Shown piece after piece: positions 1-64,000 of a stretch of DNA of 64,000 nt; position 1 is the stretch's first letter; every line of letters begins with the position of its first letter. The stretch spans positions 81,034,001 through 81,098,000 of the forward strand of contig OX597819.1 of assembly GCA_951406725.2 (NCBI GenBank). The letters are read 5' to 3'. The notes under the pieces were generated by a model, which was not told the origin of the DNA, did no database searches, and saw only the letters and a list, made by a program, of their open reading frames with translations. Position numbers and translations under genes: made by a program. Source of the stretch: Octopus vulgaris. Taxonomy: Eukaryota.

Positions 1-1275
1 AGAAAACAAAAGCACATTGCAGAGCGCGTTATTGAATAACATGGAAATAAAAGTTGAAAATCAATTCTTTCTGTGCTGTCCGATGTGACTCCTGATATAG
101 ATCTTTCCTCTCAAAAGTCTTAAGTTGCTCTGGTAGTTGAAAAACATTGGGAATGTGTATCATTTACGATGAATGGACACCAGGGAAATATGTCTCGTGT
201 ATCACATGTGATACACAGGACAGATAAAGGGTTAATGAAAGTGTGGTGAGAAAAAATGTATCAACGACATCCCATTCCACGACACGAAGCGACGTTGGCC
301 ATGATAAAAACATCTCTGTTGAGAGGTCAAATAATTATTTCAAATAATCCTTTCTTCTAGAGGTACAAGGCCTGAAATTTTGCTGGGAAGGGACTAAGTC
401 GATTTCATCGACCCCAGTGTTTTACTGGTACGTGCTAACGATTCTGCCAGCTCACCGCCTTAGAGCTAATAATAATAGTGGTTTCAAATTTTGCCTCAAT
501 GGCAGCAATTTTGGGGGAGGGGATGAGTCGATTACATCAATCCCAGTGTTTAGCTGGTACTTAATTTATCGACCCCGAAAGGATGAAAGGCAAAGTCGAC
601 CTCGGCGGAATATGAACTCAGAACGTAGCGACGGGCAAAATACCGATAAGTATTTCGTCATGGCTCTCCATGGCTACTTCGAAAGACAGAGGAGTGGAAG
701 GAACGACTAGAGGAAGGAAGAGGGAGGGAGTTATGGGATGAGTTATACAAATGAGAAGTTTGTTTTGTGCAATTTTACTGTATATCGATAGACATATCGA
801 TTACCTGAGTAGGTGGTTTCTCGATAGCTGTGATACAATTACCAAATATGGTATCATTAAAATTCGAACAAAGACTCTACAGGGTCGAATTAGGTGAGCA
901 ATCAATTGCAAGTGTTTTGCCCAAACACGCACGCGTGCACACACAAACACAAACACACACACACACACACACTCACAAATAGCATACAAACACACACAAA
1001 GGTAATGGTGGTGTGATGTGGTGCGTGTGTGTGCGTATGCGTGTGCGCGTGCGTGTTTGTGCATGTGTGCGTGTGCCTTTGTGTTTGTGTTTGTTCTTTA
1101 CCACCACTTGACGACCGGTTCCGCAAAAGAGACAGATAGAATAATGTACCAACCTTAAAAAGAAGTACTTGGGTCGATTTTTCTAATTAAAGCTCTTCGA
1201 GGTGGTACACTAACATGGCCGCAGTCCAATGACTAACACAACTAAAAAATACGAGTACATATATATATATATATA

Positions 1276-2581
<1,306 letters not shown>

Positions 2582-2596
2582 ACGCATTATATATAC

Positions 2597-2631
<35 letters not shown>

Positions 2632-3308
2632 AAATTAAATTAGAGATAAAACCACTAATAGGCAAATAAAACAGTAAAAAACCAAAAACAAAAACATAAA
2701 AATAAAAATATAATATAGAAAATATAGAAAATATAAAAATGAAAAATTTAAATTATTTAAATCTAAAATAAAAATTATTAAATTATATTTATAATTTGTT
2801 TAAAAATATATATAACTATCAAAAAGTATTAAAAAGTTTAATATACATAAATACAGATATATACACTTTGTATATATACATTATATATACATATTTATAT
2901 ATAGAACACACACACACACATATATAAATGAACGCAAGAAATATCCGATTCATAATATTTGTTCTCATGATTGTGTGTTGTTAGTGGCGATGATAATTCT
3001 CTCTATGAATGCAGACAGATACATAAAAGAACACCGTTTGACGAACTTATAAAATGAAACTGAAGGGGAGTTAGAGGGGAATGGAGGAAATAGTGTGAGT
3101 GAGTGAGGAAGACATATACGTAAAAGAATGGGAGTGGACTCGTCAAAGTGGGTTTTTGGCCCCTAGCAACGACACCTTTTAAGATAGGGATTTCTAAGGT
3201 AGCCCACGGGTATCGTCACCTCATTTTACATGTCTCTGTAAATTTTGGAGTGAATCCGACGGGATGTAGTGGCCTTGAAAGCGATCCAAGCGGTCGAAAC
3301 GCATTTCA

Positions 3309-3400
<92 letters not shown>

Positions 3401-3687
3401 GAGAGATGCTTCGTACATTCCGAAGTCCTTATTAAGGGAATGAAACCAAGTGATGACGTCATCAGTACAATTCCAAAGTGGAAGCTTAACATTACTTCTT
3501 ACTAAAGGTGTAATTCGGTCAATTATGCATTTGCATATGTATGTATATGTATTTATATTTTATATATCAAGCCCAAGCGTGTCCATCTACATCACTATCC
3601 CGCTCTAGCTTTCCCCTCTGCCTCCCCTCTATATATATATACATACATACATACATACATACATACATACATACATACATACATACA

Positions 3688-4370
3688 GAAGGATTAGTAA
3701 CATATCGCACTGGTTAACTCTGGTAGTGACAAAACTGACACCCCAAAGCAGAACCACCCACATAGCAAAAAAACTACCGTCTAATTGTATGCCAGAACTT
3801 AATGTATAAAGTGTACACAGCTTGTTTAAACCTCTTCCTCCAAGACCATTGTGAAAGTAATAATATCATCGCAGTAGGACAAGTTGTTTGGAAAAAAGGG
3901 GTTTGTAGATGTGCCGAGCAATTGTTAATAAGCAAAATTGTAATGTCAGAAGAGCGGCAGCATAGGAGGAAACGGGGTTCAATGTGGCTGGACTACAAGA
4001 AAGCCTTTGACTATGTCCCCACTTCTGGATACTAGAAGCTCTTCGACGTGCTAAAGTTCCAGAGAGCATAGTCAAAGTCATAGCTGACCTGACTTCATCG
4101 TGGGTCACCATCTTGAAGTTAAGCACAAAGACTGATGTATTAACATTGATGAAATGTCAGAGGTATGTTCCAGTGGGACAATCTCTCTGTGATGCTGTTC
4201 ATACCTTCAGTAAACCCCTTGTCATTTACGTTGAGGAAGTTTGAGGGGTATCTCATTGGTTTATTTACAAAGGGATAGAAATACAAAAATTACAAACTGC
4301 TTCTTTGTGGACGACTTGAAACTATATGCCAGAAATATGCGTGAGATGAAAAAGAACATTGATCTAGCAT
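3688..4370 (+). mobile_element. R4/Dong-clade non-LTR retrotransposon RT fragment, decayed
   Basis: MYKVYTACL, EQLLISK, WLDYKKAFDYVP, RGMFQWDNLS (GIFQGDSLS-like), FFVDDLKLYA. Confidence 0.78.
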
Positions 4371-5690
4371 AGCATTCACTGCGTCCTACTCATCTTGCAT
4401 GAGAATTACATTAAGTGTACGCGTAGCTGTGGAGTTAATATTTAATTTGTTCCGGCAGTGGAGATCCGTTCACATTTTACTCACCGCCGTGGGAAAATTC
4501 ACAAACAATAAACAAGTAAGGTCAATTATTCCCATGAAGAAATTATCGCATCCAGAACCGCATAAAAGCAAATCCTTTTGAATTATTTTTTTACGTAATA
4601 ACAAAGAAAAGAAATAGTTCATATGAGAAACAAATAAAAGGGGGTTTAAGTTTGAAACATTAAATTTAATTTGGCGATTCATGATTGTGTCCATGTACAT
4701 ACCAGAACTGAAGAAAAGAACAATGAAAACCTCACAAAAAACGTCATCTGCAGACCACAAAATTGAGCACGACTAAAAACATGTGAGATTCTATTTACAA
4801 ATAATCGCTTCAAATCTTGAAGCAGTGATCTTAGCTGACGTAAGTTGATTACATCCATACCAGTGTTCAGCTGTGGCTTATTTTATTCAACCCGATGGAA
4901 TGGAAGGCAAAAGTCAATTTCGTGCGGCGCGGTAGCAAGCTTACCACCTTTATTCTATTTGCAAGTAATTGTTTTAAATTTTTGGCTCAAGGCCATCAAT
5001 TTTAAGAGAAGTTGATTAGTTGCTTACATCGATTCCAGTACTTGACTAGGATTTTGTTTTATCGACCTCTAAAGGATGAAGGATAAAAATGATCTCCGCT
5101 AATACTCATCAATAATCACGCACCATCTTAACATAATGGCAACAAAACCAGTACAGAATATTCACTGCTTTCACTAAGAGCTGTAAAATATACTCTATTG
5201 AGGGCACTTACATTTGTGTGTGTGTGTACACTAGCTGTTCGGGTTATATTTGAATGGTTTTTATCCTCGATTTTTTTTCCGGATCAGCTTGATGAATTAG
5301 TGAATAGTCAACGGCGTTGGAGAGCATAAGGATTAAGAGAAAAGTTAACTGAAATAGAAAACTGGAAACCAGTGTGTGTGTGTGTGTGTGAGTATGTATA
5401 TATCGCGTCTTGTCCTTGCCTTCGAAACATGGAGTAGTTGAAACAGGAACAACTACAGAAGGGGAATATTCTTTATGTTGGATGTCACGTCTCTCTATTT
5501 GTTTGTTTTTATTTTTCATTGTTCGAAAAAAGTTCGTTTCTATGTTTTTGTTTTTATGCTTTCGTTTCTCTTGTGTTCAACGTTTTTCTTTTTTTGATGT
5601 CCTGTATCCATTTATGCATGCATATATACATATATATGTAGGTATGTACATATATGTATATATGCATATATTTATATATTATTTATATTA

Positions 5691-5747
<57 letters not shown>

Positions 5748-5814
5748 TAAATTATTAGAGAGTTAACCACTATGTGGATAACTCTAGTGCTAAAAATATG
5801 CATATATATATGTT

Positions 5815-5860
<46 letters not shown>

Positions 5861-6151
5861 CAGTATAAAGATAGGACCTATTAATAGTTACTTTAGTGGA
5901 GATGTCTCTAGGCAGGTTTTCATAATGCACCTTGTGTCTCCAAGCAAGCCTGAAGACTGCTTGAAGACACAAAGTGCATTATAAAAACCTGTCTAGAAGC
6001 ATGTTCTCACACCAAGAAACTACGAATAGGTCTTACCTTTATAAAGTTTACATTAAATGATATTTATCTCTCAATGGATGGAATACATTTTTGTTGATCT
6101 TACATTAATGGAGCACTCAAGTACATACATACATACATACATACATATTTA

Positions 6152-6190
<39 letters not shown>

Positions 6191-6203
6191 GCATTATTAT
6201 ATA

Positions 6204-7048
6204 CTAGCAGAATTGCCCGGCGTTGCTCGGGGCTGAATTGCTTGAAAGTACTGTTAATGATTGCACTGAATTATGATGATTATTCAGGCAAATATTGATA
6301 TAAGTTTACGGTGGGAGATAAGGACTTAACGATCAAACGTGTGCCATTGCATTGTTTTGGGAGAACCAAATTTCTGATGAGCATTATAGGGGCACCAACT
6401 TTAAGTTTGAGAAAGTGTGGTGGTAGTCCGGGGTGCTCAAAGGAATTGAGTACCTCTATTGGATAGTTGATGACGTCCTCTGGGTCAAGAGTTGTATCGA
6501 TAGACTGATATACATAGACTTCCCCAGGAATGAGTTTTAGCATTTCATCATTAATATGGTGAACAGTTTTATTCCTCGGGGCCAGTATAGCCTTTTTTCC
6601 AATCCAATCCATATTCTGATAATTAGCTTGTAGATCTGGGAACACTGCATCTCTGAGATCAGAAGGTGTCTTAACAATGGTACAAATGGAATCGATGGCA
6701 ATATTACCATTTTCATCCCCTGGTATTTTGCCTTCGCCAAGTGCAAAGAGGGTGTGAGGAAATGCTGCTGATGTGATATTACGTCGCATATGAGCACGCA
6801 TATTGGTGTGAAGTTTGAGAGTTACTTCCCTTTATTTAAAAAAATATGCATTAAAATGGAAAAAAATGATGGTAAATTATTTGTAAAATCGTAGACTCAT
6901 CGTAAACGCGCGCTAATACCCAGAAGGGCTCGATATGAATCACAACTATAAGATACCCGGTTTTGGTTAAACTGCATCGCAAAATGTGGGAGTAGTTAGG
7001 AATCTAAATCGGAGTAGACAGACACACAACCTTTCTTTTATATATAAA
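6204..7048 (-). mobile_element. Internally deleted Helitron carrying a PIF1-type helicase fragment
   Basis: ORF 6280..6801 has AILAPRN and GLPPHFLKLKVGAPIMLIRNL..CNGTRLIV. The 3' end has a GC hairpin (6216-6231) followed by CTAG. Confidence 0.88.
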
Positions 7049-7327
7049 TATTTTCGTCCTAAAAAACTTTGTATGGATTGAATGGTTACCTCTATGGAAA
7101 TATATACACGCACATTATACATACATGTGTGTATAGATTAAAAACTGGACCTGGCACGACCCGATTTATTCTACTCTTAAAAATGCTAGGTAAAGTGTAA
7201 TTGAAGAAATCCTATATTGTAGATTTCTATAAGAGACAAAGGGAGGCAGATAAAATCTGCCTTTTATAATAAGAGATATATTTACATACATTATATAAAC
7301 ATACATTATGTATGTATATACATGCAT

Positions 7328-7365
<38 letters not shown>

Positions 7366-7384
7366 CACACAATGTATTCTTCCA

Positions 7385-7758
7385 TTCTTTTGTTCTTTTA
7401 TTCGTTTCAATCATTTGACTGTGGCCATGCTGGAGCACCTCCGTTAGTCGAACAAATCGAACCCAGGACTTATTCTTTGTAAGCGTAGTACTTGTTCTAT
7501 CGGTCTCTTACGCTGAACCGCTAACCATCGGTTGTCAAGCGATTTGGGGTGGGGACATAGAAACAAAAACCTACACACACACACACAGACATATACGACG
7601 GGCTTCTTTCAGTTCCCGTCTATCAAATCCACTCACAAGGGTTTGGTCGGCTCGAGGCTATAGTAGAAGACACTTGCGCAAGGTTCCACACAGTGGGGCT
7701 GAACGCAGGACCCTGTTGTTGGTAAGCAAGCTACTTACCACACAGCCACAGTTGCGCC
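7385..7758 (-). mobile_element. tRNA-derived SINE family A
   Basis: Homologous to 44015-44423: tRNA-like head, CORE-like CCTTGGGCAAGTG region, internal (TG/TA)n, (A)AAAGA tail. Confidence 0.85.
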
Positions 7759-7775
7759 TATGTTTGTAAATAATG

Positions 7776-7813
<38 letters not shown>

Positions 7814-8199
7814 CATTATAAATATATATATATACATATATATATATATATGTATATACAATCATTATATATACACATACATTATATATACTTACATATA
7901 TATATATACATACATTATATATATATATATATATAAATACATACATTATATATATATGTATATATGTATGTACACATGATATATATGTATATGCATATAT
8001 TTATATTTATATATATTTGAAAGAATGAGTAGAGATGGCTTTTTTGAGGGGATAATTTTCATTTTAATCTTAATCATGTTTGCAGAGAGTTACTATGATA
8101 TGAGTTTCGATCTTCCAATAGCCGTTTTCAAACTGAAAATTGTATGTTTTACCGGTTGCTTGAATAGCAAAATATTTTTTGTTACAAGTACGTTTTCTT

Positions 8200-8872
8200 A
8201 AAGAACAAAAATATCCCTCTAGTTTAATTGACACAGCAATCACCAAAGCAAAAAGACATCCCAGCTACAGACCTCAGAGTAAAACAAACACACAGATATA
8301 AAATTGAACTCATAAACATTCATTTTATCATCACCGACAACCCAAGAAATCACGACATCATCAATACTGCAAAAAGATACCTCCTAATTCTTCAAAAACC
8401 ATCAAGAATGAGCAAATTTATAACAGATTAAAAAAAATTTTACAGCAGACGTCAAGCACCCAATCTAAGAAAGATCTTAACCCAAGCAAGTTTTAAAACT
8501 AGAGTAACAACAGTGAGAGTACAAAAATGTGGTGACCCTCGCTGTGGAATGTGTGATTACATTGAAGAAGGAGAACAGCTTACTTTCAAAGACAAAAACA
8601 TCTTTAAAATAAATGCAAATATAAATTGCAAACCCAGAAACCAGAATGCAAAGAATACTACATTGGTGAAACGGGCATATGAGAGAGTAAGGGTACATAA
8701 ACAACAAATCCATGGCTCTTCTGTTAGAAACACAACTTGCATTGAACACTTCAAAAAATGTTGGAAAAGAAAATTTAAAATATTCCCTTTATTCAAACTA
8801 TGGACAGAAAATGGAACTTTTATAAGACCAAGGAAGAACACTTTATTCGAAAATACCAACTGAAACTGAACG
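8200..8872 (+). mobile_element. Penelope-like element, GIY-YIG endonuclease region, decayed
   Basis: RQAPNLRKIL, CGDPRCGMC, INCK, YIGETG (frameshifted), ERVRVHKQQI..HF. Confidence 0.78.
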
Positions 8873-8924
8873 AAAAGTAATAGCAAAATGAAAATTACAT
8901 ATGAGTATACACATTTTTATGCAC

Positions 8925-9765
8925 TCGGGTGTACACCTTATGTGTGTATGTATGTGTGTACATGTGTGCATATGTATATATGTGTACGTGTGTATATATG
9001 TGTGCGCATGTGTGTGTATGTATGTGTGTTTGTATGTATAAATATGTGAGCGTGTGTGTTTATATGTGTATGTATTGGTGTGTATGCATACATGCACATA
9101 CTTGCACATATGAATGGGTGTATGTATGTGTGTGTCTTGAGATATTCCATACGTATATATATATATGCGTGTACATTTATGTATAATTTATATATGTGTG
9201 TGTATGCCTGTATATATATATGTGTGTGTATGTGTATATGTGTATATATATATGTATATATATGTGTGTGTGTATGGATGTATATGTATGTATACCTATG
9301 TACATATATATGTGTTTGTATAAGTGCATCTATATGTGCGTGTGAGTAGGCATGTGTGTAGGAGATGTAGATACATATATGCATGTATGCGTATATATGT
9401 ACGTATTTGTATATATGTATGTGTGTATGTATATGTATATGTGTGTGTTGGCGCATGAGTGTATATATATGTAGGTATGTATCTGTATATATATGTGTGT
9501 ATATATATATATATGTGTGTACGTGCGCATATGTGTATGTGTATATGTATGCAATGCATATGTGTATATATGAATACATATACATATGTATGTGTATGTA
9601 TGTATGTGTGTATATCTTTATGTGTACATATGTGTGTATATATGTATGCATACGTTTGTACGTGTGTATGTATGCATGTACATGTATGTGTGTATGTATA
9701 TATATATATGTATGCATATGTGTGTGTGTGTATGTGTATATATGCATATATGTGTACGTATATAC
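8925..9765. repeat. Long degenerate (TG/TA)n low-complexity tract
   Basis: Directly visible; source of many spurious H/T/Y/I and C/V/M/Y ORFs. Similar tracts at 2475-2630, 7760-8015, 39236-39530, 39895-40035, 42195-42650, 61035-61200, 62060-62145, 62473-62625. Confidence 0.95.
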
Positions 9766-9991
9766 ACCATACCACCTGTGGGAACAGAATAGGTGACCTC
9801 AAATCGATAAGCACCACAAGTTATCTTTTGACAAGAACACAACAGTACTAACCACTTAAAATATTCCATTTCCTTATTCCTGATAGACTTAAATCTCCCC
9901 ACTGTTTTCAATTCCTATTAATCTTATTTTTTTATTTACTTTCTTCTTCTTCCTTCACGTGATTTTGTATGCTTTATATATATCTTTAACA

Positions 9992-10026
<35 letters not shown>

Positions 10027-10032
10027 TTAACA

Positions 10033-10077
<45 letters not shown>

Positions 10078-10934
10078 TTATATATAAATATATATGATTG
10101 TTAAAGAAGACAACAAACGTTAAGGCAAGGCAAACATCTCAAGTCATTACTTTATTATTATTGGAAAAATTCAAAGTCTTACAGCTGTTTCTGGGATACC
10201 TCAGAAACAGCTTTAAAACTTTGGAATTTTTTCCAATAATAATAATGTATATGACTTGAGATGTTTACCTTGCCTTAAAGTTTATTGTCCTCTTTAACAA
10301 TTATATATCCGCTATATCAGAAATATGTACTCTTTGGCACTGAATAATCATACAAAATATATCAGAACGCAATAAAACAACCTTGTAAATTGACTAAATA
10401 TGCATTTCTTGTCCGACAATGAGGAAAACCTCAGGAAATCCTCTGAATAGGTAAGTTTTTGATCTCTGCTGCACAGGACAGTAAAAATATTAGTACTTCA
10501 AGAGAAAAAAATTGACGGTGTGTCTGCTGGCTTATCACAGCTGAAAGGCAGGTAATAACATATCTGCTTTCTCTTTCTTGGTCACTTCTCTTACTATGAC
10601 TGAAAGGAAGTAGTAAAAAATTTACTAACTGTTGACAACTTAACACGGCTGAAAGGCAAGCAGTAAAATATCTGATTTCTGTCTTCCCCTTTTTTAACTG
10701 GTACAGTATAATATATATTCGAAAGAATGAGTAGATATGGCCTTTTTGAAGGCATAATTTTTATTTTAATCTTAATAATAATGCTTACAGTGAGTTTCAC
10801 TGATATGAGTTTCGATCTTCAAATAGCCGTTTTCAACGTGAAAAATGTATGTTTTACTGGTTGCTTAAAAAGCAAAAGATTTTTTATCACAAGTATACAT
10901 GCACAAAAATATACACAGAAAAAAGAAAAGAGAC

Positions 10935-11135
10935 CTTGATGCATCCCACCCTCTTTGCAATATACTTTGCTGTTGCGTTGTCACATGCTTTTCAAAACTC
11001 TGATGAGGGTATTTACATAAAACATCGAACAACGGAATGTTTTTAATCTGACCAGATTAAAATTCGAAACGAAGGTTTTTACTTCACTCATTAGGGAACT
11101 TTTGTATACTGATGATTGCAATCTTGTCAGTCTTT
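10935..11135 (+). mobile_element. RTE-clade RT fragment
   Basis: PTLFAIYFAVALSHAF..GIYIKHRT, FNLTRLK, IRELLYTDDC. Confidence 0.72.
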
Positions 11136-11739
11136 CTGAAACAGGTCTGGTCAGATTAAAAACATTCCCTGTTGTTTTACTTGTCCTGTCGTTTACAGTT
11201 TTTATTTTTATTTTTACTATCTTGTATTGTTTTTACTGTCCTGTTTTTGTTACCACTTTTACCCCTCCGCAAAAAATCTCAAATTATTTGCGGGAAGGAC
11301 CGTTTCATTGAAGTCGTGTCTCGCCTTTACTTTCGAAACGCGGAGTAGACGAAACGGAGGCGGCTGAAGAAGGTGAATTTTCCTTGTGTTGTGTCTTGTA
11401 CCCTGTTTTTTTCCTTGTTTAAAAAATGTCCGTTTCCACGGTTCTGTTTTTATGTTTTCGTTTCTCATTGTGTTTGAGGTTTTTTTTTTGGTGTCCTGTA
11501 CCTATATATGCATGTATATATACATATAGATGTAGGTACGTACATATATGTATGTATATATACATATGATTTATTTATTATTTTATTATATGACGAAACG
11601 CCACGCATCCTCTTCTAAGTAAGCTTTATTTATCTATCTATCTATATATATATATACACCAGAGTAAGCACATGAATGTGACACAAGATTAAAAAAATAG
11701 TGCTCAAATACCGGAGGTAGAGTAATATGCTTTATTTAT

Positions 11740-12640
11740 AGATAACTTATATTGGTTTCGGCCATGACCATAACTAACTCAATAGCACCATCTGGAAAAG
11801 TTTTTTAGTTAATTATTCCGGGACACCATGAACCACCCAAGTAGAGAGTAATTTTGGTTGAGACATATCCAGATTTATCCGGTATTTCCTGGAGGAATTT
11901 GTCCAGGTACCGTTTGAAAGTTGTGTGTTTCCTTCGGAATAACATTGAAAAGAGCGTTTTTGGCAGACGATTTAGCATCTCTAGGTTGTCTCGTATGTAG
12001 CTCTGTATGTGTTTTAGGAAAAGTTTTAGTGGGATGTCCAAGAAGTTGCCGAGTCTGTGTGTTTCACATGCCAGGTCTGCTACAATTGGTCTCAATTTTA
12101 GATCCTCTGGAGGTGTTAGCTGTATTTGTTTGTTGAGGATTTGCAGGCAACATTTATCCTTTTGCATATATGGAATTTAGATAAACCCTAGAAATTGCTC
12201 GTTTTGCATTTGAAGTGGCATAAATAGTAAATTTCTTTGCTGGTTAAGCCTTTGTTATACTTCTTTAAATGCGTTGTAAGGTTTCCTATTATATTTGACT
12301 TTTTGTAGTGGGTTACTTTTTCATAATAGCTGTTGTCCTCTAGCATTGTGAGTGATAGGCCTTCATAGTAATTTGTGTCCATGATAACAACAGTGCTCTC
12401 TTTATCAGCTTCGTTGATAGTTATATCCATATATTCTTGTAAGTCCAGTAGATTCTTCCATTCATATTTTGTAAAGTTTGATTTATTTTCAAAGGGGAAG
12501 TTCATAATGTATTCACAGAAGGAGTCCAGTGCTTTATTTAACCCTTTATTTGGGCAAAAGTTGCTTTTGGCTAGTGATTCATCCTCATCAATAGAGTTGT
12601 TAGTGGAGTATTCGGCAGAATTCTGCAATGTCATTTTTCA
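11740..12640 (-). mobile_element. Penelope-like element, N-terminal RT region, decayed
   Basis: NFTKYEWKNLLDL..ITINEADKESTVVIMD..Y..ML, and LKLRPIVA..ETHRLGNFLD..SYIRD. Confidence 0.8.
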
Positions 12641-12905
12641 TACATACATTATATATGCTAAGTTACAGGGGTGTAAACACACCAACATGAGTTGTCGATG
12701 GTGGGGGGACAAACACACACACATATAAATATATGATGGGCTTCTTTCAGTTTCCATCTACCAAATCAACTCACATGGCTTTGGTTGGCCCAAGGTTATA
12801 ATAGTAAAAGACACTTGCCCAAAGTGCCGCACAGTGGGACTGAGCCTGGAACCATGTTGTTGGGAAGCTAGCTTCTTACCAGACAGCCATCCAGGGCTTC
12901 ACACT

Positions 12906-12967
<62 letters not shown>

Positions 12968-13690
12968 CATACACACACATAAACTATATGAATATTTCAG
13001 TATTTGTACTTGTGAAGATAATCAAAAAGGCCAGGGAAAAAGGAAAATGCAATAATGAGAAGCATGTTACAGATGAAAAAAATGAAAACATGCATTGACA
13101 AAACTTATACTCGATGTTCTTGTTAATAGAAATATAACAGGAAAATTATAAAAAGTCACCTGTTTAAATCACATTATAAGGTGTGGAGATAGCAACATTG
13201 GGATATAGAGAAACAAAAGGACACATAAAAAACAAAAATAAATAAAACTTTTTATGACTTAATATTCCTATTAGATGGATTTAAAATTCAGTATTTCACT
13301 AGGAAGATTTAGTAAGTAACCGTCTATTGCAGGAGCTGTATGTAGAATTACAAGTAAAAATACATAAAATCGAAAAAGAAATGTGGTAGTTGAAATTTTA
13401 CATGGGAAAATTTATATCTTTCTTTGAAGTCAGTATTATTTGGGAAAACTTTCACATAAAAAAACTTGTGAATTGAAAACTTGATGCAAGTGATTTTCTT
13501 TGTCTTGGGCAAAATGTTTAACTGCTTCTGATGGCAGAACCTCCCGTCTAGAGTTAGTCACCACTACTCCCATGTCCACTATGGCTCAAGGTGAGAAATT
13601 AGTACATTATGCCCAGATGTTATGAGAATCAGTCCCTCTGCCCCAAGGTTAAATAGACCCAATACCCCAAGGAGACTAGCAGAGTAAACT

Positions 13691-14590
13691 CAACCCTTTT
13701 AGCATTCAGATTACCCCGTCAAATGTAATCTCCTTTTATTCACATTATTTTGAATTAATCACTCAATATCTTCTAGCTTTGAGATTTCCATGATGTGATT
13801 GCTTATTTTTAGGACATTGAAAGGGAGGAGTAAAAGGCTAAATCTTGTCAGTTTGAACATAAAACAACCAGAATATTTGACCCAGACATGGCTGGTTTAA
13901 ACATTAACTTAATCTGGGTAAAGACAACAGGAAATCATAACTGTGTCTTTCTCAAGAAAAATCATAAATCTTCAGACTCTGGCAAGGAAGCCATGAATGC
14001 TATGCCTGTAAGTCATGGTACATGAAAAGAGATCTACATTATGGTCTAAAGAGTTCACATTTCTAGTCAGAGTAGTATAATTTAATAATAATTTACCTGA
14101 CAGATAAAATCTAATTTTTTTAATGAGTGAAAAGCAGGCTAGAAAAATTAATGATTAACCTATTAGCATTCAGATTACTTTGTCAAATGTTATACTTATA
14201 TATTTATTTTCTATAAAATTAATCCTGTAATATCTCATAGCTCTAAAATTTCGAAAATGTGATTGTTGATTTTTTTGAATGACATTGCAGGGTAGGTGTG
14301 AAAAGCTGGATCTCACCAATTTGAACATATAACAGGTAGTATATTTGGGATGGATATGGTCTGTTTAACCCTTTAGCATTCAAATTACTCCGTCAAATGT
14401 AACAGTTTTTTTATTCAAATTGTTTTGAATTAATCATGTACGATCTTATAGTTCTGAGATTTCAATGATTTGATTATTTATTTTTTTAAATATTAGTGTA
14501 GGTTATAGGTGAGAGGTTAGATATAACGAATCTGAATGTAAAACATGTAGAATATTTGAGCCGGATTTTGTTGGTTCAAATGCTAAATAC
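13691..14590. mobile_element. Three copies of a ~210-bp MITE-like repeat (13691-13905; tandem pair 14156-14590; another at 18249-18470)
   Basis: Each begins (TT)AACCCTTTAGCATTCAGATTAC and ends near GGTTTAAATGCTAAA, an imperfect TIR. The TTAA-CCC ends suggest a piggyBac type (inference). Confidence 0.65.
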
Positions 14591-14668
14591 ATCTTACCAG
14601 GTTTTTTTTTAATAATTGTGTAAAGAAAAATAAATGAAAAACTCCAAAAAACAAGAAAATGTTTATAT

Positions 14669-14678
14669 TTTATTTATT
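14669..14678 (-). promoter_or_regulatory. Polyadenylation signal(s) of the COX7A2L-like gene
   Basis: Overlapping AATAAA hexamers on the minus strand, followed by a U-rich downstream element (ttttcttgtttt). Confidence 0.6.
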
Positions 14679-14748
14679 AATCTAGAATGTTTATAATAGA
14701 ATTATGAACTCCTTTCACGCTAAATTGTTGAACTAATTTCCTCATATA

Positions 14749-14753
14749 TTAAT
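14749..14753 (-). CDS. COX7A2L: COX7A2L-like last exon, coding part only 5 nt (completes Asp, then TAA)
   Basis: Strong acceptor tttttcttcttttacag|ATTAA. Phase-1 junction G+AT gives GAT then TAA, so the C-terminus is FPRKID*. An AATAAA follows ~75 nt downstream. Choice of this exon is inferred. Confidence 0.7.
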
Positions 14754-15202
14754 CTGTAAAAGAAGAAAAATATTATAATATACATTTGAATTGAACATAA
14801 AACAGTTGTAACTCATAAACAAAATACAATTTTGCGTGTGCATGTGGACATGAGTAAACTGTGCATGAACATAAATACATGGATATACAGAAATGGATAT
14901 TCAAACATAGGCAGTCTTTTTAAGATCCTAGTTTTTGTGAACAAGCATTATCCAGTATTAAAAGGTACAGTATTGTGATAAGCATAAAATTGGAATCCAA
15001 TACTGAAATCAGATTTGGTATGCATTTGCTTTAATGAGAGCATATGTAACCACTATCTTATCCTTGGTTTCAAAAGTGCTGAGCAGAATCAAAATCATAA
15101 CAGTGAAATAATGATCATTTGTGCTTACAAACCAACCTGAGACCAACCGTTTCAAAATGGTCTAAATTAAAATTTTCTCATTAAAGTTACATTTTAATTT
15201 AT

Positions 15203-15264
15203 GTTCAGTGGTAGAATACTCGCCTCCCACATGGGTGGCCCTGGATCGATTCTCGGCTGATGCA
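15203..15264 (+). pseudogene. 5'-truncated, degenerate tRNA-Gly relic
   Basis: GTTCAGTGGTAGAATACTCGCCTCCCACATGGG..GGATCGATTCTCGGCTGATGCA matches eukaryotic tRNA-Gly from the D arm onward. Acceptor 5' strand missing, T-loop mutated. Confidence 0.75.
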
Positions 15265-15279
15265 TATAAAAATGTCATA

Positions 15280-15633
15280 GGCATAGGAGTGGCTGTGTGG
15301 AAAGTAGCTTGCTTATGAACCACATGCTGCCGGGTTTAGTCCCACTAAACTTGGGCCAACCAAAGACTTGTGAGTGGATTTGGTAGATGGAAACTGAAAG
15401 AAGCCTGTCGTATATATGTATGTGTTTGTGTATCTATGTTTGTTCCCCCAACATTGCTTGACAACCGATGTGGTGTGTTTATGTCTCCATAACTTAGCGG
15501 TTCGGCAAAAGAGACCGATAGAATAAGTACTAGGCTTACAAAGAATAAGTCCTGGGGTCGATTTGCTCGACTAATGGTGGTGCTCCAGCATGGCCACAGT
15601 CAATTGACTGAAACAAGTAAAAGAGTAAAGAGT
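15280..15633 (+). mobile_element. SINE family A copy
   Basis: GGAGTGGCTGTGTGG..GTGGATTTGGTAGA..CTCCAGCATGGCC..GACTGAAACAAGTAAAAGAG. Confidence 0.85.
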
Positions 15634-16186
15634 TTCAAACACCAGCTTGATAGTGACAAAGTTATTTTACTATATTCTTCATTGTTTTCAAACTCATGAA
15701 ACAAAGAAGTGTATTTCATGGAAAATTTAGTAGCAAATGGGATTTTAACCCAAAGCAGTCTCCACAGAGAACTAGGATTCATTTGCAAATAAAATAAAGT
15801 ATGCCTTTTGCAATGTAGTAAAATGTATATAGAATTAACAGAGGATACATGTCAATAACCTATTACCTATAATGTAAAAGAAATGTAATTTATTCGTGCA
15901 GTAATCTTCATGCATTGAAGTTTCCCAATAACCACATATAAAAGAAGGTATGTACTGGTGTCCAGATATCACTGAATGTGTTTTAATGAATGTCATAAGT
16001 TAAGATGAAGACAAACTAGCGTGATCAGCATTTCTTCATGATAAATCCAATAAACTCATTACTCTCAACTGACAGTGTGTCAATAGCTGAATAGACAAAG
16101 AACCAGATACCTAATCATGAAAACTTGCCCTGTCCTTAGTGTTGCATTTTATCTATGGCAAAGTTAGACACTAACACTCAATGTTG

Positions 16187-16487
16187 TTTGTTCTTTCTCG
16201 AGCCATGCCTGGCTCATAAGGGCCGGTTTCCCGGTTTCTTGGCGTATAGGTTCCCCACCTGGATGGGATGCCGGTCCGTCGCAGGTGAGCTGCAAGATGC
16301 AGGAGGAAAGAGTGAGAGAAAGTTGTGGCAAAAGAGTCAGCAGAAGTTTCGCCATTACCTTCTGCCGGAGCCGCGTGGAGCTTAGGTGTTTCGCTCATAA
16401 ACACACACATCGTCCTTTCTGAGATTCGAACCCACGATCCCTCGACCGCGAGTCCGCTGCTCTAACCACTAGGCCATGTGCCTCCAC
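16187..16487 (-). mobile_element. tRNA-derived SINE family C
   Basis: Minus head TGTGGAGGCACATGGCCTAGTGGTTAGAGCAGCGGACTCGCGG..GGTTCGAATC. Related copies at 39035-39235 (+), ~17050-17270 and 49475-49635 (-). Confidence 0.82.
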
Positions 16488-17973
16488 AAACATACTCAAT
16501 GGCTGAAATCAATTTGGATTTTAAGTTACTGTTGTTTAGCTCAAGGTCAATGCAGGGAGAACTATGATCAAAGGCATTCTAGACGGGGCCATCCCATCTT
16601 TTAAGGAGTGCATAGAACCAGATTGTACACTGTGTTCTTTCCTTATTTAAGATGGTACTATGTGATTTACAAGAAATTTGGTAGTTGTTTACCATTAGTT
16701 GAAACAACGAAATGGAGCACCCTCACCATGATTACTAGCTAGTTACCATGGGTAGTATAGTTAAGTACTGTAAGTAGCATCAGCACTGAAGTTTTTTGTT
16801 TTGCTGTACTAAGTTCAATTCCTCTCACAAGAAAAGTTGTCTGTAGTTCTAATGAGGAAGATTTACATCTTATTTGTTTAATGTTGAAGAAGTTGAGAGC
16901 TGGCCTTGTGGATAGGAAAATATTAGCTTAACAATGCAAGTATACATATTTTTTCTTGCCATGAGTTCCAGGATTCATAAGACCAGAACTCCACTCAGTT
17001 TCCATGGCCACACTAAGTTAAGTTACCTTCTTAAGTCATACCGACTGATAAGGGCCAGTTTCCCAGTTTCATGACATATATATTCCCCACCTGGACGGGA
17101 CAATGGTCAGTCACAGGATTACTTATTTATGCCATCTAAGCGGACTGAAGCAACGTGAAATGAAGTGTTTTGCTCAAGAACACAACGCATTGGTCAGTCC
17201 AGTAATTGAAACCACAACCTTATGATCATGAGTCCAACACTCTAACCACTAAGCCACATGCCTTGAGTGAACTGGACAACATGAAATAAATGCACTGCCC
17301 GATCCAGGAATTGAAAACATGAACTTAAGACTGTGAGTGCAACACACAAACCACTAGGCCAAACGCCTTCAAAGTGTGAAGAGTGATGTTTCATAAACTG
17401 TGTATATAAAACATGGAAGTGAAAGTATATCAATAAATGTATGGGATGAAGAATTGTATAAAGAATTGAACATGCCGATGTTGAACGCAAGGGGAATAAC
17501 TCAAAGTATATGCTTCTCTCATGTAAATATAATTACAAATGCAAATCCTATGTAACAAAAGACGTGATTCAGTGAGCTGGAAGGCTCTTTAGCACACCAG
17601 GAAAAAGGCTTAGTGGCATTTCATCCACCTCTAAGTTCTGAGTTCAAATTCTGCCAAGCTTCTCTGCCTGTTTCTGTCAAACCGTCCAATTCATGCCAGC
17701 ATGGAAAATGGACATTAAATTTTGATGATGATGACATATGAGAAAGGTGGTAACAGAGCAATAAACTCTTACATGTATGCTTTTTATACAAGTTGCTTGA
17801 CCCACTAGAAACAGGCCAAGCAACTTATCTCCTTTTACTCTCTTCAAAAACAATAAAGGACACACTGAATAACGTAGTTCTGGATGCCCCTGAGAAAAAC
17901 AAACATGTCTGCTCAAATAGAGCTGACTTGAGGCTAACCAACAATAACTTAGACATGTTAGCATCATACTTAC

Positions 17974-18112
17974 CAATTTTACGAGGAAATGACATTGTGA
18001 ATAATGTTTTCCCGCAAAGAGCTAATCCAGCAACACACAAGCCAATTGAGAATATATACATAGATCGGTCCCGGATACCTCGTTTTTGCCACACTAACAA
18101 GCCATCTTCTTT
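17974..18112 (-). CDS. COX7A2L: COX7A2L-like coding exon 3, COX7A core with transmembrane helix (KEDGLLVWQKRGIRDRSMYIFSIGLCVAGLALCGKTLFTMSFPRKI)
   Basis: Acceptor ttctttttcag|AAA and consensus donor G|gtaagt. Aligns to KADGVPVYLKRGLPDQMLY-(TM)-MASQPK of the COX7A family. Confidence 0.9.
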
Positions 18113-18734
18113 CTGAAAAAGAAATAATATAAATTGATTAGAGTTTGAAGAATGCTATTAAAAGCTTCATTCTATGGAATGACTACTATCCAGTTTTCAA
18201 ATAATTTCAATAAAAACATTTTCCAATCATTTCTAAACAACCAAGAATTTAACACTCTAGCATTCAGATTACTTTGTCAAATGTATTGCTTATTTATTCA
18301 CATTACTGTGAATTAATCATGCATGACCTTGTAGTTTCAAGATTTCAATGGTGTATTTGTCTAATTTATAGAATGATATTGTAGGGTAGGTGTGAGAGGT
18401 TGGATCTGGTCAGTTTTAACATAAGACTTGTAGAATATTTTGGCTGGATATGGATGGATTAAATGTTGTCCAGTTTAACAGTACCACCTAAACCCCAGGT
18501 ACCTTTATTGGAGGAGTTCACTGTATTATAAACATTCAGGGTACATTTCCTGTTTTAGGATAACTTTCTTCCTTCCATCCGTTTTGGAAACCCTTATAAA
18601 AGTGTCATGGGATAATGTTCCCAATCAAGTGGTCTCAGGTTCAGTTTCACTGCACAGCAGTCTCCTACAATAACCAATAACTGCAAAGCCTTGAGAATGG
18701 ATTTCATTGATAAAAACTGAAAGAAGCCCATCAT

Positions 18735-19117
18735 GTGGCTGTGATAAAAAGCTTACGTTCCAACTACATTCTTCCAGGTACAGTCCCACTGTATGGCATC
18801 TTAGGCAAGTGTCTTCTTCTATAATCTTGGGTCAACCAAAGCCTTGTTAGTGGATTTGGTAGACAGAAACTGAAAGAAGCCCGTTGTATATGAGTGTGTG
18901 TTTGTGTGTATTTGTATTTGTCTCCACCATCACTGCTTGACAACCGGTATTGGTGTATTTATGCCCCCATAACTTAGCAGTTTAGTAAAAGAGACCAATA
19001 TAATAAGTACTAGGCTTAAAAAATAAGTCCTGGGATTGATTTGTTTGACTAATATCTTCCAAGGCAGTGCTCCATCATGCCTGCAGTCAAATGACTGAAA
19101 CAAATAAAAGAATAAGA
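18735..19117 (+). mobile_element. SINE family A copy
   Basis: Same diagnostic blocks; a further partial copy lies just upstream (~18620-18730). Confidence 0.8.
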
Positions 19118-19477
19118 TATTTAAAATATAATAATAATAATAATGAAATTATTGTATACAGTGCTCAGGTGCACCACAACTTGTCAGAAAGTGCATATAA
19201 AGTACATGCAGTAATGTAGAAATGTCTGGAAAGCGAACAATGTATGAGTCAGATACATGCTTGTGTGTGTATGGAGGGGAGAAAATCAAGTGTAGTGTTG
19301 GCGAATCTCAGGAAGCATAAGACTTTCCCAGAGAGCCATTTCCAATAAAATATAAGACACAAATATACTTGAATTATAAAGAACAAAATAAAGAATTTTA
19401 CTTTCAAATATAACAAAGCACTGGAGCATTGTTTCTAAATGCAGAAAAAGACATCCTTATCAATTAACTCTAATTTT

Positions 19478-19800
19478 TTACTTACTTAAGCCCTCCACTC
19501 CCTATGGAGTAACAAGGGCTATTGATGACTTTTACAACTGTTATCAACTATGGGCTGTCCTTTCTGCTTCACTGAGGGAAAGCCTTCCTCTCTCAAGTTT
19601 GGTTGGTTTTGAACTGTAATTGATGCTTCTGTAATTTTACCTTTTCTAGGTAGGAGAGTTGGCCATACACAAACCAATCTCTGGGGATAGTCTATCCTTT
19701 GACTTGGCCAGCATGGAGGGACCTACTAGGGACTTGAACTCTGCTAGCATAGTTTTCAGGGCTACTGAGGCATTCAAGTTACCACACTGCAACAAGGTCT
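19478..19800 (-). mobile_element. Short RTE-derived non-autonomous element (5' UTR joined to 3' end with TAAG tail)
   Basis: Minus strand begins CCTTGTTGCAGTG..TTGAATGCCTCAGTAGCCCTG..CTATGC..GTAGGTCCCTCCATGCTGG (RTE 5' UTR-like) and ends GGGCTTAAGTAAGTAA. Confidence 0.6.
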
Positions 19801-19887
19801 AGAACTTGTGGTGGAATTAATTCTAACTGGACAGATCAAATAAATGTATAGTATGTGTGTGTATATATATATATATATATATGTATA

Positions 19888-20101
19888 TCTTTTATCTTTT
19901 TCTTGTTTCAGTCATTACACTGTGGCCATGCTAGGGAACCACCTTGAAAAATACTTTGCTAAATGAATCAGGCCCTAGTACTTTTTTAAGCCAACAACTT
20001 ATTCTATCAATTTCTTTAGCTGAATTGCTAAGTTATGGGAATGTAAATACACAAACACCGATTTTCAAGCAGTGGTGAAGGATAAAAACACAGACACAAA
20101 G

Positions 20102-20140
<39 letters not shown>

Positions 20141-20326
20141 GAGAGAGATAGATAGATATGTATATATACGATGGGCTTCTTTCAGTTTCCATCAACCAAA
20201 TTCACTCACAAGGCTTTGATCAGCCTGAGGCTATAGCAGAAGACACATGCCCAAGTGGCACACAGTGGAACAGAATTTGGAACCATGTGGTTGGGAAGCA
20301 AGCTTCTTAGGATGCAGCTATGCCTG
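19888..20326 (-). mobile_element. SINE family A copy
   Basis: Reverse complement of the same blocks. Confidence 0.8.
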
Positions 20327-21780
20327 CGTCCATACATACATGCATACATATGTGCGTTTGTGTGTGTGTGTATTATATGAATGTTGTATATCATGCACGC
20401 ATTCAGACATATATAAATATAACTGCTGAGATTTTCAATACAAACAGCATTAAAAACAGTTGTAAACAATTTGAGATTTAAAAAGACAAACAAATAACAC
20501 AACTCTTGCATATTGAGTAAATGTGGAACTATTTCTATTACATTCCATGTACATTTTTATCCTCCTAAAATTTAGGACCTAAACATGGATACATGTGTCT
20601 ATCTACTATACTGTTACCTATATAAATATTATCTTCCTGACGTCTATGCAAGATGGCCAGCCTTTATTTATTGTTTGATATAATTATTAATTCCTCAAAA
20701 CGTAGATGAAATATAAAGTAACAGCTAAGAATTTACGTATAAATAATACAATGCTACAGTCGTTTTGTTAAGTCTGTGATCAAGGTACATAACTCTGCAT
20801 GCTCTACTCTAATTGTCATGCACGTTTCACCCTGCGCTTCTCTGATTAGTGGTTTAACAAGTAGGAAAAGCTTCAAACTAAAACAACTGTTCCTACAAAT
20901 TGATTATTCTACCCCTGGAAGCAATGGAATGTAGATGTAAAATCTCACATAAAGAAATATTAAATTTCAAATATTTGATTAACATTTAATTTTGTAAATT
21001 TCTTCGTAATCTCCATTTCAGGGCTGAACTGGAGTCGAAAAACAATAAAAAGGTCATTTTAAAAAAAATACTATACAGGTTGACCACAAAGTCTGGATAC
21101 ACTGATTTCTTTTTTTTTTTCCTTCCTCAGATTGAGTATGAGCTTGCCATTTTCACCAGTACTTTAATTAGAATGATAATCACCATAATTGTCATTGTCA
21201 GCACCATCAACATTTGTAATCAAACATTGATTCAAAATCAATTCTTCATGTTGTTTGGAGGTGCAGAGGTACCATAAACTACGGTCATGTATTTCTGTAT
21301 TAATCTAACGAGATCTGATTTATCAACTTCAACACAAAATTTTTTTTTCTTGTTCTGGCATTAGGAAGGGCAATCCAGCTGCAGAAACCATGCCAAATCA
21401 GACAGGAATCTGCTGCAGCTCTCCAGCTTCCCAGTTTTCAGTTAAGCTGTACAACCCATGCCAGCATGGAAAACAGACATTAAATGATGATGATGATGAT
21501 CTATGATCTAAACAACTTCTAAGACAAAACCATCACTGAAAGCTGCTATAGCAAAAAATCTTGACATCATCACAAACACTAAATACACCTTCTACTCGAC
21601 TTATGACTGAGTTCCATTCCGACTGACTGGTTGTAAGTCAATCTGGTCATATGTTGGATAATGCAACTGATGCTTGAAAGTGATTGAGTGAGAGACAGTG
21701 GCAGGCAGTGGATGCCTGGGTCTGAGGGAGGCCTGTGTTGCTAAATGCTGACAGTTATTGTATGCACAACTGCCCAACAT

Positions 21781-22106
21781 TCATCATCATCATCATCATC
21801 ATTTAGCGTCCACTTTCCATGCTAGCATGGGTTGGACGGTTCAACTGGGGTCTGGGAAGTCAGAAGGCTGCACCAGGCCCAGTCTGATCTGGCAATGTTT
21901 CTACGGCTGGATGCCCTTCCTAACACCAACCACTCCGTGAGTGTAGTGGGTGCTTTTTACGTGCCACCGGCACAGGTGCCAGACGGGGCTGGCAAACGGC
22001 CACAGTTGGATGGTGCTTTTTACGTGCCACCAGCACGGTGGTCAGGCGAGGCTGGCAACAGCCACGATCGGATTGTGCTTTTTACGTGCCACCTGCACGG
22101 AGGCCC
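21781..22106 (-). mobile_element. Family D copy (3' part also at 21355-21500 +)
   Basis: Reverse complement of the 1341-1658 blocks with (CAT)n. Confidence 0.75.
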
Positions 22107-22245
22107 GTAATTAATTATTTATCTATTTGTTTTTTTTATTTCCTTCTTTTTGTGGTCATAAGTGTCGATGGTTGTAAGTCGGAGAAGATGTATATGGGAA
22201 AGAAAAACCAAAACACACACAAAAAAAAAACAAACAATTATTTAC

Positions 22246-22422
22246 CAGAAAGAGTCTCTGTAATTCCATGACGCCTTTATAAGTAGATGTTTTGGGAACT
22301 AGTCCAAGTGCTGGACCTGAATATGCAGCTTCTGTCACTGGCTCAGGTACAACACGTGTTGTAATAACAGATTTGCTCTCAAAAGTCAGTGTAGAATCAA
22401 ATTTTCTCAATCGATTTAACCC
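22246..22422 (-). CDS. COX7A2L: COX7A2L-like coding exon 2 (GLNRLRKF...KGVMELQRLFL)
   Basis: Acceptor ttttcttgttgcag|GGG, donor CTG|gtaaat, 177 nt, phase 0-0, inside ORF 22156..22431. Starts GL and ends VMELQRLFL, matching VPELQKFFQ of COX7A2L. Confidence 0.9.
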
Positions 22423-22729
22423 CTGCAACAAGAAAACATAGAATAACCAAACAATTAAATCTTGTCAGGACTGCAACACTTCAAGAAGAAACTAAAGCAG
22501 ATAAATACCAATCATGAGACTTGCTTCTACTAAGCTCATTCCTAGAAAAGAATTTTGCTCTATTACATTTATAGATGATGACAGGGAGTGAATTTGGAGT
22601 ATCAATGCAATGTTCAGGTAAGGCCTCACCAACTATGGAATGGTATATACTGTGCTTTATGCTATTTTCCCCACAAGATCCAGTGATAAGTTAGGCCAGA
22701 TCTGGGCAGTTTGAACATAAAACAGGTAG

Positions 22730-25105
22730 ACGCTTATTTACAGATTAAAGTAAATGACAAATGCTCAAAGTATCTGACAATAAATGCACATAGCAGATTG
22801 TACTGATACACCTAGTTTACCTTTTGGATTAAAGGTTGCACCTGCAATATTTCAACAAATCATGGATGCTATGTTATCTGATTGTGTATTTGCAATCTCT
22901 TATTTGGACGATATACTGATTTAGAGTAATTTGCGTGAACAGCATGTGGAGCATATTAAAGCTGCATTCAAGAAAATTAAAGAGTACAGGTTCACTTTGA
23001 GTGAAGAAAAATGAGAATTCTTTTTGCCTCAAATTAAGTACTTAGGACAAATGAATGATAAAAATGGCAGACAGCCTGACCTGCCGAGAGCAGACACAAT
23101 AAAGAATATGCCTGCTCCAACAAATATAACAACATTACAAGCATTTCTTGGGATGGCAAACTACCACCAGAACTACATTCCTAACAATTACAAATTAAGA
23201 GCTCCACTGAATGACTTATTAAAAAAAATAAGTAGAAATGGTTGGTTAAATGCCAAAACACGTTTGAAGAAATAAAAAAAATTCTAATCACAGATTTGTT
23301 GCTAGTGAATTTCAATTCTGAAATGGACCTTGTTGTAGAATCTGATGCTTTGGAGTATGGAATAGGAATAGTTTTGCTACACACATATAAAGATGGAAGT
23401 ACAAAACCAGTGATTCAGGTTACATGCTCACAGCGACAGAGAAAAAATACAGTCAGATAGAAAAAGAAGCCCTATCAATTATCTTTGCTATGAAAAAATT
23501 TCATAGGTTTCTACATGGTAGAAGTTTTCTGTTACAAACATATCATTGACCATTCCTATCAATTTATGGTTCAAAGACAGGGTTACCTACCTATACAGCA
23601 AACCAACTACAACACAGGTATAATATTATTTAATTACAATTTGAAAATGCAGTATATTTCATCGAAAAATATTGATCATGCAGATTTTCTATTGAGACTA
23701 ATTCCCCAAAATATGGAACTGTTAGAAGAGACTGTGAAAGCTGCACTGCAGGCAGAAAATAAAATAAAAAGTATTATGACTAATGTTATCCAAGAACTGC
23801 CAGTGGCTGACAAGCTATAAGAATGAAATCTGTAGGCAATGAGTATATTACAAAAATGAAAGAAGCTTTAAAAAATGAGCAGAATAAAAATACAAATTCA
23901 AGTAGTTTCTCAATATGTGACGATATTCTGATGTATGCGCAAAGAGTTGTAGTTCTGACTACATCACAAAAACATATATTGCAGCAATTCCACAGTGGAC
24001 ACCAGGGAATGTCAAGGATGAAAGTTCTGATGACGCGCTACATCTATTGGCCGACTATGGACCAGGATATCGAAAATTTGGTGAGAACTTGTCGAGGTTA
24101 CGCACTTGCGGCCAGTTAAATATCAATTGTGGCCAGAGACTGAGAAACTATGGTCTAGGTTACATATTGACTAAGGCAGACCAGTGAGTGGCACTTACTT
24201 TCTAATCATGGTAGACAGCTGTACAAAGTGGCCAGAGGAATGTAGATGTAATAAACCAACTGCTAAGGGGGTTAATGCAGAATCGCACCTCTCCTTGAAA
24301 AATGCATTTTTTTAAAAACATTTTTTCAGATTTTATATGTCAGAGATTACAAATATGATGGGGAATTTAAATTTGGAAATGGTGGTTGGAAAAAAAATTT
24401 CAAAAAAGTTCAGGAAAGTTACCCACAAACTTGATGTTCATGAGAAGAATAAAATCGATTTTTGATAAGTTATTGCCAAAGAAAAATGGATGTAAAAGAA
24501 ATATTTTGAAGTAGGAGATAAAGTGCATTTTAAAACCTATCGAAAAGGTAAAGAAGGCTGGGAGGATGACCTTGTAACCAAAAAAATATGAAGTATGATA
24601 TATCAAATTAAAGGACCATGCTGTGAACATAACAGACACATAAATCAACTAGAGAGGAGACATACTGAAGAACGGAGAGAAATTCCTATGGAAGTATATT
24701 TTGATGTCTCAGCACCAAAAGTAATGGTATTCCATAGAATCAGCATGAGAAAATGGAAGCAGACCGAACACCTTGAGATAAGGCCAAAGTGAAAAAGATA
24801 CTCAAAAAGAATAATAATAAATAAAATTTCTTTATTCCTTTGGAACTTGAAATCTCAAAAGGGGAGATGTTGTGGTGAGAGTACAACACTCTCTGACATG
24901 ACCACTACATATAAATAGTAGTGGCCTGACACAGTTGGTAGTTTGTAGTTTGGTCTTCAAAGTCCAAGTACAGTTTACAGTTCAAGTTAGTGTGTTGGAA
25001 ATATTGATTGTTGTTTCATTGTGTTTGTTACTGCCGCTGTTTCTATTTTGTATTGTTATAACTTTGTTACAGTGTATTCTTTATCTTCGACACTATCAAC
25101 CATAC
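22730..25105 (+). mobile_element. Gypsy/Ty3 LTR retrotransposon relic (RT, RNase H, integrase, PPT, 3' LTR) in intron 1 of COX7A2L, antisense
   Basis: LPFGLKVAPAIFQ, YLDDILI, ESDALEYGIG, YSQIEKEAL, HSGHQG..YWP..C, WSRLHID. PPT AAAAGGGGAGA (24857-24867) followed by TGTTGTGG at 24868. LTR end approximate. Confidence 0.88.
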
Positions 25106-27450
25106 TATGATATTGGAGGTTTAAGAATATAAAAAAACATACATGTTGGTTTACAATTTAATAAGTAGTTTTCCACTACTGTCAAAAATGAAAACTAATC
25201 CTGAAGAGTTGTTAGGTAACAATGAAACCAGATAATTTCATTTTTATCTCATGTTGTTGAAAATACTCTAATACATTTTATAGAGGAATTAATTATTTAC
25301 TAATAGAAACTAACTTCCCAATCATATACTCTTGAGTTGAGTCCTACTGCATAGCACCCTGGGCAAGTATCTTCAGCAATAAGTTTGGGCTGACAAAAGC
25401 CTTGCAAATGGATTTGGTAGATGGAAATTGAAAGCAGTCCATTGAGTGTGTATATGTGTGTTTGTGTGTACTCTTGTCTAAATATCACAAAATGGTTGTG
25501 AATGAGAGATATCATCATACAGGCAAGGCTGCTCATTTCTAGTCTTATGTGAAAAACATGTTCAACTATTACCGTGTGCTTGGAAACAAGTGAGGGTTGG
25601 TGACAGGAAGGATATCTGGTCATAGAAAAATCTGCTCCAATGCATTCTGCTTAACTCTTGCAGGAGTAAAACAATGGATATATGATGATAAGTCTGATTT
25701 AGTATACACACACACCCATAGGTACTCTAGTAATTTTTATCATCTTTACCAATAAATTCATAACACATTAGTGTTATGAATTCATAACACTAATTCAATG
25801 AACAACAATAATTACAAAATAATTCCAAATACCATACCCAAGTGAACGTCTATGAATAACAATATTTCGGTCAGACTGCCCATCATCCAGGTTATATTTT
25901 GAAGTATATTTTAAACTAATAATCATTCTTCTCCACATTCTCAGCATTGTTGAGTCAGGAATTCCTGTTCTTTCTGTTCTCTTTTAATAGTTTAAAAAGA
26001 GGAGGAAAGGTCATAACTAGGATTCTTTACAGGGTTCCTGTAACTAATGACAAGAAGGAAGAAAGTTATTCTCAAACCAGTGACCTGGCCTAAATGCTTG
26101 CAACAGAATGGATTCTGCTATAAAGTACCCCATGTAGAGATGTTAAATCAGGTAAAGGATTACTTTGCCATTCAAGAATAGGAACAGTCCTTCTAACGGT
26201 TGTATACAAAGTTTCTGCAATAGAAAATTTCCTTCACAAGGTTATGTTAATTCACAACTATGGTAGATCACAATTGCTGAAAGTGCTAGGCAAAGGGATT
26301 GAATCCAGAACAAAACAGCCATGCCTGTGCCCTGAATTCCAGGGAAACTTGATGGTCAAGAGCAGCAAGAATTACTTCATAGATGCTATCTTCATTGAGG
26401 TACTTTTTCCAAATAAGCAGGAGATGGCATTAAGGCATACATTTGAAGTGGGAGGTTAATTCAACTATTAATTATATTTATTTGGTTGATCACAGAAAGA
26501 CATAAGGCAGAGCTCAAAATCAGTGCAAGGTATCCCTTCAACATTTTGCCCAGTGCTCCTACTGTATTTGCTAGCCATACACTGCTCTAAGGAAAGTTAT
26601 TAGGAAGATATTATGCTGATGTCTAGGGCAACAAGCTGGCAGAATCGTTAGCACATCAGATGAAATGCTTAGAAGCATTTCCTCAGCTCGTTGCATTCTT
26701 AGTTCAAATGCTGTTGAGGTTGACTTTGCCATTAATCTTTTCTGGAGCATTTGAACACTGGGGGGGGGGGGGCAATGTAATCAGCTACTCCCCTCCGCTA
26801 AAATTGCTAGCTCTGTACCAAAATTCTTTCTTATTTTTTTAGCGAGTATAAAAGAACAAGGGAACCTTTATACGGACGCTCAATTTTTCTGGAAACATCA
26901 GCTGAATCTCCCTCAAATCATACTCCAATATTATAAAAGGACACACAAGATAATGTAGCTTAGCATAAGCAATGCCTTCCTATCTTAAACAACAATCTCA
27001 ACGCACGCACACGCACAAAAATGAAGAACAAAAACTATAAAAATGTAAGGGAATCGACTACAAATGCATTCGCCAAACTGATATCAGCTCATATTTAAGG
27101 ATATGCAAGTGGTAAGCTATAGTAAAAGATCGCCACCGACATTTCTCCCCACAAGCCCCCAAATCACAACTGAAACGTCTTTGATCATAGATCTGCACAC
27201 TTAGGGGTAAGTAGGGCACCAAACAAAAAATGTGAAAGAATTTATTTGTATCACTATATCAATATAAATAGACGCTTTTCTGTAAAATATATTTTTTCGA
27301 TAGTTTAATGTAAAATCCCAAATGACATTCAAGTTTTTTTAGCTAATATTTCCGAAAGTAATATGAAACAAATAACGAAAGAATGGCAACTTTAATCCTG
27401 AAAATAAAACAAACCATACACATTATTACATACACATACTATATAAATAA

Positions 27451-27487
<37 letters not shown>

Positions 27488-27641
27488 TGTGTGTGTGTGT
27501 ACATACACACACATGAATCTATCAATAACAAGTAGTCTGCTTAGTCAAACGAATAGAGGTCTGTGGCGGTGTTAGTCAAGGACACAAAGCTTAGAAATAT
27601 ATAAATAATGATGCTGAAATATTATAAAGACTAAATGGTAC

Positions 27642-27713
27642 CTGAGGAGAATATGCTGCTTCCTGACTCGATGGGGCAATTTTGCCCCGTAAACTGTTAA
27701 ATTTATAGAACAT
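27642..27713 (-). CDS. COX7A2L: COX7A2L/SCAF1-like, coding exon 1 (MFYKFNSLRGKIAPSSQEAAYSPQ)
   Basis: Hand translation from ATG at 27713 gives 24 codons ending CAG|gtacc (phase 0). It closely resembles the vertebrate COX7A2L N-terminus (MYYKF...EAYSPQ). Too short for the ORF track. Confidence 0.9.
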
Positions 27714-27949
27714 TTTGAGAAAAACCGATCACCGAGAGGACACAAGTTTGTGAAAGGGCATACGAAAGAGTTACATTAAGAGGGGAGATAACTGACGATT
27801 TCTTGGTACGTCTCAAAACAGATTTATTCATTTGTTTACTTTTACTTAGAGCCAACATAGAAGCTTCTCATTGTAGATGCCTCACCTGCTAGAAATAGCA
27901 GCAAAATACCCCTCAAATAATATCTTACTTTAAGAAAGGTAAAATGCAG

Positions 27950-27974
27950 TATCCATCCATCCATCCATCCATCC

Positions 27975-28049
<75 letters not shown>

Positions 28050-28085
28050 AATCTATCTATCTATCTATCTGTCTGTCTGTCTGTC
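27950..28085 (+). repeat. Compound (CCAT)n(CTAT)n(CTGT)n microsatellite hosting the Tx1 array
   Basis: Directly visible; a second (CCAT)/(CTAT) run lies at 28220-28260. Confidence 0.95.
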
Positions 28086-28212
28086 TTTTTCTTTTTTGCA
28101 GGATCCCTTTTGATAGGAATTTTTTTTCCTCTTCCTTTTTTTCCCTATTCTTTTTTTCTTTCGAAAAGCCAAGCTCTACATTGTGTTCGGCCTTGTGTGG
28201 CTAATAAAGAAA
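28081..28212 (+). mobile_element. Severely 5'-truncated, diverged 3' end of the same Tx1 family
   Basis: Shares GATCCCTTTTGAT, AAGCTCTAC-TTGT and GTGTGGCTAATAAAGAAA with 34275-34382. Confidence 0.8.
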
Positions 28213-28260
28213 TTTATCCGTCCATCCATCCATCCATCCACCCACCTATCTATCTATCTA

Positions 28261-28294
28261 GCCCGGTGTGGCTAATAAAGAAACATATCTATCT
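28261..28294 (+). mobile_element. Tx1 3'-terminal stub, or long target-site duplication
   Basis: GTGTGGCTAATAAAGAAACATATCTATCT (28266-28294) is identical to 34365-34393. Confidence 0.8.
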
Positions 28295-28509
28295 GACAGA
28301 CAGACGCAAGTCAAATGGGCTCCAAGTAAGTTGGTCATTTTGTACGTTCAAAAGTGTTTATTGTTAAATATTTTGTGTTAAAAAGTTGTGAAACAACATC
28401 CACTGCAAACCTTGACTAATATCTACACAAAATTTCGCCCTTTGTGGGCAAAATTTTAAAAAATTCCCGTAGGCCTCGTGTTGTATTTTAGCCATTTTTA
28501 TTTTCAAAA

Positions 28510-30246
28510 ATGGCTACTGGTCACCACGAGGCTGAGGCGCAACTGAAGCGTGACGCCAAAACGAAAAACCAAGATTTCCTGTCACCAAGCGCTGAACTTG
28601 ACTGTGTAAACACTACTTACACCACCATCGACAACAGCAACAAATACAAAACAAAAGTCGCAAGGCCAAGCACCGCCACCAGTGATTCCACCATCAACAC
28701 CGACACCACCACCATGGCAGCATCTGCTACTACAACTGCTATCTCTGCTAACGACACCACTACCAACAACAATAACAATACCAGCAGCACCATCACCGCC
28801 ACCAAAGACCGTGCCGTCAATGCCTCCCTTACTACTAATACCACCGCCGTCACCAAGAACGACAATAACAACAACAATTCCCTTCAGCCACTGTTCACTC
28901 CATCACCAGCAAGTGAAGGTGAGAAAAAAATAACACCGACAATCAAACGAGCTGCCGAAATTTGCGCTAATGCAGGACCAAATTACGCAGACAATTTTCC
29001 ACCCCTTGCCAGTTGCATAATCAGCAACCACAAACCTAATATACCCACAACCCACCCCCCTGCCATCAACACCAACACCACCAGCAGTAACAACAATAAC
29101 AAAACAACAACAAACTTCGCCGAGGCGATAAAAGAAAAAACAACAAGAGTATCGTTTACTGTACAGCAAATAAAAGACTGCAGAGCCCTGATCACCGAAG
29201 AAAACGGCAAAATACAATTACACATACCACAACACATACTGAATGAGGAAAAAAAGAGAACAATTGTATATAAAATAACAAATAACACAACTAAAAGTCC
29301 AGAAAAAGCAAGCACGGACAAAATAGAAAAGTGCCTACACCCCATCTGGGGACACATGGAGTATGTGACTTGGTCGAACAAGTTCGCCCACGTACAGGTG
29401 GTTTTTCAAAATGAAGAGTTGGCAAAGCAATTCTCAACGCTAACTCTTCATTCAGATGAGCTAACAATGACACCCAGTTACCTTGGTCAGAAGGTGACAA
29501 AGGTCATTATCAATAATGTCCCGCAAGTAACAACCGCCATAACATCCAAAATGGAGGACATAAACATCCTGGATATCACTGTTTCGAAACACAAGGACTG
29601 GGTGGGAAAGAGAATGGAGATTCTCTTCCACATAAGCCAAGATGACAATAACAAAATTCCCACCCACGTACATCTTGCGGATGACCGCAAGTTGTATGTA
29701 GTAGTCGAGGGCAGAAGGCCACGCTGCTATACATGTGGGAGTGAGGCACACCTCAAAAAGGAGTGCAAATCTGCCGCGAAACAACGACAACAACAACAAC
29801 AGCCACAGGAAAAACCACAAAAGCCAGCATTATTGCCCACACCACAATATGGACGGCTAATCAAGAAGCTGTATGCAGAAATGCATGAAAAACAACAAAG
29901 AACGGACCAACCCAACCAAACAACACCACCACCTGCGCCAAGAACAGAATCATCACCACCAACAACAACTAAACCAATTCCAACAACGAAGAAGACAAGC
30001 ACCAAGGATGTAGGAGAAACAATCACCACACCAAACCCCCCAGCAACCCCCCCCCCCCCGCACACCACGACAATATCTACAACCGCACATACAGACCCAG
30101 ATGCTTTACCCTTGCCCGCTGCTGATTCGTCAGACGTTTCATCTAACGATGAAAGTTCGACAGAATGGCAAATAGCCACCGGGGGTAAAAGAAAAAGATA
30201 TAAAAAAACAAACAAGAAAACGCAACCAAAGCAGGGAGATACCTGA
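28510..30246 (+). CDS. Tx1 ORF1 gag-like nucleic-acid-binding protein (probably continued to 30587 in another frame)
   Basis: 578-aa ORF with motif VVVEGRRPRCYTCGSEAHLKKEC (CX2CX4HX4C), T/N- and P/T-rich low-complexity arms and basic WQIATGGKRKR. Confidence 0.85.
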   Translation: MATGHHEAEAQLKRDAKTKNQDFLSPSAELDCVNTTYTTIDNSNKYKTKVARPSTATSDSTINTDTTTMAASATTTAISANDTTTNNNNNTSSTITATKDRAVNASLTTNTTAVTKNDNNNNNSLQPLFTPSPASEGEKKITPTIKRAAEICANAGPNYADNFPPLASCIISNHKPNIPTTHPPAINTNTTSSNNNNKTTTNFAEAIKEKTTRVSFTVQQIKDCRALITEENGKIQLHIPQHILNEEKKRTIVYKITNNTTKSPEKASTDKIEKCLHPIWGHMEYVTWSNKFAHVQVVFQNEELAKQFSTLTLHSDELTMTPSYLGQKVTKVIINNVPQVTTAITSKMEDINILDITVSKHKDWVGKRMEILFHISQDDNNKIPTHVHLADDRKLYVVVEGRRPRCYTCGSEAHLKKECKSAAKQRQQQQQPQEKPQKPALLPTPQYGRLIKKLYAEMHEKQQRTDQPNQTTPPPAPRTESSPPTTTKPIPTTKKTSTKDVGETITTPNPPATPPPPHTTTISTTAHTDPDALPLPAADSSDVSSNDESSTEWQIATGGKRKRYKKTNKKTQPKQGDT

Positions 30247-30637
30247 ACCCTGAAAGCTCCATACACAACCAAACAAGCACCAACACCACAAAAACACACA
30301 CAATGCTATCAGCGATAGACACAAAAGACTCCAAACTAATGGAGTACATCACAGCCCACACAAACATCTGTGAAGATGACTTCAAAACTAACAACCATCC
30401 ACGCACTACACCACCCAAACACATCAAAATACTACACATCATACAAACACAACACCACACACTCAAAGCCCTCTTTCCAAATGCGGTTGGGGGGTTCCAA
30501 AAATACCTTTCGCAAAAACTCTATAAAAACCTCCTCCAAGACACATCAAAGAACGAGGAAGCCAAAACTTTCGACACAAGTAAGTAACTCTCTGTACTTT
30601 CCTTTTTGTGTTTTAAAGAACACACCCCAATAGAATC

Positions 30638-33600
30638 ATGGTCAAGATTGGTTGTGTGAATGCGCGTGGCTTGGGGTCTCTTTGGAAACAAGGATACCTC
30701 CTAAATGACATCAGGTCACACGATTTGGGAATCATAGCCATAAGTGAGACCAGACTCCACGAGCCACGGGCCCTAAAGTCCATGTTTGACGGACAGTTTA
30801 ACATTTATTTTGCTCCCTGTCTGCCGAGGATGGGCGGTAGTGGCACCGCGGTACTTTTTCACAAGAGCCTGGATCTCGAAGTCAAGACGATATTCGTAGA
30901 CCCGGAGAGTAGACTGGTCGTTCTGGATGTCGACGGCAGCAATGCAAGTGCTTTTCGACTAGTATCAGTCTACGCGCCGCCTTTAACTGGTCGGCCGGAT
31001 TTCTTTCAACGTCTAGAAGTATTCCTGGGAACGTCTCGTCCTTTACTTTTAGTGGGGGATTGGACACGCATCTAGACTATGTGGGGAGAGACAAAAACAG
31101 AAGGGGATGCAAATGCCTCAGAGACCTGCTCAGACGATTCCAACTGTCTGACAGGTACCGACTCGACCACCCAAATGCACCAACGTGGACATGGAGCAAC
31201 CGCAGTGGGTCGTCGAGATCGTATCTAGATAGAATACTGTGTAGGACAGTAGGCAGGGATAGCTTAGGATGTCCACAATTCCACACAGTCAGCTACACGG
31301 ATCACAAATTCGTGACGTGTACGCTAGACTTAGATAAGGCACATAGACAGGGCCCTGGTTACTGGAAACTGAACGCATCATTCCCGTCCAGACAAGTTTT
31401 CAGAGACAGAATCAACACGTTAGTAAAAAGGGCTTTAACGGGAGCCATTGTCAACGACAAATGGTGGTTCGTCCTCAAGAGAGCAGTAAAAGCGGAAGCA
31501 ATTAGATATAGCAAGGCACTAGCCGTAGATAGAAATAGAGTAGAGGGTGAGTTAGTTAAGAAGTTAGAAGAGGCAATAAGAAGCGGCATCACATCCGACG
31601 TTTTAGCGGCGAGGTTGGCCCTTGACCAACACTCCAACGCCAAACACGAAGGGTGTGCTGTCAGGGCTAGGATGCGTGCTCTAAGGATGGAAGGTGTTGG
31701 AGCCGCGAGGGAGGCCCGGGTGGCGGAGGCGCAGCAGGGCAACAAAACCACCATTCGGTCTCTGGTAGATGAACAAGGGCGCGAATTGCTCGAGCCCAGC
31801 AAGATGTGCAAGACATTTCAGCAGCACTTTGCCCGACTGTACGGGACGAGTGGTGAGCGTGAACGCAGGGTGGACTTCAGTGCCTACCTGCACAGCCTAC
31901 CACGACTCTCGGCAAGAGAGGCAGAGTGCTGCGAAGGTGCCATCACGGTGGCGGAAGTGCGGGACGCGATAGCAGAATGCTCGAGGGACAAATCGCCGGG
32001 TTTGGATGGTCTGCCCTACGAGTTTTACAATTGTATGCCAGACTTGTTTGGAAACGTCTTGGCAGCGGTATACTGCATCTGACAGCAAAACGGGAGCATA
32101 CCCGGTTTTGTGAGTCGAGGAGCCGTAACGCTGTTGAAGAAAGATCCAAACAAGGGAAACATTATAGATAACTTTAGACCAATCACTCTGCTCAATGCAG
32201 ACCTGAAAATTTTGACAAAGGTGTTAGCCAAGAGGTTGGCGCTTGTCATCGAGAAACTGGTCGACAACGCACAAACGTGCGCCGTGCCGGGCCGGAGCAA
32301 CCATGACAACCTCCATCTGATGCGCTACATCATAGACAGAATAGTTAAGGAACCTGGCATGGGTGGGGCCCTGATCAACTTGGATCAATCGAAAGCCTTC
32401 GATACTTGGAGGCAGTCCTGAGAGCAGCTGGTTTCGGTCCCGTCTTCCGCGGCTGGATAGCTGCCTTGTACAGAGGCATCCGTTCGGTAATTCGCATAAA
32501 TGGACATCTATCGAGACCTTTCGACATTGCACGTTCGGTCCGTCAGGGATGCCCCCTCTCGGCGCTTCTATATGTATTGACTCTTGAGCCACTACTGCGG
32601 AAGCTGGCGACTCTGAGGGGCATCCCGCGAGAATTGGGATGCGGGACGAGCGTGTCTGCATACGCGGACGACGTCACCGTCATAGTGTCAAGCCACGAGC
32701 ACATCGAGCTGGTCGGCGAGACACTGAAAGACTACGAAGCGGTGACAGGAGCAAAAATCAACCGGGAAAAGTCAGTGGGCTTGCGGCTCGGCACCTGGAG
32801 AAGCAAGCTCATACCGTCCATCAGTACCTCCGTCGTGGGACGTTGGACGGACGGCCCGGTTGAGTTGCTCGGGGACCTCCAAATGGAGAAGAACTGGAAC
32901 GAGATAACGAGTAGGGTGGTCACTCTCGCCCAGCAATGGGCCGAGAGGAAACTGTCCCTAAAAGGTCGGGCGGAGGTGGCGAACACGTACATCGCGTCCA
33001 TCATCTACAACCGCCTGACCGTCGTACCTTGTCCCGACCCTACCATCACCAAACTAGAACGCATTCTCTTCCGCTTCTTGTGGAAAGGATGCGTCCCGAT
33101 GGTCAGGCGATCCATTTGCTGTCAACACCCGTTAAAAGGAGGGCTGGGTATGCCGTGGTTGATGATGCGCAGACACGCACTGAGACTGCGACATCTCCGG
33201 CTCTATGTAGACGACGGTGAACAGGTGTGGTCGCCGTTTGTGAGGCACGCGTTCCCGCAGCTCGTCTCCATGACCGAACTGCAGTTGTGGATCAAAAAGA
33301 GGCCGAGGAAGGGCGAATGGCACCGCGAGTGTCGTGTTGCTCTCAAGCAACTCTGCCGTCCCGGGTCGACCTTGAGTGACTTCATCACGACCAAAGCATT
33401 CTATAGGGGATTAGTGGAGGGGAGGTACGACGACGATCTTGGGGCAAACCTGGGCGTCGACGAGGAATACCTGACCCGCCTGTTTGAAACGACTTTCCCG
33501 GCCGGGATCTATGGACAACTTCCAGAGATCCCTGGCCTGGCAGCGCTACCCGTTGGGGATAGAGCCATGCTCTATAGGCATGGCTCGAGAAACACGGGGC

Positions 33601-34016
33601 CGAGATGCGGGCAGAGCGACGAAACCGCTCTGCACGCAATCGTGCAGTGTCCAACAATCTCCGACTTGTGGGCTTATGTCGAACGACTGCTGTCACGTGT
33701 GGGACGTGTCGGTTTATCAGCCGAATCTATCGTTAATATCGTCACGCCTCCTTCCTTCAAACGGGAAGGAAGAGCTATTTTTATCATACTTGTGGCTATG
33801 GCGAAAGAATGTATCTGGTGGACGCGCCTGAAAGGATTAGAGACAAATACTTTCCTCTCTGGTCAATCTCTCATCAACTTCTTCAAGTATCACTTGAAGA
33901 GGAAAGTGAGAGTAGAGAGGCAAGTTTTGTCTAGTGAATGTTTTAAAAAAAGATGGGTGAATGTAGCAAGGATGGCACGTATGAATGACGAAGCCACCTT
34001 GACTATGATTCTATGA
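30638..34016 (+). pseudogene. Tx1 ORF2 (APE endonuclease + reverse transcriptase + zinc finger), broken by frameshifts and a stop
   Basis: EN motifs VNARGL, ISET, SVYAP, GDW, SYLDRI, TDHK; WKLN; KSPGLDGLP; FRPITLLNADLKIL; DQSKAFD; VRQGCPLS; YADD; RCGQSDETALHAIVQC. Lesions near 31058, 32080 (TGA), 32403 and ~33500-33550. Confidence 0.92.
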
Positions 34017-35063
34017 ACCGTAAAAATTAATACAGAGAGTTGCTTATTTGCAAAATAAAAAAAAAAAGAAATATAACATGTGACTTCATTGACCGAGGTT
34101 ACCGTGGTCTTTTCCATAAGCTTTTCTTTCCACGGGTAAACCTCACCTGTCCTCCCCTTTACACTCCATATTGACATTTCTGTGATAACGATCCCTATTG
34201 ATCAAATCCCTCGCCCCCTTTTTTTAATTTTATTTTATCCCCCCCCTTTTTTTGTCTTCTTTCTTTCCATTTACGATCCCTTTTGATCGAGAACCAAACC
34301 CCCTTCTTTTACCCCCAAAAGAAAAGCTCTACCTTGTAATTTTGTCCTGTCTGTGTGCAGCCCTGTGTGGCTAATAAAGAAACATATCTATCTATCTTTG
34401 GGAAGGGACTTCCCCCTAACTTTGTTAAAAATGCACATTTTTAATCGAATTTTTTTTCCCTGGAGATAGTGACATTCTTCAAGGGTGTAGATTGGGGTTA
34501 TCCCAATAAAAATTGTTAAAGGAGTTTTCTAAAGAAATGAAATCAATGGAGTAAATTTCTGTATTCCTGTAACTTTATTGGAAATGCCTATTTTGTTTCT
34601 TGTTTCTTTGAATGTAATTTTCCGGAGTTACGTTTTCGAGGGTGTAAAGTACGATTATTTTTGTAAGTTTGAAAATATATGTATTTCTTTTTATCGTAGT
34701 CTACACAATCGAAAATATATGTTGGAAAAATTTCACTAAGAGAACATGCATTTAACAAAGTCGGGTGGATAGGGGAGGATATTCTAAAATATATCTTTTT
34801 TCTAAATCTACACCACTTAAAGTGTATCTTTCGAAAATTTTACTTAAAACGTGCACTTTAAAGAAAGTTATAAGGAAACAAAGGCAAGAGGAGGCATTTC
34901 AATAGGTCATCTCTCTCTCTCTTTCTCTGCACCCTAACCACATAGTTCCGAGTTCAATTGCCTGCGCGGCACCTTGGAAAAGTGTCTCCTACTATAGCCT
35001 CGAGCAGACCAAAGCCTTGTGAGTGGGTTTGGTAGATGGAAAGTGAAAGAAGCCCGTCTTGTA

Positions 35064-35133
<70 letters not shown>

Positions 35134-35899
35134 TGTGATCTGTGTATGTCTGCGTCTGTGTGAGTATAAAAAGATTCGAGTAAAAACTCTGTAGGATGCT
35201 ATGCAAAGCTCGTCCGTAGTTATTGGCTACCTGATGTCATCATACAGTGGAAATCCTCTTGCTATTGGATATACATCAAGAATTCCATAGCACCCATAGA
35301 GTTTATATAAACAGATAAATGATAGAAAATGGAATACAATTCTTTCGACGCATTTTTACTCGCAAATTACATTGGTGCGATGTCTTGTAATCATTATTAT
35401 CACTCACACTCTTACCTCTGCACCTTTCAATAAAAGTCCGCAGCAGCATCATTTCTCTTGCGCAGGTACACACAGTCTGTTATTGAATCATGCACACGCT
35501 CTCTTAACGCTGACCTAAACTCAATACGCACGAAGCCTATACACACAAAAGCCGACACTGCTCGAAGCCCAAACTGCAAGCACTGCACACAAGTGACATT
35601 ACATGCTATTCGAATCCACTCGAATGGGCCACTGCAGTCCCGTATCCATCACTTAAGATTCTTTCTCATGATACCAATGATTTTTCTGGCCTTTGGTCAC
35701 ATCCACCTGTACACTTTACTTTTTCTTCTCGTCTCAATACGAAGATAAAATGACCCCACTTCATGCCAGTATACATTTTCATCTCTAGCCAAACATTCAT
35801 ACATAAGCACACTTCTAATATTCAGCATTACAGCTGTAATGTCATTATGTAAATAAATGTGCTCCATTGAACACTAAATATTGCTACTTGGTTTTTATT

Positions 35900-36800
35900 T
35901 GCGGAAACAACACGCAGCCTGAACAAATATCATCACCCACTTGATCAAGCTACAAGAATAATCACTTTTGAATTGCTGAGAAGTGAAATACAAAATAAGA
36001 TTCATCAGGCACACCAAGATATTTTAATAGGGAAGTAGAAAGCCAGAGATGTACTGTTTTTGCCTGGCATGAATTCGCAGATTGAGTAAGCAATTGAAAA
36101 ATGTACAATATGTGCCAAGTTCAGAACAAACAACGCTAAAGACTCATAACTGCCTAATGAGATACCAGAACGTCCTCGGTCAATGTCGATTTATTCTCAA
36201 CTAACGGTGATGACTACATTTTTCATAGTTGACTACCATTCCAAATTTGCTGAAGTTATGCAATAAAGAGATCAAACCAGCATTACAGTTGCAAACGAGC
36301 TGAAAGCAGTCTTTGACGAACGAGAAATACAAGGTATTCCGATTTGAGATGACGCTTTACAATGAAGAATTCAAAAATGTTCCCAAGACGTGGGACTTTC
36401 ACCATATCACATCCAGTCCACGCTTCCTACAATCGAATTGAAAAACCGAGATTTTAGGGAAAGCTATGAAAATACGGATAAAAAATGTAATGGGGAAAAT
36501 AAAGATCCCTTTTAGGCACTGCCAGACTTATGAAATACTCCAGTAGACATTTTTCGTAGTTAGACGATAACTCTATTTACATCTCGTCAGTTGTTGTACC
36601 ATTGTGCAGGATTTCCATCGGACATTCTCGAGCCCCAAAGGATGATAAAGAAATATTGCAGCCTACAGACAGGAGAGACACTCATATCGTTAGAGCCTGC
36701 TGATCATATACGAGTATAAGTAAAGGACAAAACATAGCTACCAGCAACTGGCAAAGACAAAAATGATAAATCAAGATCGAACTGACGACACATTCGAGCA
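35900..36800 (+). mobile_element. Gypsy integrase relic
   Basis: IHQAHQ..ARDVLFLPGMNSQIE..CTIC, VDYHSKFAEV, HITSSPRFLQSN, with many stops. Confidence 0.75.
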
Positions 36801-37589
36801 TCAAAATAGGCAGATAATCAATTCAAACAGTGAGAAGCATGTCTGTTTTATGATTCAAACTGAGAAACCAACTGCAATCGACTTAGTTGAATAGCTTATT
36901 CCAAATGAGTTAGCCCCAGAAGCTGGCTGTAAAGGAACGTGCACTCGTACACACACGCGCGCGCGCACTAGGTGCAGGGGAGACACCAACATTTTAATCC
37001 ATCCATTCATGCATTAGCGGTTAAATGCAGATACTTGTTTGGTGTTTGGTGGGAAAAGGATCGCCAAAAATTGCAAGACGAAAAGGGTTCGAAAGAATAA
37101 CCATACAACATCATCCGTTGCGCGGCTTAACTAGAGACGGGATCAGGTTTTAGGTAAAGTCGGTTCGAAAAATATATTGCAGTCTTCATCCAATGTCGTT
37201 ACAATCTACAATAAACCTGCAACTTGTTCCGGAAGGTGTTGGTTGGAGAAACAAAGAATACGTGTTTCAGGAACCCGAAGCGAGTCGAGGAGGTAACAAC
37301 CGTTAATAATTAGGAATTAGAATTTTAATTACTCAATATTAAATATAGAATGCAGTGGAAGTGAGTCTGGACTATAGATGCCCAGTGACACATACGGACA
37401 TCTAAAGAATTCTCTTTGTGTGTTGATGGCCTAACATACAGACAATATACTGCCTAGACCTAGCTTCTGTAAACCATCGCTATTTTTTCTTTTCGCCGTT
37501 ACCACCATGATAACACAACATGGTCTTGTTTTCGTGTTCGTCCAAATACATTATCTGGTGTAGCAACGCCATCTGCTCTCCTGTTTATA

Positions 37590-38131
37590 TTGGGTTGTCC
37601 GGAAAGTTCGTGCAGATTTATAGTAGCTTACCTTTCGACTTATTTTAGAACATGGTTGAGTCCATAAAATAGGACAGTTTAAGCTATCTTTTCGTGGAAG
37701 AAGATTTATGTTCCTCTTACTTGTGTTAATTATGTAAATCTTTAAAATAGAAGATAAGAAAGTTCATTTTCGGCACTTGATGCTTTGGGAACTAGAGAAA
37801 AATTGCTGCAGCTCGGCTGGGATGTGTTACCTCACCCTCTATATTCACCAAATATTGCTCCTTCGGATTTCCACTTATTCAGTTCTCTGCAGAATAGTCT
37901 TAATGGTAAAAATTTCAATTCCTTGGATGACGTAAAAAGATACCTTAATGAATTCTTTGCCATGAAACCACTTCAATTCCGGGGAAGAGGGTATTTTCAA
38001 ATTAAAGGAAAGATGTAGATGCATTGTGCAATAAAATGGTTCATATTTGGTTAATTAAAAATGTAATGGCAAGTATTTATTGACCTTTTTCTTTCCTTTA
38101 AAAATCGGCACGAACTTTCCGGACAACCCAA
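37590..38131 (+). mobile_element. Non-autonomous mariner element (internally deleted)
   Basis: TIRs TTGGGTTGTCCGGAAAGTTCGTGC / GCACGAACTTTCCGGACAACCCAA flanked by TA. The transposase N-terminus (KVHFRHLML) is fused to the C-terminus (GWDVLPHPLYSPNIAPSDFHLF). Confidence 0.93.
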
Positions 38132-39034
38132 TATTTTCCTTGGAAATGTTCTAGCGTAATATTAACCTCTGTTAGAGTCATCAGTCTCGGAGAGACTACA
38201 TAGGTTATGTGCCCTTTAACAGTCACCTTTCCTTCTTTTTTACTGCCTTATGAAAAGAAACAGCATGCTACAAAAATTCTAGAAAAGCTCGTTTTATAAA
38301 TGTCAAAATGTTACGAAAGGGGTTAAAGTTATACGTAGTAGGTAATACGACAAAAGTACTCGATCTCCATATATTTATGTATAATGAATTAAGCAACTAA
38401 ATAACCTTTAGTGTTTTGAAATAAACAATCTACAGTATTTCGAACAAGACTAGAAATTGGCCTGATGGTATAAATTATGTGGAAAGTTATTTCCCTTGAA
38501 AAATGTTTGTTGTAATAACAGAGTTCTTTCCCTTGAACTATTATATTTTTGTGATTTTTAAATATTTTATTTTCGTATTTAAGATTTAAATAACGATAGC
38601 AAGTCTTGGACAAGGTTGCAAAAGAAGACGAAATGATACTGATACAAACTAGCTAATTGGTAGATTCATTCATTGATTCATGGTCTCTTCTACTTGTTTT
38701 ACTCATTGAAATGCGGGCATGCTGGGGCACTTTCTTGAAGGGCTTAGTCGACCAAAATCGACGACACTACACATTCAATGGATCTCTGTCTCTCTCCTTG
38801 TGTCTTCCCTTTGTTTGTCTGTCTATCTGTCCGTCTCTCTCTCTATGTATGTATGTATGTATGTATGTATGTATGTGTTTGCCTTTCATCCTTTCGGGGT
38901 CGATTAAATAAGTACCAGTTACGCACTGGGGTCGATATAATCGACTTAATCCGTTTGTTTGTCCTTGTTTGTCCCCTCTGTGTTTAGCCCCTTGTGGGTA
39001 GTAAAGAAATAATATATATGTGTGTGTGTGTGTG

Positions 39035-39235
39035 TGTGGAGGCGCAATGGCCCAGTGGTTAGGGCAGCGGAATCGCAGGACGTAGGATCGCGGTTTCGAT
39101 TCCCAGACCGGGCGTTGTGAGTGTTTATTGAGCGAAGACACCTAAAGTTCAACGAGGCTCCGGCAGGGGGTGGTGGCGATCCCTGCTGTACTCTTTCGCC
39201 ACAGCTTTCTCTCACTCTTCCTTCTGTTGGCCGGC
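39035..39235 (+). mobile_element. SINE family C, 5' part
   Basis: TGTGGAGGCGCAATGGCCCAGTGGTTAGGGCAGCGG..GTTTCGATTCC. Confidence 0.8.
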
Positions 39236-39393
39236 TATATATATATATATGTATACACATATATATATACACACACATATATATATATACACATATATAT
39301 ATATATACACACATATATATACATATATATATATATACATATATATACATACATATATATATACATATATATATATATACACATATATACATA

Positions 39394-39425
<32 letters not shown>

Positions 39426-39529
39426 CATATATATACACACATATATATATACATATATATATACACATATATATATATACGTATACATATATATACATAT
39501 ACATATACACATATATATATATACGTATA

Positions 39530-39895
39530 CAGGAGTGGCTGTGTGGTAAGTAGCATCTTGGGCAAGTGTCTTCTGCTATATAGCCCCAGGCCGGGCAATG
39601 CCTTGTGAGTGGATTTGGTAGACGGAAACTGAAAGAAGCCTGTCGTATATATGTATATATATATATATGTCTGTGTGTGGGTTTGTGTGTCTGTGTTTGT
39701 TCCCCTAGCATTGCTTGACAACCGATGCTGGTGTGTTTACGTCCCCGTCACTTAGCGGTTCGGCAAAAAGAGACCGATAGAATAAGTACTGGGCTTACAA
39801 AAAGAATAAGTCCCGGAGTCGAGTTGCTCGACTAAAGGCGGTGCTCCAGCATGGCCGCAGTCAAATGACTGAAACAAGTAAAAGAGTAAAGAGAA
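39530..39895 (+). mobile_element. SINE family A copy (young)
   Basis: High identity to 44015-44423 with a deletion in the head. Confidence 0.88.
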
Positions 39896-39896
39896 T

Positions 39897-39928
<32 letters not shown>

Positions 39929-39962
39929 GTACATATATATACATATATATACTATATATATA

Positions 39963-40030
<68 letters not shown>

Positions 40031-40439
40031 TACAAAATGGCTGACGGTTAGTAAGGAGAGACACAAATACGAAAGAAGAAAACAAAGGACCTCTGATGCG
40101 GTCACAGGAGTGTGACGAAAGAACTCTGGCCGAAATAAGATTAAGATTAATGTAAAAAATAAATATCACTGAAGCAAAATAACACCAAATATATAGTGCG
40201 TGTGTTTTTATTGGCTAAACTGGCAATATGACCATTCCGAAATATAACAATATATATATATATATATATAGTTATACATATATATTTGTATACTTACATG
40301 TGTGTGTGTGTGTGTGTATAAATATTGAACGAAGTTGTAGCCTTTATGCGCAAACTAATGTCAATTTGAAGCGTGTTGAAAACATTGGTTTAAGCCCACA
40401 CATTACAAAGCTATTTAGCAATATGCTATATCATGTTAG

Positions 40440-40855
40440 GGCGGCGAGCTGGCAGAATCGTTAGCACGCCGGGCGAAAAGCGTAGCCGTATTTCGTCTGC
40501 CGTTACGTTCTGAGTTCAAATTCCGCCGAGGTCGACTTTGCCTTTCATCCTTTCGGGGTCGATAAATTAAGTATCAGTTAAGCACTGGGGTCAATATAAT
40601 CGACTTAATCCCTTTGTCTGTCCTTGTTGGTCCTCTCTATGTTTAGCCCCTTGTGGGTAATAAAGAAACAGGTATCTCGTCTGCTGTTACGTTCTGAGTT
40701 CAAATTCCGCCGAGGTCGACTTTGCCTTTCATCCTTTTGGGAGTCGATAAATTAAGTACCAGTTACGCATTGGGGTCGATGTAATCGACTTAATACCTTT
40801 GTCTGTCCTTGTTTGTCCCCTCTATGCTTAGCCCCACGTGGGCAATAAGGAAATA
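40440..40855 (+). mobile_element. SINE family B dimer with 15-bp TSD
   Basis: Head GGCGGCGAGCTGGCAGAATCGTTAGCAC, body GTCGACTTTGCCTTTCATCCTTTCGGGGTCGAT, Tx1-like tail twice. AATATGCTATATCAT at 40420-40434 and 40856-40870. Confidence 0.88.
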
Positions 40856-41067
40856 AATATGCTATATCATATAAGGCGGCGAGCTGGCTGAATCGTCAGT
40901 CCACCGGGCAAAATGTTCAGCGGCATTTCGTCCGTCTTCACTTTCTGAGATCAAATACCAATTGATCAAGTAAAGATAATTTGCAAGTTTAGGTGGAAGT
41001 AATGAGCAAACTCACAAACACGACTTTCACGTTAGTGGTTTACGATCACCGTAAACATTAATAATGA

Positions 41068-41676
41068 TTTTAATTTTTGGCACAAGGGCAGCAAATTCGG
41101 GGTGGGTTAAGTCGATTACATCAATCCCAGTGCTCAACTGGTATTTAATCTATCGACTCCGAAAGGATGAAAGGCAAAGTCGACCTCGGCGGAATTTGAA
41201 CTCAGAATGTAAGGACATGAAATACCGCTAAGCATTTTACCCAGTGTACAAACGATTCTTATTTCTTTATTGCCCACAAGGGGCTACACACAGAGGGGAC
41301 AAACAAGGACAGACAAACGGATTAAGTCGATTATATCGTCCCCAGTGCGTAAGTGGTACTTATTTAATTGACCCCGAAAGGATGAAAGGCAAAGTCAACC
41401 TCGGCGGAATTTGAACTCGGAACGTAGCGGCAGACGAAATGCCTATTTCTTTACTACCCATAAGGGGCTAAACACAGAGAGGACAAACAAGGACAGACAA
41501 ACGAATTAAGTCGATTACATTGACCCCAGTGCATAACTGGTACTTATTTAATCGACCCCGAATGGATGAAATGCAAAGTCGACCTCGGCGGAATTTGAAC
41601 TCAGAAGGTAACGGCAGACGAAATACCTTTAAGCATTTCGCCCGGCGTGCTAACGTTTTCGCCAGCGCTCCGCCTT
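41068..41676 (-). mobile_element. SINE family B trimer
   Basis: Three body copies; flanked by a ~20-bp imperfect direct repeat ending CATTAATAATGA (41048-41067, 41677-41696). Confidence 0.85.
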
Positions 41677-43345
41677 ACCATAAGCATTAATAATGAGCAT
41701 GTGGCAATGATGAAGAATATGTTGGATAATTAGGGTTTGCCAATTTTGGCAACTTATTGTTTAGTTGTATCTATAGTTAGTTTCAGAAATAAACAATACT
41801 AAGATTAAGTAATAGTATTTTCTGTTGATAAAATGGAATTTGGAAGCATCTTCTTTTTATTTTATTTGCTTTGGAATTTTTAATTATGTCAGAAAATCTA
41901 ATCCAAAGTAATGTGTACGGTGAGTGGGAGGATGAGGGAAAGACGAAAAAAAAGAATGAGTGAAAGAGAGGGGGAGAGAGTAGCAGGAGAGAGAGGAAGG
42001 AGAGAGGGGAAAAGGGAGGGGGAGGATTGAGCTGAGATGACAGAGAGAGAGAGAGAGAGAGAGAGTAAATGAGATAATTAAGATCCAAAAGGTTTTCTGC
42101 GTGTTCGGAATTATTAAATATTGCCAGGAGTTAGAATCAGTCCGATGGGGACTTGTTTCAGAGGAAATTTGATCGTAGACAATTGCAGCTTTACTCTGTG
42201 TGTGTGTGTGTGTGTGCATGTGTGTGTGTGTGTGTGCGTGTGTATTTGTTGGTATGTGTATGTGTATGTATTTGTCTATATGTGTGTTTGTGTGTATATG
42301 CATATATACATGCATACATACATACACACATACACACACACATACACACACACATACACGCACACACATATATATGCGTGTGTGTGTTTTTGTGTAGCGA
42401 AAGAGAGAGAGAGTGGGAGAAAAAGATGTATATATTATATAGATATATATTTGTATGTATGTATGTGTGTATATATGTGTGTGTGCGTATATATAATTAT
42501 ACACACATACATATTTGTATATACATATGTATGTATATATATATATTTTTTCATACATACATACATGCATGCATACATATATACACACTTATACATTTGG
42601 GACAAAAATATACATACACATGCACGTGCACACACACACACACACACAAATAGAAATCATAGTTTGGTAGAACCGAGGGAAAACGGCCGAACAAAAGATA
42701 AAACATGTAAATAAAACGAATGAGATGGACGTGGACAGTGTGATGGAAAATTGTGTGGAAAAGAATTGGAAGAGAATTATTCGGAACAAGGTTTCTAATT
42801 GGGTGGAAGGACATTTTTGAATACCGATTTAAGAATCAGATCTGACCAGAATATGAAGTTCCTCTTGTAACAAAATAAAATACATCAGAATTAGATTTGG
42901 CAATTCTTGCTTTTTCGTTTTGTTTTCAACTGACGGACTAAAATACTTCGGTTGATATCGTGTGAAAAGAGATATACTGCTTTCAGATGTAGCTTGGACA
43001 ATATAGTTGGTTGACTGTATTGGAGATTTAGGGCAATTGAGAATCCGTTATCCAAAATTCCCGGGGACCGAAAGTATTGCGGATTTACTCTTTTACTCTT
43101 TTACTTGTTTCAGTCATTTGACTGCGCCCATGCTGGAGCACCGCCTTTAGTCGAGCAAATCGACTCCAGGACTTATTCTTTGGAAGCCTAGTACCTATTC
43201 TATCGGTCTCTTTTGCCGAACCGCTAAGTTACGGGGACGTAAACACACCAGCATCGCTTGTCAAGCGATGTTGGGGAGGACAGATACAGACACACATACA
43301 AAGACGGGCTTCTTTCAGTTTCTGTCTACCAAATCCGCTCACAAG

Positions 43346-43698
43346 TCAGCATTTTTGATGGGGAGGGATTAAGTCGATTACGTCAACCCCAGTGCTCAAC
43401 TGGTACTTATTTTATCGAACCCGAAAGGATAAAAGTTAAATTAGATACCGGCGGCATTTGAACTCACAACATAAAGACAGATGAATTCTTTTCTACTCTA
43501 GACACAAGGCCCGAAATTTTGGGCGAGGGGCCAGTCGATTAGATCAACCCCACTACGCAACTGGTACTAAATTTATCGACTCCGAAAGGATGAAAGACAA
43601 AGTCGACCTCGGCGGAATTTGAACTCGGAACGTAACGTCAAACGAAATACCGGTGAGTATTGCTTCTAGCATGCTAACGATTCTGCCAACTCGCCGCC
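43346..43698 (-). mobile_element. SINE family B dimer
   Basis: Two body copies joined near 43485. Confidence 0.8.
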
Positions 43699-44014
43699 TT
43701 TAGGCTATTTTTCTTAATATATGTTATACATATAAGGCAACGAGCAGGGAAAATGGTTAGCATGCTGGGAAAAATGCTTAGCGGCATTTCGACCGTCTTT
43801 ACGTTCTAAGTTCAAATACCGCCAAGGTCAACTTTGCCTTTCATTCTTTCGGTTTTCGAGAAAATAAGTACTAGTTGAAACTGGGGTCGAGTTAATTGAC
43901 GTACCCCACCTTCAAAGTTACCGATCTTCTGCTGAAATTTTAGATCAATATAGTTTAAACATATTTTCAGAATGCAGTTTTGTATAAATTTTTAAATAAT
44001 TTATTTTATATATA

Positions 44015-44423
44015 GGCGTAGGAGTGGCTGTGTGGTAAGTAGCATGCTTACGAACTACATGGTTCCGGGTTCAGTCCTACAACGTGGCATCTTGGGTAAG
44101 TGTCTTCTACTATAGCCTCGGGCCAACCAAAGCCTTGTGAGTGGATTTGGTAGATGGAAACTGAAAGAAGCCTGTTGTATATATCTATATATATGTGTAT
44201 GTGTGTGTATATGTTTGTGTGTCTGTGTTTGTCCCCCAACATGGGTTGTCAACCGATGCTGGTGTGTTTACGTCCCCATAACTTAGCGGTTCGGCAAAAG
44301 AGAACAATAGAATAAGTATTAGGCTTACAAAGAATAAGTCCCGGGGTCGATGTGTTCGACTAAAGGCAGTGCTCCAGCATGGCCACAGTTAAATGACTGA
44401 AACAGGTAAAAGAGTAAAGAGAA
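44015..44423 (+). mobile_element. SINE family A, full-length copy (others at ~1075-1250, 12655-12890, 25310-25470, 34935-35060, 43085-43345, 49735-50015, 56670-57000)
   Basis: A-box-like TGGCTGTGTGG, B-box-like GGTTCAGTCC, multi-copy in the window. Confidence 0.88.
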
Positions 44424-45699
44424 TATAATATCATCAGAAACGTAAGATATCAGTCTCCACCTGTGACGTCAATTTTTGACTAAAAGGTACTCGTAGGCCA
44501 TTTGTATTTTCTTTTACTACTAAAGAGGTGTTAGGTTTTATGTAAGGTATCAAAGCAAAGCATTGAATGCTTTGAAATTATAATGGAAACTGGAAAAATC
44601 CAGCATTTTGTTTTAAAAGTAATATACATACAATGGCTTCTGTCATGTTACACACACATATGGAGATAGTATTCAAATCTCACGTAAGAATAACGTACTC
44701 TGCATGCTGTACGCGCGCGCACACATACATACACATACGCGCGCACGCACACACACAATGAAAACATGATGGCTCAGTGCTTACAAACTCTCGTGCCATA
44801 ACGACACACGAAAGCTGTACTTGGTGGAGCCATTCCAGCATTTTGTGAAGTTCTTCATTTGTGGTGTCGTGTCAGCTTTCAAAAGAAGTTTCAGCTAAAG
44901 GATTTTCCATTTGGGGTTTCGGATAAAGGATTTCCTTTTGTGAAGTTTTGCATAAACGCTTTTCAAATGTAGTAAATATTTCTAGGTAAAGGAGTGACCA
45001 TAGAGGCTTTACAAAAAATATTGGGCTCAGTCCTCCCCGTTTCTTTAGATTAAACCATTAAAGAAGTAACAAGGAGCAAGGTATGGGTAATCACCTGTAG
45101 AACAAGAGATAATATCATAACGTCGGAAAAATTATATTGTTACTGTGTGATATATATCCACCATGATCGTATGATTGTGGTTTCGATTCCTGGAACACAA
45201 TATTTGATTTGACGTTACCCCAAAATGAGTAAATCCTGCAACGACCAACAGATTGGGGAGAATATACAAACCACTGAATCCTGGAGGCCAGGATTATTAT
45301 CCTTATTATCCCATGGCTCGAGAAGGACCTTTGATCCATTTTATGACGTCTCTAAATGAGGGTATAAATGTATGCAGATAAGTAGGTATACACCTATGCT
45401 ATGTATGTTAAGTGGACGTATTCTTTTTTGGCATGACTGTATGTGTTCGTGTGGGTGTATGACTTATTGACTATTGTTGGTCTGGGACCTTTGAATGCTT
45501 TGAAATTATCTTCTCATATAACTGGCACTAACAGTTGATTTTTACATTCTTTCTTCAACTAAAAAGTAAATTTCAAACAATTAAGAATACGTTGAGTTCG
45601 TCGTTCAGCACATTCTCTGCTATCTGAACCAAATTCATGCAAATAGAAGATTAAAACTTCATAAACTACACATCCAGTCAAATAATGCAGTGGGTGGAA

Positions 45700-46363
45700 A
45701 ACTTCATGTTGAAGTTCTACAGAGGATTAGAGGCGGGAAAAATGGCGATGTTCTCGGGGGAAATTCTGTGTGTGACGAAAATCACCTGGCTAATCTGTTC
45801 CAGAGGATCTTCGGGCCAGTGCTCATGGATAATTTTTGCTCTGGCAGTGCTACCGTTTTGAGATGAATTCTATGAACACGTATATGCCATCCACCGGAAA
45901 GAGCATGTAGGGAAGAGTTTGATCGAGAAGAGTTGGTGGTTTTATTTGTCTCGGCAAAAGAGGTTGTATGAAGGATAAGACTGGAAGGGCTGAAGACAGC
46001 CACCTTCTCCTTTGGCCAAACCCTCAGCCACTTTTTAAAGTCTCATTTGAAAAGTAAAATGAAGATATAGAGGGAAGTGCTACATTCCAGTAAATTTACT
46101 GAAAGATAGATACGTATGTCGTGCATCGTCCGAGTGTCCGGGCCTGTTCCAAGCTTTCAGGCAACTCAGCGAAAGTACTTGGGTTTTGTGGGGTTTCCAT
46201 GAATAGCTGTAGGAAATCATTCAACTTTTAAAGAACATTCCTTGGTTTCAAAATTTCGTTTCTTTTTATTTCCTTTGTTTACAGCTTTTGTATGTAAAAC
46301 CTGCTGCTTCGTTCTGTATTGTCCTAGATCTTTTGGCGACCCTTTATAGTTAATAAAAAAAAG
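45700..46363 (+). mobile_element. Old Tx1-clade 3' fragment (ORF2 C-terminus + 3' UTR + polyA)
   Basis: Hand translation FYRGLEAG..DVLGGNSVCDENHLANLFQRIFGPVLMDNF and FKSHLKSKMKI*REVL aligns with FYRGLVEG..DDLGANLGVDEEYLTRLF..MDNF and FKYHLKRKVRVERQVL of the full-length copy. Ends in AATAAAAAAAAA. Confidence 0.8.
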
Positions 46364-46572
46364 CCTTCTTTCAGGGGTCAATACAATAAAGTATTAACCA
46401 ACTACTGGAGATGATGGTATCGAGTAATACGCTTCCCACAAAAACTGCTGGCCTTGTGCCTAAATTAGAAAAAGTTAATCCTTTTTCTACAGCAGGCATA
46501 ATAAATGAAATTTCCGTGGGGAAGTGGTTAGTCAATTTCATCGTTCTGCAGTGATGGGCTAGTAATTCGCTC

Positions 46573-46912
46573 ATCGACCCCGAAAGAATGAAAGATAAAT
46601 TCGACCGCGGCAGAATTTGAACTCAGAACGTAAAACCAAGAGAAACACCTCTAAGCATTTTGCCCGGTGTTGCTAACAATTCTTATTTTTTTATTGCCCA
46701 CAAGGGGCTAAACATAGAGGGGACAAACAAGGACAGACAAAGAGATTAAGTCGATTACATCGACCCCAGTGCGTAACTGGTACTTAATTTATCGACCCCG
46801 AAAGGATGAAAGGCAAAGTCGACCTCGGCGGAATTTGAACTCAGAACGTAACAGCAGACGAAATACCGCTAAGTATTTCGCCCGGTGTGCTATCGATTCT
46901 GCCAACTCGTAG
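46573..46912 (-). mobile_element. SINE family B dimer (second unit truncated)
   Basis: Full unit with Tx1-like tail joined to AGAATTGTTAGC of a second unit near 46683. Confidence 0.8.
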
Positions 46913-47946
46913 CCCTTAGTCGTCTTAGAAAGAATAATGATAATTATTATTGTTGTTGTTGTAGTTGTTGTCGTCGCCTTCATAGTCGTTGTTGCTTTTG
47001 TTCGCATATTGATTCAGTTATAAGAAAAACCACAAGATAGAGAATAAAATATTTAAGGTCATTCGACCATGAATATTTCCTTCTCTGGTTTGTTTATAAA
47101 TTGTAGTTCGCTGTAATTTTGTGGTCAAAATAAATGAATTGAACTGAATGGATATAAAAATAAAATACAATACAATAAAATGAAATGCGGTTAGACAATA
47201 CTATGTGATCAGACAGGGAGGCAGAGAGCCAAGCTTGAGAGTGTAGATGATCAGTGAGGCGGTAATGGTGGTGGTGGTAGTGGTGGATGAAAATGATGTA
47301 AAGTCGTCAAGTGCTATTTGATAATGCATATGAATAAAAATTACAGCTTGTAAATAATTTAATAGTAATGAAATTAATTTTCAGTTATTTGTATTCAAAG
47401 CGGGTATGCGGACAATGTTATGGGTGTATGTGATTTGCTCTTGTATATACATATATATATCTTCTTTTTCTTTTACTTGTTTCAGTCATTGGACTGCGGC
47501 CATGCAAGGGTGGGAGAGGAACACTTTGAACGGCTTAGTCGAACAAATCGATCCAACTACAAACGGAGACGTAATCAAAGCAGCACTGGTTGTCCAAAGG
47601 TAACAGATTGTTAGATAGAGTGATAGCTAGATGCAAATACACAAACATATATTCATACATGCATATAAGTGTGCTTGTTTTTATACATGTGTGTGTGAGT
47701 GTGTGTAGGTATATATATATATATATATACAAAATAAGAAAATGGAGAAACATATCTTAATCCATGATCAACTACCAGATAATACCCAATCACATAATTT
47801 ATTAAACCACTACACATGAACATTAAGGTCAAACGTAATAATATAGAAAAAAAAACAATATACATGAAAGAGTAATATGATACAATAAGTACAGTATGTA
47901 TAAATGAATATAAATAAATACAAATATAAATATAAATATAAACTAC

Positions 47947-48073
47947 ATCTTACAGCTGTTTCGGCCATGCAGATATGGGTGTCTCATTATGCTCATATTA
48001 GCCATGTGTGATAGGTCAATATGCAGTTGTAAATGAGACACTTACAAAAATATCACAAGGCCTCTTCAGAGAC
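47947..48073 (-). ncRNA. Type I hammerhead ribozyme motif with extended stem II
   Basis: Minus strand GTCT-CTGAAGA-GGCC-(~90 nt)-GGCC-GAAAC-AGCT-GTA-AGAT: intact core, stems I and II, palindromic minimal stem III. Confidence 0.72.
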
Positions 48074-48191
48074 TATGAAATACAAACTAAATTAAATATG
48101 AATATCAGAGGAGGTACACCCATACAAAAGTGGGTACATACCCATAATATATAATATACACATACATATGAGTGCATATACTCATACTCCT

Positions 48192-48236
<45 letters not shown>

Positions 48237-49414
48237 CATAATAATATAAATCAATATAAATACATATGTTCTATATTCAATGTTACAGTTGGTCAACATA
48301 ATATTATATTACAATATAGAAAACATACATATATTCATATTCAAATGCAGATATACAAAGTCAAGAGTTCATTATATTAAGTTACAAAATGTCATTAATA
48401 TTACCATCATTACTATTATCATTACCACTATTTCTACTAATATCATTATTATTATTATTATTAATAACATTTATACCAGCAAAACAATATATGCATCACG
48501 CGGTTAGCAACATAATAGCAAAAACAACAACAACAATAATACTACAGTACCATGCAAAGCATTAAAGTTCGGCATATACATATAAAATGAAAAATGAGAG
48601 ACATTGGTTTGCATGATATTAAGTTCCACAAGTGTACAAACATACATGCGATTGCAGGCTATAATTTCGACTGAGACACGTATAAAGTATTACGTTCAGA
48701 AATAGTTAAGAATCGAGCGCTAAATATGATTGGCCGTTATATTTAAATTTCAATTGTCTTCGTTACGGTTGGTTTGTTAAGAAACACCCACACACGCACA
48801 CATGCAAACGTGCGCCCACACACGGTTTTGAAAGCAAAGACGAAAAAAAATTATTCTTTGTGATCACGTGACTGTTTAAAGCGTAGGCGGTATGATTTTG
48901 GCGTAATTTTACGGTGTGGGCGAAGTATAAAGACTACTATTGCCCACGTGACGAGTTGGTTGGAGCTGGGAGTTCGTGCGGGAAGCTGGTTTGCTGAGCT
49001 CGCCTACGTGGTCTGTTGTGCTGTAAGTGGTTTCAGGAGGCCGTGTGCGGCGTAATAATACATATATATGGTCACAACCTCAAGGCTGATGGCGAGCTGG
49101 CAGAAACGTTAGCACGCCGGACGAAATACGTAGTCGTATTTCGTCTGCTGTTACGTTCTGAGTTTAAATTCCGCCGAGGTCGACTTTGCCTTTCATCCTT
49201 TCGAGGTCGATAAATAAAGTACCAGTTTCGCACTGAGGTTGATGTTATCGACTTAATCCCTTTGTCTGTCTTTGTTTGTCCTCCCTGTGTTTAGCCCCTT
49301 GTGGGCTAGTATATATATATATATATATATAAAGTTAATCCAAACATGAAAACACCAAGAGAAAACACAACGTGGAACAAATATAGTATTATTGGACGCT
49401 CAGGAAGGAAGGGA

Positions 49415-49457
<43 letters not shown>

Positions 49458-51379
49458 TAGATATATAGATATCACCGTGATCGACCAGGCTATCAGATGT
49501 TGCTACACATCGCAGGTCACAATGCGTTTCGCATTGTTTTAGCCTTCAAATGACGCCACCCCGCTGGCTAAGCGAGCAGGCCAACAGAAGAAAGAGTGAG
49601 AAAAAGTTGTGACGAAAGAGTACAGCAGGGATCGAAAGAGTAGAGCTGTGTATCGTGTTACAATCTTTAGTTCCTCAACAGCTAATGAGCCGAACAGTCA
49701 ACGAAACAACTTGCTGTTTTACGGGCCAGCTTATCTTTTATCTTTTACTTGTTTCAGGGTTTCCTCGAACAAATCAACCCTAGTACTTACATTTTTAAAG
49801 TTTGGTAATTATTCCGTCGATCTTTTTTGCCAAAACCGCCAAGTTACGGCAACGTAAACAAACTAGCACTTGTTATCATGTGGTGGTAGGATCATACTCA
49901 AACACATAGATACACACAAACATGTCCGAAGGGATTCCACGCAATTTCTGCCTGTCGTATTCATTCACAAGGCATTAGTCAGCCCCGGGGCTATAATAGA
50001 AGACGCTTGCTCAATGTGCTTCTTTTAATCCTCTGTCACTTCTTTTCTTTTAATCCTCTATCACTATTCATCCGTTTTTAGTTTTTGTTTTTATTTTGGG
50101 GTTTCATTTTAGTGTCACCAGTTACACATGGTACCAGGAATTTGCTTGGTGTCGTCAAAGTGGAAAAGTGATTTTTAAGTTTTTGAAAAATTAAAGCAAA
50201 AAGGCAAAAGATGTAGAAATACGGCTACTACTCGTTAATTTCAAATTAAACTTATGAAAGACGAGGGTCTTCCAGCGACCCCTAGCGCTCCCCAAGTATC
50301 TTAACGCCCCTTAGTGCCTCTTTTCTCCAAAACGTCCCTCTCGAGCTACAAATGGCTCCTCCGGAGGGGCCATATGGCCCCCGTTGAGAACCTTTGCGCT
50401 AGACCAAACGAATAAAAAAAAAAACACGTAACTAGAGGTGAGGCAGTTTTTGACGTTGCTCTGTTCAAAATTAGATCTGAAAAGTAATCCAACGAAAACT
50501 TCGGCAAGAATTTCATTCCGCCAAAGTCGCTGGATGAAGATGGTACACATAACGAACAGACAAGCTTGATCAAAATAGGGCGTCTAGTAATTTCTTGAAC
50601 TCTCCGCCGAAATATTAGATTTGTAGAGGAATAATTTATCCCAGATTTATTGTTGTTGAGCTCCAGATTATCTTTGAGCAAACCTATGACTAAAAGCTTT
50701 CATACCATGATGCATCTTGACATTTTTTCTTTGCCTTTTAAACTAATCCATATGGAAGTACATTATTTAATAGTTTACCTCCTTTTAGGTGTGATCTGAC
50801 CGAGATTTTGTTGCTATTTCTAGCATGTCGAAAGATCATATAAATGTTCTCATGCTAACTTACATGACCAGAGATTTTCATCAAGGTCCTACTACTTGAG
50901 TATTTATGTTTAATTTTATACAGTTTGTCCTTTACAGTTTCGAGGAAAAGACGTAAAAATCTCTTTAAAAATTTGTATGATCTGTGATAATTTATATCTG
51001 TGGCAAGTTTCAATTTAGCAAGTCCCAAAATGTCAATTCTGAGATTTAATGAAGCAAAACCTTCTTCAATCAAAATAAATTCCTAACTTCTAACATTCGC
51101 CACACATAGCAAATTTCAACTGATTTTGTCACTTGGTTGCTGAGATTTCAGGTCAAAGTCCATTATATGAGGACACAGCAGCAACAGCAGCCGTTCATGA
51201 ATTTGGACCTGGAGATCTCCATTTCCAGCGACTTCGAGGGCCACCTCCCAGTGGCGTCGGGCGTCAACGAAGAACCCTTGTCTACAACAAGACGACCATA
51301 GTTTTTTTTCCCCAATGTCTGGGGTCTCCCGTCCCTAAGCCCTAGACCATCGCCTAATCACCCTTACCCGTCTTGTTGC

Positions 51380-51545
51380 TTAACAACAACAGCAGCAACA
51401 GCAGCAGTAGTGACAGCAGCAGTGGTGGCAGCAGTGACAGCTGCAGTAGTCGCAGCAGCAGCAGCAGCAGTAGTCGCAGCAGCAGCAGCAGTAGTCGCAG
51501 CAGCAGTAGCAGTGCAGTGACTACTACTGCTGCTACAACAACCAG

Positions 51546-51596
<51 letters not shown>

Positions 51597-51640
51597 CACT
51601 GCTACTACTACTGCTGCTGCTGCTGCTACTACTACTACTA

Positions 51641-51712
<72 letters not shown>

Positions 51713-52218
51713 TCTTCTTCTTCCACCATTAAAAGCAGCCCAACTTTTACCACCACTGCCACCACAGCAGCTACTTTGTCCCGTTGTGTTTCTGTTGTGG
51801 TGGAGGCGACGTCTGAGTGGTGATGCTGTTTAGAATGCTTTAAGTACAAATACCACATTCTAAATTATCATAAATCTAATGAAATCGAGTGGGACGAAGA
51901 GTTAGCGTTCAGAAGAAGACAGTGTCGGAGATTTGCCATTACGAAACAATGTATCCATCTGCTCATCTGCCGTTCACAACCATAACAAACGATAAACATA
52001 TTCAAAAAAAGAAAAAAAAAAAAAAGAAAAATAGTAAAGAAAAGAAGAGGGAAAAAAAACGTGGGGAGATGGATTGCAATGCAACGTTTCAAAACATCGT
52101 CCAGATGGTCTTTTCGATGTTAGGAGTTAGTTGTTGCAAAGTCGGAGAACAGGCAGGACATGGCAATATAATCGTAATTGGTCATCAGTAGCTTAATAGG
52201 TAGACGCTGGGATATTTT

Positions 52219-52257
<39 letters not shown>

Positions 52258-53031
52258 TTTGTTTGTTTGTTTTTAGCCTGTGAAAACCCCTGGAAAGAAC
52301 AAAGCTCGTCGTAATAGTTGGATTCCATATTGCTTTGTCAGTAATGGCGTCGAAATTGACGGAGATGGCACGCTGGAAAGACCTGGTTGAAAATGTCGAC
52401 TGGCTGGCTGGCTCGCTCGCTCGCTCGCTTGCTGCAGAAAATGTCAGTAGGGGATCTTTGGGACAGGAATAAGAATAGTATTACCGTATTACCGTTACGG
52501 AAGTGGTGGGTGTTAGCCTGGTTTGGGAAAAAAAGAAAGAGGCGAGGAAGAAATGATACGGCTGGTCACTGTTCACAGATGGTTAGATTTGAGGAAATTA
52601 TAACAAGACAATGAATCAGAGCGCTCACAGCAGGGAAGTGAAAAAGTAAATGATCGTGTCATTCTTTTCGTTAGCTGCTTTTGACAATGATGTTGCTGAC
52701 TTCGTCAAGGTCGCCATGGCCACTTCACTTCTTGCTTCTGTTCCCCGCCATTTCTCAAAGCCATCATAGTTAAATATAACTGCGATTTATTCCCATCACT
52801 GTTGTAACTTCATTTGTTTGTTTGTTTGTTTGTTTCTTTTTTTCTTCTTTTCTCCTTTTTTCCTCCTCTTTCTTCTTTCCTCCTCCTCTTTTCCTTATCC
52901 TCCTCCTTCTTCTCTTTTCCCATCCTCCTCCTCTTTCTCTTTTCCTCCTCCTCCTCCTCCTTCTCTTTTCTTCATCCACCCTCCTCCTCCTTCTCTTTTC
53001 TTCATCCGCCCTCCTCCTCCTCCCCCCTCCC

Positions 53032-53109
<78 letters not shown>

Positions 53110-53233
53110 TTCTCTTCCTTTTCCTCCTTTCCTTCTCTTCTGCCTCCTCCTCATCTTCCTCTTCATTCTCTTCCACAGCATTACCATTAGCTGCTTCCAT
53201 TGCCTGTTAACTGCGCCACCATCGCTATCAGCA

Positions 53234-53298
<65 letters not shown>

Positions 53299-54081
53299 GT
53301 CATTTCAGCTGTTACTGGAGAGGTTGTATGTAATGGTTCAACTTGCTACAGATAGCCGATATAAGCAAGACTACAGGATGGTCACGATTAGAACGACTTT
53401 GATGATAGAGCTTAACAACAAGCAACAATAAGAACAACGACGAAATACTAGAATATTTTTGACCATCAAAAGCGAAACTTACTCCTACGGCCACCTAAAA
53501 CCATTTCCGCCATTATACGAACTTTTGCGACATCAACCTGACATTAACGACAGCTGACATCGACGCCATCACCACGACCACCACCATCAATACTATCGTT
53601 GTCATCACCACCACCACCACCACCACCACCACCAGTACCTCCTCAGCACCACCACCACCAGCAATACTATCGTTGTCATCACCACCACCACCACCACTAC
53701 CGCCAGCATCACAATGATCGCCAACACTACCACAAAAACACCACCAACAACAACACCACAAATTACCACCACAACCACCACCACCGTCATCATAACCACT
53801 ACCATCAGTACAACTACTGCCATCACATTCCCTCACCACTAAAACACTACGACCACCACCACTACCACAACCACCACAATCATTATTCAATTAACTTTTC
53901 TCTTTCCCAATCTCACAGCCATCTATGTATTCGATCATCAGTGCCATCAACCATCATTATCACCACCATTAAAATTGACTTTCATCCTTATGCTACCAGT
54001 ATCATCATCACGTCATCACAACCGCTACCGCATCACAATCAATATCATCACTGCTACCTCCTCCTTCTCCTCCTCCTCCTC

Positions 54082-54135
<54 letters not shown>

Positions 54136-54310
54136 GCCATCATCGTCATCATCATCGCCATCATCATCATCGTCATTATCATCATCATCATCATCATCAT
54201 CGTCGTCGTCGTCGTCGTCATCATCATCATCACCCCTCCTCCTCCCCCATTATTGTCATGGCTGTTGAGGTCGTCGTCGTCATCATCATCATCATCGTCG
54301 TCGTCATCGT
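51380..54310. repeat. Cluster of trinucleotide microsatellites (CAG, CTA, CCT, CCA, CAT, CGT)
   Basis: Directly visible, interspersed with short unique segments. Confidence 0.95.
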
Positions 54311-54818
54311 GGCAGAGAAAAGTAGTGAAAAGCAGTGAAGCCTTTTCGTGGTTGCTGACCTGTTAGAAGTAGTAGTCAAACATTCTTCCGATGACATACC
54401 ATTGTCATAAAAAAGGAAATGAAATAAGAAAAAGAACGGATGTGTAGTCCTGGAAACACAAAAAGGACAGGATGGTCACGGCTAGAACATAGCAACTAGT
54501 TTCGATAGGCGTCCACAACCGCCTGCTAGTCGGGCAATACCGTAGGCCGAAGTTCCACTCTAGCTTTCTATAGAGGATAAGTGGCGGCAATGTTGCCAGG
54601 GAAACCTTGAGCGTCGAAGAAAATCATCTGGCTATGCTGTTCTTGGGGACTTTCGGTCCATGAATTATTTTCAGAAATCCCTTCTAATAGATCAGCAACC
54701 ACGAAAAGGCTTCACTAGTTTTCTCTGCCACGATGACGACGACAACCTCAACAACCACGACAAAAATGGGGGAGGAGGAGGAGGAGAAGGGGTGATGATG
54801 ATGATGATGATGATGACG
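54215..54818. repeat. Inverted duplication, ~140-150 bp arms, ~310 bp spacer
   Basis: GTGGCAGAGAAAA..GTGAAGCCTTTTCGTGGTTGCTGACCTGTTAGAAG versus CTTCTAATAGATCAGCAACCACGAAAAGGCTTCAC..TTTTCTCTGCCAC. Confidence 0.9.
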
Positions 54819-55099
54819 ATGCTGCTAAGAGGCATTGCCAGTTCGGAATAAACTGTGCACGCACATAAGTACCGTCAGCAAGGCTTGTCTGAGAAGCGCA
54901 CTGAGCGACGAAGCTGTCCTGCCTGCACTCGTTTAGTTCTTGAGCATTAATGACTTATGGAGTTATGATGAACACCTGCTGTCGCGTGTAGGACGAATCC
55001 GGCAATCAGCTGAATCCAATGTGAAGATCATCCCCCACTCACTTTCTGTGGTCGGGAAAGATAGGCAACTTTCATGCTTGGTGGTTTGGCGAAAGAGGT

Positions 55100-55565
55100 C
55101 CAATACTGTGATGTTGATTGAAGATACTGTGTGTGCTGGGGATTTGGACAGTCTGTTAAATCACAACAAAGACCTCAGACAGGCAGTGCTTTACGCAGTT
55201 CTAAGTAAAGCCGATTTTTACTACTCACCAAGATTATAGGGTATTTCTAAAGTGTCCAGATGTTTGTTTAGGCTGGATGGTGTTGAACCCAATGTTCCGA
55301 TGACAACAGGAATAACCTTTATGTTTGAGTCTTGCTGCTGCCACATCTTGGCGATCTTGATTTTCAGGTCTCCATATTTGTCAACTTTTTCTCTTTCATT
55401 CATAATTTGTTGATCTCCTAGTACTGCCACGCCGATTATTAAACACTCTTGCTTTTCTTACCTAAAGACTACTATATCCAGCTTTCGGTGCTCTAACACC
55501 TTGTCTGTTTGGAAGTCAAAGTCTCAGAGGATCTTTGCCTTCTAGTTTTCATCCATTGCCCTTTC
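55100..55565 (-). mobile_element. R4/Dong-clade C-terminal restriction-like endonuclease fragment
   Basis: KIL*DFDFQTDKVLEHRKLDIVV..EKVDKYGDLKIKIAKMW..VIPVVIGTLG. Confidence 0.8.
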
Positions 55566-57443
55566 CGCAACAAATACCGCCAACTCAACTTTGCCTTTCA
55601 TCCTTCCGGGCCGGTAAAATAAAGTACCAGTCAAGTAATAGGCGATGTAATCAAAATAAATTTTCTCCCACCAAAATCTTAAATTATTTCTATTAATGTT
55701 TTTCAACGAGAGCTGACTTATTTATGTCAGTTCTTTCTGTAAGTTTTGCATAAAGCCGGATCTTTCAAAATTCGAAGAATTTTTACATGTATGAATCTGT
55801 TTACAAAGCTACCGAATCTTCATTCAGTTTATTCTGGGTCCATTTTATCAAAATTAAAAAGTCGATGATAGAATTCTATCGAACATCTTTCATTTTTCTT
55901 GGATAGATTCTTTTCGTTTAGGGATTAACATCATCTTCGGAAAATGTATTAAGTATGTTTTAAAGTGGTGAGCTAGCTGAATCGTTAGCACGCAGGACAA
56001 AATGCTCCACGGCGTTTTGACCGTCTTTATGTTCTGATTTAAAATTCCGCCGACGTCGATTTTACCTTTTATTCTTTTGGGCTCGATAAAATAAGTAAAG
56101 GTTGAGGACTGGGATCGATGTAATCGACTTTCTCGCCCCCGGAAATTGTTGGTCTTTTGCCAAAATTTGAAACCAATACTTTTGCATGTTTTAAGGTGGT
56201 GAACTGGTCCAATCGGTTACACGCCATACAAAATGCTTAACTGCATTTCACTTACCTTTACGTTCTGAGCCCAAATTACGCCGAGGTCGACTTTGCCTTT
56301 CAACCTTTCAGGGTCGATAAAATAAGTATCAGTAAGTATCAGTTGATCATTGGAGTTTATTTGATCCACTTATTCCGTTCCCCGAAATTGCTGGTATTTT
56401 GCCAAAATTTCAAACCGCTATTTTTCATGCTTTGCCGCTTAACCTCCACTCGTTTTACAAGGCAAGGATTTTTCCTTATTCAATTGCCTTTTCATTAAAA
56501 TAATATATTGTAAAACATTTTGACATTGCTTTTATTTGACTTCATCCATAATGGTGTCGAGCTAACAGAGCAACGCCTTCCAAAGTGACAAATTCATTTC
56601 TACGACCCCAATACAAAAATATAAAACCAAATCTCCCAAACAAAAACTAAAACAAACGTTATCTCTTTGGACCGCAGCCATACTGGAGCACCGCCTTGAA
56701 AGGTTTAATAATAAAAAGAAGTCAAATCGTCCCCAGTACTTTTTTTTAAAGTCTGGTACTTATTTTATCGGCATTTTTTACCGAACCGCTGAGTTATGAG
56801 GACATAAACAAGCCAACATTAGTTTTGAAGCGATAGGACATACACAAAGACATACATACAGCGGGCTTCTTCACAGTTTCCGTCAACTAAATTCAGTCAC
56901 AGAATATTGTTCCACCCAAGTAGAAGAAACTTATTGCACAGTGAGACAAAACGCAAAACAACGGGGTCACAAAGCGAGTTTCTTAACCACACTGTCATGT
57001 TTACTCTTCTTTCTTTTTTTTTTTTAAAATTATTTATTGAATGATTTCCAATAATAATTCAGTGACGAAGATAACAAAAGAAAAAAACAAACAAACAAAA
57101 TAAAATAGAATAAAACAATAACATTGAAACTCACACACCGACACAAACGTCACACAGCAGAAATGTACAAATAGATGCATACTTTTCTACCAAATTTCTC
57201 AGTTTTGCTCTTATTGCCATGAAACCATTCAAACCATTGATATAGATGTGTAGTCAGAAACGGATCAGTGGCAAAGTCATTCTTTTCTAGGATTCCCAAA
57301 CACCTTGCTCAAAGGATTCAACTAGGAGCGAGTATTAAGAAAAATCTTTGCCTAACGAAAAGAGAGGAATTTTCTCGGTGACCTCGAAGAGATTAAACAA
57401 AAAAAGGGTATAACAAATGTCCGGATTAAACACTCATCTTACT

Positions 57444-58193
57444 TGGCAGAAACGTTAGCACACCAGACAAAATGCTTAGCGGTATTTCGTCTGCCGTTAC
57501 GTTCAGAGTTCAAATTCCGCTGAGGTCGACTTTGCCTTTCATCCTTTCGGGGTCGATAAATTAAATACCAGTTACGCACTGGGGTCGATGTAATCGACTT
57601 AATCCGTCTGTCTGTCCTTGTTTGTCTCCTTCGTGTTTAGCCCCTTGTGGGTAGTAAAGAAATAGGTATTTCGTTCGCCTTTACATTTTGAGTTCAAAAC
57701 GGGTTCGATAAAATAAGTACCAGTCAAGCACTGGATTCGATGAAATCGTCTTACACCCTCCACCAAAATTTCAGGCATTGTGCTTATAGTAGAAAGTATT
57801 ATTCTTTTCTACTCAAGGCACAAGTTCCGAAATTTTGGGGGAGGGGGCCAGTCGATTAGATCGACCTCAGTATACAATTAGTACTTAATTTACCGAACCC
57901 GAAAGGCAAAGTCAACCTCGGCGGAATTTGAATTCAGAACGTAGCAGCAGACGAAATACCTATTTCCTTACTACCCACAAGGGGCTAAACACAGAGGGGG
58001 ACAAACAAGGACAGACAAACGGATTAAGTCGATTATACCGACCCCAGTGCGTAACTGGTACTTATTTAATCGACCCCGAAATGATGAAAGGCAAAGTCGA
58101 CCTCGGCGGAATTTGAACTCAGAACGTAGCGACAGGCGAAATACAGTTACGCATTTCGCCCGGCGTGCTAATGGTTCTGCCAACTCGCCGCCT
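57444..58193. mobile_element. Two SINE family B dimers tail-to-tail (+ 57444-57800, - 57804-58193)
   Basis: The minus-strand dimer is flanked by a 17-bp TSD TAGTAGAAAGTATTATT (57787-57803, 58194-58210). Monomers or fragments also at ~350-657, 4800-5100, 26630-26820, 38877-39012, 43735-43945, 49091-49306, 55965-56415, 58220-58410. Confidence 0.85.
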
Positions 58194-59317
58194 TAGTAGA
58201 AAGTATTATTACAAAGTGTTGAGCAGGCAGAATCATTAGCTCTTTGGACAAAATACTTCTCTTCCTCCTTTTTACGTTCAAGTTTCAATTCCCATCGAAG
58301 TTAACTTTGCCTTTGATCCTTTTGTGGTCAATGAAATAAAGTACTAGTCAAGTACTTAGATCACTGTAATGAATTTCATTAACAAACTTCTGGATTTGTA
58401 TCAGAATTAGAATTGCACACACAATACTGGAGAAAAATTGGATTTTACCACGTTCATTTCAGGATGATTTTAACACCAAAAGACGTTAGAATGCTTGATC
58501 ATGTCTCTAGTAACATGGAGTGAAAAAGTAAGGGTTTTTTTTCTTATATTTTCAAATTTGCTTAAAAATTTCTTTTCTAATGATTCAGTGTGGTAAGCTT
58601 TGAGGAGGAAGTGGGAAGAAGTGCAAACCACAAATTGGTAGCAGCGAATACTCTTCAACTAACAATAAAATACTTTAATATGTGTCAAAGTTTTGAAACA
58701 GAAGATAATTAGAAAACGATAAACAGAAAAAATAGTTATATAGACAAATATTTTGTTCATAATCTTTGACAAATACGCAAGAAAAGTATCGAGACAGCCA
58801 AAATTTAAACAATGAAAGCAACAATAGCAATCAACTTTTTGCTAGCGTTTGCCGCTCAAATTTTGAAAAAAATAAAATGTAACATATGCCACAAAAGGTG
58901 GGTCTTCTTTGCTTAATGAAGAAAGTGCAGAAGTAAAGGTGACGTACGTCTGCTCCTTGGGAAAATGAGTGATCGGAGGGGTTTCCATATACGGTCGAAG
59001 GAGTAATTAGAGAATACCTTGGCTGTGCGTGGAACGATGTGTCCATCGACCGAAGCGGCGTGAATGGAAGTGTATCTGGTTTTTAAGAGTAAAGACCGGG
59101 CAAGATATCAAATGGAAATAGAGTACCGCATACCTGCCTAAAGCTGATACTGCAATTTATGAGAAGAAATACACAATGCTTTGAGAGGCTTTGATTTTTT
59201 GGCTAGTTGAATTCTTTTTCTATAGCATACTGAGACCTACAGGGATTAATTATTTTAAAAGTCTTTTGTAGAAGACGGAATCTATGTTGAAAGATTTCAC
59301 AGGAGAAACAAAATTCA

Positions 59318-59662
59318 AGGACATGGTGGCATGATCAGAGACATTTATTTGACCATCACGAATGAGAAATAACCAGCACACAGTCCAGAGCGATGTCAAA
59401 GAAGTGCACACTCTTGGTAGGGTCTCCTATGCTGGACAGATCAAGCGACTAATATGGACCACATCCTTTTAGAGATTAAAATGGAGTTTGTATAAGCCCA
59501 TCACCGCTTACAGATGCATTGGTGACAAGTTAAAACCAAAAGAATAAAAAAAAAGAAAAGAAAACCTAAGAGAGGAAAACAGCCTAGAGTCGAGGATAAT
59601 AGAGAAATGTCATCGATCTCCTATGCCCCATAGGTAGTGACGGTCTTAAGTAAAGTGAAGTA
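59318..59662 (+). mobile_element. Second short RTE-derived element (5' UTR + 3' end)
   Basis: TGGTAGGGTCTCCTATGCTGGACAGATCAA, then CCTATGCCCCATAGG..TTAAGTAAAGTGAAGTA tail. Confidence 0.55.
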
Positions 59663-59979
59663 TTGCGGAATAAGTAGAATGACTGCATTACATAATGCTT
59701 CATGTGGTCGAAGAGCTCAATTTAACAGAAATTTTAACTACCATATCCAGAAAATCAAGTAACGACGTACAGACTCCCGAGCCAGCTTGGTTATTTGAAC
59801 AGTGAAAGGTGGAAATGACGAGAAGAGAAATGGCAGCAACGAAGAAATGGGAGAAGAGGCAATGTGGAGATGTGAAACAACACTGGTGGTAATGGTGGTA
59901 GCAGGGGTGATAGATGGACGAAAGGGAAAATAAAAAAGAAGAGAAGAGAGCGAGTAGACAGAAATTTGAGAGAGCGAGC

Positions 59980-60023
<44 letters not shown>

Positions 60024-61085
60024 AGTAGGCGAGAAATGAAGTGAGATAAAAGAAATGCGATGTTGTGAGGAAAGTGAATGTGGAGGACTTAGAGAGAAAA
60101 ATAGAGGATGCGATGCGGAGAAGTTAAAAGGATTGGAGATGATTTAGATTAGAGGGAAAGATAAGAAGGGGAAGAGGGGGAAAGGAGAGCGTGTATAAAA
60201 AGGAGAGTGGGGGAGAGGGATGTAGAAGGAGAGAGAAAAGTGAAAGCGAACTACAGAAAAACCAAGATGGGAAGGGGAGTGTAGTATTCGATTGATCGAG
60301 AAAAAATTTAAAGATAGAGACAGTAACAGAGAAAGGGAAAAGTGGTGAAGAAGCGGCAAGATGAGGTTGGTTAGAGAAAACACACAGGATGATATGAGGA
60401 GCGATGGGAAGTGACAAAATTGTGCAGAGTCAAATGGGAAGAGGCGAGAGAAAACAAGAGCAATAAACATATTTGTTAGATATTAATGGATGAAAAATAA
60501 CAAGCAGAAAGGAAATAAGAATATTTTTCATGGAAGAAATATAAAAGAACAGATGTCAGTAAATAGTTCTGAAACACATACACGTATTTGACACCACATA
60601 CACGCATATTCATATGTAACTCTTATAGTCCTCTCACACGCATAGACATTACACACGCACTGAAACGCTCGTGCATGTGTGTGTGCGTGCCTGTGTGTCT
60701 GTTCGTACATTGTTCATGCATTTGTGAGATCGTGATGTTATGTGAAGCCATCAGTTTTTCTAGACGGGGTCTCTTTGTGTCATGATTATTAAGTGCAAGT
60801 ATATTAAACGCAGTATATTAATTCATTTACAAACATCGACAAATACGCTGTGTCATTTCTTAAACACGTATAAAAGGGCTTGCTACCTACATTCCAGTTT
60901 GTTCTTGTATGCATATGTCTGATGTATGTTTTCGAAAGAAGGCTGTGGCTATAACACAATTTCTTAACGTTGTGTACTGTTTGCATTACGTATAATGTAA
61001 TATGCTTCGTGATATCTATGCTTCGTGGAGTACTTATACATACATACATACATACATACATACATACATACATACATACATACAT

Positions 61086-61116
<31 letters not shown>

Positions 61117-61145
61117 TACACACACGCACACACATACATACATAT

Positions 61146-61205
<60 letters not shown>

Positions 61206-61446
61206 GTAAAATAATATGTGACAATTATTCAATAGCCAAGATAAAAGATGGTGTTGTGGATTTCCACCTCGGCATCTTGGCTATTGAATAATTGTCACAT
61301 ATTATTTTACAGATAAATTTCCTCTATTTACATAATATTGAGGTCTCTTTCTTTCTTTTGTTATCTTACCGTTTTTACCAATATATATATATATATATGG
61401 TAAATGAAAGAAGGAAAAGAGGAATATACCAGAATTTTTATTATTA

Positions 61447-61550
61447 ATCACGACAATTGTTTCGTCACATCTAACATCGATCCTCAACGGGTGGCACACT
61501 TAAAATCTGGTTAAGGAGCATCCGGCGGTACAGATGTCTCATCGGGTGAT
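61447..61550 (-). ncRNA. Type I hammerhead ribozyme-like motif (U4C core variant) with extended stem II
   Basis: Minus strand ATCAC-CCGATGA-GACATCT...AGATGTGAC-GAAAC-AATT-GTC-GTGAT. Confidence 0.6.
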
Positions 61551-62055
61551 AAATAGATACAACTCGTTAAAATAACAGTTCCGCAGTATATCTTTACATT
61601 TCGTAGAAAGAAAAGCAGCGAAATGAAGGAAATATCTTCATTTATATCGAAGATCAAAAATAAAATCACAGATTCAAAAATGAAACGAACACGCAATACA
61701 AGGAGAAAAGTATTAAAAATAACTGTTAACAGATATGGATGTATAAACGGCCTTGCGCAATTTGCATGACGCGTGCTCATACAAGCATCCGCGAAAATGT
61801 AAGCATATGCACACGTGTGGTTTGGCGCATTCACGATCAGAAAGCGAGTTACATAGCTACTTGGAGTTTATAAGTATAGGGAGGTTAAAGCTAAACTTAA
61901 TTCATACATACCTTAAAAGGAATTATCTAAACAGTTACTCAAATTCATTCCCACTGAATTGTGCGAAAATACATTTATATCTCCATGTAAAATCCATGTA
62001 AAATTCTTCTCTATTAAATTGGGTATTGAGCCAGTGAAAGATCGGATGTTTTCAT

Positions 62056-62141
<86 letters not shown>

Positions 62142-62145
<4 letters not shown>

Positions 62146-62372
62146 TAAGTAATTAAGGGTTTAGCAACGAATTGCCTCACCAACACACCGAATTTAGAAA
62201 TAGCAGTCAAAGAGATATAGCTATTCCTTCCACTAAAAGGGGGATCTCAGTAAAAACACAGCACTGAGATCCCCCTTTTAGTAGAAGGAATAGCTATATC
62301 TCTTTGACTGCTATTTCTAAATTCGGTGTGTTGGTGAGGCAATTCGTTGCTAAACCCTTAATTACTTAGTAT
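62142..62372. repeat. Near-perfect palindrome, 110-bp arms, 11-nt loop
   Basis: 62142-62251 is the reverse complement of 62263-62372 with one mismatch. Confidence 0.95.
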
Positions 62373-62469
62373 TACTTAAATTTTCCTCGAATGGGGCTTT
62401 TACATGCCGAAATCTACTTGGTGTAATTGATAATTATTCCAAATTAATTAATTTCACCCTTTATTATTA

Positions 62470-62553
<84 letters not shown>

Positions 62554-62739
62554 TGTATGTATGTATGTATGTATGTATGTATGTATGTATGTGCGTACGT
62601 ATGTATGTACGTACGTATGTATGTATTTATAAAGTGTACTTGGCACATTTTGCCAATCATCTCTCGGAGAACTCTACTCTTCAATTTGAAACATTTTCAT
62701 TGAGAATATGGATTGCTTTTGGAATATAAGTTTTCCAGT

Positions 62740-63735
62740 GACACTGCTTCAAAATGCGATGGACACTGGATTCTGGAGCTCTTAACTAACGACTCGCTAA
62801 TAACTCAAATTTTCTTGAGCACTGGCAATACCCTTCTAGTATATTGTCTTGGCCTAGTGGGCTCTTCGATATTCCCGCTCATATATATATATATGATGCT
62901 AAGATGAATATAGAAATTGAGTCGTGAAGGCAAGCTCTGCTTTCGGTGACCGTTATCACAAGCTTTGGAGTAGCCACGACATATCGTTGAAGGTCGATGT
63001 ATATAAGTCGGGGGTCTTGACAACATTGCTTTATGATGCTGAATCTTGGATTTTGTGCCAAAAGCATATCAATCATTGACACTTTTCATATGCGATGCTT
63101 GCATACGATCGCCAACATTAAACTGATTGACCATATACATAATAAGGAGGTATTGACAATATGCAACATATCAGGTATTGAAGCTATCCTCATCAAAATG
63201 CAAATGGTCAGGTCATCTCTCATGTATAAGTGATATCAGAATTCCGAAGCAATTTCTCTTTGGTCAATTCTCAACAGGAAGGTCAGTTGGACGACCACTC
63301 TTGCACTTTAAAGACAAACTAAAAGGCAATTTGAAGCGATGCAACATTCCCTTTCTTTCTGGGAAAACAAAGCATCAGAATGCAAGACCTCGCGCTAGTC
63401 CTGCTTCTCCTCAGGTCAAAGATTTGAGCAAAGTCGACTCCAACATCAAGATCAACTTCATGCAAGTATGAAGGCACGGTGGTAAAACGCTGCTCCTCTA
63501 AATGGAGCATTGCCTGTCATTGTGTTTTTGTAGCACGAAGCAAAGCAAACATTGCCGTCTACTCAAGAAAACCAATAGTGAATGATCCACAGGCACTCAA
63601 GCAAATTGAGTTCTCAATTTGTCCCATTTGCCAAAAGGTTTGCAAGGCCTCAAGAGACACGTTCGTGTCCATAGAACATGATTAATAATATATTTTACTG
63701 AACCCTCATTTGTCGTCCACGATAGGAGAATCCAT
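62740..63735 (+). mobile_element. RTE (BovB-like) LINE 3' portion, decayed
   Basis: TLLYDAESW, FHMRCL, NKEVL, WSGHL..RIPKQFLFGQ..GRP..FKDKLK, and a CPIC zinc-finger remnant. Confidence 0.85.
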
Positions 63736-64000
63736 AATTTCATATATATATATATGAAATTATGGATTCTCCTATATATATATATATATATTAATCAATA
63801 TAGGGTGGCAAAAAAATTTTGTAGAATTCTTTTGCCACCAGCGGCCTAGTGGGAAAAAATTTAAATAGTCATAAACCATTTTTAAGTTCAACATCACAAT
63901 CAAGGAACGGCCATAATAGGCCATTCACCCACTAGAAATAACAGCCAAAAGCTTCAACCGCAAAATAACATCAATTCCGTAAACCAGGAGAAAATTAAAA

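What the first reader, a model, noticed from the sequence alone, without database searches (positions are those of the whole stretch)
34332..34384. The dominant SINE carries a 3' tail homologous to the 3' end of the Tx1 LINE: a candidate Tx1-SINE partnership
Seen: the Tx1 terminus CCTTGT-AATT-TTGTCCTGTCTGTGTGCAGCCCTGTGTGGCTAATAAAGAAA aligns with the family B SINE tail CCTTGT----TTGTCCCCTCTGTGTTTAGCCCCTTGTGGGTAATAAAGAAA (copies at e.g. 38963-39010, 40622-40668, 40807-40853, 57616-57662). By my count that is 40 of 47 positions against the SINE consensus, plus one 4-nt gap. Both keep a small stem-loop just before AATAAA (AGCC/GGCT in the LINE, GCCC/GGGC or GGGT in the SINE). Known: SINEs often borrow the 3' recognition end of a stringent partner LINE (CR1, L2, RTE), whereas mammalian L1 needs only poly(A). 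Inference: a Tx1/L1-clade family with stringent 3'-end recognition mobilises this SINE subfamily. I cannot tell whether this has been published.
Basis: partly seen in the sequence, partly recalled or inferred. Interest (0 to 1): 0.78.

Follow-up and report, generated by a model that had tools for sequence, protein, structure and literature searches.

The report
SINE borrows Tx1 LINE 3' handle
A very abundant short jumping element ends in the same 45-base, poly(A)-free tail as a whole group of L1/Tx1-type retrotransposons in this genome and likely uses that tail to borrow their copying enzyme, although its likely partner is a sister family and not the element at these coordinates.

Summary
Observation confirmed: the LINE end at 34332-34384 matches the SINE B tail (39-40 of 47; 0 of 10,000 shuffles) and is the LINE's own end (30 of 30 loci). 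It is conserved across Tx1-like families only 58% identical in ORF2, and in ORF1-only passengers: a 4-bp stem, 5-6-nt loop, then 12 nt to the insertion point, with no poly(A). SINE B keeps the same 12-nt spacing. The partner is probably not this family: it inserts inside (TATC)n (13 of 14 full-length copies), SINE B does not (0 of 68). A sister family, F6, matches better (39 of 45, identical hairpin, best for 57 of 83 copies), is dispersed and makes similar 14-19-bp duplications. Against: the hairpin folds no better than shuffles, covariation is not significant, no named Tx1 reference was in the tree, and no assay exists. Ten paper searches found L1-clade tail-sharing only in maize, sorghum and Chlamydomonas, and a crocodilian Tx1-SINE link argued from target preference; Repbase, Dfam and SINEBase were not searchable. 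The scan noted poly(A)-less LINE ends in other genomes, not this pair. New variant of a known kind.

The parts
28295..34384 (+). Full-length L1/Tx1-group LINE, family F1; decayed copy
   Evidence: ORF layout; Pfam EN and RT; intact relatives with EN, RT and zf-RVT
28510..30587 (+). ORF1 with CCHC knuckle, in two frames (28492-30246 and 30204-30587 stop to stop); likely broken by a frameshift
   Evidence: intact copies have 728-735 codons stop to stop with a weak zf-CCHC hit below the Pfam cut-off
30617..34016 (+). ORF2 (APE endonuclease, RT, zf-RVT) in four pieces: two frameshifts and one stop
   Evidence: 10 of 12 fetched F1 copies elsewhere have a stop-free 1152-codon frame
34017..34331 (+). 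3' UTR body, not alignable to the sister lineage F7/F8
   Evidence: best local alignment of F1 with F7 or F8 3' UTR covers only the last 40-50 nt
34332..34384 (+). Conserved terminal element: pyrimidine/GT-rich run, stem AGCC/GGCT (34359-34372) with 6-nt loop, then a 12-nt A-rich spacer (34373-34384)
34385..34397 (+). (TATC)n target remnant, no poly(A)
   Evidence: 24 of 30 F1 ends followed by TATC repeats, 0 of 30 with a run of 12 A
28085..28216 (+). 5'-truncated 3' end of a related family (F3) inside the same (TATC)n tract
28260..28294 (+). Tiny 3'-end fragment of an F1-like element plus TATC repeats, into which the full-length LINE appears inserted
28429..28457 (+). Hairpin in the LINE 5' UTR with a core resembling the 3' hairpin
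   Evidence: z -2.99, 0 of 200 shuffles; present in F1 and F2 copies
38878..39009 (+). SINE B, 5'-truncated
40440..40853 (+). SINE B tandem unit (40440-40668 full, 40672-40853 from position 49), flanked by a 15-bp duplication read by eye
41262..41674 (-). SINE B tandem unit (41674-41446, 41440-41262)
46686..46909 (-). SINE B, followed by SINE-internal sequence
49091..49311 (+). SINE B, end decayed into (TA)n
57444..57662 (+). SINE B, followed by SINE-internal sequence
57963..58192 (-). SINE B, followed by SINE-internal sequence

Best explanation
The SINE B tail is homologous to a 45-nt, poly(A)-free 3' end shared by this genome's L1/Tx1-group LINEs, and it likely serves as the handle by which a Tx1-lineage ORF2 protein, most likely of the dispersed F6-type sub-lineage and not the (TATC)n-targeting family at 34332, grips the SINE RNA and copies it into new sites. 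Shown: homology, conservation across families, absence of poly(A), a common spacing of about 12 nt between stem and insertion point, matching duplication lengths, mismatching target for F1. Inferred: a tRNA-headed SINE with older tails (A1, A2) picked up the LINE end by template switching; ORF2p binds the stem-loop and upstream pyrimidine run, nicks DNA, and starts reverse transcription 12 nt downstream of the stem, helped by a few bases of pairing between RNA end and target; second-strand nicking about 16 bp away makes the duplication.
For: Significance: 0 of 10,000 shuffles for F1, F2, F3, F6, F7, F8 and H ends. Specificity: of 3,493 A[AG]TAAA sites in 1 Mb of evenly spaced genomic DNA, 94 score 30 or more; 86 are SINE B, 2 are SINE B fragments, 6 are Tx1-lineage ends, none is anything else. 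Constraint on the LINE side: F1/F2 and F7/F8 ORF2 are 57-58% identical, their 3' UTRs align only in the last 40-52 nt in 3 of 4 cross-lineage pairs, and all 10 family consensuses have a 4-bp stem with a 5-6-nt loop directly before A[AG]T. Independent passengers: a 1,675-bp ORF1-only element in near-identical tandem arrays shares 42 of 45 terminal nt with F6 and nothing else at DNA level; L152 is a second ORF1-only element with an F1-type end. Geometry: in 51 terminal SINE B copies the majority base is at 0.90 or more through position 12 after the stem (except the A/G polymorphism at 2) and 0.41 at 13; the F7 duplication starts 12 nt after the stem in 3 of 6 copies, 11 in 2, not found in 1; F1 and F2 enter TATC repeats at 13-14. 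No poly(A): runs of 12 A in 0 of 30 F1, 0 of 30 SINE B, 2 of 30 F6 ends. Partner: F6 39 of 45, identical stem-loop GCCC-CTTGT-GGGT, sole best match for 57 of 83 SINE copies, F1 sole best for 1; duplications 11-23 bp (median 16) in 39 of 68 SINE units against 1.5% in shuffled pairs, 14-19 bp in 9 of 30 F6 loci; (TATC)3 near 0 of 68 SINE units and 0 of 30 F6 ends; ages overlap (SINE B 5.4%, F6 3.8% non-CpG).
Against: The stem is weak: folding z-scores -0.14 (F1), 0.31 (F6), -0.24 and -1.48 (SINE). The pair test on the automatic alignment is not significant (223 of 500 shuffles reach 2 two-sided changes); pairing in register needs a gap placed in the loop by hand and rests on about two independent changes. 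F3, a TATC-lineage family, scores nearly as high as F6 (54 against 56). No LINE with the exact SINE B end was found (hybrid pattern, 0 hits), and the first 14-17 nt of the B-specific tail match no LINE end. Age does not discriminate F6 from F1 (3.6%) or F3 (5.0%), and LINE ages come from best hits, so are biased low. The 1-Mb control held few non-Tx1 LINE RT regions (4 loci best matched by a CR1-like query; RTE and R4 not queried). F6 is far rarer than SINE B (885 first-look candidates, against roughly 235,000 extrapolated from 84 per Mb). No functional data.
Confidence: 0.7

Rival explanations
1. The family at the finding's coordinates (F1, or its TATC-lineage relatives F2/F3) is itself the mobiliser, and SINE RNA overrides the target preference by pairing of its own 3' end with the target.
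For: F1 end is significantly similar (34 of 42), F3 scores 54 and shares the AAAGAAA end that F6 lacks; F1 is abundant with intact ORF2 copies; ages overlap; the bases after the SINE tail fall into three classes (TAGGT 85, TATAT 27, TAAGA 15 of 166), which suggests that RNA-target pairing influences site choice.
Against: 13 of 14 full-length F1/F2 copies have (TATC)3 immediately 5' and 24 of 30 F1 ends run into TATC; 0 of 68 SINE B units lie near (TATC)3. Target choice is mainly set by the endonuclease (Kojima 2015, PMC4494074, passage read). Stem and loop differ from the SINE's.
Confidence: 0.08
2. The tail came from a Tx1 end but works as an RNA 3'-processing or stability signal, or is a passenger; the SINE is copied by another, less selective LINE such as the abundant RTE-BovB.
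For: The element contains an AATAAA-like hexamer; hairpin evidence is weak; RTE-BovB is expanded in octopuses (PMC10294476 and PMC8967140, passages); non-B tails of the same SINE also appear with duplications of similar length (L214, read by eye), so duplication length alone does not name the enzyme.
Against: 52 of 83 SINE copies have AGTAAA; no poly(A) follows in LINE or SINE; the junction lies about 6 nt after the hexamer, closer than canonical cleavage sites (general knowledge); SINE and LINEs share the 12-nt spacing; SINE B lacks a terminal microsatellite of the kind that RTE partners carry in plants (PMC3472496, part 1 read).
Confidence: 0.17
3. Chance or convergent similarity of two short T/GT-rich ends with an A-rich signal.
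For: The region is short and low in complexity; F4 falls to 47 of 10,000 shuffles.
Against: 0 of 10,000 shuffles for seven families, still 0 for F2, F3, F6, F7 without the A-rich end; no unrelated site among about 3,400 non-SINE A[AG]TAAA sites scores 30.
Confidence: 0.02

Closest known systems
Stringent SINE/LINE pairs of the L2, CR1 and RTE clades (eel UnaL2/UnaSINE1, zebrafish ZfL2-1/2; Hayashi 2014 PMC4176376, passages read; Ohshima 2013 PMC3747384, section 1.4 and Table 1 passages read)
   Same: Short shared 3' tail with a small stem-loop, no poly(A); SINE depends on LINE ORF2p.
   Different: Partner here is of the L1/Tx1 group (APE + RT + zf-RVT, CCHC ORF1); insertions carry 11-23-bp duplications and no terminal repeat of their own; binding not tested here.
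Maize/sorghum ZmSINE2/3 with LINE1-1_ZM and Chlamydomonas SINEX-3_CR with L1-1_CR (Ohshima 2012 PMC3472496, abstract and part 1 of 3 read)
   Same: L1-clade LINEs with a conserved last 45 nt and hairpin shared with tRNA SINEs; taken as evidence for stringent L1-clade recognition.
   Different: Those are green plants and were the only three L1-tail SINEs among 58 pairs; this case is an animal Tx1-like lineage, lacks poly(A)/poly(T) ends, and includes ORF1-only passengers and a fixed 12-nt spacing.
Crocodilian SINEU and Tx1-Mar (Kojima 2015 PMC4494074, abstract, passages and section 16 read)
   Same: A SINE proposed to be moved by Tx1-clade machinery.
   Different: Argued from shared target, age and 5' heads; the passages read report no LINE with a matching 3' part. 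Here the evidence is a shared 3' tail, and the SINE has a tRNA-type head.
Microsatellite-targeting Tx1 families Kibi (TC)n and Koshi (TTC)n (as described in PMC4494074)
   Same: F1/F2 sit inside a microsatellite on both sides, often in clusters.
   Different: Target is (TATC)n; phylogenetic link to Kibi/Koshi not tested.
HAL1, ORF1-only derivatives of L1 (PMC5753468, passage read; the HAL1 paper itself was not held)
   Same: L341, H and L152 encode an ORF1 homologue and no ORF2.
   Different: They keep the poly(A)-free conserved end and form tandem or site-specific arrays.
Octopus tRNA SINEs OR1/OR2 (cited as CORE-SINEs in PMC4824008 and PMC4758252; original paper not seen) and MetaSINEs
   Same: tRNA-type head, shared central domain, exchangeable tails (A1, A2, B).
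   Different: Identity with OR1/OR2 or a superfamily could not be tested; a resemblance of the core to the Meta-domain is recalled only. Nishihara 2016 says MetaSINE partner LINEs are unknown.

Membership tests
Stringent SINE/LINE pair | SINE and LINE share a significantly similar 3' tail | tested here: met
Stringent SINE/LINE pair | The shared tail is the LINE's true terminus | tested here: met
   30 of 30 F1 loci; F2, F3, F6, F7, F8 likewise
Stringent SINE/LINE pair | Conserved stem-loop with compensatory changes | tested here: inconclusive
   4-bp stem in 10 of 10 consensuses with G-C to C-G at pair 2, but 223 of 500 shuffles on the automatic alignment and folding z near 0
Stringent SINE/LINE pair | No dependence on poly(A): insertions lack it | tested here: met
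Stringent SINE/LINE pair | Same insertion signature as the partner (F6) | tested here: met
   dispersed, 11-23 against 14-19 bp duplications, about 12 nt spacing; only 9 F6 duplications
Stringent SINE/LINE pair | Same insertion signature as the partner (F1, the finding's element) | tested here: not met
   (TATC)n 13 of 14 and 24 of 30 for F1/F2, 0 of 68 for SINE B
Stringent SINE/LINE pair | Overlapping period of activity | tested here: inconclusive
   5.4% SINE B, 3.8% F6, 3.6% F1, 5.0% F3; LINE samples are best hits
Stringent SINE/LINE pair | Tail required for retrotransposition and bound by ORF2p | not testable with these tools
   needs an assay
L1 group of non-LTR retrotransposons | ORF2 with APE endonuclease, RT and C-terminal zinc motif, closest to L1 | tested here: met
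   Pfam; human L1 ORF2p E 3e-55 against R2 3e-21; apart from CR1-like outgroup in a quick tree, SH-aLRT 99
Tx1 clade | RT groups with named Tx1 elements | tested here: inconclusive
   no named Tx1 reference in the tree; the one TX1-named homologue (P0091) aligned too briefly and was dropped
Tx1 clade | Target-sequence preference in many members; CCHC ORF1 | tested here: met
   (TATC)n for F1/F2, one 12-bp site for F7; zf-CCHC weak, below cut-off
tRNA-derived SINE | Head with Pol III A and B boxes | tested here: inconclusive
   box-like motifs visible at positions about 10-25 and 70-80 (by eye); ARAGORN and Rfam found no tRNA match
CORE-SINE (OR1/OR2) or MetaSINE | Central conserved domain | not testable with these tools
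   consensus sequences are in figures or databases not held

The most novel reading that the evidence does not exclude
Animal Tx1 machinery is stringent and poly(A)-independent, starts copying at a fixed 12 nt from a CTTGT-type stem-loop, and serves a whole guild of passengers in this genome: SINE B, several ORF1-only elements, and also the older A1/A2 tails of the same SINE, which carry a related CTTGT-loop stem. The SINE expansion of this lineage would then be largely Tx1-driven, and relaxed poly(A) recognition would be a late, mammalian-branch change within animal L1-group elements.
Probability: 0.25. Interest if true: 0.8.

Novelty: new variant of a known kind. Interest (0 to 1): 0.62.

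Why it matters
Tail-sharing SINE/LINE pairs are textbook, but the L1 group is the noted exception: 3 of 58 pairs, all in green plants (PMC3472496, PMC3747384). Ohshima proposed that ancestral L1-clade elements were stringent and named the test in non-mammalian lineages as open. This genome offers an animal L1/Tx1-group case with many naturally intact, near-identical ORF2 copies, several diverged families with different targets but one end, and natural passengers, so the question can be tested directly and compared with the solved human L1 ORF2p structures. It also gives a candidate driver for one of the large SINE expansions of what looks like an octopus genome, and a short cis-handle plus target-specific endonucleases may interest people who build RNA-templated insertion tools.

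Tried and rejected
Abutting SINE tail: rejected. Hybrid pattern for a LINE with LINE-type upstream and the exact SINE stem: 0 hits. The F1 row rested on one atypical copy through a faulty filter and was redone with 30 copies. Family consensuses used subsets picked by a terminal motif: F3 14 of 19 loci, F6 21 of 30, F4 5 and F5 12 of 30 pattern loci, F7 11, F8 2, H 4. Covariation on the MAFFT alignment: not significant. Folding energies: no better than shuffles. ARAGORN: 0 genes; Rfam: only microsatellite-driven matches below gathering score. Partner for tails A1/A2: profile search found only SINE fragments, and no match to the LINE 5' UTR hairpin at E 1 or less. Sequencing runs: no RNA holder listed; contigs laid cannot show RNA ends, so polyadenylation of transcripts is unknown. 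The careful tree did not finish; the quick tree was used (35 of 37 candidate rows). Named Tx1 homologues: cluster look-up gave none. A separate position-by-position tally of SINE B target bases was not made, so an endonuclease motif comparison with F6 stays open. Papers not held: Albertin 2015, Kapitonov 2009, Bao and Jurka 2010. Literature searches; 'Tx1' occurs 0 times in Kojima 2018 main text and its one supplement and 0 times in Nishihara 2016 main text (one of its supplements could not be searched); the 'TX1' hits in Hayashi 2014 are construct names.

Full report
Setting. The window is G000:C6:81034001-81098000 of a 2.80-Gb genome in 227 contigs, AT-rich and packed with microsatellites and SINEs. 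Size and repeat make-up suggest an octopus (inference; compare PMC13282606, passages read). The finding lies at the 3' end of a full-length LINE at about 28295-34384 (+). This copy is decayed: ORF1 in two frames, ORF2 in four pieces with endonuclease and RT domains. Relatives are intact: 10 of 12 fetched copies of this family (F1) have a stop-free 1152-codon ORF2 with APE endonuclease, RT and zf-RVT. The closest solved structure is human L1 ORF2p (E 3e-55; R2 3e-21). A quick tree separates these elements from CR1-like RTs but held no named Tx1, so 'Tx1' rests on domain layout, a weak CCHC hit in ORF1 and target specificity.

Check of the observation. The alignment is real: 39 of 47 plus a 4-nt gap against the majority tail of 83 SINE B copies from 1 Mb of evenly spaced genomic stretches; 40 of 47 for the AATAAA variant (30 of 83 copies). 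Local score 44, reached by 0 of 10,000 dinucleotide shuffles, by 5 of 10,000 without the last 10 nt. The end is the LINE's own: 30 of 30 loci carry it continuous with the 3' UTR. As an empirical control, all 3,493 A[AG]TAAA sites in the 1 Mb were scored: 94 reach 30, of which 86 are SINE B, 2 SINE B fragments and 6 Tx1-lineage ends (one of these, L259, assigned by eye); nothing else. The sample held few other LINE RT regions, so this control is not exhaustive. B is the commonest tail of its SINE family (84 of 170 classified cores; others A1, A2 and decayed forms), about 84-90 per Mb, roughly 235,000 copies if extrapolated, but another repeat covers more DNA.

The end is a lineage-wide feature. 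Searches with other queries gave eight LINE families and ORF1-only relatives: F2 (0.7% diverged), F3, older F4 and F5 (89 exact hits, 0 control), F6, F7 and F8. F1/F2 and F7/F8 are 57-58% identical in ORF2; the F6 fragment is 85% identical to F7 and F8 and 65% to F1. Across the two sub-lineages the 3' UTRs align only over the last 40-52 nt in 3 of 4 pairs. All 10 consensus ends, SINE B included, have a 4-bp stem and a 5-6-nt loop directly before A[AG]T: AGCC/GGCT or GGCC/GGCT with a 6-nt loop in F1-F3, GGCC/GGCC with CTTGT in F4-F5, GCCC/GGGT in F6, F7, F8, H and SINE B. This is consistent with a conserved structure, not proof: energies are no better than shuffles and the pair test on the automatic alignment is not significant.

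Passengers keep the same end. An exact pattern for the F6 end gave 118 hits and 0 control, many in arrays of 1,674-bp period. One unit (L341) encodes an ORF1 homologue (E 3e-13) and no ORF2, is 99% identical to its neighbour over the overlap, and shares with F6 only the terminal stretch (42 of 45). Related elements (H) sit directly upstream of 4 of 6 F7 copies examined, behind the same 12-bp duplication. L152 is another ORF1-only element with an F1-type end. Elements that cannot make an RT, yet keep exactly this end, are what a cis-acting handle predicts (inference).

Shared geometry, no poly(A). Runs of 12 A occur at 0 of 30 F1, 0 of 30 SINE B and 2 of 30 F6 ends. In 51 terminal SINE B copies conservation holds through position 12 after the stem and falls to 0.41 at 13; the F7 duplication begins 12 nt after the stem in 3 of 6 copies and 11 in 2; the two F8 copies diverge after 12; F1 and F2 enter TATC repeats at 13-14; F6 varies by one with its A-run. 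The simplest reading is a protein that binds the stem-loop and starts copying at a fixed distance (inference; RNA cleavage at that point is an alternative).

Which family is the partner? Probably not F1. 13 of 14 full-length F1/F2 copies with a visible 5' end (20 fetched) have (TATC)3 immediately upstream and 24 of 30 F1 ends run into TATC: a microsatellite-targeting family like Kibi and Koshi. SINE B has (TATC)3 within 100 nt in 0 of 68 units on either side; 39 of 68 show duplications of 11 bp or more (median 16; 1.5% in shuffled pairs). F6 is dispersed (0 of 30 with TATC), shows 14-19-bp duplications in 9 of 30 loci (many 5' ends lay outside the flank held), has the SINE's exact stem-loop, scores 56 (39 of 45) and is the sole best match for 57 of 83 SINE copies, F1 for 1. 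Ages overlap but do not discriminate. Caveats: F3 scores 54; no LINE with the exact SINE end turned up; the real partner may be an unsampled relative of F6/F8.

Side observation on targeting. 29 of 83 B tails are followed by internal sequence of the same SINE family, mostly from position 46-48. In 39 such units, rare variants at positions 50-63 of the upstream copy recur downstream (6 of 21; shuffle mean 1.2; 2 of 2,000) but not at 64-89, as expected if B inserted into an existing SINE copy with a 14-16-bp duplication. The bases after the tail fall in three classes, suggesting that short RNA-target pairing helps priming (inference).

Mechanism. Shown: homology, terminal position, lineage-wide conservation, passengers, no poly(A), 12-nt spacing, duplication lengths, target mismatch with F1. 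Inferred: tail capture by template switching onto a tRNA-headed SINE with older tails; binding of the stem-loop by ORF2p of the F6-type sub-lineage; target-primed reverse transcription from 12 nt downstream. Confidence 0.7; F1 as mobiliser 0.08; tail as processing signal or passenger with another LINE 0.17; chance 0.02.

Comparison with what is known. Tail-sharing pairs are established for L2, CR1 and RTE (PMC4176376, passages). Among 58 pairs only three SINEs had L1-clade tails, in maize and Chlamydomonas, with related sorghum SINEs (PMC3472496 part 1; PMC3747384 section 1.4 and Table 1 passages; no Tx1 or mollusc row in the passages seen). Crocodilian SINEU was linked to Tx1-Mar by target, age and 5' heads (PMC4494074). 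Mollusc SINE partners reported are CR1 and L2, others unknown (PMC4758252, PMC4824008). Octopus repeat papers list L1-Tx1 and SINEs without pairing them in the passages read. Ten searches found no Tx1-SINE shared tail; subscription papers (Ohshima and Okada 1994, 2005) and Repbase, Dfam and SINEBase were out of reach, so an earlier database note is possible. Earlier scan notes describe poly(A)-less conserved LINE ends in other genomes (untested) and none on this sequence or genome.

Verdict. New variant of a known kind; interest 0.62.

Noticed in passing
L341 (G000:C10:47669960-47671760); arrays at C1:142.95 Mb, C8:9.60-9.63 Mb, C10:47.67-47.70 Mb: 1,675-bp ORF1-only (HAL1-like) element in long near-identical tandem arrays, ending in the F6-type 3' end.
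   Followed up: partly
L322-L334: Young family F7 (1132-codon ORF2, many identical copies, tandem arrays of about 5.27 kb) inserts at one site in an ORF1-like host sequence with a 12-bp duplication; ORF1-only H elements occupy the same site upstream.
   Followed up: partly
L152:5786-8000 (-): Second ORF1-only element with an F1-type end.
   Followed up: partly
window 28429-28457: Stable hairpin in the F1/F2 5' UTR (z -3.0) whose core resembles the 3' stem-loop and, by eye, the A1 SINE tail; no significant profile match to A1.
   Followed up: partly
window 526-657, 41104-41237, 43533-43698 and random loci: Older tails A1 and A2 of the same SINE family also carry a short stem around a CTTGT loop; no partner LINE found in the sample.
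   Followed up: partly
window 40440-40853, 41262-41674, 57444-57760, 57850-58192: SINE B inserts into other copies of its own family near position 48, making tandem units.
   Followed up: yes
window 27940-28294: One (TATC)n tract holds three successive Tx1-lineage insertions (two truncated ends and the full-length element); similar clusters in L283, L286, L290.
   Followed up: partly
L181-L210; L143:4200-4330: Older families F4/F5 end in (ATT)n or (ATC)n tracts and L143 in (TC)n, hinting at further microsatellite targets in this lineage; 5' flanks not checked.
   Followed up: no
window 39530-39890 and 39035-39230: Two other interspersed repeats; the first is more abundant by length than SINE B (265 hits per Mb). 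Not characterised.
   Followed up: no
L144:2066-3013, L162:6040-6981: CR1/L2-like RT fragments, used as outgroup; their 3' ends were not identified.
   Followed up: no
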